A DNA stretch of 64,000 nucleotides, from positions 128,001-192,000 of the forward strand of contig JBCCQQ010000003.1 in assembly GCA_039024555.1 (NCBI GenBank). The letters are read 5' to 3'. This document shows, piece after piece, positions 1-64,000 of this stretch. The stretch comes from Cyanobacteria bacterium P01_D01_bin.156. GTDB lineage: Bacteria; Cyanobacteriota; Cyanobacteriia; Phormidesmidales; Phormidesmidaceae. The notes below the pieces were generated by a model that did no database searches, was not told the DNA's origin, and worked only from the letters and a program-made list of their open reading frames with translations. How positions within the stretch are numbered: position 1 is the stretch's first letter; the number at the start of each line of letters is the position of its first letter. Made by a program: the position numbers and the translations under genes.

Positions 1-2081
1 AACAACAGACACTGGGAAACCTCAATTTCAATAAAGAAAGAGTCTTGGTAGTCGTTCAACCAGATTGGCATCACGGTGTTATTGGCATTGTGGCGTCACG
101 ACTGGTAGAGCGCTACGGTGTACCGGTCTTTATTGGCACCTATGAAGATAAAAGTCAGAAAGAGATTCGTGGTTCAGCCCGAGGCATTCCAGAATTCAAT
201 GTGTTTGAAGCCTTGCAAGCCTGTGATGACTTGTTGGATAAATATGGCGGACACCGAGCCGCAGGAGGATTTAGTTTCTCGACACGCAATCTACGACAAG
301 TAACCGCAAGACTGAGCCATTTTGCCTGTCAACAACTACAGCCAGATCACTTAAAACCCTTGGTCAACATCGATGTAGAAGCAAATCTGGCGGACATTGG
401 TTTTACTCTTTATGAACAAATTGACGGACTTCATCCCTGTGGCATCCAAAACAATGAACCTGTTTTTTGGACCTCTATGGTGAACGTGCTGGAGCAACAA
501 ATCATCGGCAAAGATCGTAAGCACTTAAAACTGACTCTCTCCCACACCCATCCAGAAACCTATGAGGTGACATCCATTAAGGCAATTGCTTGGCGATGGG
601 CTGAATACCATCCGTTACCCCACCAAATAGATATTGCCTATAAAATTCGACTTAATGAGTGGCAGGGGCAGCGATCAATAGAATTAGAACTGTTGGGAGT
701 CAAGCCATCGGTTCCAAGCTTGTCTGTGCCAGACGGAACTCTGCAACCACGGTCGGAGAGTACTCGTCAAAAAACAGCTTTGGAGAATTTAGATCCAACC
801 CTGTCTGTCGCTCAAAAACCATCCCCTACTTTACCGGGTTTATTACCTCAAACATCTAGCCTCAAGGTCACTGAGGCATATGCAGGTCAAGAATTATCAG
901 CCTATGCCGACACATCCACAGCAGATGGAACCCATGCAGAATTTTTCTACGACAAGCGACGTTACGTCAGTAGCTTAGATCAAACCAAAGCATCTCAAGA
1001 GCTCAAGATTCGGAATGTTGAAGGTCAACTGTTAGTCGTGCAGTTAGCTCAACGATGGGGTATGTTATACGTTCCTGGCAGCTCTGGCGAAGTCGTGGAT
1101 TTATCTGACAGTCATTATTTCAACCTGCTCAGGGCTGGCCTTAACGCCTTAGAACTCAAACAAAAAACGAGTGTTCTGATGCATAAGGATGAACTATTAG
1201 CAGAAAAAGATGAGCTGCTGGCAGAAAAAGATAGCCACATTACTAAACTCAATCAACAAATTCAAATTTTAGAGGACAAGATCGTTCAGCTATCAGAGGA
1301 AAAGCAAACAGCGTTTCACACGTTGCAAACTGAGTTACAACAACAGCAAACTGCGATCGCACATCAAGAAGCTCATATCGTACAGCTTCAAACCCAACCC
1401 CTGGAGCAGCAGGAGCCACCTGATCCCAACATCATTAAGCAAGAAGTACGTAACGTGCTTGGAGATAGCGTTTGGTTTTGCATCCAATCCGATTCCCAGA
1501 AAGATATCTGTGCCGCTTACCGCCATGCCCACATGCTGACCTCAGATGGAGCTGATCCCGATATTACCGACTACTCAGCAGCGGGGATCCGGTTATGTCG
1601 AGCTGTGGAAAGAGAAGTCATGGAGCCCTTTTTCACCGATCTCTACGACTTTGTTCGGTTAGAAGGGCTATCCACTATTGCAAACATTGAACTAGGCCCC
1701 CATCAAGGCTATACCCTTGGTCTGATGCCGATGTTGCTATTAGCAGACCAATGGCGAACCCTAAAGCAAAACGCCTTGAAACAGCCCCAGGCGGTACCCG
1801 ACAAGCAGCTTTACTACACATTTAAGACCTCTACAGTGCTCAGCGACCGCGATCGCAATTTGCTAGTTGAATTTTTTGAGCAATGGGAACACCCCATGGC
1901 ACGTTGCTTTAGAGAAAAAGCGAAACAGGCAGCAGCCAGTTTGGACCAGCTCTCTCGTTTACAACAGATTGCAGAGCATGGAGATTGCTTTTTATATCCA
2001 TGGCACTACGGACTATTTTGCCAGCTGGTAGTCGGAGGAGACCAGCGACGAGGCTTATTTCGGCAGATTTACGGTGGATAA
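1..2081 (+). CDS. recJ: ssDNA exonuclease RecJ (5'-truncated by window) with long C-terminal extension (coiled coil + HEPN-like domain)
   Basis: WHHGVIGIVASRLVE, GSARG and GGHRAAGG DHHA1 motifs, then the OB-fold region; frame open from window start. Confidence 0.93.
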   Translation, partial: QQTLGNLNFNKERVLVVVQPDWHHGVIGIVASRLVERYGVPVFIGTYEDKSQKEIRGSARGIPEFNVFEALQACDDLLDKYGGHRAAGGFSFSTRNLRQVTARLSHFACQQLQPDHLKPLVNIDVEANLADIGFTLYEQIDGLHPCGIQNNEPVFWTSMVNVLEQQIIGKDRKHLKLTLSHTHPETYEVTSIKAIAWRWAEYHPLPHQIDIAYKIRLNEWQGQRSIELELLGVKPSVPSLSVPDGTLQPRSESTRQKTALENLDPTLSVAQKPSPTLPGLLPQTSSLKVTEAYAGQELSAYADTSTADGTHAEFFYDKRRYVSSLDQTKASQELKIRNVEGQLLVVQLAQRWGMLYVPGSSGEVVDLSDSHYFNLLRAGLNALELKQKTSVLMHKDELLAEKDELLAEKDSHITKLNQQIQILEDKIVQLSEEKQTAFHTLQTELQQQQTAIAHQEAHIVQLQTQPLEQQEPPDPNIIKQEVRNVLGDSVWFCIQSDSQKDICAAYRHAHMLTSDGADPDITDYSAAGIRLCRAVEREVMEPFFTDLYDFVRLEGLSTIANIELGPHQGYTLGLMPMLLLADQWRTLKQNALKQPQAVPDKQLYYTFKTSTVLSDRDRNLLVEFFEQWEHPMARCFREKAKQAAASLDQLSRLQQIAEHGDCFLYPWHYGLFCQLVVGGDQRRGLFRQIYGG

Positions 2082-2351
2082 CCTTGAGCAGGTCATAGCG
2101 TTCTAATGAACCCTGTGGATAACTTCAAAAAGGTCAAATCGCTTCATATAAGCAGAAATAGGACGAAATTTAAAAATAGCTAAAATTTTTGAAGTCCAAT
2201 ACTCTGAGCACTTTCAGCAGTCTGATAGGTCATAGCGCTTTAGCATAAATCAGCCATAACCGTAACCAACATTTAGCACTTTCAAGCATTTTCCACATAC
2301 TTTTCCACAGGGTTTTCCACAGGACACTCAAGTTTTTAACAGGTTGGATAA
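2073..2351. promoter_or_regulatory. DnaA-box cluster, candidate replication origin
   Basis: TGTGGATAA 2114-2122; TTTTCCACA at 2289, 2301, 2313; degenerate boxes at 2073, 2333, 2343; AT-rich tract 2166-2190. Confidence 0.65.
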
Positions 2352-2778
2352 TTTGCTACGTAGGCTCCGTAATTGTTTCCAAGAATAAAATTTATTTTGG
2401 TTGCATTACGCAGGAAACTAGAAATTCATGTGCCGCGCAAGTACAGCCACTGGCACAGACATACGTTATCCCATGGCTAAACCGGTTAAATATTTTTCTG
2501 ATAATTCTGGCTCTATTAAATATTTTTGATGAAAGTGATGCTGCCATATGTCGGTATATCGCATTAAACCGGGGAAGCTAAAGCTGTGAGTCACAATACA
2601 TAAGTATTCACAGTGATATATGGGCTACCAACTCTCCATACATCAATAGTAATCTGGGATTGGGCTTCATGAGTATGGCATGAATTTTACGTATATTCCC
2701 TGCCTAGATTATTCAATTTTGTATAACTAAGCTAATGGTCGTCCTACGTACTGCTGCCTTTAAAGAACACAGATTTCT

Positions 2779-3936
2779 ATGATGAGTGGTCAAGTCATTG
2801 ACGCAAATAGTAGCAGTTTGCCTAGTGACAGCAGCGACTGCTATCACAATGAACTTAGGATTTGCGATCGCATCATCAAACGCTATCCATCTCATTACCA
2901 AGCCTGGAACTATCGTAGTTACCTCTTAGCGAGCACAGGACAATATCAAGCAGCCGCTGAAAGCTATCGGCACACCCTATCTCTGAAAGCAACGGAACAC
3001 CGCGTATGGTGTAACTATGGTGCCGTCCTTGAAAAGCTGGGCAACTTGAATGAGGCAGTAGGGTGCTATGACCGTGCCCTTAGAGAAAACTCTTCATACT
3101 TCAAAGCCCAATATCGAAAGAGCAAGAATCTACATCGCAGATCCCTATATGACGAAGCCGTCGTGAGTTACGAGCAAGCAATTCAGCTGCGTCCTGATTT
3201 TTATAAGGTTTGGTATTACCGTGGCAAAGCATTATCAAAGCTGAATCGTATCGACCAAGCAATCTCTAGCTTTCAAAGAGCAGTACAGATTTATGACGGC
3301 GATAGTAAGCTATGGACCACTTTGGGCCGTACCCTATTACAGACACAGCAACCTAAAGAAGCTTTAAAAGCATTCAACCACTCTCTGCATCTCAATCCCA
3401 AGAATGGTGATACCTGGAGTTATCAGGCATCAGCACTTAAGTCTTTAGGAAAACTAGAAGACGCCATTACTAGTTTAGAAAAAGCCATTGCACTAGAACC
3501 AGGCAGATTTCGGTTTTGGTACTTACGTGGATTAATGCTCTTAGACTTGGAGCAGTTTAAGACCGCAGAAGAAAACTTTATTAGAGCCCTTAAACTTCAG
3601 GCATATAACTATCAAGCGTGGCTGGCCATGGGCTGGACATTGCAGAAAATGGCAGACTACAAGCGCGCCATCGAAGCATATGATAAGGCCCTGGCCATAG
3701 AACCAGATCAGCCATTTGCGTTCTATAACCAAGCCCGCTGCCATGCTCAGTTGGGGCAAGATACATGGGCACTAGAGCACTTGCGGCGCGCAATGTCCTT
3801 GAACCCTGACATCTACACAGAGAGAGCTAACGCCGACCCAGCCCTACAGACTATCCTGCAGGATATCGATAATGATGACAGCAGTGATGACGAGTTTGAA
3901 GAACCAGAGACTGGCCCTTTCATAACTCCGAACTAG
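2779..3936 (+). CDS. TPR repeat protein with acidic tail
   Basis: About 9 TPR-like repeats (W.YRG.AL..L...EA...Y..A). Confidence 0.9.
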   Translation: MMSGQVIDANSSSLPSDSSDCYHNELRICDRIIKRYPSHYQAWNYRSYLLASTGQYQAAAESYRHTLSLKATEHRVWCNYGAVLEKLGNLNEAVGCYDRALRENSSYFKAQYRKSKNLHRRSLYDEAVVSYEQAIQLRPDFYKVWYYRGKALSKLNRIDQAISSFQRAVQIYDGDSKLWTTLGRTLLQTQQPKEALKAFNHSLHLNPKNGDTWSYQASALKSLGKLEDAITSLEKAIALEPGRFRFWYLRGLMLLDLEQFKTAEENFIRALKLQAYNYQAWLAMGWTLQKMADYKRAIEAYDKALAIEPDQPFAFYNQARCHAQLGQDTWALEHLRRAMSLNPDIYTERANADPALQTILQDIDNDDSSDDEFEEPETGPFITPN

Positions 3937-3968
3937 GAGCAAGGAGCGCTCAAAGCATCTATAAAAAA

Positions 3969-4041
3969 TGGAGCTAAGCGGGCTCGAACCGCTGACCCCC
4001 TGCATGCCATGCAGGTGCTCTACCAGCTGAGCTATAGCCCC
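3969..4041 (-). tRNA. tRNA-Ala(GGC)
   Basis: Reverse complement GGGGCTATAGCTCAGCTGGTAGAGCACCTGCATGGCATGCAGG...GGTTCGAGCCC...TAGCTCCA; folds as cloverleaf with anticodon GGC. Confidence 0.97.
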
Positions 4042-4358
4042 ACGCTTTAGTAATAATCTCTTGCAAAGGAACTATCGTCAAGGGGGTCGAGCAATTCATA
4101 TTCCTTACAGTCAAAGACCATAATTCAATATTCTCTTCCAGAGTAGAAGCGTTTTTGACCATCCGCCAATCCAGTTTGTATTCCAATAACTCATCAAATA
4201 TAATTTGAGCATTAGGAATTAATGCATCAATTGGGTCAAACAGTTTTTCATGAAAAGTCAGTCTTCAGAAACAAAGGGTATTCTTAAAGACTGACTCCAA
4301 TTTGACAAAAGCGTCTCAACTTAAATGACTCAAAAATCTTGTATTAGACTTGTTGCGG

Positions 4359-4592
4359 TCAGAAAAGTTTGTTGCCTCCAGAGATATAATTTTTAACCAT
4401 CTCAATTACCTGAGTAAGTACAACTCCAAATACAGCAAATGCAGTTTGATCTATTAGTTGCTGTAGTCGCTTGTCGTCTCCGGCCTGGATTGCTCTTTCG
4501 ACTTTCTTTTTAAATTGGCTGTCTCTGCTTGCTTGGTAACGAATCGCGTCCAACAGCTCTTCCTCATTATAGTCTAGCCTATTATCGGACAT
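4359..4592 (-). CDS. Small helical protein (77 aa), paralog of 4656-4877
   Basis: AGGAG RBS before ATG 4592; DYNEEELLDAI...FGVVLTQVIEMV. Confidence 0.75.
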   Translation of the reverse strand: MSDNRLDYNEEELLDAIRYQASRDSQFKKKVERAIQAGDDKRLQQLIDQTAFAVFGVVLTQVIEMVKNYISGGNKLF

Positions 4593-4655
4593 GGACTTAC
4601 TCCTGGTTAACATCAATCTGACTCTAGAAGGTTCTGTAGCACGTGCGACTATAAC

Positions 4656-4877
4656 TTAACTCAAGATCCCTCTGGAGATTAGCTCTCGAACAACAGCAAT
4701 AACTACATGAGTGATAATCTGCCCAAAATTTCTCATACTGATTTTCTCAGAGAGTTTTTTAAGTAAACTCTTATTCTTCTCTCTCTTCGCCTCTTCCAGT
4801 TCTTGTTTGAGTTTGGCATTTCTTTTTGCCTCTGCTTTGATAGCTTGCAGGAGTTCTTCTTTGCTGTAATCATCCAT
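4656..4877 (-). CDS. Small helical protein (73 aa), paralog of 4359-4592
   Basis: GGAGG RBS inside the GTPase 3' end; DYSKEELLQAI...FGQIITHVVIAVV. Confidence 0.8.
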   Translation of the reverse strand: MDDYSKEELLQAIKAEAKRNAKLKQELEEAKREKNKSLLKKLSEKISMRNFGQIITHVVIAVVRELISRGILS

Positions 4878-4879
4878 AA

Positions 4880-5881
4880 CTAACCTCCAATTTTATTCAA
4901 GTCAAAAACAACTTTTTGCTTATCCATATCAAAAATAAGCATGTTACACATCCGTTGAGCATGGGAAAAAGCAAGGTTGTTCATCGTATCTTCGTGGATG
5001 AACTGATTGAATCGGCCAATTGCTTCTTTGCCAAGCTTATTGACAATCACTAGCATCAAATAACTGAGATTAAATCTAAATCGGGAAGAGCATGGAATTA
5101 CCTCATAATTGTGGCTTAGGCGTTCAAAAACATCGGCATGGTTGGGATATTTGGATTGAAGCTCCGCTAGATCAAAGTCGAAGATTTTGCCAGTGTAGGT
5201 TATTTCAAATTCATCCACAGTGAAATTGGGATGCTCAATCGAGAATTCCTGATCTTGGTCATTATCCCGATAGGTGCTTGACTTCAAGCTATTCTCATAG
5301 GGGCGAATTAAAATATCTCGATAGTACTGCTGCTTGCGGTCTATGACTTTTGTTGTTGCCTTTCCTGGGGTAAAAAAGCCGTTTTTACCAGTTTTTGCAA
5401 AAATCCATGGAGAGTGGGTGAGTAAATCAACCTTTGTCATGACAAAGGTAATTTTGTTCAACAGTTGTGTCTTTTGGTTTTCTTGAAAAGAGTTGAGGAT
5501 CTTATCTAAGGATTCTAAGTCGAAATAAACAGCTCGACTATCTGCATGAATTGCCCACAGAACGACATCGGACTCTAGCAGCTTTTCTTTATATGCCTCC
5601 ATATATTCAGCATCTTTTTTGTCAGATTCTCCGATACCGGGAAGGTCATAGAACCAGAGCTCATGGCCTTCAGAGCCCTGGGCTATTACTTTTTCAATGT
5701 CTTTGGTACATGGCTGCACATCATCAACGGGCAAATCCACATTAAATAGAGCATTGATCAGTGATGTCTTACCTACTCCGGTTTGTCCCATGATAGAAAC
5801 AACTAAGGGTTTACTAATCTCTTCGCGTATCGCTTTTTCGACCGCATTTTTTAGAATTTCAACGTCTTTGACTAGGGACAT
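4880..5881 (-). CDS. Era/YfjP-like (MMR_HSR1-type) GTPase
   Basis: G1 GQTGVGKTS, G2 CT, G3 DLPG, G4 TKVD; GAGG RBS. Confidence 0.88.
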   Translation of the reverse strand: MSLVKDVEILKNAVEKAIREEISKPLVVSIMGQTGVGKTSLINALFNVDLPVDDVQPCTKDIEKVIAQGSEGHELWFYDLPGIGESDKKDAEYMEAYKEKLLESDVVLWAIHADSRAVYFDLESLDKILNSFQENQKTQLLNKITFVMTKVDLLTHSPWIFAKTGKNGFFTPGKATTKVIDRKQQYYRDILIRPYENSLKSSTYRDNDQDQEFSIEHPNFTVDEFEITYTGKIFDFDLAELQSKYPNHADVFERLSHNYEVIPCSSRFRFNLSYLMLVIVNKLGKEAIGRFNQFIHEDTMNNLAFSHAQRMCNMLIFDMDKQKVVFDLNKIGG

Positions 5882-5969
5882 GGTTTTTCCTCAATGTGTG
5901 GTGTGTTGGCTAGACTTAATCGGGACATGTGAATGTCATTTATTTGCAATGTAGTAAAGGCCATTATTC

Positions 5970-6248
5970 TTAACCAAAAAGCACAAGAATGAGAATAACG
6001 GTCAGCATAAACAGGAACACAAAATTAACGTCTGGATACTTTGGCTTTGTTTTTTTTCGACGAGCTTCTAACGGATTTTGCGAAAAATCACAGAGAAGAC
6101 ATCGATAGTGTTTTCCTTTCTGCAGCAGTGTATGTTCTTCGCATTTTGGACATTGATGTAGAATAAGAATGCTCGATTTTTCGATGTCTTCTAATCGGAG
6201 AGTAGGTTGATTCTGATTCTGAGAGAGTTTAGATTGACTCATGGTCAT
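5970..6248 (-). CDS. Small Zn-ribbon protein with C-terminal TM helix
   Basis: CPKC...CLLC, basic patch, then VNFVFLFMLTVILILVLFG. Confidence 0.75.
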   Translation of the reverse strand: MTMSQSKLSQNQNQPTLRLEDIEKSSILILHQCPKCEEHTLLQKGKHYRCLLCDFSQNPLEARRKKTKPKYPDVNFVFLFMLTVILILVLFG

Positions 6249-6307
6249 TGAGTTTCAGAAGTGTGAAACTGTAATCTGCTTAAAAAATAGCAGGTGAAAT
6301 TCTCTGC

Positions 6308-6353
6308 CATTACTGAACCATCAACAGGTTGGTTAGTTGATGGTTCAGTAATG
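6308..6353. terminator. Perfect 18-bp inverted repeat
   Basis: CATTACTGAACCATCAAC-N10-GTTGATGGTTCAGTAATG. Confidence 0.55.
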
Positions 6354-6629
6354 ACACTAAGACTTTAGGCAGCTAGATATTTGGTGTAACAGACACCTGA
6401 CGCTTAGGCTCCTAGACAGTTGTTGCCAGGAAGCTTAGGTATCTGTTTCAAATCATGACTGTTTGTTCCCTACCATCCATTCTCAGTCCAAGACTGAGGC
6501 AATGGGTTGGCGTAGTTCCCTTAAGTCGTATTTGCCAAGCTATCGTGACTCCACAAGCTATTGTGCTCGTTAATGTACTTGTCATTTTGAGTGATGCAAG
6601 TATTCATCTCCCAAGTGAACATGGCGACC

Positions 6630-6887
6630 TTAAAGAGGAGTAATTACAAGCTTGAGGTTTTGACGTCCAACAACTTGGACATAATCGCCAGGAACAAGAT
6701 CAAAATCGCCTTGAGAAATTGCATGCCAGTAAACGCCGTGAAGCTTTACTCTGCATTCTTTGTATGAGGCAAATACCTCATCTACGATTCCTTGTTCTAG
6801 ATGATTGTTAGGGTGTTGGTTAAACAACATGGCTCTTGATCCGTTTAATAGGGGTTTAGGTGAGATAAAACGCCAAAAGTTTTTCAC
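6630..6887 (-). CDS. Short NfeD-like (C-terminal OB-fold) protein
   Basis: GIVDE...RVKLHGVYWHA...PGDYVQVVGRQNLKLVITP pattern. Confidence 0.8.
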   Translation of the reverse strand: MKNFWRFISPKPLLNGSRAMLFNQHPNNHLEQGIVDEVFASYKECRVKLHGVYWHAISQGDFDLVPGDYVQVVGRQNLKLVITPL

Positions 6888-7259
6888 ACTTATAGTCTAG
6901 ACGCATCACTTGAAATGGATTCATGCAGATACGCCTGCAAAAGCAACTGCATGCTTTGCAGTAGAGTTAAGTCTCACTGCTTCCTGTGCCATTGATATAG
7001 AGAAAACTCTTGCTATTCTGAGAATCTGGATGCCAATGACACCACAACACTCTGATTGAGAGTGCTCTTGGAGAGTGAATCTTTTGACTACAAAACTTTG
7101 CTGGAGATAACTATGAGAGTATTGCGTAAACAGCATGACTCATCTTCCATTTAATGATGCTGTAAGTGAGTTGAACTGCGTAAAAAGTTCTCTCACATTT
7201 ATAGTCTAGACGCATCACTTGAAATAGATTCATGCAAATACACCTGCAAAAGCAACTGC
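6884..7259. repeat. 67-bp direct repeat (6884-6950 and 7193-7259), 309-bp period
   Basis: TCACA(C/T)TTATAGTCTAGACGCATCACTTGAAAT(G/A)GATTCATGCA...GCAAAAGCAACTGC, 4 mismatches. Confidence 0.95.
6965..7196 (-). pseudogene. Decayed duplicate of the NfeD-like gene
   Basis: Follows repeat copy 2; LNGR*VMLFTQYSHSYLQQSFVVKRF aligns with LNGSRAMLFNQHPNNHLEQGIVDEVF; GGTGTCATTGGCAT vs GGCGTTTACTGGCAT (1-nt loss in GVYWH). Confidence 0.65.
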
Positions 7260-7637
7260 TGGTTTTGCCGTAGTTCTGGACAAGAACTTTCTGCTCCTTA
7301 GACGAGCATCATAAGTCGCTATAGTACCGCTAGCACCGTTAGGACAAAGCTATAACGGTATTTCGTTTGTTGGCAAGCAGGATAGTTTTCCTCAGTAGCC
7401 TAAAGTAAATGGCGCAGCCTACAAAAGGAGCACAAAACTAAAGCGGGACACTTCCTTTAAGCATTTGGACTACTCTGGCAGGAGCATAACGCTCTATGGG
7501 ATGCAATTTCTTTGCAGTTTCTGACTTTTTCCCTATCAAGAATTTCCTAGATTAAGTTATGTATGCCTCTCAAATTTGGTATTACAGAGCGTAGCAAGCT
7601 AACTTCGACAGTGCTATAGATTCATGATCAGTAACTA

Positions 7638-7653
7638 TGTAGCATAAGCTACA
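7638..7653. promoter_or_regulatory. TGTA-N8-TACA palindrome (NtcA-type site or local operator)
   Basis: TGTAGCATAAGCTACA in the divergent intergenic region. Confidence 0.45.
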
Positions 7654-7793
7654 CTTGCAAGACTTTTCTGCGTATTTTGATAGGTCCTATTCTGTATAAA
7701 GTGTAAAAAAATATGTCTCCGTATGTCCTAAAGCCTGACAATAATCTGATAACTAATAAGTAAGCATCAAGTCTACCGCTCTTAATTTTTGGA

Positions 7794-10139
7794 ATGAGTG
7801 CATTGCCCGGTGGTTCCCTGACCCTTAAACCCGAATATTGTGACAGATTTAGAAAGGAGGCAAAAAGAGAATTTGGCAACGGACGTTATCTTACAGGACT
7901 GCAGGAAGCAGTTAATCAAACGTTAGAACCTCAGGATCAAATAAGTATCTATACAATCACTCGTGCTCTTAATGGCACAGGTATACGTGGATACAATATG
8001 CAGCCAATATGCCAACATTTTGGCGTCAGTTGGCAGGAAGGGTGCATAGAAGGTCATGTAAATTTGAATGGTCATAATGGTTTTAAGGTAGCGACGAAAG
8101 AATTAGAGGGCCTTGTTAATCAAATCCTCGGCAAAGTTCAGTTTGAGTTTTCCTCCAGAACACTGGCGGGCGGTGCACAGACTTCGAGCAGCTGGGTCCA
8201 GGATAACTTTGTTGAGTTAGATTTTTATGAAGTAGACCATCTACCCGCTGACTATCCAGTTTTAGATCCTACAAGGTTGAAGTATCAGGAAAACAATGAC
8301 GATGACGATGAGTTTGTTCGGCAACGAATAAGGTTTCCACGGGCAAAAAGGATTACACTCAGACAGTTGCTTCAGAAACACCGAAGTGTTTTTATCTATG
8401 GAGACCCGGGTTCAGGGAAAACTAGCTGCTTAGAATGGATAGCGCTCAAGTGTCAAGCTAGAGAGTTATTTGAGGGATGCGTTCCCATTTTTCTCGGTTC
8501 TCGTCGGTTTGCTACCGCAAACAAGAGTGAAACTCTGCTTTCTTTGTTTGAAAAAATGTTCATTCAGTGGGGTTTTTTACCAACAGATCTGAATACCCTC
8601 CTTGAAGCAGGGCGGGTGGTGTTTATTTTTGATGGCCTAGATGAGACGCCCGTTGCTGAACGAGAACGGATGGAAATTATGATCAACGAATTGATTCGCG
8701 ATCATCCTAAATGTCACTTTTTTTGTAGCTCTCGCCTAGGATTAGAATACTCTTTCTCAAGCAATTTCCCAAAAGTTTTTGTTGCTCCTTTCAAGAGAAG
8801 CCAAATTGAAGACTTTGTCACATGTTGGTTCTCGCAGCTTAGTAAAGATCCTGGGTTAGGAACTTTAATGATTCAAAAGCTCAAATCTACTACATACAGT
8901 GGGATTAAGGAGCTTTCGACTCGTCCTGTTTTATTAGAGCTGCTATGTTTTGTTTTTGAAGGCATACAGGACTTTCCTCCAAAGCGATTTGAGATTTTCA
9001 GGAATGGCATCCAGCGGATGACCCGTAAGAATATTCAGATAGAGACGGATATTCCTGAACTCTCTGTGCTTCGAGAACAACATATTTATACTATTCTTTG
9101 TTTGGTTGCCAGCTATTTTTTTATTAATCTAAAGGGGCAAATCATCTTTCCCACACTAGCTGTTGAGGGGATTATTAGGAAATACTTCAAAGAGAAGTTG
9201 AACATTGATGGAATTAGTGTTCCTGATCGGAAAATTCTTCAGGCAATTGAGCAGTCCAACGGTCTTTTAACACGCTGGGCGCATGATTTTTGCTCTTTTT
9301 CTCACTTAACCTATCAGGAGTTCTTCACAGCAGAGTATCTTGTTAAAACTAGTCGATATGATGAAGTTTACGAGCATATCAACAATCCTCGCTGGCACTA
9401 TGTCATTGGCCTAGTTGCCGAATGTATTCCCTATGAAAAGACTTTGCCGTTTTTTACTGGTTTCAAAGAGCGTATTGATCAAGAGATTAGTGAGGATAGA
9501 GATATAAGACTCTTTTTGAGAGTATTAGAAGGCGTTACTCAGGCTACTGCTGCTGGGATAAAAAGCAATCGCCCTAACATGACAACTTATATTCGGGCTT
9601 GGTACTTTGTTTATGCACTTCAAGATCCTGGGCAAGTGACCAATGTCGGTTCCGTTAAACGCTATTTTGAGCTACCTGATTTTGATTTTGCAACTAGTAC
9701 TGTCAGTAATAAAAGGCTAGAGTGTCATGGCTTAGTTTATAAGGTCTATCACCGTATGAATAAGGGAACAATGGGGCCAGAGTCATTTTTGAATTCCTTG
9801 GAACAGTTGGTTCGATTATTGACCGGGGATATCAAAAATACTGAAGTTGTTGAAGGTTGGTTGCACCTTATCGGGCGAGAACAGTTAAAGTACCAAGACG
9901 CTGATGCATGGTGGAGCACTAACTATGAGAATTGGCAAAAGCGTATTGTGACGTTTGTAGAAACTTTGAAAATGCCGAGTACGATGCGGCTAACGCTATC
10001 TCATAGGAAAAAACTGCGAGCCTACTATGAGGCTACTAAGCTACTCTCAATATGCATGAATCGTTCGTCACTCAACGATCTACAGCGTCAGGCAATGTCT
10101 GATTCAATGTTGACTATTATTACTAGAGATACAGAATAG
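7794..10139 (+). CDS. NACHT (STAND) NTPase with N-terminal HTH-like region and C-terminal helical domain
   Basis: Walker A GDPGSGKT, Walker B VFIFDGLDE, FSHLTYQEFFTA motif; N-terminal ISIYTITRALNG...ICQHFGVSWQE; C-terminal WW...YYEATKLLSICMN. Confidence 0.9.
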   Translation: MSALPGGSLTLKPEYCDRFRKEAKREFGNGRYLTGLQEAVNQTLEPQDQISIYTITRALNGTGIRGYNMQPICQHFGVSWQEGCIEGHVNLNGHNGFKVATKELEGLVNQILGKVQFEFSSRTLAGGAQTSSSWVQDNFVELDFYEVDHLPADYPVLDPTRLKYQENNDDDDEFVRQRIRFPRAKRITLRQLLQKHRSVFIYGDPGSGKTSCLEWIALKCQARELFEGCVPIFLGSRRFATANKSETLLSLFEKMFIQWGFLPTDLNTLLEAGRVVFIFDGLDETPVAERERMEIMINELIRDHPKCHFFCSSRLGLEYSFSSNFPKVFVAPFKRSQIEDFVTCWFSQLSKDPGLGTLMIQKLKSTTYSGIKELSTRPVLLELLCFVFEGIQDFPPKRFEIFRNGIQRMTRKNIQIETDIPELSVLREQHIYTILCLVASYFFINLKGQIIFPTLAVEGIIRKYFKEKLNIDGISVPDRKILQAIEQSNGLLTRWAHDFCSFSHLTYQEFFTAEYLVKTSRYDEVYEHINNPRWHYVIGLVAECIPYEKTLPFFTGFKERIDQEISEDRDIRLFLRVLEGVTQATAAGIKSNRPNMTTYIRAWYFVYALQDPGQVTNVGSVKRYFELPDFDFATSTVSNKRLECHGLVYKVYHRMNKGTMGPESFLNSLEQLVRLLTGDIKNTEVVEGWLHLIGREQLKYQDADAWWSTNYENWQKRIVTFVETLKMPSTMRLTLSHRKKLRAYYEATKLLSICMNRSSLNDLQRQAMSDSMLTIITRDTE

Positions 10140-10170
10140 ACAATACTTTCAAAGTTTTCAGCATATATAG

Positions 10171-10221
10171 ATCAATCAATACCTTCTGAATAGTCAAACT
10201 ATTCAGAAGGTATTGATTGAT
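10171..10221. terminator. Perfect 24-bp inverted repeat after the NACHT gene
   Basis: ATCAATCAATACCTTCTGAATAGT-CAA-ACTATTCAGAAGGTATTGATTGAT. Confidence 0.65.
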
Positions 10222-10316
10222 AAAAGAGGCAAGTAAATCAAAAAAAGCAACGTTTCTTATCCAGGGTTGGCTATCCGCGATAGAGTCTAGAGACTATTTT
10301 TTGTCCCACAATATCT

Positions 10317-11390
10317 ATGACCATCCCTGCCCATAATTCACCCTCGGTAGATCCGGAGGCCCTACTGTTACAATTACGTCGTAAGGAGGGCAACTGGGTT
10401 GATTGGGCAACTGCCTGCCAAACATTACAAAAGTCGGGCATGTCTCCTCAGGCAATCTTTGAAGGTACTGGTTTTGAAGCGATCCAGCAGAACCAGATTA
10501 TTGTGGCGGGTCAGGTATATCAATCTATCACGGGTGGAGTTGTCTCGGACGCCGCCCTGCAGCACTTTACCAGTCGTGGTAGTGATTCTCTATATGAGCT
10601 GCGAATCTTGTCGAAGGATAATCGCGCCCGAGCAGTGCAGTTTATCTACGATCAGGGACTAGATTCTGAGCAAGTACGAGATATTGCCAAAGCACTCAAG
10701 GAATATTCATACCGTAATGAACTACCCACAGGATTTACGGATCACCCAGGAGATGCCGTAGCCTTTTCGTATTGGAATTTGGCACGGCAAAAATCTGATT
10801 TACAAACGAGATCACGTCTGATTGCGCAGGGTCTACGCTTTGCTCATAGTGCCAGCGCCCGGGGAACCATTGAAAAGTTGCTGACGGACTTTACCGTTGT
10901 TAAGACTAAGCCCACACCACGGCTGCCGCTATTTCGTATAGAAACGGATACCGATGTGCCCTGTATGGTCCCTATGGTGGGTGAATGGCCTCTGACTGTT
11001 GAACAAATCCAAGCAGTGCCGACCATGAAACCGGAAGGGGCTTTTGGTGTGGTGCAATCTAAGGGTGACCAAGCTTGGGTACCTCTGCCAGGGTGGCAGG
11101 TGGTGCTCACGGCCAAAGATGCGATCGCATTTTTAGTCCCGTTTAACATCCTGCCTACTCAAACTGAAAGCACATCCACAGAGGCTGTTTTAGTGATCGT
11201 AGACCGCCAGCAGCGAACCTGGGACGACAGCAGCTACTTTCTCGTGGCTGACGATAGCGGACAGCTCGCTATGCAGTGGTTTGATAATGAGCCTAGTGCT
11301 GATTTACGAGGTCGAGTCATTGTAATTGTAAGACCCAAAAAGGTTTTGGACGAAAGCTACACCCAAGAGCTCTGGCAAATTGACGAATAA
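10317..11390 (+). CDS. raf1: RuBisCO accumulation factor 1
   Basis: LRRKEGNWVDW N-terminus, LYELRIL, C-terminal RPKKVLDE...WQIDE. Confidence 0.92.
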   Translation: MTIPAHNSPSVDPEALLLQLRRKEGNWVDWATACQTLQKSGMSPQAIFEGTGFEAIQQNQIIVAGQVYQSITGGVVSDAALQHFTSRGSDSLYELRILSKDNRARAVQFIYDQGLDSEQVRDIAKALKEYSYRNELPTGFTDHPGDAVAFSYWNLARQKSDLQTRSRLIAQGLRFAHSASARGTIEKLLTDFTVVKTKPTPRLPLFRIETDTDVPCMVPMVGEWPLTVEQIQAVPTMKPEGAFGVVQSKGDQAWVPLPGWQVVLTAKDAIAFLVPFNILPTQTESTSTEAVLVIVDRQQRTWDDSSYFLVADDSGQLAMQWFDNEPSADLRGRVIVIVRPKKVLDESYTQELWQIDE

Positions 11391-11558
11391 GTCAGCAAGG
11401 TATTCAAATGGGCTTAAATGCCTGAAGGATTGCCCTATCGAATCCTGGAAAACCAGATTCAAATCCTCCAGGATTGGAGATCAGCGACTCAATTCAAATT
11501 GTCGATTTTTTATCTCATCAAAGATTAGATTGAATCTGCCTAAATTGGAGAAAAAACC

Positions 11559-11801
11559 ATGGCCCTAGAACGCCGTCTATCCCGTGCCATGTTTGAAGCG
11601 ACTGAACTTGTGGAGCTCAGACAAATATGTTTTACTCCAGGCCGTGTCTTTGAACCCGGCAAGTACATCACCGGAGACTTGCCCGATGTAGCTTTTACCA
11701 TGGGTCTGGTGGAAAAGCTGCCCCCGGTACGGGGCAAGAGCGAAGAGATTAGTTATCCTGACGACAAAGCTAATGCGGGTGATGATGCTCACCAAGCATA
11801 A
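11559..11801 (+). CDS. Hypothetical protein (80 aa)
   Basis: GGAG RBS before ATG; fills the gap ahead of recR. Confidence 0.7.
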
Positions 11802-11863
11802 ACATAATTTCACCAGTGCTGAGAGGATACGTAGGGTTCACCCGCACAGAAGGAGTTAGATCG

Positions 11864-12457
11864 ATCTATACCCGTCCGTTAGCCAAACTAATCGAAGAAT
11901 TTCAACGTTTACCTGGCGTAGGGCCTAAAACAGCCCAGCGTTTAGCGTTGCACATCCTCAATCGCCCAGAAACAGAGGTACGTGCCCTGGCCCAGGCACT
12001 AGTCGATGCCAAACAGCAGGTGGGACAATGCTCTATCTGTTTTCACCTATCTGCTGACCCCGTGTGCGATATTTGTCGCTCTACCCGACGGGACAACCAA
12101 ACGCTCTGTGTCGTTGCAGATTCCCGTGATGTGATTGCTATCGAACGCACTCGTGAATTTAAAGGCAAATACCATGTCTTGGGGGGATTGATTTCGCCCA
12201 TGGATGGGATTGGTCCAGAGCAACTCAATATTGGTCAGCTAGTGCATCGCGTCAATAAAGATGACATCGCTGAAGTCATTCTTGCCATCAGCCCCAGCAT
12301 AGAGGGCGACACGACCACCCTCTATGTGGGGCAACTGCTAAAACCCTTTACCAAAGTTACTCGTATCGCCTTTGGGTTACCTATGGGGGGAGATCTAGAA
12401 TATGCCGATGAAGTCACCCTAGCCAGAGCACTGGAAGGACGACAAGCACTAAGCTGA
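11864..12457 (+). CDS. recR: Recombination protein RecR (probable ATC start; the ORF track uses GTG 11816)
   Basis: [13 protein letters not shown]hH, C4 zinc finger, [11 protein letters not shown]oprim, LEYADEVTL. Confidence 0.95.
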
Positions 12458-12460
12458 AAC

Positions 12461-12492
12461 AATTCTGAATTCGGAGGTCCGAATTCAGAATT
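12461..12492. terminator. 15-bp inverted repeat between convergent genes
   Basis: AATTCTGAATTCGGA-GG-TCCGAATTCAGAATT. Confidence 0.65.
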
Positions 12493-12502
12493 TCGACTTC
12501 TA

Positions 12503-13060
12503 TTACTTCAGCTTTTGCTTGATAAAGGCCAAAATCTTCGCCGTCTGATTTTTGAGCATGGCAACTTCTTTCTGCAGTGCTGCTACCTGTTGCTTCAAAG
12601 CGGCAATTTCTGCTGCACTTTCTTCACTGGCCGCACTTTGAGCGGCAGCCGCTGGAGCTGCACTAGTTTTAGGCCGGACCTTCCGAGCTTTCACCATGGA
12701 AGCCTTAATGGCCTCGATCAATTCTTTTTGCTCAAATGGCTTTTGAATAAACTCAAAATAGTCGAAGGGGCCGGGAATTTTTTCGGTAACTTCCTCTCGC
12801 CGGCCAGACATGAGAACGAGGGGAATTTTCTGTAATTCTGGGGAAGCTTGAATTTCCTGAAAGACCTCCCATCCGCTCATCCGAGGCAGCAAGAAATCCA
12901 ACATGATGAGATTAGGCTTTTGGTTGCGAATAGCATCTAATCCTTCAACGCCGTCGGTGGCTTCTATCACCTCAAAATTACCCTGGGGTAACATATCCCG
13001 TACGCGCATGCGGATGACCCGGCTATCGTCGATAACTAAAATCTTATGACTTGCTGCCAC
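12503..13060 (-). CDS. Response regulator receiver with C-terminal coiled coil
   Basis: ILVIDDS, MLDFLLP, KPF receiver motifs. Confidence 0.9.
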   Translation of the reverse strand: MAASHKILVIDDSRVIRMRVRDMLPQGNFEVIEATDGVEGLDAIRNQKPNLIMLDFLLPRMSGWEVFQEIQASPELQKIPLVLMSGRREEVTEKIPGPFDYFEFIQKPFEQKELIEAIKASMVKARKVRPKTSAAPAAAAQSAASEESAAEIAALKQQVAALQKEVAMLKNQTAKILAFIKQKLK

Positions 13061-13368
13061 GGCTAACTCCTACTAGATAGTTACAGTTTGTATAAGGTGA
13101 GCAATGCTGATGCTGTTTGCCATTCCATAAAGCAACAGTTGTTAATCCACTTAGGTCAGCACCCTGTCAATCAATTCTGCCCAGGTTGGTAATGGTGATA
13201 AGTCTATCCCTGATTAGTTTTTAGAATCATAAAGGATAAAAAAGCGTTAAAACACTCTAATACGGCTCCCATCTTATTAAGGTCATGTATTTGCGTACAG
13301 GATACCCGGTCCACAGCGATTTGCTGAATCACCGCAACGCTATATTTTAGAAAAGCTGATTTAAACCC

Positions 13369-14283
13369 ATGGAAAGTTTATCTAACATACCTTCCAGCAA
13401 CGCTGCTAGACCTGAAATTGTGCAGCAGCTACCCGCTTGGTTACGACGTCCCATAGGTCGCGCCAGTGAGCTTTCAACTGTACAAAAAATTATTAAACAG
13501 CGACAGATTCATACGATTTGTGAGGAGGGGCGCTGCCCCAATCGCAGTGAGTGCTACGCCCAGAAAACCGCATCCTTTCTCTTAATGGGACCTACCTGCA
13601 CTCGTGCCTGCTCCTTTTGCCAAGTGGATAAGGGCCATGCCCCGATGCCGTTAGACCCAGACGAGCCTCAAAAAGTAGCAGAGTCGGTGCAACTGCTGGG
13701 ATTAAGGTACGTGGTTCTCACCTCGGTAGCCAGGGATGATTTACCTGATCAAGGAGCGGGTTGGTTTGTAGCCACCATGAACGCCATTCGTGCGGCTATG
13801 CCAGAAACTCAGATCGAACTGCTCACACCGGATTTCTGGGGCGGCGCAGCACCAGAGCAGTTCCAACAGCAGCGGATAGCAACTATCGTTGCCGCTAAGC
13901 CCGCTTGCTTTAATCACAATGTGGAAACGGTAGAACGCTTACAAGGCCCCGTCCGTCGTGGGGCAAAGTATTGGCGCTCTTTGGACGTGTTGCGCTACGT
14001 CAAGGAGTTGGATAGCTCAATTCCAACGAAATCGGGGCTAATGCTGGGTCATGGTGAAACGGAAGAAGAATTGATAACAACGATGCAAGATCTACGATCA
14101 GTGGGTTGCGATCGCATCACCCTAGGCCAATACATGCGACCCTCTTTAGAGCATTTACCCGTACAGCGCTACTGGACACCCGACGAATTTGAGCGATTCG
14201 GGGAAATCGCCCGTGATTTAGGGTTTTCTCAAGTCAGGTCAGGGCCTCTAGTACGCAGTTCATACCACGCAGGAGAGGAGTGA
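13369..14283 (+). CDS. lipA: Lipoyl synthase
   Basis: [27 protein letters not shown]. Confidence 0.96.
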
Positions 14284-14338
14284 AGGTAGAAGGTCCGAAG
14301 TCTGCATCCTTTGCGTTGACCACTAACACCCCTCGCCC

Positions 14339-14854
14339 CTAACCATCCATATCTATCACCCGGTTTGCTAAATCCCGCCATTCCTGCACTGCATAGGGCG
14401 GTACGATGATTTCGCTCGGAGCTTTACCCTGGAGTGGCACGGAGAGTGTTAGAGGAATAGCCTTCTGCAGAGCCGCGATGACCGTAGCCACATCGTACTG
14501 ATTGGTGTTGCTCGGTAGGACTGGTGTTGGTGGGTCTAGTTTGGGGCTAGCCTGCCAATTTAGGGCTGTGCCTGTTTTAACGGTCAAAGGCTTTTGCGGA
14601 TCGATTTCCACCACACCTGGAAACCCGACAATCCGCAGATACATGCCTTCTAAACCATCGGGCCGATAGCGCTTAAACAGAATTGTCTGCCAGGAACGGT
14701 CGTTGCGATCGCGTAAGCTTTGCTGCGATCGCACAGTGGTTTGTCCAGGCCGCTCATGATAAACATGGACCGACGCTAGGGCTGGCTGACTCCAAGCGAG
14801 ACTAACCATCAATATCAAGAGACAAAGCAAAGCGCTCACTTGCCGATGAATCAT
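14339..14854 (-). CDS. Exported conserved cyanobacterial protein (DUF3122-like)
   Basis: Signal peptide; RSQQSLRD...WQ.ILFKR...LRIVGFPG. Confidence 0.7.
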   Translation of the reverse strand: MIHRQVSALLCLLILMVSLAWSQPALASVHVYHERPGQTTVRSQQSLRDRNDRSWQTILFKRYRPDGLEGMYLRIVGFPGVVEIDPQKPLTVKTGTALNWQASPKLDPPTPVLPSNTNQYDVATVIAALQKAIPLTLSVPLQGKAPSEIIVPPYAVQEWRDLANRVIDMDG

Positions 14855-14968
14855 AGGAATATTCGTCTTTGCAATGTCTTACTTTATAGCGATCTCCTGC
14901 CGTGCACCAACCTGCACAATTTGCCATTGCAAGGTAAGAGACAACTATTGTTCAACTGTTATTTTGCT

Positions 14969-16588
14969 TTAGAGTTGGCTCAACGCATCTAAAACAATGC
15001 GATAGCGTTCGGCTTCATTATTCGCTAAGTACAGACTGCCTGCTTTCTCTAAATCTGCTTGGGCACTCACTGTATTCCCCAGCTGAGCACTGGTAATACC
15101 CCGATAATAAAATGCATCAGGAGTAAATACATCGGTCGTTAATACCTGAGAAAAGTCAGCATAAGCCGCCTGATATTCACCTGCTTCATAGTAAGTCCGG
15201 CCACGCTCACTGTAAGCATCCCAATAGGTTGGGTCTAACTCAATAGCTGTTGTGTAATCACCGATAGCACTCACACTATCCCCCAAACTCGCAAAGGTAT
15301 CGCCACGTCCCTTATAAGAGGGTGCATGATCTGGCCGTAGGGTAAGAGCAGTTGAAAAATCATTCAGGGCCGTCTGCTCGTCCCCAATCAGCAAGTGGAC
15401 ACTGCCCCGACGATAGTAAGCTTCAGCAGATTCTGGAGACAGCTGGAGCAGACGGTTAAAATCGCTAATGGCAGCAGTCGAATTTCCGGATGCTGCATAG
15501 ATCTGGCCACGAATTAGATAAGCATCGGCATAACTAGGGTCTAGGGTCAGCACTTGATTGAGATCCGCTAATGCTGCCCGAGGACGGTTTGCTGCCGCCA
15601 GAGCAAAACTGCGATTGTAGTAAGCTTCGACGTTACTTTCATCTAGACGAATAGCAGTATTAAAGTCTTTGAGCGCGGCTTCTAAAGCTTCAAGCTCATA
15701 GTGAGAGACTCCACGGTTGACATAGGCCGCCACATAATCGTCATTAAGATCGATAGCCTGAGAAAAATCAACAATAGCCGCCTCAAAATTATCTAAGGCC
15801 TTGAAAATTAACCCGCGATGAAAATAAGCAAAGGCATTGTCAGGCGCTAGACGCACAGCTTCGTTTAAATCTTCAAGGGCAATCTCTTGATTATTACGTT
15901 CAGAATCTAGCAGGCCACGATAGATATAGGCAGTGGCCAAACTAGGATCAACGGCAATGGCACGATCAAAGTCAACATAGGCTCGATCAGTATTCTGCAG
16001 CTCATAGTAGAGAATGCCACGATTTAGATAGGCAGCACCGTAGTTGAAATCAATCGCAATTGCCTGGTTATAGCTATTTAAAGCAGCTGTTGTATCCTCT
16101 AGGCGGGCAAAAGCAGCACCACGAAAGAGATAGGCCGGTGCATAGTTGGGGTTGATGCTGATAGCCGCATTGAATTCTGTAATTGCCGCTTGATTATCAC
16201 CCGCTTGATACAAGTCAACACCGGCCCGAAAACGCTCAATATAGTTGGGGGTCTCAACAACTTCTTCGTCAGCAGTGACCGATTCCTCTAGAGCATCATC
16301 AGTAGTATCTGTAGCCGCATCCTCATCGTCTAGGAGAATGCCTTCTTCTTCTAACAGATCCTCTGGAAAAACAGGTTCTGGTTCTATAAATGTTGGTTGA
16401 GCTGCAGGTGCATCCTCTGCAGGAACAGCTTCCAATTCACCCGACCCATCTAAAAAAATCGCCTCTGTTTCAAAATCCTCAGGTGCAGTGGTACTGACCA
16501 CATCCGCCATACTAGCAGGGGCATTGCTACCCAGGAATGCCATAGTGCCCAGTAGTATCAAAGCAAAACGATTGGTGTTCATTCGCAT
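14969..16588 (-). CDS. Exported TPR repeat protein with acidic N-terminal region
   Basis: Signal peptide, D/E-rich linker, about 12 TPRs (AYxNRG). Confidence 0.9.
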   Translation of the reverse strand: MRMNTNRFALILLGTMAFLGSNAPASMADVVSTTAPEDFETEAIFLDGSGELEAVPAEDAPAAQPTFIEPEPVFPEDLLEEEGILLDDEDAATDTTDDALEESVTADEEVVETPNYIERFRAGVDLYQAGDNQAAITEFNAAISINPNYAPAYLFRGAAFARLEDTTAALNSYNQAIAIDFNYGAAYLNRGILYYELQNTDRAYVDFDRAIAVDPSLATAYIYRGLLDSERNNQEIALEDLNEAVRLAPDNAFAYFHRGLIFKALDNFEAAIVDFSQAIDLNDDYVAAYVNRGVSHYELEALEAALKDFNTAIRLDESNVEAYYNRSFALAAANRPRAALADLNQVLTLDPSYADAYLIRGQIYAASGNSTAAISDFNRLLQLSPESAEAYYRRGSVHLLIGDEQTALNDFSTALTLRPDHAPSYKGRGDTFASLGDSVSAIGDYTTAIELDPTYWDAYSERGRTYYEAGEYQAAYADFSQVLTTDVFTPDAFYYRGITSAQLGNTVSAQADLEKAGSLYLANNEAERYRIVLDALSQL

Positions 16589-16783
16589 TTTCCCCGTGTT
16601 TTGGCCCCGTATTTTGATGGGTTTCTTAAAAATCTACCCAGAGTTATCCCGAGAGTTGCCATTAAGTCAAATTCTCTTGTTTTAGAACTAGGCTCCCTCA
16701 GATTATTGTTCGCCAGTCAAAACCATAGAGTTATAGTCTTTGAAGAGGTATATGGCTTAAAACAAGGCAATTGTAAGGGGAAC

Positions 16784-18109
16784 ATGGCCAGTACAACAGA
16801 AATCAAGCAACATTGGCAGCTGAGTTTTGGCCGACTGGCGATCGCAAATATTATTTCCAACCTGATGGTACCGCTGGCTGGACTGATTGACACTGCATTT
16901 CTGGGTCACTTAGCCGACATTCATCATTTAGCTGGCGTAGCTCTGGCCACGGTATTGTTCAACTGTATCTATTGGAGTTGTGGTTTCTTGCGAATGGGCA
17001 CCACAGGTCTGATGGCCCAGGCAGCCGGACGGAACAACTCCACTGAACAATGGCAAGTGGGGCTGCGGGCACTGCTGGTGGCCTTTGTCCTAGGCATCGT
17101 CATTTTGATAGCGCAATATCCTTTGAGGGTAGCTGGGTTTGCCATTTTACAGGCCGATGCAGATGTACTCGATGCAGGAACTGCGTTCTATCAAGGGCGT
17201 ATCTTAGGAGCTCCAGCGGTGTTGATGAACTACGGGCTGCTGGGATGGTTTTTAGGTTTGGGCCGAGGCCGATGGGTCATGGCTTTGGCAGTCATTGGTA
17301 ATGGCACCAATATTCTGCTCGACTATTTGATGATTGTCCGATGGGGCTGGGAAAGCTATGGAGCCGGTTTAGCAACAGCCTTAAGCCAATACACCATGCT
17401 ATCGGTCGGTGCGGTACTGCTATGGCGCATGGTGCCCTGGAAACAGGTATGGCAGCAATGGCACAGCCTCTTTAATCGGGGAGCTCTAGCCACATTATTC
17501 CGCCTCAATCGCAATCTCATGATGCGCACCTGGGCGCTGTTGATTAGTTTTGGGTTGTTTACGACCCTCAGTGGCATCATGGGCACTGAGATTCTGTCAG
17601 TCAACACGCTACTACTACAGTCGTTGATGCTGGTGAGCTACTTTCTTGACGGCATTGCCTTTGCCACAGAGAGCTATGCAGGAAAATTTTATGGTCAAGG
17701 ACAAACGAGTCAACTACGAACTCTGGTGATATTGGGCAGTGGCTTTAGCATCAGTTTAGGACTAAGTATTGCGATCGCATTTATTGCCCTTCCAGACCAA
17801 CTATTTGGCCTGCTTACTGACCACCAAACAATTTTGAACCAGCTACACCACTACGTTTTCTGGTTACTCCCTCTCTTCGGGTTTGGAGCCATCTCCTTTA
17901 TGCTAGATGGCTACTTTCTTGGACTCAGTGCCGGTCATATCCTGCGCAATTCCACCATCTTCGCCACAGGATTAGGTTTTTTACCACTAGCACTGATGGC
18001 TTACCTATTCCAACAGCCAAATTTGCTCTGGCTGGCCATGACCTGTTTTATGTTTACCCGAGCTCTAACCCTGGCTTGTGCAGTCCCGGCTAGCCTGACA
18101 CAACAATAG
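16784..18109 (+). CDS. MATE (DinF-like) efflux transporter
   Basis: PLAGLIDTAFLGH, FLRMGTTG, about 12 TM segments; AAGGGG RBS before ATG 16784. Confidence 0.9.
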   Translation: MASTTEIKQHWQLSFGRLAIANIISNLMVPLAGLIDTAFLGHLADIHHLAGVALATVLFNCIYWSCGFLRMGTTGLMAQAAGRNNSTEQWQVGLRALLVAFVLGIVILIAQYPLRVAGFAILQADADVLDAGTAFYQGRILGAPAVLMNYGLLGWFLGLGRGRWVMALAVIGNGTNILLDYLMIVRWGWESYGAGLATALSQYTMLSVGAVLLWRMVPWKQVWQQWHSLFNRGALATLFRLNRNLMMRTWALLISFGLFTTLSGIMGTEILSVNTLLLQSLMLVSYFLDGIAFATESYAGKFYGQGQTSQLRTLVILGSGFSISLGLSIAIAFIALPDQLFGLLTDHQTILNQLHHYVFWLLPLFGFGAISFMLDGYFLGLSAGHILRNSTIFATGLGFLPLALMAYLFQQPNLLWLAMTCFMFTRALTLACAVPASLTQQ

Positions 18110-18152
18110 CCAGCCCAGGGCAAAACACATCGTGCTACACAGTTGGTATGCA

Positions 18153-18608
18153 CTAGGATGGAGCGCACCGAATTTCCAACAAAAATCCGTCCGGGTCATA
18201 AAAGTAAATACCTCTGCCCGTAGGACGGCTGACGGGACCATGGTCAATAGGCACCTGGTTTTGATGCAGAATTTCCACCGCTTGATCAAACAAAACTGGA
18301 GCAATATCAAAGGCCATATGGTTAGCTCGCGTAAATTGCTGTTTAGGGTCAGCATGGGGCGGACCTAAATCAGGTTCTCCAAACAGGTCCAAAATAGTGC
18401 CATCCGGTAGCCGAAAATTAGCCACTTTCCCTTGAGCCACCAGTTTCACCAATGTCTCTGGCACCTCATCTCCTGTGAGTTCATGCAACCCTAAAACCTC
18501 ACCGTAAAAGCGTCGTGAGCTCCCCATATCCTTCACATTGAGAGCAATGTGATGCACTCCCCGCAACATATTAGGGCCAAGGCATGTTCGTTCAGTAGAG
18601 ACTGTCAT
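18153..18608 (-). CDS. VOC/glyoxalase family protein
   Basis: VHHIALNV...FYGEVLG; YFYDPDGFLLEI. Confidence 0.9.
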   Translation of the reverse strand: MTVSTERTCLGPNMLRGVHHIALNVKDMGSSRRFYGEVLGLHELTGDEVPETLVKLVAQGKVANFRLPDGTILDLFGEPDLGPPHADPKQQFTRANHMAFDIAPVLFDQAVEILHQNQVPIDHGPVSRPTGRGIYFYDPDGFLLEIRCAPS

Positions 18609-18845
18609 CGCTAAACCGCAAGCTTCCGTTGCTTTCTACTCTAGCGAAGCCAAGACATATCGCATCAATTGTTGGTCGAGCACCATGAATGAGTTTCATA
18701 TATCTGCCGTATCCGACCCATCTATTTCTTAAGAAGGTCGATAATAATGGATATAGTCTTCATATTGCTGACTTGAGCTCTTGCAGGCCAATGCCTAACT
18801 TCTGACTTAGCAGCAATTCCGCTTCTCTAAATCGCTTTGATATCT

Positions 18846-21800
18846 ATGAACAGCCTTTTCCTTGAACGTCTGCATAGTCCTGAACGGCCCGTCATTGTTT
18901 TTGATGGAGCCATGGGAACCAATTTGCAGGTCCAGGAGCTGACCGCCGATGACTTTGGCGGCCTGGATTACGAGGGCTGTAATGAATATTTAGTGCTCAC
19001 TAAACCTGATGCCGTAGCCAAGGTACATCGCGACTTTTTGGCAGCGGGTGCAGACGTCATTGAAACAGACACCTTTGGTGGCAGCACCTTTGTATTGGCA
19101 GAATATGGGCTGCAGGACCGCGCCTATGAGATGAATAAGGTGGCAGCAGAACTAGCTAAAAGCTGCACTGCAGAATTTTCAACGCCAGAAAAGCCACGGT
19201 TTGTAGCAGGCTCTATTGGTCCTGGCACTAAGCTACCGACCCTAGGCCACATTACCTACGATGAACTGCTGGATGCATTTACTGTTCAAGCAGATGGGTT
19301 ATACGATGGCGGTGTCGATCTATTGATTGTGGAGACCTGCCAAGATGTGCTGCAGATTAAGGCAGCCCTCAATGCTATCGAAGCCGTGTTTGAGAAAAAG
19401 GGTAGTCGCTTACCCCTGATGGTGTCAGTCACCATGGAAACCACTGGCACCATGCTGGTGGGTTCAGACATCACGGCTGTGGTCAGTATTCTGGAACCCT
19501 ATCCCATTGATATTTTGGGGCTGAACTGCGCTACTGGCCCCGACCTGATGACTGAGCATATTAAATATCTGTCGGAGACATCTCCCTTTGTGGTGTCCTG
19601 TGTACCCAATGCGGGTCTGCCGGAAAATATTGGCGGCCATGCTCACTACAAGCTCACTCCCATGGAGCTACGCATGGCCCTGCATCGGTTTGTGGAGGAT
19701 CTTGGGGTGCAGGTGATCGGTGGTTGTTGTGGAACACGGCCAGATCATATTGCAGCGTTGGCGGGGATTGCGGAAGAGTTGTCGCCTAAGGAACGCCAGG
19801 TTCGACTAAGCACAGGGAAAAGGGAACACGGGGGAAAAGGAGCAGAAGAACCTCGCCCTGCTTTTCACTACATACCTTCAGCAGCTTCGATTTATGGGGC
19901 ACAGCCCTATGAACAGGATAATTCGTTCTTGATTGTGGGAGAACGGTTGAATGCTAGCGGTTCGCGAAAGGTCCGGGAACTGCTCAATGAGGATGATTGG
20001 GATGGGTTGATTGCGATCGCAAAACGGCAGGTGAAAGAAGGTGCCCACATTCTTGACGTCAACGTAGATTACGTCGGTCGTAATGGTGAAGCCGACATGC
20101 ACGAAATTGTCTCCCGCCTAGTCACCAATGTCACCCTACCGCTCATGCTCGACTCCACCGAGTGGACCAAAATGGAAGCTGGACTAAAGGTAGCCGGAGG
20201 GAAATGCATTCTCAACTCCACCAACTATGAGGACGGTAACGAGAGATTTTTCAAAGTACTTGAACTAGCCAAAACCTACGGTGCTGGTGTGGTCATCGGC
20301 TGCATTGACGAAGACGGCATGGCCCGTACTGCCGAAAAGAAATTCCAAATCGCCCAGCGAGCATATCGTGACGCTTTAGAATATGGCCTGCCACCCCACG
20401 AGTTGTTCTTCGATACCCTGGCCCTACCCATCTCCACTGGCATTGAAGAAGACCGTGAGAATGCTAAAGCCACCATCGATGCCATTAAAAAAATTCAAGA
20501 GCATCTTCCTGACGTTCACTTTATGCTGGGTGTCTCCAATGTCTCCTTTGGCCTTAGCCCTGCCGCCCGTATCACCCTTAATTCGATGTTTCTACACGAA
20601 GCCATGCAAGTGGGTATGGACGGAGCCATTGTCTCAGCCGCTAAAATTCTCCCCCTCATTAAAATCGATCCTGACCACCAGAAAGTCTGCAAAGATCTGA
20701 TCTACGACAACCGCGAATTCGATGGCGACATCTGCACCTATGACCCCCTGGGTAAGCTAACCACCCTGTTCGAAGGTGTGACCACAAAAGATGCTCGTTC
20801 CTCCGCATCCCTCGCCGATCTACCCATCAATGAACGTCTTAAGCAACACATCATCGATGGCGAACGCATCGGCCTCGAAGAAGCGCTAAAGGTGGCCCTA
20901 GATGGCGGCACTGAGCCTTTGCAAATTATCAATACTTTCCTCCTAGACGGCATGAAAGTGGTGGGTGAACTCTTCGGTTCTGGGCAGATGCAGCTGCCCT
21001 TTGTCCTGCAGTCAGCCCAAACGATGAAAGCTGCCGTAGCGTTCCTTGAACCCTTGATGGATAAAGAAGAGGGTGCAGAGGATTCTGGCAAAGGTAAGTT
21101 TCTTATTGCAACGGTCAAGGGAGATGTTCATGATATCGGCAAAAATCTAGTGGACATTATCCTCACCAACAACGGCTATAAGGTGATTAACCTAGGCATT
21201 AAACAAACCATCGATGCCATTGTCTCCGCCTACGAAGAGCACAAGCCCGACTGTATTGCTATGAGTGGTTTGTTGGTGAAGTCTACTGCCTTTATGAAAG
21301 AGAATCTGACAGTCTTCAACGAAAAGGGAATTTCTGTTCCTGTAATTCTTGGTGGTGCAGCGCTCACCCCCAAATTTGTTTACGGCGACTGTCAGGATAC
21401 CTACAATGGCCAGGTGATTTATGGAAAAGACGCCTTCGCCGATCTCACCTTTATGGATCGATTGATGCCTGCTAAAAAAGAAGCTAGTTGGCAGGATGAA
21501 CAAGGTTTTGTTGGAGATTATGCCCACTATAATCAGAAAGGTCGTAAAGCAATTGAGCAGGCTGAAGCTGAGCTAAACGGCGGCACAAAAAAAGAAGAGA
21601 AAAAAGCACCCGAGGTCGTTGACACGAAGCGTTCTGAGGCGGTAGAGATCGATATTGCCCGCCCCACGCCTCCTTTTTGGGGCACTAAGGTGCTCAAGCC
21701 TGAAGACTTTGATATGGATGAGCTTTACTGGCATCTGGATAAGCAAGCATTATTTGTCGGCCAGTGGCAGTTTCGTAAACCCAAAGATCAAACTCGTGAG

Positions 21801-22487
21801 GAGTATGATCAGTTTTTAGCCGAGAAGGTTCATCCTGTTCTGGCAGAATGGAAACAGAAGATAAAAGACGAAAACCTTCTGCATCCACAGCTGATTTATG
21901 GTTACTTCCCCTGTACTGCAGAGGGTAACTCTGTTCATGTGTATGATCCGGTCGTGATTGAAAAGGGCCTTACTTCAAAGGATGCAGAGCCCTTGTTTAG
22001 CTGGGAGTTCCCTCGGCAAAGATCTATGCGTCGTTTGTGCATTGCCGACTTCTTCTTGCCCAAAGAACAGAATCAGTTCGATGTCTTTCCCATGCAAGCA
22101 GTTACTGTTGGACAGATTTCAGCAGACTATGCTCGGCAGCTTTTTGCAGAGGATAAATATACCGATTACCTTTATTTTCACGGTTTAGCGGTTCAAATGG
22201 CAGAGGCCATGGCGGAATGGTGCCATGCGTTAATTCGAAAGGAATTGGGCTACGGCGATCAAGAACCTGACAACATTCGCGATATGCTCGCTCAGCGCTA
22301 TCAGGGCAGTCGCTACAGCTTTGGGTATCCCGCTTGCCCGAATGTTCCAGACCAAGCTAAGCAGCTGGAGGTACTAGGTACTGAACGCATCGGTATGACC
22401 ATGGATGAAAGCGACCAGCTCTATCCAGAAGAATCCACCACGGCAATCATTACGTACCATCCAACCGCTAAATACTTCAGCGCATAA
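18846..22487 (+). CDS. metH: Cobalamin-dependent methionine synthase
   Basis: [33 protein letters not shown]. Confidence 0.98.
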
Positions 22488-22502
22488 ATTTCACATATCC
22501 TT

Positions 22503-22523
22503 GTAGGGTGGGCAATGCCCACC
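22503..22523 (+). repeat. REP-like palindrome
   Basis: GTAG followed by GGTGGGCA-A-TGCCCACC. Confidence 0.6.
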
Positions 22524-22556
22524 TTCTCTTTTGGTAAAACGTTGAGGCCAGAACCA

Positions 22557-23189
22557 ATGTCCAGCCACCGCGTTCCTATCCTCAAACCGGATCAGTCCTA
22601 TACCTTTGCCAGTTATTTCAAAATGAAGTTTCCGGTGGCAGAGATTTTAAAAGAGTTAGGTGTAACGTTTGATGTTGCGTCTATTGAGTTTCAGCAAACC
22701 TCACAGGAATTATTGTCCGTTGCTGACGCTCTTAAAACACGGTTAGAAAACCGTCGGCAGCGAGTCCGACTCACAAGCGAGGCGGCACGACGAGAAGCCC
22801 TGGTTGCACCAGTTTTACTAGAAGTTGCGGATTTGACCCAGGCGATTGTCAATATTGAATATCCCGTAGAGGTGAATCAGTATCTCAGTGGAGATTTGGA
22901 TTATCTATTAGAAGCCCAGCATCGAGTGTTAGTGGTTGAGGCAAAACAGGCGAATTTAACGCGTGGGTTTACCCAATTAGCGATGGAGTTAATTGCCCTG
23001 GATCAGTGGGTTGAACTCAGTGATCCCATTTTGTATGGGGCAATTACCACAGGTGATATCTGGCAGTTTGGCAGTTTTAACCGCGTTGCCAAAAAAATTA
23101 CTCAAGATACTATGCTTTACCGTGTGCCTACGGATCTAGCACAGTTAATGCAAATCCTGGTGAGTATCTTGCAAGCGGAAGAGGGATAG
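22557..23189 (+). CDS. Hypothetical protein, PD-(D/E)XK-like (HsdR N-terminal-like) fold
   Basis: SEAARREALVAP, GDLDYLL, VVEAK, YGAITTGDIWQF. Confidence 0.7.
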   Translation: MSSHRVPILKPDQSYTFASYFKMKFPVAEILKELGVTFDVASIEFQQTSQELLSVADALKTRLENRRQRVRLTSEAARREALVAPVLLEVADLTQAIVNIEYPVEVNQYLSGDLDYLLEAQHRVLVVEAKQANLTRGFTQLAMELIALDQWVELSDPILYGAITTGDIWQFGSFNRVAKKITQDTMLYRVPTDLAQLMQILVSILQAEEG

Positions 23190-23203
23190 CAAGGATTCAA
23201 ACA

Positions 23204-23560
23204 ATGGCTGACAAAGCGACTCAAATTGCTACCAGTTTGCGCAAGGCACTCTTGGAAAACGGACCTATGGTGCAGGCTTTGTATAAGTATGAACTAGAGG
23301 AAAATATTGACTATTGGCATAAATCCATACTGAAAGATAAGGAAGACTTTGCCATTGTCATCACTGAAAATCGTAGGCATGTAGCTATGCTGTTGATCGA
23401 TACTGATAAAACTTTGTATATCAACGAAGCCGCTCGCGAGAAGTTACAAAGTCTGTGGCCTCAAACTTATATGCAGAATATGCTGAAGTTCATTCCGATG
23501 ATCGTAGATGACGTGCTAGACAATCATTTCTTTTTTACTGGAGTCAAGATTCACAAATAG
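23204..23560 (+). CDS. Hypothetical protein
   Basis: 118-aa ORF with AGGA RBS, 14 nt after the previous gene. Confidence 0.7.
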   Translation: MADKATQIATSLRKALLENGPMVQALYKYELEENIDYWHKSILKDKEDFAIVITENRRHVAMLLIDTDKTLYINEAAREKLQSLWPQTYMQNMLKFIPMIVDDVLDNHFFFTGVKIHK

Positions 23561-23857
23561 TGGCTTCTCAAACGCCAGCCTATTGTTATATCAATCTGAA
23601 CCAGAGAAGATATTGAAATCTAATCCTCAGGTTTTGTCTAAAATTTTACTTGGGTAATGGCTTCAAAGATAATTATTACTTTGCTTATCTAAGAGTCGTT
23701 AGATTGCGATCGCTCCACCTCAATTCCTGACCCACATTACAAAAGCGTAAGATGTGCAGCTTCGCTCTTCATCATGGCCAAACCCCTATTTATAGTGGAT
23801 AGAAGCACTGGTCTTTGCCTAAGACAGTCTAATTCTGTTGAGAGACGTAGATAATCA

Positions 23858-24220
23858 ATGAAAGCAATTTTGACTGCAATCCTGGCGATCGCTGCCAGTG
23901 TACTATTTGTATTGCCTGCCTTTGCAGCTGATGACTACATCGGTGATGTAGCTGCTGGAGAGAAAGTTTTTGAGAAAAACTGTGCCACATGCCACGCAGG
24001 TGGCAACAACGCCATTATTTCCTCTCAAACGCTAAAGCAAGAAGCGCTCGAGCAGTATTTATTCAACTATCGCCTTGAGCATAATGTAGAAGCAATTGAG
24101 TATCAGGTAGCAAACGGACGAGGAGCAATGCCTGCTTTTCAAGGACGTATTCGTGACAAGGATATTGCTGATGTAGCAGCTTACGTAAAAGCTCAATCTG
24201 AAAGTGGTTGGCCCGAATAA
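23858..24220 (+). CDS. petJ: Cytochrome c6 family protein
   Basis: AFA signal cleavage, CATCH heme motif, YQV, GAMPAF axial Met. Confidence 0.8.
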   Translation: MKAILTAILAIAASVLFVLPAFAADDYIGDVAAGEKVFEKNCATCHAGGNNAIISSQTLKQEALEQYLFNYRLEHNVEAIEYQVANGRGAMPAFQGRIRDKDIADVAAYVKAQSESGWPE

Positions 24221-24222
24221 TA

Positions 24223-24257
24223 AGTTCGGAGTTCAGAATTTAGAAGTCGGAATTTAG
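24223..24257 (+). repeat. Degenerate heptamer tandem repeat, 5 units
   Basis: AGTTCGG AGTTCAG AATTTAG AAGTCGG AATTTAG. Confidence 0.6.
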
Positions 24258-24275
24258 GAAAAAGCCCCATCATAA

Positions 24276-24305
24276 AAAGAGTGCTGAGTATATTCAGCAC
24301 TCTTT
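24276..24305. terminator. Bidirectional terminator between petJ and ndhE
   Basis: AAAGAGTGCTGA-GTATAT-TCAGCACTCTTT. Confidence 0.75.
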
Positions 24306-24408
24306 CTATTGTATAAATTTCGTCACCTGTATTTTCAAACCATTGATGCGTGCCGTAAAAGAGCTAGGTAAATTTTCACCTTCCGCATTCCGACTTCCAA
24401 GTTGTCCT

Positions 24409-24714
24409 CTACCACTTCAACAAATTGAACTGTTCCATATCGACCGTGTCGCGATTTCGATAAATCGAAAGCACAATTGCCAGACCTACAGCCGCTTCAG
24501 CAGCCGCAATGGTAATCACAAACACAGCAAATACCTGTCCCTTGATTTCAGCAGGGTCCAAATAATTGGAAAACGCCATCAAGTTTAGGTTAACCGCATT
24601 TAGCATCAGCTCAATAGACATCAATACACGGATCACATTGCGACTCGTGACTAAGCCATAAATACCCACACAAAACAGGGCAGCAGCAAGAATCAAAAAA
24701 TACTCTAGTTGCAT
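24409..24714 (-). CDS. ndhE: NDH-1 subunit NdhE (NuoK)
   Basis: [23 protein letters not shown]. Confidence 0.97.
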
Positions 24715-24757
24715 AACTTACCTAACGTTTTCACTGAAAAGCTGAATAGAAATTACT

Positions 24758-25366
24758 TTAGCTATCCTGAGCATCTGTAGCAGCTGGAACAAGCTCGCGA
24801 GGGCGTTCCCGCAAAGTTAGGACCTTCTGCTCATTATCTGGCTCTTCATCAGGCACATATTCACGGCGAGCCAAAATAATTGCCCCTACTAAAGCCATCA
24901 GCAGTAGAACCGAAGCCAGCTCAAACGGTAGCAGAAAATCACTAAAGAAATGCATGCCGATTATCTCAATAGCTGCTTCACCCGCTGGAGCAGCGGATGA
25001 CAGTTGCCATGGGGTAGCCAGCACCATAGAACTCAACAAACTGAACAACCCTAGACAAACTAATGCCGTAGCGACTTTACCAATCCAAGCATTCGCAACT
25101 GGCTGAAAATCTTCTCGCTTATTCACCAGCATGATGCCAAACAGGATCAAAATATTGACCGCACCTACATAAACCAAGACCTGCGCTGACGCCACAAAGC
25201 CTGCATTCAGTAGAATATACAGCCCTGAAATGCTGATAAAGACCATTGCCAGCAAAAAGGCTGAATAAACAATGTTAGAAAGCAACACCACACCTAGGGC
25301 GGCTGCCAGCATCAAGACACCAAGAATGCCAAGGGAAACAAGTTGTACGCCTTCTGCTAAGTTCAC
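24758..25366 (-). CDS. ndhG: NDH-1 subunit NdhG (NuoJ)
   Basis: AQVLVYVGAVNILILFGIML, PFELASVLLL. Confidence 0.97.
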   Translation of the reverse strand: MNLAEGVQLVSLGILGVLMLAAALGVVLLSNIVYSAFLLAMVFISISGLYILLNAGFVASAQVLVYVGAVNILILFGIMLVNKREDFQPVANAWIGKVATALVCLGLFSLLSSMVLATPWQLSSAAPAGEAAIEIIGMHFFSDFLLPFELASVLLLMALVGAIILARREYVPDEEPDNEQKVLTLRERPRELVPAATDAQDS

Positions 25367-25447
25367 TACTACTCCAATCGTTTAAGCGTCTACATAAGCT
25401 CAAGGGTCATCATTAACCCTGCACCAATTATTAAAGCCAATAAAGAC

Positions 25448-26068
25448 TTAATCGCTAGCTTTTTCTTCCGATTTACTTGATTTAGAAGATTCTAGATCTT
25501 CCAAGATCTCTTGGGGTAGTTTACCAGCGCGACGGGACCCTTCAGGTAATTCATGGGGATCCATCACACCTTTAGGCAAATAAGCCAGTTCACGCATAGG
25601 CGTCACCATTGGATCGTCAGTAACCTTATAAGGTAGACGTCCCAAAGCTACGTTGTCATAGTTCAGCTCATGACGGTCGTAAGCAGCCAGCTCATATTCT
25701 TCCGTCATAGAAAGACAGTTGGTGGGACAATACTCCACACAATTGCCACAGAAGATACAAACTCCAAAGTCAATGCTGTAATGATCTAAAGTTTTTTTCT
25801 TAGTCGCCTTATCAAAGGTCCAGTCAACTACCGGCAAATTAATAGGACAAACACGAACACAAACTTCACACGAAATACACTTATCAAATTCAAAGTGAAT
25901 GCGACCACGATAACGCTCAGATGGAATCAGCTTCTCGTAAGGATATTGCACCGTCACAGGACGACGCTTCATATGGTCAAAGGTCACCGATAAACCTTGG
26001 CCAATATACTTGGCAGCTTGGACGGTTTCCTTGGCGTAATCGCCAACTTGCTTGAGAAAGTTGAGCAT
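25448..26068 (-). CDS. ndhI: NDH-1 subunit NdhI
   Basis: Two CxxCxxCxxxCP motifs; GGAGG RBS before ATG 26068. Confidence 0.97.
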
Positions 26069-26072
26069 GGTT

Positions 26073-27191
26073 TTACCCTCCAAACGCAAATGGGAATGCG
26101 AGCTTGAGTGCAGCTGTCAGTAAAAGATTTACTAACGCAACTGGCAACAAAAACTTCCAACCTAAATCGAGTAGCTGGTCGATGCGCACCCGAGGTACGG
26201 TCCAACGCAACAGAACAGCCAAGAAGACTAAAAAGTAAGCCTTGATCAAGGTCATCACGATGCCAAGAGCAGCAGTAATAACCTGTACCCAAGGTGTGGT
26301 TTCACTAATACCCAAACCACCAGCTATCCATTCAACGGGAATGGGAAAACTCCATCCCCCCAGATATAGAACCGAAACTAGCATTGCCGACAGGACCAGG
26401 TTGACGTAGGACCCCACATAAAAGAGGCCAAACTTCATACCGCCATACTCGGTCTGGTATCCAGCAACGATTTCTTCCTCTGCTTCAGGCAAATCGAAGG
26501 GAAGACGCTCACATTCTGCCAGAGCTGCAATCCAAAAGAGGACAAATCCAACCGGCTGCCGCCAGATGTTCCAACTCAGGATGCCGTATCCTGCCTGCTG
26601 ATTAACGATATCAATGGTACTCAGACTATTGGACATCATCACAATAGCCAGTACAGCTAAGGCTAAGGGAATCTCATAACTGATGGACTGGGCCGTAGCG
26701 CGTAATCCACCCAACAAGGAGTATTTATTGTTGGAAGAATACCCAGACATCAAGAGCCCAATAGGGGTCACACTAGAAAGGGCAATCCACAGAAAAATGC
26801 CCACGCCTAAATCAGTGATCACCATATTCTGCCCGAAGGGCACCACAAGATAGGAGACAAACACTGGAATAACCACCAGGGCAGGCCCTAACGTAAAGAG
26901 AATTGGATCGGCCTGAGCGGGATTAATGTCTTCTTTGAAAATCAGTTTCACACCGTCAGCAGTTGCCTGTAGTGCACCTAGAGGACCCACATATTCAGGA
27001 CCAATTCGCTGCTGGGCAGCCGCAGAAACCTTTCTTTCTAGCCAGACTGCAATAAAGATACTAACGGTAGCCGCGATTAGAATCAGGGCCATAGGCAGTG
27101 GCATCCACACTACCTTGGCAACTCCTGGAGGTACCCCTAAAGAAACGAGTATTTCAATAAAACTCCCTTGTAGGTCGATTCCAGAACTCAT
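26073..27191 (-). CDS. ndhA: NDH-1 subunit NdhA (NuoH)
   Basis: [26 protein letters not shown]. Confidence 0.97.
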
Positions 27192-27346
27192 ACTCAATAC
27201 GTATAAACAAATTGGAGGGCCAAGTTAGATGTTCCTAACCAAATTCCCTAATGATTTTAACGCTTAATATGTCTTCAAAGGTGAAATCCAGACATCACAG
27301 TAATAGGAATTACTACTTATGTGTCATAGATAACCGGAATTCATAC

Positions 27347-27377
27347 AAAAACCCCCTCCGATATGCATCGGAGGGGG
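27347..27377 (-). terminator. Intrinsic terminator after gltA
   Basis: CCCCCTCCGAT-ATGC-ATCGGAGGGGG with a T-run on the minus strand. Confidence 0.75.
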
Positions 27378-27473
27378 CTGGAGTTCCTGAAAATCGTCAC
27401 TGACATTAGTCTCGTTCGATTTCTCAGTATTGACAAGGGGGGTGATGCCCATCACAGGGGTAAGTATCCGGAT

Positions 27474-28667
27474 TTATACGGAGACATTGCTGGTAGTGTT
27501 AGGGGTTGGCACCTGCTTATCCCAAAGCTGTAGGCGCTCTGCAATATTGATATAGGGCTGCTCATGGGGGCCTGTATAAATTTGTGTGGGTCGAAAAATT
27601 CGATTTTCGGCTAGCTGTTCTTTCCAATGGGCTAACCAGCCAGCTACCCGTGCGATCGCAAAGATTGGTGTAAACAAATCCGTGGGAATTCCTAATTTGC
27701 GATAAACCAAACCAGAATAAAAGTCCACATTAGGGTAAACCCCCTTTGAACCAAGGCGCTCAGTAACCGCTGTTTCTAACTCTAGTGCGATCGCATAATA
27801 TTCATCCTGACCAAACTTTTCAAAGAGTTGTTCAGCTAACCCCTGCAAAATCACAGCTCGAGGGTCTTTAACTTTATACACTCGATGACCAAATCCCATA
27901 ATCTTAGATTTACTCGCCATGCGCTTCTCAACATAGGGACGCACATTTTCCACAGAGCCAATCTCTTGAAGCATCGCAATAACTTCTTCATTGGCGCCAC
28001 CATGGAGCGGTCCCGCTAATGTACCGACCGCTGAAGCTACAACCGCATAGGGATCCGTCAGCGTAGACGCGGTCACCATGGCAGAAAATGTAGACGCATT
28101 AATGGTGTGTTCAGCATGCAGCGTCAGACACACATCAAAAATACGCGCCGCTAGTGGATCAGGTTCTTCTTCATTGAGCATGTATAGGAAGTTAGCCGCA
28201 TAGTCTAAATCATCGCGAGGTTGCACCGGGTCATTACCCTGACGCATCAGTTTAAATGCCGCTACCATCGTGGGGATTTTAGCGAGTAACCGCACTACAG
28301 CCGCTTGAATATACGCAGGATTTTCCAAAGCACGGCGAGAATAAAATAGACCTAACGCCGCTGCACAAGCTTGGAGCGCATCCATCGGGTGACCACTTTC
28401 AGGAAAGCACTTCATCATGTCGCGGATACGATATTTCAACCTGCGATGGTGCTGAATTTCGTCCTTAAATACGTCCAGCTCCTGTTTAGTCGGTAGGCCA
28501 CCCCAAATCAGTAGATAGGCCGTTTCCAAAAATGTGCTTTTTTGAGCCAGTTCCTCGATGCGAATGCCTCGGTACTCTAAAATCCCGTCATTCCCATCAA
28601 CAAAGCTGATACTAGATTCTGTCGCAGGAATCCCCTCTAAACCAGGGCGATATTCGCATAGGGTCAT
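27474..28667 (-). CDS. gltA: Citrate synthase
   Basis: LHAEHTINAST, GPLHGGANE, GFGHRVYK, YPNVDFYSG. Confidence 0.97.
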   Translation of the reverse strand: MTLCEYRPGLEGIPATESSISFVDGNDGILEYRGIRIEELAQKSTFLETAYLLIWGGLPTKQELDVFKDEIQHHRRLKYRIRDMMKCFPESGHPMDALQACAAALGLFYSRRALENPAYIQAAVVRLLAKIPTMVAAFKLMRQGNDPVQPRDDLDYAANFLYMLNEEEPDPLAARIFDVCLTLHAEHTINASTFSAMVTASTLTDPYAVVASAVGTLAGPLHGGANEEVIAMLQEIGSVENVRPYVEKRMASKSKIMGFGHRVYKVKDPRAVILQGLAEQLFEKFGQDEYYAIALELETAVTERLGSKGVYPNVDFYSGLVYRKLGIPTDLFTPIFAIARVAGWLAHWKEQLAENRIFRPTQIYTGPHEQPYINIAERLQLWDKQVPTPNTTSNVSV

Positions 28668-28803
28668 CTTCAATCGTCCGCATGCTGTGCTTGTTTATGT
28701 CTTAAGGATATCGATAACTGAACTATTCACAAACAATCAAAAAAAATTGCCACCTCAGACTTTCTAAGCCGAGGCCTGCGGTGCGGAAAAACCAACACCC
28801 TCA

Positions 28804-29325
28804 CTACAGAATGAAGCGTGGCGGAGCTAACCAGAACAGATGGCTATTCCTCAATGGCTGATCGATCCTAGGAATATTGATGCCAATAATGCCCGCTTTT
28901 TTCAACGTCCATTGTTCGCCACTTTTGCCGTGAACTAGCTGCTGTGCCCAATGGCTGAGATCAGGCTCATGGCCGACTAAGGCGATTATTCGATATTCAA
29001 TCTGCAGATTGCTGAACCAGCCCAACCAATCATCGATACTGCCACCTGGCGCCAAGGGATTAAAGACTTGATAAGTACTCACTAAACCGGCTTCGCATAA
29101 AATCTCGGCTGTTTGCACAGCTCGAACCAGGGGGCTTGTCAGTAAGGTATCGAAACGGATCCCAAACGTTGTTAGCCGTTTAGCAATTCTACGAGTTTTA
29201 TCAATCCCTTTGTTCACCAAGGGCCTTTGTTCATCATCTTTATAGGTACCACGCTCTGCAGCAATGCCATGGCGAATAAAGTACACCTGCGTAAACGAAA
29301 GCTCATCAGCTTGGTGCTGCTGCAT
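28804..29325 (-). CDS. sixA: Phosphohistidine phosphatase SixA
   Basis: IRHG, SPLVRAVQTA, VGHEP. Confidence 0.9.
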   Translation of the reverse strand: MQQHQADELSFTQVYFIRHGIAAERGTYKDDEQRPLVNKGIDKTRRIAKRLTTFGIRFDTLLTSPLVRAVQTAEILCEAGLVSTYQVFNPLAPGGSIDDWLGWFSNLQIEYRIIALVGHEPDLSHWAQQLVHGKSGEQWTLKKAGIIGINIPRIDQPLRNSHLFWLAPPRFIL

Positions 29326-29355
29326 CGTAAATTACCACTTCAAAGTCTAAATTCC

Positions 29356-30531
29356 TTAATCGGTGTTGATCACACCATCTTCTGGATTAATCAGCTTCAA
29401 TAGCTTTTGCTTAATTTGCACATCAAACACTTCCCATTTGAGGCGATTATAATCGCCATTTTCATAAAATCCCGATAAGAAACCCACAGGAACTTCAAAG
29501 CCACCAGCCATGGAGCGGCCACCCCCAAAAAACCTGCCCTGCTCGTCTTGGCCGAAGGCTTCTTTAATAAATTCGTCAGGATCGAGGGTTATTTTGCTGG
29601 TGCGCAAAGAACCAATTACCACCTCACGTTCATCGTCCTCATCATGGACAATGCCGTAAACAACAGCCGTGTGGACATCCTCTTCAGTCAGTAAAAAGTC
29701 AGTTGCCTGAGGAATAGCATCACGATCTTCGTAACGCAAATAGCCAACACCCGCAATGGAGACACTATTCTGGATTTTACGATTGCGTAATGAACGCTCG
29801 ATAACATCCATGGCTCGCTTTGAGCGCGATGCTTGCAAAATAGCGCTGAGGAGCTGCGCATCATAGTACTGACTTAAATAAGCGGCCGCCAAAAAGTCCG
29901 CTTCAGCAGCTTGCATTAAATGACCAGTGTCAGATCGTAAGCCATGCATCAACGCCGTTGCACACTTAACATGTTTGCTATTGCTGCGATCTAAATCTAA
30001 CAGTCCTGATTGCAGATACTCAGTCAATATCGTTGCTGTAGCTCGAGTATCTGGACGAATATCCGCAAATTCTGCCTTCGGAGTATCCTGCAGTTTATGG
30101 TGATCTATCACCACTAACAAAGGAATATCAGCTGTATTCACCCGATCCAGCAGCTGACTTGTAGTCCCCTGGGTATCAATTAAGACATAACCTGCATACT
30201 GAGCGATGTCTGGTGGTTTTTGATTAGACCAACGCTTAGCAGGCAAATTGGTTAACTTAACCAGAGCAATATTTTCTTGATGGCTCAGGGTTCCTGAATA
30301 AAATATGTCGCAATCTATATCGTATGTGGCAGCGATTAACTGATAGGCCCATGCTGCAGATAATGCATCAGGATCTGGAAAATCTTGTAGCAAAACCAGC
30401 TGCCGACTAGAGGCATGGGTAATCAGTAAATGCTTAAGACCGGCAGCAGGACCATTACTCAAATCCATATCTGCTCGATAACTCATCTGGTTATGAGATT
30501 TCAGTAATATGTCTTGGGATGCCATACACAA
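29356..30531 (-). CDS. DHH family phosphoesterase (NrnA-like)
   Basis: PDPDAL, IDHH, GLRSDT, GGGR. Confidence 0.88.
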   Translation of the reverse strand: MCMASQDILLKSHNQMSYRADMDLSNGPAAGLKHLLITHASSRQLVLLQDFPDPDALSAAWAYQLIAATYDIDCDIFYSGTLSHQENIALVKLTNLPAKRWSNQKPPDIAQYAGYVLIDTQGTTSQLLDRVNTADIPLLVVIDHHKLQDTPKAEFADIRPDTRATATILTEYLQSGLLDLDRSNSKHVKCATALMHGLRSDTGHLMQAAEADFLAAAYLSQYYDAQLLSAILQASRSKRAMDVIERSLRNRKIQNSVSIAGVGYLRYEDRDAIPQATDFLLTEEDVHTAVVYGIVHDEDDEREVVIGSLRTSKITLDPDEFIKEAFGQDEQGRFFGGGRSMAGGFEVPVGFLSGFYENGDYNRLKWEVFDVQIKQKLLKLINPEDGVINTD

Positions 30532-30583
30532 ATGCAGTTAAAAGTGGAAATTAGAAGGCTGTAAGAAAGAAATCGGTATTGGC

Positions 30584-31087
30584 TCACCCAGTCAAACCAA
30601 TTACATACTTACGCCATTCCTTATGAGCATCTCCACGGGTATGACGTGCAATCTCAAAATAAAGACTACTATGGGGTTTACGTGGTGTAATACGCAATGG
30701 CATTTTGGCCTCTTTAGGTGTGCGGTTCCCCTTTTTTACATTGCAGCGGACACAAGCAGAGACCATGTTTTCCCAAAGATCTTTACCACCACGAGAACGG
30801 GGAATGACATGATCAAGTGTCAGGCCATCACCTGCATAACCACAATACTGGCAGGTATGATTATCGCGATACAACAGATTGCGCCGGGTTAGAGGAATTT
30901 CCTTATACGGTATACGCACATAGTGACGTAGACGAATTACTGTAGGCAAAGGAAAATTCGTATAGATAACCCGCCCGTTGTGCTCTACGGTTTCAGCTTT
31001 ACCCTTAATAATCAACACGATAGCTCTTCGCCAGCTAGTGATATTTAAGGGCTCATAGGAAGCATTTAGAACCAGAACCTTACTCAT
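30584..31087 (-). CDS. HNH endonuclease
   Basis: VLVLNASYEP, CQYCG, TLDHVIPRSRGG, CVRCN. Confidence 0.92.
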   Translation of the reverse strand: MSKVLVLNASYEPLNITSWRRAIVLIIKGKAETVEHNGRVIYTNFPLPTVIRLRHYVRIPYKEIPLTRRNLLYRDNHTCQYCGYAGDGLTLDHVIPRSRGGKDLWENMVSACVRCNVKKGNRTPKEAKMPLRITPRKPHSSLYFEIARHTRGDAHKEWRKYVIGLTG

Positions 31088-31191
31088 TGAGGTTCAATTT
31101 AGGAGTTGTGCCTTGATACTAGCACAGGTAACCAAAAGGCCTTGGCAATTGCGATACTGTGCTGTAAATACCGTGTGAAAGGAGAAGCACC

Positions 31192-32394
31192 ATGCTGAGC
31201 TGGGACGATACACCAAGTATTTCAGCCATGCGTTGCTCAAGGGCTTGGGTTGAGATTAATTTGGCGGCCATTAGCCACAACGTGCATCAATTCCGTCGAC
31301 TACTAAAGCCGACGACAGAGCTTATGGCAGTTGTAAAAGCAGATGCCTACGGCCATGGAGCTGTGAATGTAGCCCAAACATCACTGCAGGCAGGCGCTAC
31401 TTGGTTGGGCGTAGCGACTGTGCCGGAAGGGATTGAGCTACGACAGGCTGGTATTCAGGCACCTATCTTAGTGATGGGAGCCCTACATCATGGGGAAGAG
31501 GTGCAAGCGTTAGCTCGATGGCAGTTGCAACCAACTATTGTTACCCCCAAGCAAGCCCTTGTCTTTGCTGAGGCTCTGAGTGATGCCTACTTGCCATTGC
31601 CAGTCCACATCAAACTAGATACGGGCATGTCACGCCTAGGGTTCGATTGGCAACGAGCCTTAGAGTTCGTAGAGTTTGTTAGCGGGTTGCCAGCCCTCAA
31701 AATAACCAGTTTGTATTCACACTTTGCCACAGCAGATGAAGCTGATGATTCAGAGATGCGTCGTCAGCATGAACGATTTGAACGTGCGATCGCCACCCTC
31801 AAACATCACAATCTTCTCCCCTCCCATCTGCACTTAGCCAATACAGCCGCCACTTTAACCGACGCAACGCATCTCCAATACGACATGGTCCGTGTAGGGT
31901 TAGGCATCTATGGCGTATCACCAGCCCCTCATCTGACATCTGTCCTGGATCTTCATCCTGCCTTAGAAGTTAAAGCACGTATTACCCATATCAAAAAAAT
32001 TCAGGCAGGAGCAGGTGTCAGCTACGGCCACCGCTTTATTGCCCAGCAACCAATGACCATTGCGGTCGTCGGCATTGGCTATGCCGATGGCGTTCCCCGT
32101 TTACTCTCAAACCGATTGCAAGCACTTATTGACCATCAGCTAGTGCGTCAGATTGGAGCTATCACTATGGACCAGCTAATGTTAGATATCTCCAACATGC
32201 CTGGACTTAAGGAAGGAGATATTGTCACCCTAATCGGCAGTAATACTGCTCATCAGCTCACCGCTGATGACTGGGCTGAAAGCATAGGAACAATCCCATG
32301 GGAAATCCTATGCGGATTTAAGCATCGACTACCGCGCATTATGCCAAGAAATCCATCAATAAAGCTTTACCCTGCTGAGGATAGCTTGCTATAA
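31192..32394 (+). CDS. alr: Alanine racemase
   Basis: AVVKADAYGHG, DTGMSRLG, GYADG. Confidence 0.96.
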   Translation: MLSWDDTPSISAMRCSRAWVEINLAAISHNVHQFRRLLKPTTELMAVVKADAYGHGAVNVAQTSLQAGATWLGVATVPEGIELRQAGIQAPILVMGALHHGEEVQALARWQLQPTIVTPKQALVFAEALSDAYLPLPVHIKLDTGMSRLGFDWQRALEFVEFVSGLPALKITSLYSHFATADEADDSEMRRQHERFERAIATLKHHNLLPSHLHLANTAATLTDATHLQYDMVRVGLGIYGVSPAPHLTSVLDLHPALEVKARITHIKKIQAGAGVSYGHRFIAQQPMTIAVVGIGYADGVPRLLSNRLQALIDHQLVRQIGAITMDQLMLDISNMPGLKEGDIVTLIGSNTAHQLTADDWAESIGTIPWEILCGFKHRLPRIMPRNPSIKLYPAEDSLL

Positions 32395-32410
32395 TGCAGC
32401 TCTATTCATT

Positions 32411-32499
32411 GGAGAAGTGGCTGAGTGGTTGAAAGCGGCTCCCTGCTAAGGAGTTATAGGACGTAAGTTCTATCGAGGGTTCGAATCCCTCCTTCTCCG
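32411..32499 (+). tRNA. tRNA-Ser(GCT)
   Basis: GGAGAAG/CTTCTCC acceptor stem, CT-GCT-AA loop, long variable arm, GGTTCGAATCC. Confidence 0.96.
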
Positions 32500-32508
32500 T
32501 TTTACTAT

Positions 32509-33087
32509 TTATTTATTGATACGCTCACGATTGGCGTTATGAACAGCCCAGAGCAGTCTCTCAGGGCTAGCATTGGTATGAGCAAATGAGAATAAGTGCT
32601 GAAATCTTAATCTACCTGCTCGGTCAACTACAAACTGTGCCGGAAGCGGAGCACCTAACGCTTGACCAGTGCCATAGGCACGAAAACTGACACAGCCCGA
32701 ATCCACCAGAAGTGGCATAGACAATCCCAGATCTCGCTGTACCGTTTTACTTTGACGTGAATCAGTACTAGTAATCATCAACACTTCTGCACCAAGTTGC
32801 TCAAATTGTTGATAGGTTTCCACCAGAGACACAATGTGGGGATAGCAGAATGGACAGTATTGCTTTTCCGTAAAAATTCGAGTGAATGCGATAACTACAA
32901 CAGACTGATTACGATAGCTCGATAAACGTACAGGCGCTCTTTGCCCTGCCACTGGCAGTTCAAAATCAGGCAAAACATCACCCACTCGAAACTTTGTTAG
33001 AGCAGGCAGGGGCAAAAAATTGTTGATAAAGCGCCGACTGATAACTCCACGAAAGTCCGTAGAGGTCAATTTAAAGGCAGTAACCAT
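32509..33087 (-). CDS. AhpC/TSA (peroxiredoxin-like) protein
   Basis: VGDVLPDFEL, CPFC, thioredoxin-fold pattern. Confidence 0.82.
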   Translation of the reverse strand: MVTAFKLTSTDFRGVISRRFINNFLPLPALTKFRVGDVLPDFELPVAGQRAPVRLSSYRNQSVVVIAFTRIFTEKQYCPFCYPHIVSLVETYQQFEQLGAEVLMITSTDSRQSKTVQRDLGLSMPLLVDSGCVSFRAYGTGQALGAPLPAQFVVDRAGRLRFQHLFSFAHTNASPERLLWAVHNANRERINK

Positions 33088-33186
33088 AGGCCAGCGTAAC
33101 GACTGATAGGGGCATCAACCCAAAGAAAGGGATGTTATTACGATGTTATTACCCATCTACAATCAAGCATCACAATTGAGGAGCGA

Positions 33187-33792
33187 CTAGACCGACGCAA
33201 AAAAGTCCTTTGATTTCACAGGATCAGGATTCATGGTTTTATCACCAGGCGTCCATCCAGCCGGACAGACCTCATCAGGATGAGACTGCACATGCTGTAC
33301 TGCTTGCAAAACACGCAATGTCTCATCCACACTACGACCAAAAGATAGGTTATTAATGGTGGCGTGCTGAACAACGCCCTCTTTATCAATTAGAAATAGG
33401 CCTCTCAACGCCACACCAGCCTCGGGTTCCAACACATTGTAGGCACTACTAATTTCTTTTTTGATATCCGACACCAGAGGATAAGCCAAATCTCCCAGGC
33501 CACCCGCCTTACGTTCGGTCTGAATCCAAGCAAGATGGGAAAATTCACTATCTACTGAAACTCCTAAAACTTCTGTTTTAAGGTCTTTAAACTCCGAATA
33601 GCGATCGCTAAAGGCAGTAATCTCAGTAGGGCAAACAAACGTAAAATCTAGCGGATAGAAAAACAACACCACATATTGACCACGATAGTCAGAAAGCTTG
33701 ATCGTCTTGAACTCTTGATCAACAACGGCTGTTGCTGTGAAATCAGGGGCAAGTTGGCCAACGCGCAGGCATCCTTCCGCTAGATTACTCAT
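33187..33792 (-). CDS. 2-Cys peroxiredoxin
   Basis: [13 protein letters not shown] and EVCPAGW. Confidence 0.96.
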
Positions 33793-33985
33793 CCGTATGT
33801 CTCCAAAAACTTAGCTGACACTCAAATAGACTATGCAAGTCTATGGCTCTTGATTAACTAGAGCAATTCTCTGAAAGCAACTGTAAGTCTACATCAAGAG
33901 CACGCTAGAAGCCACGAATATACGCATACAATTCATATGCGCAGCAGTTACAGAGGTTAGAGACTATTATTTCTATCTTTGAAAA

Positions 33986-34057
33986 TGGCTCAGACGTGAT
34001 TTGAACACGTGACCAAGGGCTTATGAGTCCCCTGCTCTACCACTGAGCTACTGAGCC
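33986..34057 (-). tRNA. tRNA with CAT anticodon, most likely elongator tRNA-Met
   Basis: Reverse complement GGCTCAGTAGCTCAGTGGTAGAGCAGGGGACTCATAAGCCC...GTTCAAATC...CTGAGCCA; paired G1-C72. Confidence 0.92.
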
Positions 34058-34329
34058 TTAAGACAGCCGATTGATGTTCAGCAACTAAATAAATCTATCA
34101 CGAATTGTTGCGAAGCTACATAAGAAATACAGCTGCCTAGAAAGATCAATCTGCACTAAGGCACGGTTAAGAGATGACTGCACGGTTTAAGCTTGAAAAG
34201 CTCTTTAAAGCATGATTGAAATCCACAAGGCCATGATTCTAATTTTTCACAGGCCCTAGTCACTGCGCCCCCATCGATTAATTTGAGCTTGCTACTAGAA
34301 AGAACTCACCCTACTCAAAAAATCCGAAA

Positions 34330-34366
34330 AAATTGCCAAGCTGTCTAATAGACAGCTTGGCAATTT
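34330..34366 (-). terminator. Terminator after the M23 gene
   Basis: AAATTGCCAAGCTGTCTA-A-TAGACAGCTTGGCAATTT. Confidence 0.75.
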
Positions 34367-34393
34367 AAAGTATGCTCTATAAAACTAGTTTGC

Positions 34394-36328
34394 CTAACGT
34401 CCAGGCAACATGGCCATTGGGTTGATCGTCCCCTGGTTTGGAATATGGACCTCAAAGTGTAAGTGAGGGCCTGTACTGTAGCCGGTACTACCCATATCTG
34501 CAATGTGTTGACCTTGTGAAACACGCTGACCAGGTCTCACAACAATTCGACTGTTATGAGCATAGCGCGTCATACTACCATCAGCATGACGAACTTCAAC
34601 CAAGTTTCCATAGCCACCTGAATTCCAACCAGCACGCTCAACGACACCAGCAGCAGCAGAAACAATTGGAGTGCCGACCGGACCTGCTACATCGATACCT
34701 CGATGCATACGCCCCCAGCGCCACCCATAGCCAGAGGTCAAAGTACCACGAGTAGGCCAAATATAACCATTAAAGTAATCAGGGGCCTCCGGCAAATACT
34801 CATCAGCCGACGGCAAAATCGGCATCTCTGGAGAAACTACTTGCCCGGGGGCAGGTGCAGGAGACGAAACGTAAACACTAGGGTCCAGTGGCGCAGCAGC
34901 CAGTAAACCCTCTCTCTCTTCAGCACCTACAGCGTCCGAGTCAATACCTGGAAATTGAGGATTGACAACAGTAGGTTCAGGAACAGAAACCACTGACCTT
35001 AGAGCAACCGCATTCTCAGAGACAGATGGGCTCGATTCCTGAGCGGATACAACATCTGCCAGTAGATCAGCAGTGTACGGATCCTCAACGGCAGGCGTTC
35101 TAGATACAGAATGCTCATCACCTACAATTTCAGTTTCTGCGATTTGATCAAGAGAATTGATTCCTTGCTCATCCTTCAACCGTTGCAGGGTTGAAGAAGC
35201 ATCGATTCGCCTAGCAGCCGTAGACTGCAATCGAGCTAAGCGGGTCCCATCAAAGCCACCAACACCAGAAACCGCAGCTAAATCGGCTCCAGAATCAAAA
35301 TCAGCAGCAGTCTCTACAGGAACCGCTAAAGTATCACCTGCAACAATGAAATCAGGATCCTCAAGTTCGTTAGCCTCGGCAATTTCTTCAGGAGTTGTAC
35401 CAAGGGTTAAGGCGATATCCTCAACGGTATCCCCTGGACGAACCTCGTACCCTTCAAAAGAGTTCTCAGAAGCATCAGCTAAGGGCAACCCATTTCCGTC
35501 TAAAGAAACAGAACTAGTTGCCAGTACCTCAGACGTAAGCGAAGAAACCTCCACTTCTTCAGAAGGCAACTGACTCTGAGAAGTTAGTTGCTGCAAATCT
35601 GCCTGCAAACCATCAGATTGAGATACGAGACCAGCAGAACGAAGAGAAACATCACCAGTCAACTCTTCAGTTGCGACAACTACTGGACCGTCAGCTAAAT
35701 CAGAAGATTCAACTGCTTCAGAAACACTTAATACATTATTACTATCGGAATCCGGGAGGGTCGCTAGTAGACGCTCTAAGCTTGGCGCTTTACCTGGAAC
35801 ATCGGACCTATTCTGAGCACCAGGAAGCAATGAGACCACAGTTGGTCTCTCCACTTGTTCACCAGGGACCTTGATGACCTGCCCAACCTGAAGAGGCGTA
35901 TCTGGTGAAATGCGATTAGCTAGCTTAATGTCTTGAACTTCAACCCGATGATCTTGAGCAATCTGCCAAAGGCTATCACCCTGCTCGACGGTGTGATAAA
36001 CCGTCAGTCCCTGACTAGCAGAAGGTTGAGTCAGCTGACTACCCAACACAGAGGGCACTTGAGGTGTATCGCTTGAAGCTGCAGGATTTAAAATCACCGA
36101 GGATCCAACTGCTGCAGTTGCCTCACTATCAGTGAATACAACTCCAGACGCACCAAAAGAAAGCGCAAGTCCCAACATAGCAACAGATTTAGATCTGCCA
36201 TTTTGTCCAGACGAAGCTTGCTCACTCACTGCCATCACGTCTGAAAAACATGAATGACTGATTTCAGACTTGGGCTCCTGAGAATTTTCTTGTTTCAAGG
36301 AATAACCTCCTAGGTGACCAGCGTTCAA
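34394..36328 (-). CDS. LysM + M23 peptidase (NlpD-like); start uncertain
   Basis: Two LysM domains (HTVEQGDSLW, YEVRPGDT); HRGID and STGPHLHFE. Confidence 0.92.
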   Translation of the reverse strand: MNAGHLGGYSLKQENSQEPKSEISHSCFSDVMAVSEQASSGQNGRSKSVAMLGLALSFGASGVVFTDSEATAAVGSSVILNPAASSDTPQVPSVLGSQLTQPSASQGLTVYHTVEQGDSLWQIAQDHRVEVQDIKLANRISPDTPLQVGQVIKVPGEQVERPTVVSLLPGAQNRSDVPGKAPSLERLLATLPDSDSNNVLSVSEAVESSDLADGPVVVATEELTGDVSLRSAGLVSQSDGLQADLQQLTSQSQLPSEEVEVSSLTSEVLATSSVSLDGNGLPLADASENSFEGYEVRPGDTVEDIALTLGTTPEEIAEANELEDPDFIVAGDTLAVPVETAADFDSGADLAAVSGVGGFDGTRLARLQSTAARRIDASSTLQRLKDEQGINSLDQIAETEIVGDEHSVSRTPAVEDPYTADLLADVVSAQESSPSVSENAVALRSVVSVPEPTVVNPQFPGIDSDAVGAEEREGLLAAAPLDPSVYVSSPAPAPGQVVSPEMPILPSADEYLPEAPDYFNGYIWPTRGTLTSGYGWRWGRMHRGIDVAGPVGTPIVSAAAGVVERAGWNSGGYGNLVEVRHADGSMTRYAHNSRIVVRPGQRVSQGQHIADMGSTGYSTGPHLHFEVHIPNQGTINPMAMLPGR

Positions 36329-37078
36329 CTGTTGGAAACTAAATTGTCCCTATGCAGCTGACCGATCAAAGGTCATTAACTACAAGTTGAATCGAGTACA
36401 AAAGGCAGACACTAAGAAAAATATTTCCAATATGTAGCTACCTTTTACCCAACTTAGGCAAGTTTACACGACTTAATCAAAAGATCAATCCCGTACAAAA
36501 CAAGTTCCATTGGAATCCTAAGAATCCACATGAAATTGAATTTCGTATGGATTTTTATCTGAGAAATGGGTGAGGCCAGTTTTCCGGAATCCATTGAATC
36601 CTTTTGTAGCTGGAACTTTCACCCTCTCAGTATCCACTTCAAGAGACCAACTATCCTTGCAAAATTATCAGTACCGTTCCTGGTAAGGACCTGGTCATAA
36701 TAAAGACCTAAAAAGCTGGCTTGATTATATTTCCCAGTTATTTCGGAGATTTTAACGGGGAATTGCCCAATTGCCCCGCACCCGCTATAGAAAATTTTTA
36801 TCGCAAAGGCGATATTTTGGTAGCTTAAACAACTTTTTTAGGACGCAAACATCAGAATCAAGTTCGTACAAAACCCCACATCCCTTATTTTTCAGGCCCG
36901 CAGGTCTGGCAATGCAAAGCGCTGCTAGATGACCTCGAACTCAAGGACAGAGAATTCTTGAGTCTTGGCTACTCTATATATCTATAGGCTCATAGATATA
37001 TAGTCTGATTTCCCAAAACTACAAGAGACCGTCACAGGGTTTCGACACTAGCTCAACAAATCAAAGCCCAAAATTCGC

Positions 37079-37540
37079 TTAAGCCAGATGTCCCAGCTGT
37101 CGAAGAGATTCGAATAGGCCAATAGCAGCACTCACCGACAGATTAAGACTACGGACACTAGAGTGAGGCATGGGAATTTTAGCGGTGCGATCGCAGGTAT
37201 CTAAAAACGATTGCGGCAAGCCCTGGCTTTCGCTACCAAACAATAACCAATCCTCTTCTTGATAGTCGATTTTTACATAGCTATATGAGCTTCTAGTAGT
37301 AAACCCTAGTAAACGTCCACCAATCCGTTGCTGATGTTGGCAAAAACTGTCTAGGGAAGGATGTACCTGAAGATTGACGTGGGGCCAATAATCGAGACCC
37401 GCTCTCTTGAGATAACGATCGCTCAGTTCAAAGCCCAGCGGTTCTACCAGATGTAGCTCTGTATTCGTAGCTGCACAGGTACGAGCAATATTGCCTGTAT
37501 TGGGGGGAATTTCTGGGTTGACAAGAACTATTTTGGGCAT
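37079..37540 (-). CDS. trmL: tRNA (cytidine34-2'-O)-methyltransferase
   Basis: PEIPPNTGNIAR, RAGLDYW, RSLNLS. Confidence 0.94.
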   Translation of the reverse strand: MPKIVLVNPEIPPNTGNIARTCAATNTELHLVEPLGFELSDRYLKRAGLDYWPHVNLQVHPSLDSFCQHQQRIGGRLLGFTTRSSYSYVKIDYQEEDWLLFGSESQGLPQSFLDTCDRTAKIPMPHSSVRSLNLSVSAAIGLFESLRQLGHLA

Positions 37541-37757
37541 TGATATTGTGCAAAAAACGCTAACTCTTTCCTATCAGACCTCTATTTTGCGTTTTTCAGG
37601 ACCAATTTACGCATTTTTATATAGGAGTTTCTAATCAATCACACTAGATTGAGATTCATTTCCCGTTTTATGTTGTCCTGACGTTAGAAAATGCCGGTAT
37701 TTTATGCTGTCGGCTCCATCCCAGCAGGTATGGCGAAGTATCCAAATCACGCCTGAC

Positions 37758-38906
37758 CTAGGCAGGCTGACACAAATCGCTCTGTAATGCTTGCTCTTGA
37801 AGTTCCATGATCTGAATGGTCTGGGAGATCGCAGTAGGAACATCCACACCAGACTCAACCTGTTTTAACCAATTCTGCGCTTGATTACCTTCCCGTAAAA
37901 TTTGCTGAATCGGTGTCAAAAAGCAAGCTATGCCATGGGCTTTCGCCATAGGCATCACTTCTTGATAGAGCTGTGCTATCCAATCCGCTGCATTGATTGA
38001 GCTGCCATCGTACCAATGACGTAGCTGAGCATTGAGACTATCCTTGGCTACAGAACGCTCATTGTCCTCAATGATTTCTAACAAATCATCATGGCGACTA
38101 CTGGCAGAAAATTGGCTCGCAACCAGAGGATCTAAGGCAGGGTTTTGCTGAAGCTGTAGAATACGAGCTTCAAGCAACGCTGTAATTGCCAGCAGGTGAA
38201 TTGGATCTGTTACCAAGTCTGAAATTCTGACTTCAATCCGATTGAGCTTGTAGGGTCGACAATCTCCATTGGGACGCACAGAACTCCACAGATGGCGAAC
38301 ATTTTGCATAGTACCCAGCTTTAATTGAGCTGCAGTCCAATCGATAAAGTGCTGATGACTGTCAAACAAAGGGACGTGGACTGGAGTTTGAGGAAATAAA
38401 TGCCAACGAGTGGAGTGATAGCCAGTGATTTGATTATCTAGAAATGGAGAAGATGCACTGAGCGCCAAAATCAGGGGAGCTTCGGCCCTCACTAAACGGC
38501 AGGCGCGCATCAACATTTCTGGATCGGCAATGCCAAGATTAATGTGGATACTAGCTGTAACTACATCAGTGCCATAGGTATTTTCAATGTAGGCATGATA
38601 AGGATTTTGGGGGTCAGAGCGATAGAAAATCTGACTATTGCCTGTGGAGAGTGTGCTTCCAGGGATAATGGTATAGCTTGGATTCAGCTCTTTAAGAAAG
38701 CGTCTTAGACGACGACGAGGAGAAACTAATTCGCAGAGAAGTTGCTCATAGTGCTGGAGCGGCGGTGTCGTGTATTCTACGTTGCGACTATCTGGCTCAC
38801 GCACAAACCCACTGAGTGATTTGGCAATTCTGTCGGATAGACCAATGATTTCACCATTGGTCTGGCCAGTGTACATTTCAACTTCAAAACCTTTTGACAA
38901 CAGCAC
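37758..38906 (-). CDS. gshA: Glutamate-cysteine ligase, cyanobacterial type
   Basis: KGFEVEMYTG, EPDSRNVEY, SIHIN, HLWSSVRPNG. Confidence 0.9.
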   Translation of the reverse strand: MLLSKGFEVEMYTGQTNGEIIGLSDRIAKSLSGFVREPDSRNVEYTTPPLQHYEQLLCELVSPRRRLRRFLKELNPSYTIIPGSTLSTGNSQIFYRSDPQNPYHAYIENTYGTDVVTASIHINLGIADPEMLMRACRLVRAEAPLILALSASSPFLDNQITGYHSTRWHLFPQTPVHVPLFDSHQHFIDWTAAQLKLGTMQNVRHLWSSVRPNGDCRPYKLNRIEVRISDLVTDPIHLLAITALLEARILQLQQNPALDPLVASQFSASSRHDDLLEIIEDNERSVAKDSLNAQLRHWYDGSSINAADWIAQLYQEVMPMAKAHGIACFLTPIQQILREGNQAQNWLKQVESGVDVPTAISQTIQIMELQEQALQSDLCQPA

Positions 38907-39516
38907 AGTGTTACTCCGGGGTGGTTAATTCGCTGGGGTAGCCGGATATATAGCGAGGCGCCCATAGTTCAAGCCATAGATAATCACTACAAGCTTTAGA
39001 TAGCAACAGCTATATGCAGTACCAACCGATAAATGTGTTCATCAGTTGGCTATCCCTGTCCATCTTAAAGGTTGGGACAGAGTCTGGAACTGTAGCTTTT
39101 GGTAGAACAAGGCTGCCAAGCCAACGTCAACATTCACAGCCCCATGACATAGGACTATGGCTTAGCCGACGTCTATATATATGTAGTTAAAATGAAAGCC
39201 TCTAAAACCGTCCGTTGTTTTAGACGTTGTGTGGATAAACTTCCGGTGGGATGGGCACTCTACGAACAAGCAATCTGTCTGAAGAGCTTGAAAGGTATAG
39301 CGCTAAAATCGTAGAGCACAAGCATATCCCTGCCCATTGTGTCCCTGGTATTGAACTACTAGCCCATAGCGCTATGACTATTTGATAGCAAAAGCACTCT
39401 ATCCTTAGCCAAGACTAATGTTTGGGCTAAGGATGTCATTATTGCGTATGGATAGGTTAAGCTACTAGGAATACATACCTAGTTAATCACTAGCTGTCTT
39501 GTAGGTTTAGTTAACA

Positions 39517-40089
39517 GTGAATCAGGACGCTTTATCGCTTACTCCCAATTCAGCCTTAGATAGCGAGTCGGTTATTCAACTGGACAGTACTTGTTGTCAA
39601 AAGGTGAGTATTCAAACTCAGAAGTTGGCACCTCGTCAGCGGCAGATTACTGCAACGGTGGCTATTCCTTGCTCTTTGGAGCAGGTTTGGCAGATTTTGA
39701 CGGATTACGAACGTTTGTCAGAGTTTGTGCCCAACTTAACCACAAGTCGTTTACTCAGTCATCCTGATGATGGTATTCGTTTAGAGCAAATCGGTGCCCA
39801 ATGTTTTTTGAATTTCAAGTTTTGCGCTCGGGTCATTTTAGATATGACTGAGAGCTTTCCACGGGAACTTGGATTTTCCATGGTGGAAGGAGATTTTAAG
39901 AAATTTATGGGCAAATGGTCTTTACAGCCAGCGATTTTAGGTGAACAGGCTGCAACGGTATTATCTTATGAGCTAGTGGTACAACCGCCTCTAGCAATGC
40001 CAGTACAGCTTATTGAGCGCCATATTTGTCATAATCTCACTCAAAATTTGTTGGCAATCTGCGATCGCACCACCGAACAATTTGCCTAA
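39517..40089 (+). CDS. SRPBCC/polyketide cyclase family protein
   Basis: VWQILTDYERLSEFVPNL, EGDFKKFMGKW. Confidence 0.85.
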   Translation: MNQDALSLTPNSALDSESVIQLDSTCCQKVSIQTQKLAPRQRQITATVAIPCSLEQVWQILTDYERLSEFVPNLTTSRLLSHPDDGIRLEQIGAQCFLNFKFCARVILDMTESFPRELGFSMVEGDFKKFMGKWSLQPAILGEQAATVLSYELVVQPPLAMPVQLIERHICHNLTQNLLAICDRTTEQFA

Positions 40090-40139
40090 GCTCTGAGTTT
40101 TTGGAAGGGTGCTCCACATCAGTCTATCTTAACTCCCTT

Positions 40140-40883
40140 CTATGTTTTGGGTGCTAGGCTGCACCCCCACCGGTTGATTTTAGACTGGGCCATTTTACGT
40201 TCTTGTTGATCTTGTTCAGGATCTAATTTTTGCAGTTTACCGGACATACTGTAGAAAATAAGGCCGAATAACTCCCGAAAGCTAGAACGTAATTGTCCGG
40301 TAAATAAGGGTGACTGAATTGGATAAGGAACGACATCAAATCCCATTCCACGAAAAGTTAGGGTTGCTCTGGCAATGTGAGCATCATCGGTCACCAATAA
40401 TATTTTTTTAATTCCTTGGGTTGACAATAAAATTTCGGAAAATAACGCATTTTCCCACGTGGATTGGGAGCACCGCTCACCACTAATATGCTGGGCAGGA
40501 ATACCCATATCTTTGCCTAACTTGATAATCACTGGTGCATCTGTCATACCGCTAACAAATACCTGTGGTGCACGGCCTGCTTGCCAAAGTTCTGTAGCAA
40601 CTAACGTGCGATCTACGTTTTTTTTAGGTCCCCGTCCCAAAATAACAATGGCGTCTGCAGAATCACCAGTATTGGATAAAGTAACAGTTAATTTCAATGC
40701 TTGATTGATTATGATGGGAGATATGCCCAGTATTATCAAAAAGCTAGCTATCCACCCGAAAATAGCGCTGCGCTCTTTTGTTTGAAAAGTACGTTGACAT
40801 GTTAGACAGTAGCAAGACTGAGGATTTTTAGTCCTAGGGCCATGACGCTTGATTGACGGGCTGTTGCAGTGTGGGCATCGCAT
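40140..40883 (-). CDS. YdcF/DUF218 protein with N-terminal Zn ribbon and TM helix
   Basis: DAIVILG, SQSTWENA, LVTDDAHIARA; N-terminal CPHC...CLTC. Confidence 0.85.
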   Translation of the reverse strand: MRCPHCNSPSIKRHGPRTKNPQSCYCLTCQRTFQTKERSAIFGWIASFLIILGISPIIINQALKLTVTLSNTGDSADAIVILGRGPKKNVDRTLVATELWQAGRAPQVFVSGMTDAPVIIKLGKDMGIPAQHISGERCSQSTWENALFSEILLSTQGIKKILLVTDDAHIARATLTFRGMGFDVVPYPIQSPLFTGQLRSSFRELFGLIFYSMSGKLQKLDPEQDQQERKMAQSKINRWGCSLAPKT

Positions 40884-41083
40884 AGTCTGATTACTGAGGC
40901 GGTGCTACAAAGTCACTCATGATGAGTATTAATTCACTTAAGGTATAGCCTATCAAAAAGTTATAGTTTCTAACAGGCTTTGGCGACTTTTTGCAGTATT
41001 TCTAAGAGAATTCAAAGGTAATGTGCAATTTTAATTGGATTTCTTGACGTAAGAATATTTTGAAGCGGATCTCAAGAGCATTT

Positions 41084-42394
41084 TTATTGGTAAATGAATA
41101 CTCTTTTAGCTGCTCTTGTAAAGGCAACGTAGCATAGTTGGTTTCGTTCAATCACCTTAGAGTTTCTCGTCAAATCGGGCAGATCAATAAATACATCCTG
41201 AAACGTAGAGCCTTGGCTTTTATGAACAGTCAAGCTGTAGGCATAGTTAACATCATGAAACTGTTGTCGGAACTCCCAAAAGATCTCCCATTGTTTATTG
41301 CTTGCATAGTCCCGTGAGCGTCTTTCATAGTCAGGCACACTCACTTCTTGCAAAACATTTAAATCCTGAAATTTTCCCTCTTCCGTATAGACAACTAACT
41401 GCCACACAGGTAACCCTTCAATTTTCCCAGGTTTAATTTCCAACACTTCACACTCTTCTGAAGTCTGTAAAATAATAGAACCCTCTTCTAAACAGGGATT
41501 GTTAGCAATCAACCTTTCGCCAATAACAAATTGTTCTAAGTCTTCTCCATAAATGGCACGGCGAATCACTCGATTGAGAGTTTTAACTCGCTGATTGGTA
41601 TAGGCTAAGACCCTGACATAGTTAGGGTCAGCCTTATATTTTTCACAGGTAAATGCACGAACGAGAACATCACGCCAGCCATCCTTAGGTAGAACAAAAA
41701 AGCCTTCTGTACGATCTTCACTCATATCACTTTCATATCTAGGTAGTTGTTGCCTCTCGATATTGCGACGGATATCGTCTGCAATCACTCCAATCGCTCC
41801 ACCATAGCGAATCACCTGGGATAGGGAAGACTGATGCATAATCTGACCAAAACAGCAGGATTCTGTTTCGTTAACCGGTGGCAGTTGGGCTGGATCGCCA
41901 ACAAACAACATTTGAGTAGGAATATCCAGCCGAGAAATAGCTTCCACCAGAAGCTTCCACATTTCTTGGTTGATCATTGAACATTCATCAACAATCACTA
42001 AGCGATAGTCAGGTACCTGGTTATGCTGATCGCTGACAGATTTAAAGATTTGCTCGCCACTACCAGTATCGATCACCGGCTTAAGACCCAGTAAACGGCA
42101 ACAGGTAACGGACTCTACATCCTTAATATTCCACTGGGCAGACATGGTTTTGAGCACCTTGGTTGCCTTGTTACTAAAGGCTGTTAGCACAATGGGCCAG
42201 TCACAACCTTGATCCCGCAGGTAGGTGACTAATGCCTGCAGCAGCGTGGTTTTGCCAGTACCTGCATAGCCAGTGAGTAAATATAGCTTAGATGGAGTTT
42301 GTAAAAATTCAACAATAGCCTGCAGTGCCTCCCACTGCTCTGTACTGAGTTCAATCCCTGGCAGTATTTCTGGAATCGTGGCCGTGCTATCCAT
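41084..42394 (-). CDS. SF1B (RecD/Dda-like) helicase
   Basis: GYAGTGKT, VDECSM, GDPAQLPPV, TVHKSQGST, YVAFTRA. Confidence 0.92.
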   Translation of the reverse strand: MDSTATIPEILPGIELSTEQWEALQAIVEFLQTPSKLYLLTGYAGTGKTTLLQALVTYLRDQGCDWPIVLTAFSNKATKVLKTMSAQWNIKDVESVTCCRLLGLKPVIDTGSGEQIFKSVSDQHNQVPDYRLVIVDECSMINQEMWKLLVEAISRLDIPTQMLFVGDPAQLPPVNETESCCFGQIMHQSSLSQVIRYGGAIGVIADDIRRNIERQQLPRYESDMSEDRTEGFFVLPKDGWRDVLVRAFTCEKYKADPNYVRVLAYTNQRVKTLNRVIRRAIYGEDLEQFVIGERLIANNPCLEEGSIILQTSEECEVLEIKPGKIEGLPVWQLVVYTEEGKFQDLNVLQEVSVPDYERRSRDYASNKQWEIFWEFRQQFHDVNYAYSLTVHKSQGSTFQDVFIDLPDLTRNSKVIERNQLCYVAFTRAAKRVFIYQ

Positions 42395-42758
42395 CCGAAC
42401 GAGGCATCAGGGGGTACGCTTTCTATCATATCTAAGGCCGTTGAATTAATACAAGTGAACTAAAGAGTTATATTGGTTTAGTTCATTTATCCTAAGGCTG
42501 AGTTTTGCCAGACCACGAACCCTGGCAGACCTACAGCATGGATAGTCACTCCCCATAGAGTCATGCCGACTTTACAGTGGCGTAAGCAATAGCATAGGCA
42601 AAGCCGAAAAAATTAAAAACGCCTTGCCATTCTCGGCATGATTACGTGCCTATTTCTCCGCAAATTTTTGTACGAGACTGTAAAAAAACCGATGTCTACA
42701 TAAAAGCAATTTAATTATATTGGCGGAATCAAGGGGTCGCATATCAACATCTAAATGA

Positions 42759-45700
42759 ATGAATACCTTCCAAGATGCATTCATCTCCTATGGGCGAACT
42801 GATAGTAAAGCATTTGCACTTCAGCTCTATGAACGTCTAACTGATAAAGGTTTAAGCGTATGGTTTGATTTTGAAAATATCCCCCTTGGTGTAGATTTTC
42901 AAAATCAGATTGACGATGGCATTGAAAAGGCAGATAACTTTTTATTTGTTATTGCCCCACACTCTGTTAATTCTCCTTACTGCCTGAAAGAAATTCAGCT
43001 CGCCCTAAAGCGTAATAAGCGAATTATTCCACTGCTACATGTAGAGCAAATAAATCATGAAACCTGGCAACAGCGAAATCCTCAGGGAACTGATGACGAG
43101 TGGGAAGCTTATCAGGAAGAAGGGTTACATTCTAGCTTTACTAACATACACCCAGAGATTGGTAAGAGCAATTGGGTTTATTTTCGCGAAGGTATTGACG
43201 ATTTTGAGCAGGCTTTCGAGGGTCTACTAGAACTACTCAAACGTCATCAAGGGTATGTCCGTCAACATACGACACTATTGGCCCAGGCTCTAGAGTGGCA
43301 AGGCTATCAACAACAGTCATCTTATTTACTGACCGGGAATACCTGCCAACAAGCCAAAGACTGGTTACAGGCTCGGTTTAAGGAAGATCAGCCCCCCTGC
43401 CATCCAACGGATTTACATTGCGAGTACATCACCGAGAGTCTCAAACAGGCAGATAACGCCATGACTCAGGTCTTTTTGGCCTACACTCATGAAGACAAAA
43501 ACGTGATGGAGAAAATCCGGAACAGCTTACGACGAGAAGGATTTACAGTTTGGACAAATACTAGTGACATCAAAACAGGAGAAGCCTTTGAAAAGGCTAT
43601 TCAACGAGGTGTTGAACAAGCTGACAATGTACTCTATTTACTCTCGCCTGATGCTATACAGTCTAAATATTGCCAGCATGAAATCAACTATGCATCTGCT
43701 TTTAACAAACGTATTATTCCAGTATTAGTCAGCCCGACCCCAACAGAAGATATACCTGATAACCTACGGCAACTGCAGTACATTGATCTCACGGACAATC
43801 TCAAAGACGAAGATTACACGTTAGATGAAAGTCAGTTAATCCGCATTTTACTGCATAAGGCAAATTACTATAGCCAACATAAAACCTTATTAGTCAAAGC
43901 TCTCAAATGGCAACAGCAGCAAAATAACCTCAGCATATTACTTCGAGGGTATTCTCTACACCAAGCCCAAGACTGGTGGCAATCTGCAAAGAAACATTCT
44001 CAACATCCTGCAATATCAGTTCAATCAGACTTTATTGAGGCAAGTTTAGAGAAAGCTCCTCTAAACTCGTTAGATGTCTTTATTGCCTATACGCCTACGG
44101 ACACTGACTTAGCATACCAGCTCAATGATGAGCTACAGACTCAGGGTAAAACCACTTGGTTTGAACAGCATGTAATACCCTCAGATGTTGATATTCAAGA
44201 GGCGATTCGACAAGGAATCGAAATATCTGACAATATTCTCTTTTTACTATCGTCCGAATTTTCAGAACAGCAGGAATTACAGGTCGCTGTAGCGCATGCG
44301 GTCTCTCTTAATAAACGAATTGTCACGATTCAGCGTAAATCACTAGCTCAGATGACAGAGCTGCATCCAGCCTTGGCTAATGCCGATAGCTTAGTGGTCG
44401 ATGATAGGGATTTTGGAGAATCCTTTAGTCAGCTGATTCGTCTGCTGGATATGGATCGTGAACATGTACATGATCATACAAAATGGTTAAGACGGGCATT
44501 AGACTGGCAGGAGAAACAAAAAAGTACAGATTTATTGCTCCGTGGTAATGAGTTTGCAGTAGCTCAGGCATGGTTAATCGAGGCTCAAGACCAGAACAAG
44601 CGGCCTACAGCTACTGATCTTCAGAAAGACTATATTGCCCAGAGTGAAGCTGCGATCGCAGCCGAAGCACAGCAAGAGAAGCAACGTGTCTTAATGCTGA
44701 AATCATTGCTAGGAGTCGTGTCCATTGCGCTAGTATTTGCCATCGGTGCTAGTTTTATTGCTTACGGAGAGTCTAAAAAAGCGCAGAAAGCCAACTTGCT
44801 AGCGCTCGGAGGAAAATCAGAGGCATTATTCTCATCAAACCAAGTTTTTGAATCACTGTTAGAGAGTATTGGTGCAGCTGGTAAGTTAAAGTCCAAGCGT
44901 TTTCTAAGAAATGACCCTGGTGTAAACGCTAAGATTGCCACATCCTTAGCTAATGCTCTCTATTGGGTGAAGGAGAAAAATGAGCTAGAGGGACATAGAG
45001 GCGGCATTCGCAGTGTCAAGTTTAGCCCTGATGGAAACTTCCTGATTACCGCCAGCAATGATAATACCCTTAAGCTGTGGGAAAAGAATGGCAGACTTCG
45101 CTTTACCTTGGATAGCCATCAAGGTCAGGTAAGAGATGCTGCGTTCAGCCCAGATGGGCAATTAATTGCATCAGCCAGTAGCGATAAGACCGTTAAGCTA
45201 TGGCGGCAGGATGGCGTCGTCCTCAGGACACTAAAAGGACATAACAGTATTGTTTATGGTTTAAGCTTTAGCCCCGACAGTCGCATCATCGCGACAGCGG
45301 GTGGAGATCAAACTGTTAAAGTATGGAACACTCAAACAGGAGATTTAATTAGCACATTAGAAGGTCATCTAGAGCGCGTCAGAGCTGTTGAATTTAGTCC
45401 TGACGGCAAGCAGATAGCATCAACAAGTAGCGATCGCACCATCAAAATTTGGCACCTAGATGGTACTGAAGTTGCTAGTTTTTCTGGGCATACAGCTGAC
45501 ATAGAAGCCCTTGCCTGGAGTCCCCATGGAAAGTGGATAGTATCTGCTAGCGAAGACGCCACCATTAAGCTATGGAGTCCTGATGGTCAGGAACTAGCTA
45601 CATTTGAAGACCACCAGGCCGGTGTAGAAGACATCGCCTTTAGTCCCAATGGCCAGTTAATTGCCTCCGCTGGTGATGACAGCACAGTACGATTATGGCG

Positions 45701-46841
45701 ACCAGATGGAACATTAGTAGATACCTTAAAAGGGCATGAAACAACCGTGACGTCAGTGGCGTTTAGCCCCGATGGCCACACCCTAGCCAGCGGCAGTTGG
45801 GATCAAAATGTTAAGCTGTGGGCATTGAGCTCCCCTAGAGCAAATGTTTTAGAAGCCCATAACTCATTAGTCCATGCTCTAGAATTTAGTCCCAACAATC
45901 GGATACTAGCTTCCGTCAGTGCAGACCTCAGCATCAAACTGTGGACCACAAAAGGGCAGCTTCGCACAACATTTGAAAAGGCACATGCCGACAGCATTCT
46001 AGATGTGAGTTTTAGTCCCGACGGTCGCACATTGGCAACCGCAAGTCGAGATCGCACCGTAAAACTTTGGCATCTAAAAAAAGGCATTCGCCAGCGCACT
46101 ATTACAGCCCACCGCAGCACTGTTCACAGTGTAAGCTTTAGCCCCAACGGTAAAACGCTGGCAACAGGTGGAGGAGATCATATGGTCAAACTGTGGAACC
46201 ATCAAGATGGCACGCTCAAAGAAACCTTTGCTGGCCATAACAATACTGTTTACGCAGTGGCCTGGCATCCCGAAAGTTCACTCTTAGCCAGTGCCAGCGC
46301 AGACAATACCATTCGAATCTGGAACCAGCACGGCATCGCCATACCACCTCTGCGGAGTCATCAAGGCAGTGTTTATAGCGTTGCTTGGAATCCTAATGGT
46401 ACTCTACTGGCTAGCGGCAGCGCTGATCACACAGTCAAGCTGTGGGATCAGCATGGAGTTCTACAACATACATTACAGGGACATACCGACAAAGTCTTAA
46501 ATGTTCGCTTCTCTCCCAATGGCAACACGTTAATATCTTCAGGGGCGGACAACACTATCAAAATCTGGCAATTAGATGGTACAGCAGTAGCAACGCTCAA
46601 AGGCCACAAAGATCAGGTGAGCGGACTGAACTTTCAGCCTAACGGCAACCTCTTAGCATCTGCCGATTACGACCACAGCATTATCTTTTGGGACTGGCAG
46701 TTGCTGAGTTCTCCTCTGTTAGACAATCTTCTAATCGAAGGCTGCACATGGGTTAAGGATCACTTAAATCGGCAGCCTAAAAAGCTCTCAGACCCTAATA
46801 ATAACTCTTCTCTCCAAACATTATGTCAGCCCCAGCCGTAG
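42759..46841 (+). CDS. Three TIR domains + TM helix + 14 WD40 repeats
   Basis: AFISY, VFLAY and VFIAY TIR starts; TM LLGVVSIALVFAIGASFIAY; 14 H...FSPDG...D..VKLW repeats. Confidence 0.92.
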   Translation: MNTFQDAFISYGRTDSKAFALQLYERLTDKGLSVWFDFENIPLGVDFQNQIDDGIEKADNFLFVIAPHSVNSPYCLKEIQLALKRNKRIIPLLHVEQINHETWQQRNPQGTDDEWEAYQEEGLHSSFTNIHPEIGKSNWVYFREGIDDFEQAFEGLLELLKRHQGYVRQHTTLLAQALEWQGYQQQSSYLLTGNTCQQAKDWLQARFKEDQPPCHPTDLHCEYITESLKQADNAMTQVFLAYTHEDKNVMEKIRNSLRREGFTVWTNTSDIKTGEAFEKAIQRGVEQADNVLYLLSPDAIQSKYCQHEINYASAFNKRIIPVLVSPTPTEDIPDNLRQLQYIDLTDNLKDEDYTLDESQLIRILLHKANYYSQHKTLLVKALKWQQQQNNLSILLRGYSLHQAQDWWQSAKKHSQHPAISVQSDFIEASLEKAPLNSLDVFIAYTPTDTDLAYQLNDELQTQGKTTWFEQHVIPSDVDIQEAIRQGIEISDNILFLLSSEFSEQQELQVAVAHAVSLNKRIVTIQRKSLAQMTELHPALANADSLVVDDRDFGESFSQLIRLLDMDREHVHDHTKWLRRALDWQEKQKSTDLLLRGNEFAVAQAWLIEAQDQNKRPTATDLQKDYIAQSEAAIAAEAQQEKQRVLMLKSLLGVVSIALVFAIGASFIAYGESKKAQKANLLALGGKSEALFSSNQVFESLLESIGAAGKLKSKRFLRNDPGVNAKIATSLANALYWVKEKNELEGHRGGIRSVKFSPDGNFLITASNDNTLKLWEKNGRLRFTLDSHQGQVRDAAFSPDGQLIASASSDKTVKLWRQDGVVLRTLKGHNSIVYGLSFSPDSRIIATAGGDQTVKVWNTQTGDLISTLEGHLERVRAVEFSPDGKQIASTSSDRTIKIWHLDGTEVASFSGHTADIEALAWSPHGKWIVSASEDATIKLWSPDGQELATFEDHQAGVEDIAFSPNGQLIASAGDDSTVRLWRPDGTLVDTLKGHETTVTSVAFSPDGHTLASGSWDQNVKLWALSSPRANVLEAHNSLVHALEFSPNNRILASVSADLSIKLWTTKGQLRTTFEKAHADSILDVSFSPDGRTLATASRDRTVKLWHLKKGIRQRTITAHRSTVHSVSFSPNGKTLATGGGDHMVKLWNHQDGTLKETFAGHNNTVYAVAWHPESSLLASASADNTIRIWNQHGIAIPPLRSHQGSVYSVAWNPNGTLLASGSADHTVKLWDQHGVLQHTLQGHTDKVLNVRFSPNGNTLISSGADNTIKIWQLDGTAVATLKGHKDQVSGLNFQPNGNLLASADYDHSIIFWDWQLLSSPLLDNLLIEGCTWVKDHLNRQPKKLSDPNNNSSLQTLCQPQP

Positions 46842-47575
46842 CAGCCATACAGTCTCGCAGTCGCCAGCGAGCAATAACCGTTGTTATCTTGTGTCTTTTT
46901 ATAGCCAGCATCACTCTGGGAGGGTGGGCTTTAGCACATACTCTGCAACGCGGCGTACGGATTCAATACGTTCAGCACGACGCAGAAATCTTAATGAACA
47001 TGGTGAACTCAGTACGAGAGTACACTAGTAGCCAAATCAGACCCGCTTTAGCTCATCAAGCTGAAGCAAAATTTTGGCCAGAGAGCGTACCTAGTTACTC
47101 GGCACAACAGGTCTTTGAACGTTTGCGCCAACAGCCCAAATATAGCCATTATTCCTATAAGGAAGCAGTGCTCAACCCAACGAGCTTAAATGACAAAGCG
47201 AATCCATTTGAAAAGCAGCTCATTGAACAGTTCCGTAACAGTGAAATCCCAAGGAACAAACAACTGAATGGTTATACAATGACCCCCAAAGGCAAGCTGT
47301 TCTACTCTGCAAAAGCGATATCCGTTTCTAAACCCAGTTGCTTACAGTGTCACAGTACTCCGGACGTGGCACCAAACTATATTGTTGAACACTACGGTAC
47401 TGCCAATGGCTTTGGCTGGCAGCTCAATGAAGTTGTTGGTGCGCAGATGCTTTATTTACCTATGAAAAGCTTACAGTATACAAACCACTCATTACTTAGC
47501 AGAGTGATGGTAGTGTTTATAGCTGTTCTAGCCTGTTGTTTATTGCTACTAAGGTTTTGGCTTAGAACTGCATAA
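46823..47575 (+). CDS. Heme-c binding membrane sensor (DUF3365/Tll0287-like)
   Basis: Two TM helices flanking YKEAVLNPT and CLQCH, GFGW. Confidence 0.85.
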   Translation: MSAPAVAAIQSRSRQRAITVVILCLFIASITLGGWALAHTLQRGVRIQYVQHDAEILMNMVNSVREYTSSQIRPALAHQAEAKFWPESVPSYSAQQVFERLRQQPKYSHYSYKEAVLNPTSLNDKANPFEKQLIEQFRNSEIPRNKQLNGYTMTPKGKLFYSAKAISVSKPSCLQCHSTPDVAPNYIVEHYGTANGFGWQLNEVVGAQMLYLPMKSLQYTNHSLLSRVMVVFIAVLACCLLLLRFWLRTA

Positions 47576-47650
47576 TCCTGACAAAGGAAGACTTCAAAAG
47601 TCTTCGATCGCATTGTAGTGATAGTCTAAGGCAGAAAGAAAGCAATATGA

Positions 47651-48523
47651 CTATTCTGTTTCACCAGGTATAAATAGAGAGTTATCAGTATTATTTTGAT
47701 TGGTTGGTTTTAAGTTAGAAATTGCCCTACGAAGGCTTTGAGTCCATTGAAGGTTACCAGCAGCGTTCAAATGCAACCCGTCACCATTATGGAACTGCTG
47801 ATCCAAACGACCATCACCATTAGTATCTAAATAATTATCATGATCAACAAAGATGACCCATTCCCGTTGTTCAACAAGTTGGTGAAGCTTTATGTTAAAG
47901 TCCATTCTCCAACCCACTGCTTCAGATAGCTGTCTGGGATTGGCTTGATCATCAACAGGAAGAACAGCTGAGGCAATCACCGGACGGTCACGAGGTAGTC
48001 TATCCAGAATGCGAGAGTAGTTTGCGATCGCCTCATCAACACTCCGATAACGCGTATCATTAGTACCGATAGCAAGTACAATACACTGTGAACGCTCAAG
48101 CACAGACATGTAAGTAGACAAGCGCTTCAACACACCTATGGTGGTGTCACCGCCAATACCATAGTTAACCGACAGTGGATGAACAGCAGAGACATTCAAT
48201 CTTTGGGTAATACTGTCACCAATGAATATCACAGCTCCATCAGGCACAATATCCACGAAACTATCATGAACATTCAGAATGGTGTAGTAATAACCTGTTA
48301 GCTCTGGTCGGTCACCCAGCCCCAGGCGATAGCTTAGACCTTCTAGAAAATCAGATTTCCAAAGAACAACTCCAAGAACAATATGAAGCAAGACAACGTA
48401 GAGAAAGAGCAAGCTTTCTTTGTAGGTCAATTTAGGCAACAATCCAGACATCTCAACAGCTCGCATAATCAATCGATAGTTGTTAAGCCCTCTAAAGCTT
48501 AGTAGAGCTTGGCGATTGCCCAT
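47651..48523 (-). CDS. SGNH/GDSL hydrolase with N-terminal TM; start uncertain
   Basis: FIGDSIT, GIGGD, GTND, DGLH. Confidence 0.88.
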   Translation of the reverse strand: MGNRQALLSFRGLNNYRLIMRAVEMSGLLPKLTYKESLLFLYVVLLHIVLGVVLWKSDFLEGLSYRLGLGDRPELTGYYYTILNVHDSFVDIVPDGAVIFIGDSITQRLNVSAVHPLSVNYGIGGDTTIGVLKRLSTYMSVLERSQCIVLAIGTNDTRYRSVDEAIANYSRILDRLPRDRPVIASAVLPVDDQANPRQLSEAVGWRMDFNIKLHQLVEQREWVIFVDHDNYLDTNGDGRLDQQFHNGDGLHLNAAGNLQWTQSLRRAISNLKPTNQNNTDNSLFIPGETE

Positions 48524-48941
48524 GCACTAAAGCAAGAATTTTTCGACCACAACCGTTGTCTTGCATCTCAATATTGTTCGATGGGTGATGCTCAGACCCA
48601 TCCCAGATGACGTGTCAATCTTACGTAGCGAGACAGATGGATACCCCTAACTCACAAACAACCTTTTGTCTGAAAACGAGACGATAGTCATAATCGCATA
48701 AAAAACATATCAACAAATGATAACAAAAATGTACGTATTTACGTAATCACAAAACACGCTATTCATGCAGTGAACAATTATCCAAAACCATAGATATAGG
48801 CAGCTTGTCACTTCTCTACTGGCTGAAAAACTCTGCCTAGAGAAGTTTTGTCAACTATGACACATGGTTTTTACGTAATTTTACTCAGCCAACCACTTGC
48901 ATCATTAAAATTAGCTTCATAAACTACACACAAGGTGTGTT

Positions 48942-49349
48942 GTGACTAAATGTAACGAAATGACGGCTAATACAGTATGGCAGTACTCTGAAGAGGGTGA
49001 GTATCACGAACAGCTGGTTGCTATTGGCCATTATTTAAAGACCATTCGTACACAAAAGGGGCTATCACTGCAGCAGGTGGCTCAGCGTACAAAAGTCCAA
49101 CCTAAGCAGCTACGAGCTATTGAAACTGGTGATTATCAAACTTTGCCAGAGGCAATTTATGTAAGGGGTTTCCTGAAACAGTATGCTCAAGCCTTAGGGC
49201 TTAATGGCGCTGATATTGCCAATCGAGTCTGTGTTGAACCGACTGACATTAATCTTAAGTGGCTGAATCGAGCCGACTTCTCCAGTCGTGGTTGCGGGAA
49301 TATCGTCAACCCAACTCATTGGTGGACTAAGTTAATTCCTTCGGTGTGA
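48942..49349 (+). CDS. Stand-alone RodZ-type HTH protein
   Basis: GLSLQQVA...LRAIETGD...LPEAIYVRGFLKQYA. Confidence 0.85.
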   Translation: MTKCNEMTANTVWQYSEEGEYHEQLVAIGHYLKTIRTQKGLSLQQVAQRTKVQPKQLRAIETGDYQTLPEAIYVRGFLKQYAQALGLNGADIANRVCVEPTDINLKWLNRADFSSRGCGNIVNPTHWWTKLIPSV

Positions 49350-51330
49350 CCTGTGCAGAGACGGATGAGATCGCATCTACAGTCTGATTATTGGGTTGAA
49401 TACTATGAGACTTTTGTTCTAGCTGCACATCAGGCGCTTCATAGATTGCCAGATCAAACCAGAACGTCGTTCCTATACCAACTTCGCTCACCAAGCACAT
49501 TTGACTATTGTGTTTGTCGATGATGTTCTTAACAATCGACAACCCTAACCCCGTACCTTCTAAGGTGTGGACTCGATTCTCGACTCGGTAAAAGCGGTCA
49601 AAGATTGCCTCTTGATCTTCAGCAGCAATACCTATCCCTGTATCCGAGATTTCAATACGCACATTGCCAGCCAAATCCGGATGTTCTACAGACAACGGAG
49701 CACGATAAGCCCGAATCGCTACACAGCCTCCAGCAGTAGAAAACTTAAGCCCATTGCCAACGAGATTGCCAAAGACCTGTAACATCAAATCGTAATTTCC
49801 TACAACTGGCGGCAATCCTTCTTCCACATCCTGAATCAGTTCAATCTCTTTATCTCTAGCATTCAGCTGATAAGTACGCAGCGTTTGTTCAATAGGTTGG
49901 TGAATATCCATCGACGTGAGTTGATAGCGACGGTTTGACTCCAATCGAGAAAGATCTAACACATCATTCACTAGCCGCGTGAGGCGATCTGTTTCATTAT
50001 TGGCAGTCTCTAAAAACTCTTGTCGTTCTCGCTCCGAAAGATCGTCACCGTACTCATAAAGCGTCTCAATGAAGGATTTAATATTGAACAGTGGTGTCCT
50101 TAACTCATGAGAGATATTACTAATAAATTGGCTTTTAGCTGCGTTCAACGCCACTTCACGAGTAATATCCTGCACAGTTAGTGCCAGCCCCTTAACAGTC
50201 TCTCCAGACTGATCTAATACAGAGTTTAGTACGACGCGAATCGTACGATTTGTAGGCTCTGTCAACGCAATCCGAAATTCTTGGCTTTCTGAAGAATCTC
50301 CTTTGGATGCTTGATACAACGGTCGAGTCATCTGTAACCGGACTTCTCCAGGTAAATGCTGTAAAACACTACCCTCCGGTGGGAGTTTAGCATCCCATCC
50401 AAAGAGTCGACTAGCCGCTGTATTTGCTAGAACAACTTCTAGATTGGCATCAATTAATATAGCGCCATCAGCAATGGTAGACACTAAGCGTTCTAGCTTT
50501 GCTTTCTCTGCCGTCAATTCTTCAATATTTTGTTCTTCATAACGCTCCAGACGCTCAGCCATATAATTGAAGCTCTGGATTAGCTCTCCTAATTCATCTC
50601 CCCCTCGAGATAGATCAATCCGCTGCTTAAAATTACCAGCAGCAATATTTTTCACACCGGTTAATAGTTCTTTAATCGGCTGAGTAATCGTCAGGGCATT
50701 AAACACGGCACCTAAGATCACCATGACCCAAATACAGACAAAGACGGCGATGGTCACATCTCTAGTCAGATGAGAAGATGCTACAACCGTCGGGTTAGGA
50801 TTGATGCCTAGGGCAAGCACTCCCAAATATTCATCATTAGACTTCAACGGCACGAATACATCGGTCACCTCTCCAGCAGGCGTTAGGTGTTGACGTACCA
50901 TAGGGAGGTCAACACTTTTGACATAGTTCTCTGGCAGTTGCATACGGCGACTCAGGGTCAGAGAATTCTGTACTGCTGTATCTGCGTAGGGAATACCAAA
51001 AAAGATATAGCCGTTTGGATTAGCGTAGAGCATATAGCGAATGCTTGAAGTGCTTTCCATAAAGCGCCTGGAAAACACAGCCAATTCCTCTAGCTGGTTA
51101 GCTTCTACTAAGGGAGCAGTATTAGAAGCTAGCAGTAATCCCAGATCACGACCAAAGCGGGTGTCATTCAATCGAGCATCCAGCTGAATTGTATTGACAG
51201 CCCAAAACGTTAGGCTGCTCATTACCAATGACACAACCAATGTGGCAGCTGCCATCAATCGTGTCTGGAGAGTAAAGTCTTTCCACCAATCTGAGATTAG
51301 TGTACGAATTTTTTCAAATAGCTCAACCAT
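49327..51330 (-). CDS. nblS: Sensor histidine kinase NblS/Hik33
   Basis: 2 TM, HAMP, PAS, SHELRTPLFNIK, RVENRVHTLEGTGLGL; adjacent to purD. Confidence 0.93.
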   Translation of the reverse strand: MVELFEKIRTLISDWWKDFTLQTRLMAAATLVVSLVMSSLTFWAVNTIQLDARLNDTRFGRDLGLLLASNTAPLVEANQLEELAVFSRRFMESTSSIRYMLYANPNGYIFFGIPYADTAVQNSLTLSRRMQLPENYVKSVDLPMVRQHLTPAGEVTDVFVPLKSNDEYLGVLALGINPNPTVVASSHLTRDVTIAVFVCIWVMVILGAVFNALTITQPIKELLTGVKNIAAGNFKQRIDLSRGGDELGELIQSFNYMAERLERYEEQNIEELTAEKAKLERLVSTIADGAILIDANLEVVLANTAASRLFGWDAKLPPEGSVLQHLPGEVRLQMTRPLYQASKGDSSESQEFRIALTEPTNRTIRVVLNSVLDQSGETVKGLALTVQDITREVALNAAKSQFISNISHELRTPLFNIKSFIETLYEYGDDLSERERQEFLETANNETDRLTRLVNDVLDLSRLESNRRYQLTSMDIHQPIEQTLRTYQLNARDKEIELIQDVEEGLPPVVGNYDLMLQVFGNLVGNGLKFSTAGGCVAIRAYRAPLSVEHPDLAGNVRIEISDTGIGIAAEDQEAIFDRFYRVENRVHTLEGTGLGLSIVKNIIDKHNSQMCLVSEVGIGTTFWFDLAIYEAPDVQLEQKSHSIQPNNQTVDAISSVSAQVTPKELT

Positions 51331-51495
51331 CCAACCTACACAAACTGCTCAACGCTATTGTGACATGAATTTTAATGGGGGAGCAGACGATACACCGTTT
51401 TGGATTTAGGGACTGTCACGAGATACAGACCTGCGCCATCGTCTAAATGAGACCGATACAACTATTCCAATGAGGCAGCCGGTATCCCGATGTGA

Positions 51496-52776
51496 TTAAA
51501 ACTGCTCCTTAACTCGATGACCAATATCTCTACGGCAGTACGCATGGTCAAAGTGAATCGCGTCTACTGCTACATAGGCATTTGCGATCGCAGCTTCAAA
51601 GCTATCACCTAAAGCGGTCACCCCTAAAATTCTGCCGCCGGTAGACTTCACCACCCCTTGCTCGAGCTGAGTCCCAGCATGGAAAACCATTGCCCCTGTC
51701 TCAGTGGCTGCATCAATACCAGCAATAGCCATACCCTTTGGATATTGGCCAGGATATCCAGCCGCCGCCATTACTACACAGGCAGCATAGTCAGGTTTCC
51801 ATTCAAAGGGTGGAAAATCCGCTAGACGTTGCTCACAACAGGCCAGCATAATCTGATCCAGAGGAGTCTCTAGTAGCGGCAGCACCACCTGGGTTTCTGG
51901 ATCACCAAAACGGCAATTAAATTCAATCACCTTAGGTTCCCCTTCCGGGGTAATCATTAGACCAGCATAAACAACACCGCGATAGTCAATGCCTCGTGCC
52001 CTCAGCGCTGTAACCGTCGGCTCTAATACTTCAGTTTGGATACGCTCTAACAGAGCAGCTGGGACTACTGGAGTAGGAGCATAGGCCCCCATTCCCCCCG
52101 TATTAGGTCCCGTATCGCCTTCGCCAATCTGCTTATGGTCCTGGGCAGGCACTAACGGACGAATCGTAATGCCATCGGTCACTGCCAGCACCGACGCCTC
52201 TTGCCCTGTTAAAAACTCTTCAATCACCACTTGACTGCCAGCAGCACCAAACTGGCCGTCAAAGATGGCTGCGATCGCATGCTTTGCTTCGTCCAGAGAC
52301 ATGGCAACGGTGACTCCTTTACCCGCAGCCAAACCATCCGCCTTAATAACAATCGGAGCCCCTTGCTCTTCCACATAGACACTTGCGGCTGCAGCATTAT
52401 CAAATACCGCACTAGCAGCTGACGGAATGCCTGCATCCTGCATCAGTGCCTTAGCCCACGCCTTACTGGACTCCAGCTGAGCTCCCTCCTGATTAGGACC
52501 AAATACCGTAATTCCTTGCTTCCGAAGACCATCGGCAACGCCGTCGGCCAACGGCTGTTCAGGTCCCACTGCAACCAAACCAATATTTTGCACCAAGGCA
52601 AATCGGGCTATCCCCTCTACATCGTCTACCGCCATGGCCAAATTAGTACAGCCAGGTAATGTAGCTGTACCACCATTTCCCGGAATACAGACAACATTGG
52701 TAATCTTGGGAGACTGTAGTAGGGTCCATGCCATAGCATGCTCTCGACCACCACTACCTATCACAATGGCTTTCAC
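51496..52776 (-). CDS. purD: Phosphoribosylamine-glycine ligase (GTG start 52776)
   Basis: IGSGGREHA, KADGLAAGKGV, GPNTGGMG, RFGDPETQ. Confidence 0.97.
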   Translation of the reverse strand: MKAIVIGSGGREHAMAWTLLQSPKITNVVCIPGNGGTATLPGCTNLAMAVDDVEGIARFALVQNIGLVAVGPEQPLADGVADGLRKQGITVFGPNQEGAQLESSKAWAKALMQDAGIPSAASAVFDNAAAASVYVEEQGAPIVIKADGLAAGKGVTVAMSLDEAKHAIAAIFDGQFGAAGSQVVIEEFLTGQEASVLAVTDGITIRPLVPAQDHKQIGEGDTGPNTGGMGAYAPTPVVPAALLERIQTEVLEPTVTALRARGIDYRGVVYAGLMITPEGEPKVIEFNCRFGDPETQVVLPLLETPLDQIMLACCEQRLADFPPFEWKPDYAACVVMAAAGYPGQYPKGMAIAGIDAATETGAMVFHAGTQLEQGVVKSTGGRILGVTALGDSFEAAIANAYVAVDAIHFDHAYCRRDIGHRVKEQF

Positions 52777-52887
52777 AGCGTTTTTCCTGAACAAAGAAGG
52801 GGCTATATTTTCCCACGTTGGGGACAAATTCGGGCAAGGGGTCTAACAATCGGCTAAATACGTTTAGTAGATAGCACAAACGAAGAA

Positions 52888-53934
52888 CTACTCAGAAACC
52901 GGTTGATTTTTCTCGGATATATCATTTTTTGCATCATCCCCATCTACCTCAGCCAAGAGAGCAGCAGCCGTCACCCCTTCTGTGCTGTTCCCAAAACGCC
53001 ACAATACCGCCGCTGCCTCTGCACGGGTCACCCCTTTATCAGGCTGAAATAAAGTGGTATATCCCAGAGCTCGACGAATATTGGCAAACTCCCCATTATT
53101 ATGATCAGCTAGGACAGCTTTGAGGGCAATGGGTTCAATTTTGCCTGCATCTTGAAATCCCCAGGCTTCAGTCACTGATTCCACAGTAGCTGTAGATAAG
53201 ACTGCTCTTTGATCTAAGGGCACTTTCCACAGAATCAGATCTTTACGCGTCAGGGGAGCGTCGGGACGAAATTTCACAGCCGTCGAGGTACCGTTCAAAA
53301 CGCTAGGAATAATCCCAGCCTCCGCCAATCCCTGAATCGCAGAAAAATCAATGTTAACTACACCTACATCCTGAAAAGCGGGTTTACTGCTTTGAACCGC
53401 TGGACGAATCTTTTTGACCGCCTGATCTGCATAGAACCGATTGTTAGCTGCCAATAGCCAACGCGCATATTCACGACGCGTAATCACTTCATTCGGCAGA
53501 AACTCATTAGGATTGCGTTCGATATCATCATCAGCTTTAACGTCGATCAGCATCAGAACATCCAGCTCCACCAAATCCTCTACATATTGCTGTAGTTCTT
53601 CCGGGGCTTCTCCAATGTCGGTATAGCTTGTCTGGGTAAACTCTGGAATTACGGGCTCTTCAACTACAGTTGTAGCTGCAGTTAAGTCATCAGCTCTAGC
53701 TTCTTCCTCAGTAGGTTCAGAGACATCTACCGTTTCGGGAGCAGAGCCAGAGGCTGAATTAATCGTGTCTGTATCGCTTGTGCCTTCTTCTAATAAACGG
53801 GGATCAGGCTCCAGATTTTTTTCAATGGATTGGCCTATGGGACTACCTTCACAGCCTATAAGAGCCAGACACAGAATAACTCCAACGAAATGTTTTAGAG
53901 GATGCTGAGAATGACACATATAGTCAGGTTCCAC
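52888..53934 (-). CDS. SLH-domain lipoprotein
   Basis: LALIGC lipobox; PNEVITRRE, FRPDAPLTR, PDKGVTRAEAA. Confidence 0.85.
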   Translation of the reverse strand: MEPDYMCHSQHPLKHFVGVILCLALIGCEGSPIGQSIEKNLEPDPRLLEEGTSDTDTINSASGSAPETVDVSEPTEEEARADDLTAATTVVEEPVIPEFTQTSYTDIGEAPEELQQYVEDLVELDVLMLIDVKADDDIERNPNEFLPNEVITRREYARWLLAANNRFYADQAVKKIRPAVQSSKPAFQDVGVVNIDFSAIQGLAEAGIIPSVLNGTSTAVKFRPDAPLTRKDLILWKVPLDQRAVLSTATVESVTEAWGFQDAGKIEPIALKAVLADHNNGEFANIRRALGYTTLFQPDKGVTRAEAAAVLWRFGNSTEGVTAAALLAEVDGDDAKNDISEKNQPVSE

Positions 53935-54044
53935 AAAAACAGCGCTACCAGGCTAGCGTATCTGATGGTCGCCTGGACAGACTAGTATTGTGTCAAGCTT
54001 GACGAACTAGCAGGTACAGCAACGTTCTTTGCACTAATTAAGCT

Positions 54045-54974
54045 ATGGCTCGTTCCATAATTATTGACTGCGATCCAGGAGTAGATGATGCGATCGCACT
54101 TCTTCTAGCTCTGGCCCATCCTAACCAACTTAATATCCTTGGCATTACTACCGTCGCAGGCAATGTGCCATTGCATTACACCAGTCAAAATGCCTTAAAA
54201 ATCTGTGCCCTAGCAAAGGCAGATATTCCCGTCTATGCAGGCTGCCCACGTCCCATGCTGCGACCTTTAGAAACCGCTACCGATGTTCATGGAGCGACGG
54301 GTTTACAAGGGACCGAGCTACCTGCCCCTACATCACAACTAATGGTGCAACACGCTGTTGCATTTTTAATCGATACCCTGCAAAAGGCTCCCCATCCCAT
54401 TACTCTAGTCACCTTGGGGCCACTGACCAACATTGCCATTGCCCTCATTCAAGCACCCCAGATTACCGACAAAATTGAGCACATTGTTGCCATGGGTGGA
54501 GCCATTACCCACGGCAACATCACACCAGCCGCCGAATTTAACATCTACGTAGATCCCCACGCAGCGCAGGTGGTCTTTGAGTCTGGCATTCCCCTGAAAC
54601 TGATCACCCTCGACACCACTCATCAAGTACTCACCACAGCCGAGCATTTAACCGCCCTACGACAGCTCAATACCGTAGTGAGCCATACCGCTGCCGATCT
54701 AATGGCCCACTACGGTACCCCTGACAAAGAACGCTACGGCATGGACGGCGCTCCACTCCATGACCCCTGCATCATCGCCTACCTCTTACAGCCAGAATTG
54801 TTCACCTTCAGACCCACATACACCATTGTCGAAAGTAGCAGTTCCAAAAATCTTGGGCGCACCGTCATTGACTGGTGGGGACGCACTGGTAAAACCCCAA
54901 ACGTAGATGTCGCCGCCTCTGTCAATACAGTAGGCATATACGATTTACTACTGAAATCCTTATCGCATCTGTAG
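54045..54974 (+). CDS. Nucleoside hydrolase (IUNH family)
   Basis: DCDPGVDD, AEFNIYVDP, LHDP. Confidence 0.93.
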   Translation: MARSIIIDCDPGVDDAIALLLALAHPNQLNILGITTVAGNVPLHYTSQNALKICALAKADIPVYAGCPRPMLRPLETATDVHGATGLQGTELPAPTSQLMVQHAVAFLIDTLQKAPHPITLVTLGPLTNIAIALIQAPQITDKIEHIVAMGGAITHGNITPAAEFNIYVDPHAAQVVFESGIPLKLITLDTTHQVLTTAEHLTALRQLNTVVSHTAADLMAHYGTPDKERYGMDGAPLHDPCIIAYLLQPELFTFRPTYTIVESSSSKNLGRTVIDWWGRTGKTPNVDVAASVNTVGIYDLLLKSLSHL

Positions 54975-55119
54975 AATACTCTGCGCTTAGCAGCAATGAG
55001 CATGGCATATTGCCACCGTGAGCCGTATCCCCTCTGAGCTCAATTCTTGAGCAAGTCCGTTACTTTACAGCACCAATCAAAAACGCTTGCTAGAATGCCT
55101 GCAGTCGTCTGGTAAAGCG

Positions 55120-55707
55120 ATGACCTACAGCACCCAGGAACTTATCGATATCCTCGATCAAGAACTCAAGGCCGCCTGGCGCGGAGAACGTCTATTACTC
55201 TCAACTGACGATCGTCTGGCCAATCCAGTCGTATCTAAAGCAATTGGTGCAGACAAATTAAGTAAAGTTTTTGCTTACAAGGACTTTCGCGACCAGATTC
55301 ATCAGTACCAGCACGACAATAATGTTTCAGGCCTAGTTTGGCATCCCTGTCGCTTCAGGGGACAGACTATTCACTTACCGGAAATTCATCCCGATCTGAT
55401 TGCAATTCCAGCAGACAAAGCAATCTTAGCAGCAGCCAAGGCAGACATTATCCAATTTTGGCGCAGCTCTGTTGATGGATTACGTCTTTGGCTAGCAGGA
55501 CATGACCCAGTGGCAATAGATACTGAAACCGTTGAAAATTATATCCAAGAAGCAGAGTGGGCTGATGTTAGCGCCACCCGTACTGAGCTTTACTTGGGAC
55601 TATGTTGGGGGAACCCCAAAGAATGCTATTGCGGCTGGGCATACCCAGAATCAGGGTGCCATCGCATTATTGCAGCCGACAACGAACCCAGTGCAATTAA
55701 GGTGTAG
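55120..55707 (+). CDS. Hypothetical protein
   Basis: About 195-aa ORF from ATG 55120; no recognised motif. Confidence 0.75.
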   Translation: MTYSTQELIDILDQELKAAWRGERLLLSTDDRLANPVVSKAIGADKLSKVFAYKDFRDQIHQYQHDNNVSGLVWHPCRFRGQTIHLPEIHPDLIAIPADKAILAAAKADIIQFWRSSVDGLRLWLAGHDPVAIDTETVENYIQEAEWADVSATRTELYLGLCWGNPKECYCGWAYPESGCHRIIAADNEPSAIKV

Positions 55708-56012
55708 TATACCTTCTTCTCCAAAGAGTTGTCATCTGAAAGCTAAGCATCAATACGTACAACTTCAGACAACAAGCGTTAACAACTCTACTCTTTGACA
55801 AGAATTACTGAGATCTCATTTCCATCTGCGTTGTTTGTAACAATCATCAAATACCGTAAAAACACTCACAGTTTCCTCGTTTTTAAACTCGAAGCAAAGA
55901 GATTATAGCAATCTTGTTCTTGCCTGAGTTTAATCGCTAAGGTGGCAGTGTACCAGTAAGCGTATGGCAAACTCTCTAACCACCCAGAACAGCTTACAGA
56001 ACGAGCACCATT

Positions 56013-56831
56013 ATGGAAATTGTTAAGCACTTGAACAAACTCAGCGGTATTGCTGTTGGAGCTGTAGCATTTACTTTAGGAATCATGGGTTCTGCCCATG
56101 CAGGTACTTTCGTAAATTTTGAAGATGCTCCTGCTTTAGGATTGAATGACAACCAAGCGATTACTAACCAATACTTAAACCTTGGGTTTAGTTTTGGCAT
56201 AGATAATAATCTAGACGGTGTCGCGGATGGGGGTATTGCCCCTGCCCTGGAGCAGAAAGGCAACGATGCAAAAGCAGGTTTTGTCAACGCTGGTTCAGGA
56301 AACGATATTGCAGAAGCTGGCTTTTTTGACGAAGCTAACGGTGTTACTTACGCAGATCGTCTGGGTAACTATTTCCTCAGAACTGGAGGTCTTGGCGGTA
56401 ACGGCGGTAATTTACTGATTTCCTACACTGAGGGTACATCTGCCGCTTCAGGTGAACTTTGGGACATTGATGGAAATCAAAACTTCTTCGGTGCTGGCTC
56501 CCACAGAACCGAAAAATGGGAAGTGCAAGCTCTCGATGCCAGTGGCTCGATTTTAGAAACACTCATGAGCCCTGAAGGAGATAAAGCCCATGGTCCTTTA
56601 GATGGCAAGCCTTGGCTGTGGTCATTTAATCGCGACGCAGCTGATGTGAAAGCTATTCGTTTTGTCTTCACAGGTGACAGTCCTGCCAAAAATGTAGGTC
56701 TGGCCTTTGACAACTTCTCTGCATTTTCTGTGGAAGGAGAATCTGTTCCAGAACCTGCTTCTGCGGCCGGTCTAGTATTACTGGGCTTGTTCGGTAGCAG
56801 CTCACTATTAGCAAAGCGGAAGCAACAGTAA
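56013..56831 (+). CDS. PEP-CTERM sorting domain protein
   Basis: Signal peptide (SAHA); VPEP + TM + KRK. Confidence 0.9.
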   Translation: MEIVKHLNKLSGIAVGAVAFTLGIMGSAHAGTFVNFEDAPALGLNDNQAITNQYLNLGFSFGIDNNLDGVADGGIAPALEQKGNDAKAGFVNAGSGNDIAEAGFFDEANGVTYADRLGNYFLRTGGLGGNGGNLLISYTEGTSAASGELWDIDGNQNFFGAGSHRTEKWEVQALDASGSILETLMSPEGDKAHGPLDGKPWLWSFNRDAADVKAIRFVFTGDSPAKNVGLAFDNFSAFSVEGESVPEPASAAGLVLLGLFGSSSLLAKRKQQ

Positions 56832-56935
56832 GGGTAATTTACCCCACTGTTCTAAACTGTTGCGAAGATTTACATTATCACCAACATCCTCTTTAAAGAT
56901 TCAAATTCAAGATTCATAAGAATACTACCTCTCAA

Positions 56936-56969
56936 AAATCAGCCTCTGCTATTCAGTAGAGGCTGATTT
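56936..56969 (+). terminator. Terminator after the PEP-CTERM gene
   Basis: AAATCAGCCTCTGCT-ATTC-AGTAGAGGCTGATTT. Confidence 0.7.
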
Positions 56970-57352
56970 AACATTGCTGCTTAGAAAACATGAATTACGA
57001 CTTATTCATCATTCTATGATGAAGATGGAGTATCCGTCATCACAAATGCACAGCCCCGCTTGTCCAATGCAAGCAAGAAACACTATCTCCAGAAGTAATA
57101 AAAATAGTATGATTACCAGATTAACAGTTCTCCACACTGTCCATGGATGACTGTCATTGGGAACTGTCGCCCCATATCCCTTAATATCCGTAGTTAGTAA
57201 CGCATTATCATCACTAGCATTCATAGTCATCATGCTGGCATGTAAGCATGCTATAACAATCTGATTATCATTGCTTAAAGCGAGCATCGATAATGCCTCA
57301 CCTATAGAGGTATCAGAGGTAGGATGACCTCTAATAGGATCATTAGAATATT

Positions 57353-57400
57353 ATAGTGGCCACAACATCGGGTAAAATAGTGGCCACAACATCGGGCAAA
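57353..57400. repeat. 24-bp tandem duplication
   Basis: ATAGTGGCCACAACATCGGG(T/C)AAA twice. Confidence 0.9.
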
Positions 57401-57810
57401 GCACAAGCAAGATGCACATAATCAGAGCAACGTCAGCCTCAATTGCTCTAATCGAAAAACAGATCGTGGCATCCTGTGAGTATATTTGTTTGACATGACA
57501 ACTGTAAACCTACAGCTTAAAAATGCTCTATGCCAGGCTGCTTCACTTAATAGTAGAAAACATCAGAAGGGATTCATGGAACAGATAAAAGAACAATTAG
57601 CTACACAAGCCTGAAGTTTACCTGATTCGTGCTAGTCAAATTACATCTAGCTGAGCGTCATCATAAATATCTACATAGGATTGATGTAGATTCTATTATT
57701 GACATATCAAAAATCTTGTAGAGTTTCCTGACAAAAATATATTCGATTAAAATTCGAATAAAGACCCTGGATGCTCAGAAAATATGCAAGTTTTTATCGA
57801 CCATATATTT

Positions 57811-57844
57811 AAACGGGCTCTTATTCTTTGCAAAGAGCCCGTTT
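57811..57844 (-). terminator. Terminator after the second PEP-CTERM gene
   Basis: AAACGGGCTCTT...AAGAGCCCGTTT. Confidence 0.7.
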
Positions 57845-57913
57845 ATAGGAATATTTAGAGTGTTGCCTAAGCTATCTGGTTCTCTGATTACCTCATTTAG
57901 CTTAGTAACAACT

Positions 57914-58624
57914 TTAGCGACGCTTAAGCACAGAAGTACTAATAAAGCCACCTACCGCTAACAGGCTGAGTAATGCAGTTGGCTCGGGAACATCTTTGGA
58001 AGAGATGGCACCAATTGCATCAATATCCGCACCAGCCCAACCCTGTCCGTAGCCATTTTTGCCGTTATCTGTGACTTTTACATAGGAGAATGCATCATTG
58101 GATGTAAAGCCAAATGAATCGAGGTCAATACCTGCATGTTGAGTGCCACCAATTTCACCTAAAGATACCCAGTTTTGGCCATCTTTACTGATTTCGACCA
58201 ACATTCCTTCTACGAGACCGCCAGCTTCAAAAATCCATAGATCATCTTTATCGTCATTACTACCCACCAAGAAGTTATCAGTAAATTTGACTGTAATCGA
58301 ACCACCCTTACCCAGAGAATAGTCATCTCTATCCGGAATAGCCATACCATGCCCTCTCCAAGAGGAATTAGCCACGCCTAAAACAGCATTAGGATTATCA
58401 AAAGCCTGGGCTGATGCCCTCCAGTTCCTGGCGTAGGCCTCTTCTCTAGTCAAACCATTTGCATAGATCTTGTTATATTCAACAACCTCATCAGCAAAAG
58501 AAGCTTCACCTAAGGGAAAATCAATACCTCGAAAAGTAACTGCAGAAGCTGTCTGTGCCATAGCTACAGTTAGTCCGAGAGAACTAAAAACCGCAATAAG
58601 ATATCCCTTGGATCGATTAAACAT
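57914..58624 (-). CDS. PEP-CTERM sorting domain protein
   Basis: Signal peptide (ASA); GADIDAIGAI; VPEP + TM + KRR. Confidence 0.9.
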   Translation of the reverse strand: MFNRSKGYLIAVFSSLGLTVAMAQTASAVTFRGIDFPLGEASFADEVVEYNKIYANGLTREEAYARNWRASAQAFDNPNAVLGVANSSWRGHGMAIPDRDDYSLGKGGSITVKFTDNFLVGSNDDKDDLWIFEAGGLVEGMLVEISKDGQNWVSLGEIGGTQHAGIDLDSFGFTSNDAFSYVKVTDNGKNGYGQGWAGADIDAIGAISSKDVPEPTALLSLLAVGGFISTSVLKRR

Positions 58625-59075
58625 TGGAAACTCCTTGATAACTGAAAGTTAGTGAAACCTTCACTGAATTATTTCTATTTATGCTCATAGGAACAACTTC
58701 CAGAATCTGGGAAAACACATAAATGTATATAATAGCAATTAATTTTTATATGAATTAAAACAAGAAAAATCAAGACGATTAAGAGTTCGCCGAAGTCTTC
58801 TACATATCAAAAAGAACCTATCACAGGTCAAAATTTTGGGGAATACGATCACCTACAGTCTTGGTGTAAGATAAGACTCTGCCATAGAAAATATCTCTTC
58901 TCCAAGGCTCAAAAGAAGCTAAATTAAAAAATCTCTCACCTGAACTGATGATGATTTGTCATGAATCAAGCGCTTGAAACAATGGCACGCTTTACCAACC
59001 TTGTTTCAAAAATCACAGTTTTACGAGGAAGTAGGTCTAGCCTTTAATAACTTCTCTGTATCACTGCGCTATGAG

Positions 59076-60806
59076 CTAACGTTTCAGCAAAGGTAACTTA
59101 ACTGTTACTGTGGTACCGTCCTGAACATCTGAGGCAATACTAAGTTCTCCTTGATGCGCTTTAATGAGCCGTTGAACAATCGCTAGCCCTAATCCATTAC
59201 CAGTGGATTTAGTTGTAAAAAAAGGTGTGGTTATTTTTTGTAAGATGGATGGAGGTATAGGTGATCCACCATTTTTTATCTCCACAGTGAGAGAATCCGC
59301 TTTAGATGAGTGAGCAATCTCCCACAGGACTTCATCACCAGGCTTAACAGCCTCACAAGCATTCACAATCAGATTCACAAATACCTGCTTAAGCCTGTCA
59401 GAATCTGCCAGTACAATGGTCGCAATGGGATTAGCACAGAACTGAATCTTTCGACTTGCAACTACTGGATTCATTTGCAGAGATTTTAAGAGATCGACAC
59501 TCCATTTATTAAGCTCTAACGGCTGACAGTCAAGAGCCTGTGGGTTAGCAAAGAGAAGAATTTCATTTAGCAATCGCTGTAGACGCTCCGCTTCATTTAG
59601 GGCAATCTTTAAACGAGACTGAAAGCGATTATCTAAATCTAATTTCTTAAAGCTCGTTAACCCCATCAAGATTGTAGTCAATGGATTACGAATCTCATAA
59701 ACAATCATGGACGTTAATTCTCTTAACTCGGCTAGATGGGATATAGCCTGTTGAGCTTTAGATTTTGCTTCTTGATATTCGGCATCTAAGCGTTTTCTTT
59801 CGCTAATATCCCGTACCATAGCTAAAATACAGGACTGTCCATCAAAATCAATGGGCACTGCCGAGATCTCAGTATATAGTTTATGTTTTGTTTTTGTAAG
59901 GCAGGTTAACTCATCCGTCCAACCACAACCATTTTGAACAACAGTTTGAGAAAATGCTGCCAGTCGGGGCATTTCATCAGGGTAAATATGGGAAATCTTG
60001 ATACAATTAAACAGTTCATGTTGTGAATAACCCAACAACTCAACAGCACGAGGATTCGCTTCTAAAATTTTGTCCTGTGACGGATCAATCACAAAAATTG
60101 CATCATTGGAGTCATCAAAAATTGTTCTAAAGCGTTGTTCTAAAGCAGAGTGAGCGATTATTTCTACTTGTAACTTAGCTGAAACACGCTGTAGCTCAGA
60201 ACGATATTGATCTAATTTCTGGTTAAGCTGCTGATTAATAGCAACGAGCCTATCCTGCTCACCCTTGACGACCTGATCACCTAAGGATAGAGAAGGCTGT
60301 ACATGATGACAAGAACGTTCTAGTTCTATTGCCATTACTGCCTGCTGGGCTATCAAAGACAATACCTGCTGATCTGTTGTGTGAAAGGGTTCAATCGCAG
60401 GACGCAGAGCTAATAAAGCACCACAGTAAGTATTTCGCGGGGTGTATAAGGGTATCCCACAATAAGCAACAGTTAAGCCCGTTTGCAACGTATAGGCTCC
60501 CAAGCCTGCAACTGTTTGAGTTGCGATATCTTCGGCTAGAGAACTCCAATAATGAGGATTCTCTGGCTCCCTGGGTTGTAGCTCGGAACTAACGATAAAA
60601 TGATAGTCACCAGGGTGCTGGCACTGACCAAGCATGACCCGACTGGCTCCCAAACCGTGGCATAACCCTGAGACCAGTTCTTCTAAATAAGCATCTAAGT
60701 GTCCTAGCCTGTAGTGCAATGATGTTAAAGCTGACAACCATCGGGGCTGAAATGGCTGACTAAGCACACAGGCAGCTTTATAACGAGACTCGTTTATCGA
60801 ACCCAT
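59076..60806 (-). CDS. GAF-PAS histidine kinase-like protein lacking the H-box His
   Basis: GAF, PAS (FDDSNDAIFVID), IVYEIRNPLTTI, QVFVNLIVNA, PFFTTK, GNGLGL. Confidence 0.88.
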   Translation of the reverse strand: MGSINESRYKAACVLSQPFQPRWLSALTSLHYRLGHLDAYLEELVSGLCHGLGASRVMLGQCQHPGDYHFIVSSELQPREPENPHYWSSLAEDIATQTVAGLGAYTLQTGLTVAYCGIPLYTPRNTYCGALLALRPAIEPFHTTDQQVLSLIAQQAVMAIELERSCHHVQPSLSLGDQVVKGEQDRLVAINQQLNQKLDQYRSELQRVSAKLQVEIIAHSALEQRFRTIFDDSNDAIFVIDPSQDKILEANPRAVELLGYSQHELFNCIKISHIYPDEMPRLAAFSQTVVQNGCGWTDELTCLTKTKHKLYTEISAVPIDFDGQSCILAMVRDISERKRLDAEYQEAKSKAQQAISHLAELRELTSMIVYEIRNPLTTILMGLTSFKKLDLDNRFQSRLKIALNEAERLQRLLNEILLFANPQALDCQPLELNKWSVDLLKSLQMNPVVASRKIQFCANPIATIVLADSDRLKQVFVNLIVNACEAVKPGDEVLWEIAHSSKADSLTVEIKNGGSPIPPSILQKITTPFFTTKSTGNGLGLAIVQRLIKAHQGELSIASDVQDGTTVTVKLPLLKR

Positions 60807-60960
60807 GAATACTTAACTGAGAAGTAACAGGATATTAGATGAGTCATTCCTGAGACTCCATGATTAGAATCATCTTCTTAAGAATTTTTAGTTCACGTGA
60901 ACGTTCTTAAGGTTTTAGACATATTCTAGAAGAAGCTGTTCTGACAATTCGTATATCGCT

Positions 60961-61593
60961 TCACGATTGCTCTCTTGGCAGAAATATGATTCTACGCTGA
61001 TAGCGTTGAATAACTCCGTTATCTTGCAATTTTCGCAGAGAGCGAGAAACTACTTCTGGTGTAAGACATATTTGTGCTGCAATCTCTTTAATAGAACAGC
61101 GCAGAACAACCGTAGAGTCATCTTCAGATGTGAGCGTATGCAGATACGTTAGAACGCGATTGTAGGCTGAACGAATACACCGAAGCGTCATAACATTTTT
61201 GGTGATTTGGAGCTGTTCAGTTAATTGTTTGATAAACACCAAAGAAATTTTGGTTTCATGGTGCAACAACTTCAGAAATACATGGTTAGGAATTGCAATA
61301 ATTTGAGACGGTTGGGTTGCGATCGCAGAACTTTGATAAATCGACTGGAACAAACTGTCCTCACCAAACCACATGCTAGGCTGCACAGTGTATTGATGGA
61401 CCATTTGACCACTTTCTAAATATTGGACCAGCTGAACTTGGCCAGTTTGCACAGCAAAAATAGACTGAGCTTGTTCATCTGCATGGAAAATAATCTCTCC
61501 TGCTTTGTAGAACAGTAAACTTGGCCTTACATCAATTATCCCCTGCATCACGAGCGCATTAAGGGCCTCTAGATAGCTGTCCAATGGTTCCAT
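60961..61593 (-). CDS. Crp/Fnr family transcriptional regulator
   Basis: cNMP-binding-like (GEIIF, FGE) plus HTH IAAQICLTPEVVSRSLRKL. Confidence 0.88.
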   Translation of the reverse strand: MEPLDSYLEALNALVMQGIIDVRPSLLFYKAGEIIFHADEQAQSIFAVQTGQVQLVQYLESGQMVHQYTVQPSMWFGEDSLFQSIYQSSAIATQPSQIIAIPNHVFLKLLHHETKISLVFIKQLTEQLQITKNVMTLRCIRSAYNRVLTYLHTLTSEDDSTVVLRCSIKEIAAQICLTPEVVSRSLRKLQDNGVIQRYQRRIIFLPREQS

Positions 61594-61755
61594 AAAGACA
61601 CTCCTACAACGATGCTTGTAGATTAGGCATCGAATATAAGAGCACCCCTACACCTAGCTAAGGCCAAGCTCAATTAGGCTGAAGCCGCACTTAAAATTAG
61701 CAGTTAATAGATTCAGGATGGGTTCAATCTATTATCAGGAGCTTATACATACACA

Positions 61756-61789
61756 AAAAATGAGGATGCTTAAAAGCACCCTCATTTTT
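61756..61789 (-). terminator. Terminator of rbcLXS
   Basis: AAAAATGAGGATGCT-TAAA-AGCACCCTCATTTTT. Confidence 0.75.
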
Positions 61790-61831
61790 CAAAAAATACT
61801 ACCCCTGAAGCTGCGTCAGGAGCAATTATTC

Positions 61832-62176
61832 TTAGTAGCGATAACCGCTATTAGAACCAGGCTTGTGAACGATGAAGCTCAGGATTTGACACTGCTTCAC
61901 GTTATCGAAACCAACTACACGAATGTAGCAGTCAGGATACTCAGAACGACAAGCCTGTACTTCATCTAGAACTTCACGAGTACTCTTTGCATTGAACAAA
62001 GGCAGCTTCCACATAGTCCAGTAGTAGGTCTTAGGATCAGAGTCCTCATTAAATTCAACAGCAGGGAAATAACCCTGCTCGAGAACATACTGGATCTGAC
62101 GCTCGATTTGAGCATCGCTTAAAGGAGGCAAGTATGACAGCGTTTCGTAACGACGCTCTTTGGGCAGAGTTTTCAT
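61832..62176 (-). CDS. rbcS: RuBisCO small subunit
   Basis: [23 protein letters not shown]. Confidence 0.98.
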
Positions 62177-62219
62177 AATCTACTCGTCGGTATTGGTTTA
62201 CAACGGTTTGGTCAGACTT

Positions 62220-62615
62220 TTAGTCAGACTGAGAATCTCTATCGCCCGCATCAACTTTACGTTGCAGCTCTTCAGAACTCATTTGAGTAATTCGCTCCAA
62301 ATGCCGCCTACGATGTTCGATGTTTGCCTCTTGTAGACCTGTCATCACCATCTCCGGAAGAAACTCAGCAATCTCTTCAGCCAAATGTTGACGAACAGTC
62401 ATAACCCTCAAGGCTAAATCTGCCTGCTCTTGCATTAGAGAAGCGATAAACACTTCACCATCCTGCAATTTCTCTCGGGTGGCAAACTCGTTGAACCAGT
62501 AGGACCGTGGCAAATCGGTTTCCCTCAATTGCCCCATAATCACCCGAACCGCTTGATAGGTCAAATAGCTTGTAAGCGTTTTAGCCGTATCTTTGGCAAT
62601 TCGCTTTAGATCCAT
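62220..62615 (-). CDS. rbcX: RuBisCO chaperone RbcX
   Basis: IAKDTAKTLTSYLTYQAVR; located between rbcL and rbcS. Confidence 0.96.
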   Translation of the reverse strand: MDLKRIAKDTAKTLTSYLTYQAVRVIMGQLRETDLPRSYWFNEFATREKLQDGEVFIASLMQEQADLALRVMTVRQHLAEEIAEFLPEMVMTGLQEANIEHRRRHLERITQMSSEELQRKVDAGDRDSQSD

Positions 62616-62750
62616 AGGTAAGCTCAATGCATCAAGTGGATTAAAGCAGGTTCAAAAAGCTAATGCGGTAACCAGAACGGCAATTTTATATTGATAAAAG
62701 CATTGCTAAAAAAACAGCACCCGAATCAACTGCCGCTCCAGTTAAAGGAA

Positions 62751-64000
62751 TTAGAGAGTATCAACAGTGTCGAACTCGAACTTGATTTCCTTCCAAAGTT
62801 CACAAGCTGCAGCCAGCTCAGGAGACCACTTGCAAGCCTCGCGAATGATATCGCCACCTTCGCGAGCCAGGTTACGACCTTCGTTACGAGCTTGAACACA
62901 AGCCTCAAGGGCAACACGGTTTGCAGTTGCACCGGGAGCGTTACCCCAAGGGTGACCCAGAGTACCACCACCGAACTGAAGTACGGAATCGTCGCCAAAG
63001 ATTTCAACCAGCGCAGGCATATGCCATACGTGAATACCACCAGAAGCTACAGCCATTACGCCACCCATAGCTGCCCAGTCCTGGGTGAAGTAAACCCCAC
63101 GGGACTTGTCTTGCTCAACGTAATTCTCACGCAGTAGGTCAACAAAGCCCATAGTACCGGCACGGTCACCTTCAAGCTTTCCGACTACAGTACCAGTGTG
63201 AATATGGTCACCACCGGACATACGCAAACACTTGGCTAGAACACGGAAGTGAATGCCATGGTTCTTCTGACGGTCGATTACCGCGTGCATTGCACGGTGA
63301 ATGTGCAAGAGTACACCATTATCGCGGCACCAGTGGGACAGAGTGGTATTTGCCGTAAAACCACCAGTCAGGAAGTCGTGCATGATAATGGGCTGGTCGA
63401 GTTCTTTGGCGTACTCGGCCCGCTTGATCATCTCTTCGCAAGTCGCAGCAGTCACATTTAGGTAGTGACCCTTGATTTCACCAGTCTCAGCCTGGGCTTT
63501 GGTAATAGCATCGGCACAGAACAAGAAACGATCACGCCAGCGCTGGAAAGGCTGAGAGTTAATGTTCTCGTCATCCTTAGTGAAGTCGAGACCACCACGC
63601 AAGCACTCATAAACCGCACGGCCGTAGTTCTTAGCGGATAGACCGAGTTTAGGCTTAATAGTACAGCCCAGCATAGGACGACCGTACTTGTTTAATTTGT
63701 CACGCTCAACCTGAATACCATGGGGAGGGCCCTGGAACGTCTTGAGGTAAGCAACTGGGATGCGCAAGTCTTCCAGACGTAGAGCACGCAGAGCCTTAAA
63801 GCCGAATACGTTACCTACTAGAGAAGTTAGTAGGTTAGTAACGGAACCTTCTTCGAACAAATCGAGAGGGTAAGCAACGTAACAAATGTACTGGTTATCT
63901 TCGCCGGGTACGGGCTCAATATCATAGCAACGACCCTTATACCGATCCATGTCGGTCAGCAGGTCAGTCCATACGGTAGTCCATGTACCGGTAGAAGACT
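62751..64000 (-). CDS. rbcL: RuBisCO large subunit, form IB (5' end outside window)
   Basis: [22 protein letters not shown]; frame open to the window edge. Confidence 0.99.

Follow-up and report, generated by a model that had tools for sequence, protein, structure and literature searches.

A NACHT–NfeD module and a two-gene GTPase cassette adjoin between tRNA-Ala and raf1 in a cyanobacterial genome

Described relatives of the locus

The available text of PMC8205485 presents XssQ (Slr5058) of Synechocystis PCC 6803 as an HTH-STAND transcription activator, and its Anabaena homologues contain NACHT domains according to the available part of PMC12267927. Among such proteins, our literature searches came upon a shown target for XssQ alone. 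The locus studied here, within a window (the whole stretch analysed) of 64,000 nucleotides, is likened to this system by architecture, with a putative N-terminal HTH-like head joined to a STAND NTPase in a cyanobacterial protein that is a plausible activator of nearby genes. It differs in that neither XssS/XssR nor polysaccharide genes lie close by and AAGTTNNAC is missing from the divergent region, the partners being instead an NfeD-like and a zinc-ribbon protein. Antiphage bNACHT proteins, as described in the accessible part of 10.1101/2022.07.19.500537, share with it the D[GAS]hDE Walker B signature, NCH2 and many paralogues per genome, cyanobacteria having the most among bacteria in that text; the window protein differs by its conserved divergent partner genes and by having no enzymatic effector. 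NfeD proteins paired with SPFH proteins have the PF01957 OB-fold in common with the window NfeD, which is paired with a STAND gene instead.

For the GTPase, the closest named G domain is that of E. coli YfjP (with paralogues named YeeP and YkfA) and of ~290-aa enterobacterial GTPases of mobile islands, with the shared motifs DLPG[IV]GES and xADxR. The YfjP type keeps its helical tail in the same chain, whereas the window GTPase is longer by about 70 residues in its G4-G5 stretch and has another C-terminus and a separate partner gene; the likeness does not extend over the full length, and the window family forms its own branch. IRG proteins (Irga6, Irgb10, GM4951), GIMAP and Toc34 share a hydrophobic residue after G3 and a helix before the G domain, but the window chain has no IRG helical domain. 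Cyanobacterial IRG-like GTPases appear in the available text of PMC1297648, which leaves their relationship unresolved and calls a hydrophobic residue at the Ras Q61 position "far from diagnostic"; activation through G-domain dimers is described in the accessible part of PMC3042988. DO-GTPase/GAP1 (PMC7159879, available part) and Eleos (LeoABC) systems likewise occur in multicellular bacteria and pair a mobile TRAFAC GTPase with a partner of its own encoded downstream, but no three-domain GAP1, LeoB/C, variable effector or second dynamin-like gene accompanies the GTPase here, and DO-GTPase systems are nearly absent from cyanobacteria in the same text. Our literature searches, with subscription papers mostly outside their scope, returned no publication on the NfeD-STAND pairing or the GTPase-partner pair; members may be listed in Table S1 of 10.1101/2022.07.19.500537 and Additional file 1 of PMC1297648. 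PMC13156569 and 10.64898/2026.10.19.760177 contributed nothing beyond background.

A junction of two modules

The first-pass annotation had described an AT-richer block of six genes at 4359..10221, flanked by tRNA-Ala and raf1. An ORF check found every gene in place, and the block has a GC content of 40.0% against 47.1% for the genome (Table 1). The same annotation had made co-occurrence in other genomes a test of its proposal, and the six-gene system failed it: six-frame profile searches of 135 GTPase loci detected no NfeD, zinc-ribbon, X (see below) or NACHT gene, and those of 39 NACHT or tRNA/raf1 loci no GTPase and no small partner. The block is the junction of two separately recurring modules: module A, in which a NACHT gene faces the genes of an NfeD-like protein and a zinc-ribbon membrane protein, and module B, the GTPase with its small helical partner.

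Table 1. Features of the tRNA-Ala/raf1 block, in positions of the window
Feature	Position	Strand	Remarks
tRNA-Ala(GGC)	3968..4042	-	left border of variable gap before raf1
Small helical partner, copy B, 77 aa	4359..4592	-	start at ATG preceded by AGGAG; 4616 in the ORF finder
Small helical partner, copy A, 73 aa	4656..4877	-	four helices; starts 2 nt past GTPase stop
TRAFAC GTPase, 333 aa, module B	4880..5881	-	YfjP-related G domain; long alpha/beta segment between G4 and G5
Zinc-ribbon (CxxC..CxxC) protein, module A	5970..6248	-	one C-terminal membrane helix; ORF, hydrophobicity
Hairpin, 21-bp, nfeD/zinc-ribbon intergenic	6305..6356		possible terminator or RNA-stability element
Soluble NfeD-like OB-fold protein, module A	6630..6830	-	66 aa from ATG; 85 aa from GTG 6887
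Leader of intact nfeD, 90-nt repeat copy 1	6875..6964	-	candidate promoter/operator; repeat comparison
Frameshifted second nfeD copy	about 6939..7136	-	pseudogene of 309-bp tandem duplication; sequence comparison
Leader of broken nfeD, 90-nt repeat copy 2	7184..7273	-	repeat comparison
NACHT STAND protein, 781 aa, module A	7794..10139	+	Pfam NACHT + NCH2; likely XRE-type HTH about 1-85
Hairpin, perfect 24-bp, closes block before raf1	10171..10221		fold vs shuffles

A conserved six-gene system was rejected on the absent co-occurrence. The corresponding explanation, in which all six genes co-evolved as a single system, with a STAND sensor, an NfeD scaffold, and the GTPase and twin amphipathic proteins as a membrane-disrupting unit, draws on adjacent, co-oriented genes of the same GC and on two further cyanobacteria in which HTH-STAND genes lie opposite the cassette. 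It is largely refuted and highly improbable, with the modules together at none of the searched loci and two partner copies seen at no other locus (48 and 41 loci with a partner were compared).

As an explanation of the whole, a junction of an XssQ-like switch module and a GTPase pair gained as extra cargo is in our view an even call. The joined modules would likely give a switchable stress or defence output, for which we infer transcriptional control, membrane action and defence. The zinc-ribbon and GTPase genes lie on the same strand, 88 nt apart and equal in GC. STAND-type HTH genes within 1.8 kb face the cassette at 5 of 19 cyanobacterial loci (the two full HTH-STAND genes mentioned above are among the five). 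This keeps regulation of the cassette by the NACHT protein plausible in the window, and such NACHT control of the cassette has, we estimate, slightly less than an even chance.

Both hairpins had been annotated as perfect. This holds for the one before raf1, while the intergenic one is only 95% complementary; their z-scores against 200 shuffles are -12.3 and -6.8, respectively, and each is single-copy in the genome. The intergenic hairpin was missed by the terminator scan, sigma-70 and terminator scans gave no signal above chance, and an Rfam search returned the tRNA and sub-threshold hairpin matches, nothing else. A search of sequencing runs listed no RNA run with this sequence and a single DNA run, which may be its source. 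The intergenic hairpin may cut the transcript, a possibility that counts against the junction explanation.

The NACHT protein and its divergent partners

Of the proposed HTH-NACHT architecture, the NTPase part stood: Pfam reports NACHT (E 1e-17) with NCH2 at the protein end, and Walker A (GDPGSGKT) and Walker B (FDGLDE) are intact. The HTH part is backed weakly. The N-terminus of the window copy has no HTH match in Pfam or PDB, weak Pfam matches (E 0.002-0.1) to HTH_31 and HTH_26 occur in 5 and 3 of 14 aligned NACHT N-termini, and a custom profile from six cyanobacterial XRE-type heads matches the window N-terminus with E 4e-7. The genome encodes about 17 NACHT paralogues.

The module A trio recurs with two distant NACHT clades. 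At the 18 loci of the window clade, the zinc-ribbon gene is found 11 times, NfeD 7 times and a further facing gene, X, 11 times. Gene X left no remnant in the window or genome, and Pfam, NCBIfam, ESM Atlas, PDB and fold searches assign it to no family, blanks that prove neither novelty nor absence. The tRNA-Ala/raf1 gap itself holds a second-clade NACHT module, inverted, in 13 of 18 evaluable same-genus genomes (with NfeD in 12 and the zinc ribbon in 11), and nothing similar in the other five.

The annotated orphan NfeD OB-fold gene proved to be one, scoring E 2.7e-8 and 34.3 bits against PF01957 (cut-off 29.1), with no SPFH gene in the block and no membrane helix in the protein (max KD19 0.57). 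The CxxC/CxxC protein is a membrane protein as annotated, its C-terminal hydrophobic helix reaching a max KD19 of 2.8. All four anchorless NfeD genes of this genome face STAND genes. In other cyanobacteria a STAND gene faces 16 of 46 anchorless NfeD genes, a ratio that may be biased by a search profile built from STAND-linked copies, against 1 of 29 membrane NfeD genes (Fisher p 0.0014, or 0.011 after merging orthologous pairs, kin not being independent); the other 30 of the 46 have no Pfam-called divergent STAND gene. The head-to-head layout recurs with NACHT, NB-ARC and AAA_35 proteins bearing different HTH types, which fits regulators. Should it hold as a rule that the divergent promoters of NACHT genes are marked by soluble NfeD-like genes, the latter would provide ready targets and a candidate cofactor for the whole class, and NfeD would have a role outside SPFH scaffolds. 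A canonical NfeD-SPFH pair is also present in this genome, on contig C66.

The second nfeD copy and the duplicated leader were absent from the first-pass annotation. The two leaders are 87% identical and the nfeD coding parts 56%. No stable fold was found for the leader of the intact gene, blastn detected no leader motif common to the window and orthologous loci, and a motif scan of the divergent region upstream of NACHT did not find the XssQ motif; these last two results, like the missing HTH match, count against the junction reading.

We lean towards the NACHT protein being a transcription regulator of the divergent genes, and it likely works as an XssQ-like transcription switch. By analogy with XssQ, a signal read by the C-terminal part would trigger nucleotide exchange and oligomerisation, and the N-terminal HTH would bind the divergent region, probably at the duplicated 90-nt leaders, turning on the minus-strand genes. 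The soluble NfeD-like protein and the membrane-anchored zinc-ribbon protein, whose genes are paired with the switch, would be its standard targets; the first would probably serve as cofactor and the second as membrane tether, both acting back on the switch.

Alternatively, the NACHT protein could be an antiphage, NLR-like sensor working at the protein level, with NfeD, the zinc-ribbon protein and gene X as its adaptor and effector parts and not transcription targets. Bacterial NACHT proteins do protect against phage, and their adaptor domains include DNA-binding heads (10.1101/2022.07.19.500537, available part); in addition, the window protein sits on a long branch, with at most 47% identity to its orthologues as compared with 75-82% for raf1, and the partner genes vary in presence between loci. 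(The NACHT and GTPase trees are quick versions with long branches, used for grouping only.) We nevertheless consider this very unlikely, given the varied head-to-head layout that suits regulators, the missing enzymatic effector domain, and a module position on the chromosome that is fixed in most of the genus. Curated antiphage models count against it as well: none scored above its cut-off against the NACHT protein (DS8 26.8 bits, cut-off 790), and a named defence system was rejected on this ground. PADLOC PDC-S60 matches the NTPase part only.

The GTPase and its helical partner

Across 54 sequences the G1-G5 residues of the GTPase are invariant or nearly so, Glu85 and Arg116 are invariant, and the residue in place of Ras Q61 is isoleucine in 52 and leucine in 2. 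The label Era/YfjP-like was half right: the protein is 48% identical to E. coli YfjP over 96 aa, while Era falls away at 39.2 bits against an equivalog cut-off of 237, with no KH domain in Pfam. Profile searches gave IRG, GIMAP and Toc34 as top matches (E 1.5e-11, tied with Era), and the LeoA profile matches weakly, in the G domain only (E 7e-10). The structural model (pLDDT 87.8) is closest to a small GTPase (Z 16.4, rmsd 3.9, 187 aligned), followed by LeoA (Z 14.8; 3.5, 184), BDLP (Z 14.6; 2.9, 178) and Toc33 (Z 14.0; 3.8, 197). TM-scores to IRG, GIMAP and Toc34, which are among the top fold matches, are 0.31-0.38, the G domain alone aligning, and the inserted subdomain, like the partner, has no match among solved structures.

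The two small proteins are paralogues as annotated (35% identical over 68 aa); copy B matches the family profile with E 2.8e-24, and copy A is modelled with pLDDT 85.9. The database and fold searches named for gene X place the small protein in no family either, which again proves neither novelty nor absence, the best fold match having Z 5.2 (rmsd 2.4, 73 aligned). Compared with the tail of the enterobacterial GTPases, the partner aligns weakly on the last 55 residues (hhalign probability 2-12%), with a score of 15.1 against 8.5 +/- 2.0 (max 13.2) in 60 column shuffles; YfjP itself gave no match (-0.2 bits).

A contact between GTPase and small protein, which the annotation had proposed to model, is predicted with high confidence for copy A: the complex scores 0.87 against 0.00 for the best control, a mark attained by 116 of 157 solved pairs and 2 of 215 mismatched pairs. 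Runs agree in at least 94% of contacts, with partner pLDDT of at least 86, and we hold a physical complex to be quite probable. In the model the partner sits at a distance from the GTP site, and most of its residues, including much of the hydrophobic face, contact the GTPase.

Directly downstream of the GTPase, 48 of 61 loci from genomes and 36 of 43 from metagenomes have a 65-85 aa helical partner, the sole GTPase neighbour common to several phyla. The partner is missing beside the GTPase at seven evaluable Streptosporangium loci, one genome has the partner without the GTPase, and no fusion occurs among the GTPases examined (183-583 aa). The cassette is patchy, with eight phylum labels, 2 of 400 genomes in the phylum and 0 of 150 in the same family, and several copies are broken.

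This distribution bears on another explanation, that the cassette is an independent mobile pair at a tRNA end, toxin-antitoxin-like or a self-contained defence, in which the GTPase is capped and kept silent by the small protein and NACHT has no control. The patchy spread, the broken copies, a partner that binds with most of its surface in the model, and the toxin-antitoxin-like, McrBC, DpdE, KAP NTPase, Fic and TerB genes beside some loci all favour it, and tRNA genes are common landing sites for mobile elements. On the other hand, the predicted complex leaves the GTP site uncovered, GTPase-only loci occur, the partner gene lies downstream, and the block has neither an integrase nor a duplicated tRNA end. 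Defence enrichment near the GTPase is not significant (PADLOC matches in 9 of 145 proteins vs 2 of 81, p 0.34; for the control, 25 membrane-NfeD loci gave 109 candidate proteins, of which 81 were used, with long ones truncated to 400 aa). Searches of viral, phage and plasmid collections found distant G domains but no full-length family member, and no plasmid record covers 80% of the GTPase query. Overall, we regard a mobile pair as unlikely.

Under the junction reading, the small protein is predicted to wrap around the GTPase from behind, along the N-terminal helix, the inserted strands and the last helices of the GTPase, leaving the GTP face free. GTP-loaded complexes may then dimerise via their G domains and present the amphipathic C-terminal helices of the partners to a target or membrane, which would make an inducible output in stress or defence, a step suggested by the hydrophobic residue after G3, the invariant Glu85 and Arg116, and the likeness to Toc34, GIMAP and IRG. 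Membrane action of the complex we think less likely than not, with transmembrane-level hydrophobicity in only 8 of 33 partners; a hydrophobic tail rich in glycine is present in three of the partner-family GTPases. A broader picture, which we think distinctly unlikely, would have filamentous cyanobacteria possess a family of NLR-type transcription switches with dedicated soluble NfeD OB-fold cofactors, this one having captured a two-chain GTPase with a separate, duplicable membrane-binding helical gene, an inducible equivalent, in bacteria, of the GTPase immunity that interferon induces. With two genes and a confidently predicted interface, the cassette is a small, tractable unit of a YfjP-like/IRG-like branch of GTPases, and renders an old question, the function of bacterial IRG-like GTPases, directly testable.

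Two separately recurring modules

The gene content of the block resolves into two modules that recur separately and keep intact catalytic motifs: a NACHT gene facing NfeD-like and zinc-ribbon membrane genes, and a cassette made of a YfjP-related GTPase gene and a small helical partner. The individual protein types are already known. The six open reading frames, both hairpins and the flanking tRNA-Ala and raf1 lie as described in the first-pass annotation, and the GC content of the block is indeed lower (40.0% versus 47.1% for the genome). The NACHT part of the STAND protein is confirmed; the HTH head proposed for it is weakly supported, and a 309-bp tandem duplication in the block had been overlooked. 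A frameshifted nfeD copy sits upstream of the intact nfeD-like gene; the duplicated 90-nt leaders are 87% conserved, versus 56% for the coding parts of the two copies. A 106-nt match (79%) links the window to a stretch of contig C1, upstream of another small open reading frame with two CxxC motifs, and represents a shared element or a gene remnant. Separately, a RecJ-like gene carries a long C-terminal extension including a coiled-coil stretch, for which a Pfam match above cut-off was not found.

When 135 GTPase loci were searched in six frames with profiles, NfeD, zinc-ribbon, NACHT and X genes (X being an extra gene of relatives) were all missing; the converse search, of 39 loci taken at the tRNA-Ala/raf1 gap or around NACHT relatives, detected neither the GTPase nor its small partner. 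The six-gene array was therefore seen only in the window. The single six-gene module proposed earlier largely fails this comparison, both halves being combined in 0/135 and 0/39 loci. The GTPase is present in 0/150 same-family genomes and in 2/400 genomes of the phylum, and the NACHT gene has matches with E of at most 1e-45 in 13/21 genomes of the genus. The cassette lies on the same strand as the zinc-ribbon gene, 88 nt behind it and with equal GC; that all six genes form one co-evolved system is very improbable, since the modules never occur together in the loci read elsewhere.

A STAND-type HTH-headed gene faces the cassette within 1.8 kb in 5/19 cyanobacterial GTPase loci (two with full HTH-STAND genes, two being close kin), which tentatively suggests that such regulators often control the cassette. 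In one related group of GTPase loci the facing gene is a DUF4384 gene, whose head our own profiles did not recognise (six were scanned in Pfam). Defence genes adjoin some GTPase loci, with a difference from the control that is not significant (9/145 versus 2/81).

Coordinates of the features discussed (C, contigs of the window's genome; L, other DNA loci)
Feature	Location	Coordinates	Remark
Small partner, copy A	window	4656-4877	
Small partner, copy B	window	4359-4592	
RecJ-like gene	window	45-2081	
Matching stretch	window	7320-7423	
Matching stretch	C1	174475-174580	
Anchorless NfeD-STAND pair	C27	21456-24482	head-to-head
Anchorless NfeD-STAND pair	C13	47331-50991	head-to-head
Anchorless NfeD-STAND pair	C10	71547-75171	head-to-head
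Gene X	L137 (genome G080)	8346-9107	relatives in L138-L143, L148, L149, L153, L154
GTPase relative with hydrophobic tail	L055	6092-7264	
Shorter YfjP-like GTPase	L392 (Nostoc punctiforme plasmid pNPUN03)	4001-5082	

NACHT loci and the NfeD-STAND pairing

Twenty loci of the best NACHT matches were read; 18 belong to the window's clade according to a tree, including two partial ones placed by similarity. Within this clade the NACHT gene faces a zinc-ribbon membrane gene in 11/18 loci, an NfeD-like gene in 7/18 and gene X (250-280 aa) in 11/18 (a contig end truncates one X). The usual gene order is X, NfeD, zinc ribbon, and two loci lack all three. Gene X has 41 relatives, those with names coming nearly all from related cyanobacteria; it had no family match in Pfam, NCBIfam, PDB or Atlas, and is absent from the window's own genome.

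The loci of this clade read in other genomes are located away from the tRNA-Ala/raf1 gap. We read that gap in 19 same-genus genomes (18 evaluable): 13 carry a NACHT gene that differs in its head and belongs to a distant clade, facing NfeD in 12 (two copies in 2) and a zinc-ribbon gene in 11, in the orientation opposite to the window's, and 5 lack such a module. The slot in the window's genome is filled by the other NACHT clade. The gap loci and the window's-clade loci share their facing partners, so that the NACHT-NfeD-zinc-ribbon trio is a recurring one, built around either of two deep clades of NACHT genes. The gap itself is a recurring slot for such modules, beside the Rubisco assembly gene raf1.

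All four anchorless NfeD genes of the window's genome (those without a membrane helix) face a STAND gene; in the three pairs outside the window, two of these are NACHT-NCH2 genes and one has WD40 repeats. The sole membrane NfeD precedes an SPFH gene. An NfeD profile gave 120 hits over 60 other genomes of the class, from which 80 regions were taken (52 with an open frame of at most 146 aa and 28 of the longer ones) and divided by hydrophobicity into 29 membrane and 51 anchorless. SPFH occurs in the region of 25/29 membrane genes. Once five anchorless regions were excluded (three at contig ends, two with the wrong ORF), a divergent gene scoring a STAND-type NTPase hit in Pfam lies within 1.5 kb of 16/46 anchorless versus 1/29 membrane genes, counts in which relatives are not independent and the search profile derives from STAND-linked copies. 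The 16 pairs span 10 genomes, 6 families and about 11 non-orthologous pairs; two more anchorless genes have a divergent gene with a Walker A motif only. The pairing was not found in literature searches, Pfam, NCBIfam or PADLOC, although paper supplements might include members. A gene of 600-740 aa commonly stands opposite canonical membrane NfeD-SPFH operons (several loci among L293-L348); four such genes have PP2C phosphatase hits.

The GTPase, its small partner and a candidate mechanism

At a threshold of E 0.001, 310 further relatives of the GTPase were found; among the matches listed, all but one fragment are 43-54% identical over nearly full length. In genomes, its loci are spread over Actinomycetota, Cyanobacteriota, Chloroflexota, Bacteroidota and four phyla represented once each, many hosts being filamentous. 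G1 (GQTGVGKS/T), T59, DLPGIGES, D114/R116, TKxD and C264-S265 vary little or not at all across 54 sequences, and thus the enzyme is very probably active. The model (pLDDT 87.8) comprises a G domain with an alpha/beta segment lying between G4 and G5, preceded by a long N-terminal helix; the G domain is the only part with matches in fold searches. E. coli YfjP is the closest named relative; among solved structures, IRG proteins and Era share the top rank. P0080, P0092 and the L055 relative end in a hydrophobic tail rich in glycine, which points to some family members being membrane-associated.

Directly behind the GTPase, a 65-85 aa helical gene is found in 48/61 genome loci with room downstream, from which the partner profile was partly built, and in 36/43 evaluable metagenome loci (of 70), some organisms being shared. 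Seven of the 13 genome loci without a detected partner are Streptosporangium. A second copy was found at no locus other than the window. Of the 168 representatives of the partner family almost all stand alone; P0214 and P0222 are fused to a CFI-box-CTERM domain (NF041770). In genome G248 (L264) a partner gene is present, and no trace of a GTPase gene was found, whether within 16 kb of it or elsewhere in the genome. That the pair is an independent toxin-antitoxin-like cassette seems unlikely. Neither literature searches nor Pfam, NCBIfam or PADLOC yielded the cassette; paper supplements might include members.

Modelling the GTPase with the small protein, as the first-pass annotation had suggested, scored 0.87 for copy A against 0.00 for the best control; the score mark is reached by 116/157 solved versus 2/215 mismatched pairs, counts that are rough with our own alignments. 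The runs share at least 94% of contacts, with partner pLDDT of at least 86. The predicted complex supports binding of the partner at GTPase residues 3-22, 160-174, 203-207, 224-226, 250-254, 273-301 and 317-324, none being G1-G4 residues. Our searches found no solved complex resembling the pair. The partner could be the helical tail of YfjP-type GTPases in detached form, a tentative reading that comes with a weak match.

By analogy with XssQ, described in PMC8205485 as an HTH-STAND protein able to activate transcription, the NACHT protein would activate the divergent genes; the XssQ motif is absent here. NfeD and the zinc-ribbon protein would be targets and cofactors of the NACHT switch. A protein-level antiphage NLR is a decidedly improbable alternative to such transcriptional activation. 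In the cassette, the partner would sit on the GTPase face opposite the GTP site, and GTP-driven G-domain dimers could, by analogy with Irga6, expose its amphipathic helices to a membrane. GIMAP and Toc34 dimers and the MnmE glutamate are further analogies for GTP-driven dimers. For Irga6, G-domain dimer activation is described in PMC3042988.

Behind the shorter YfjP-like GTPase of L392 comes a helical gene of 66 aa; the two may form a sister cassette, on a weak profile match.
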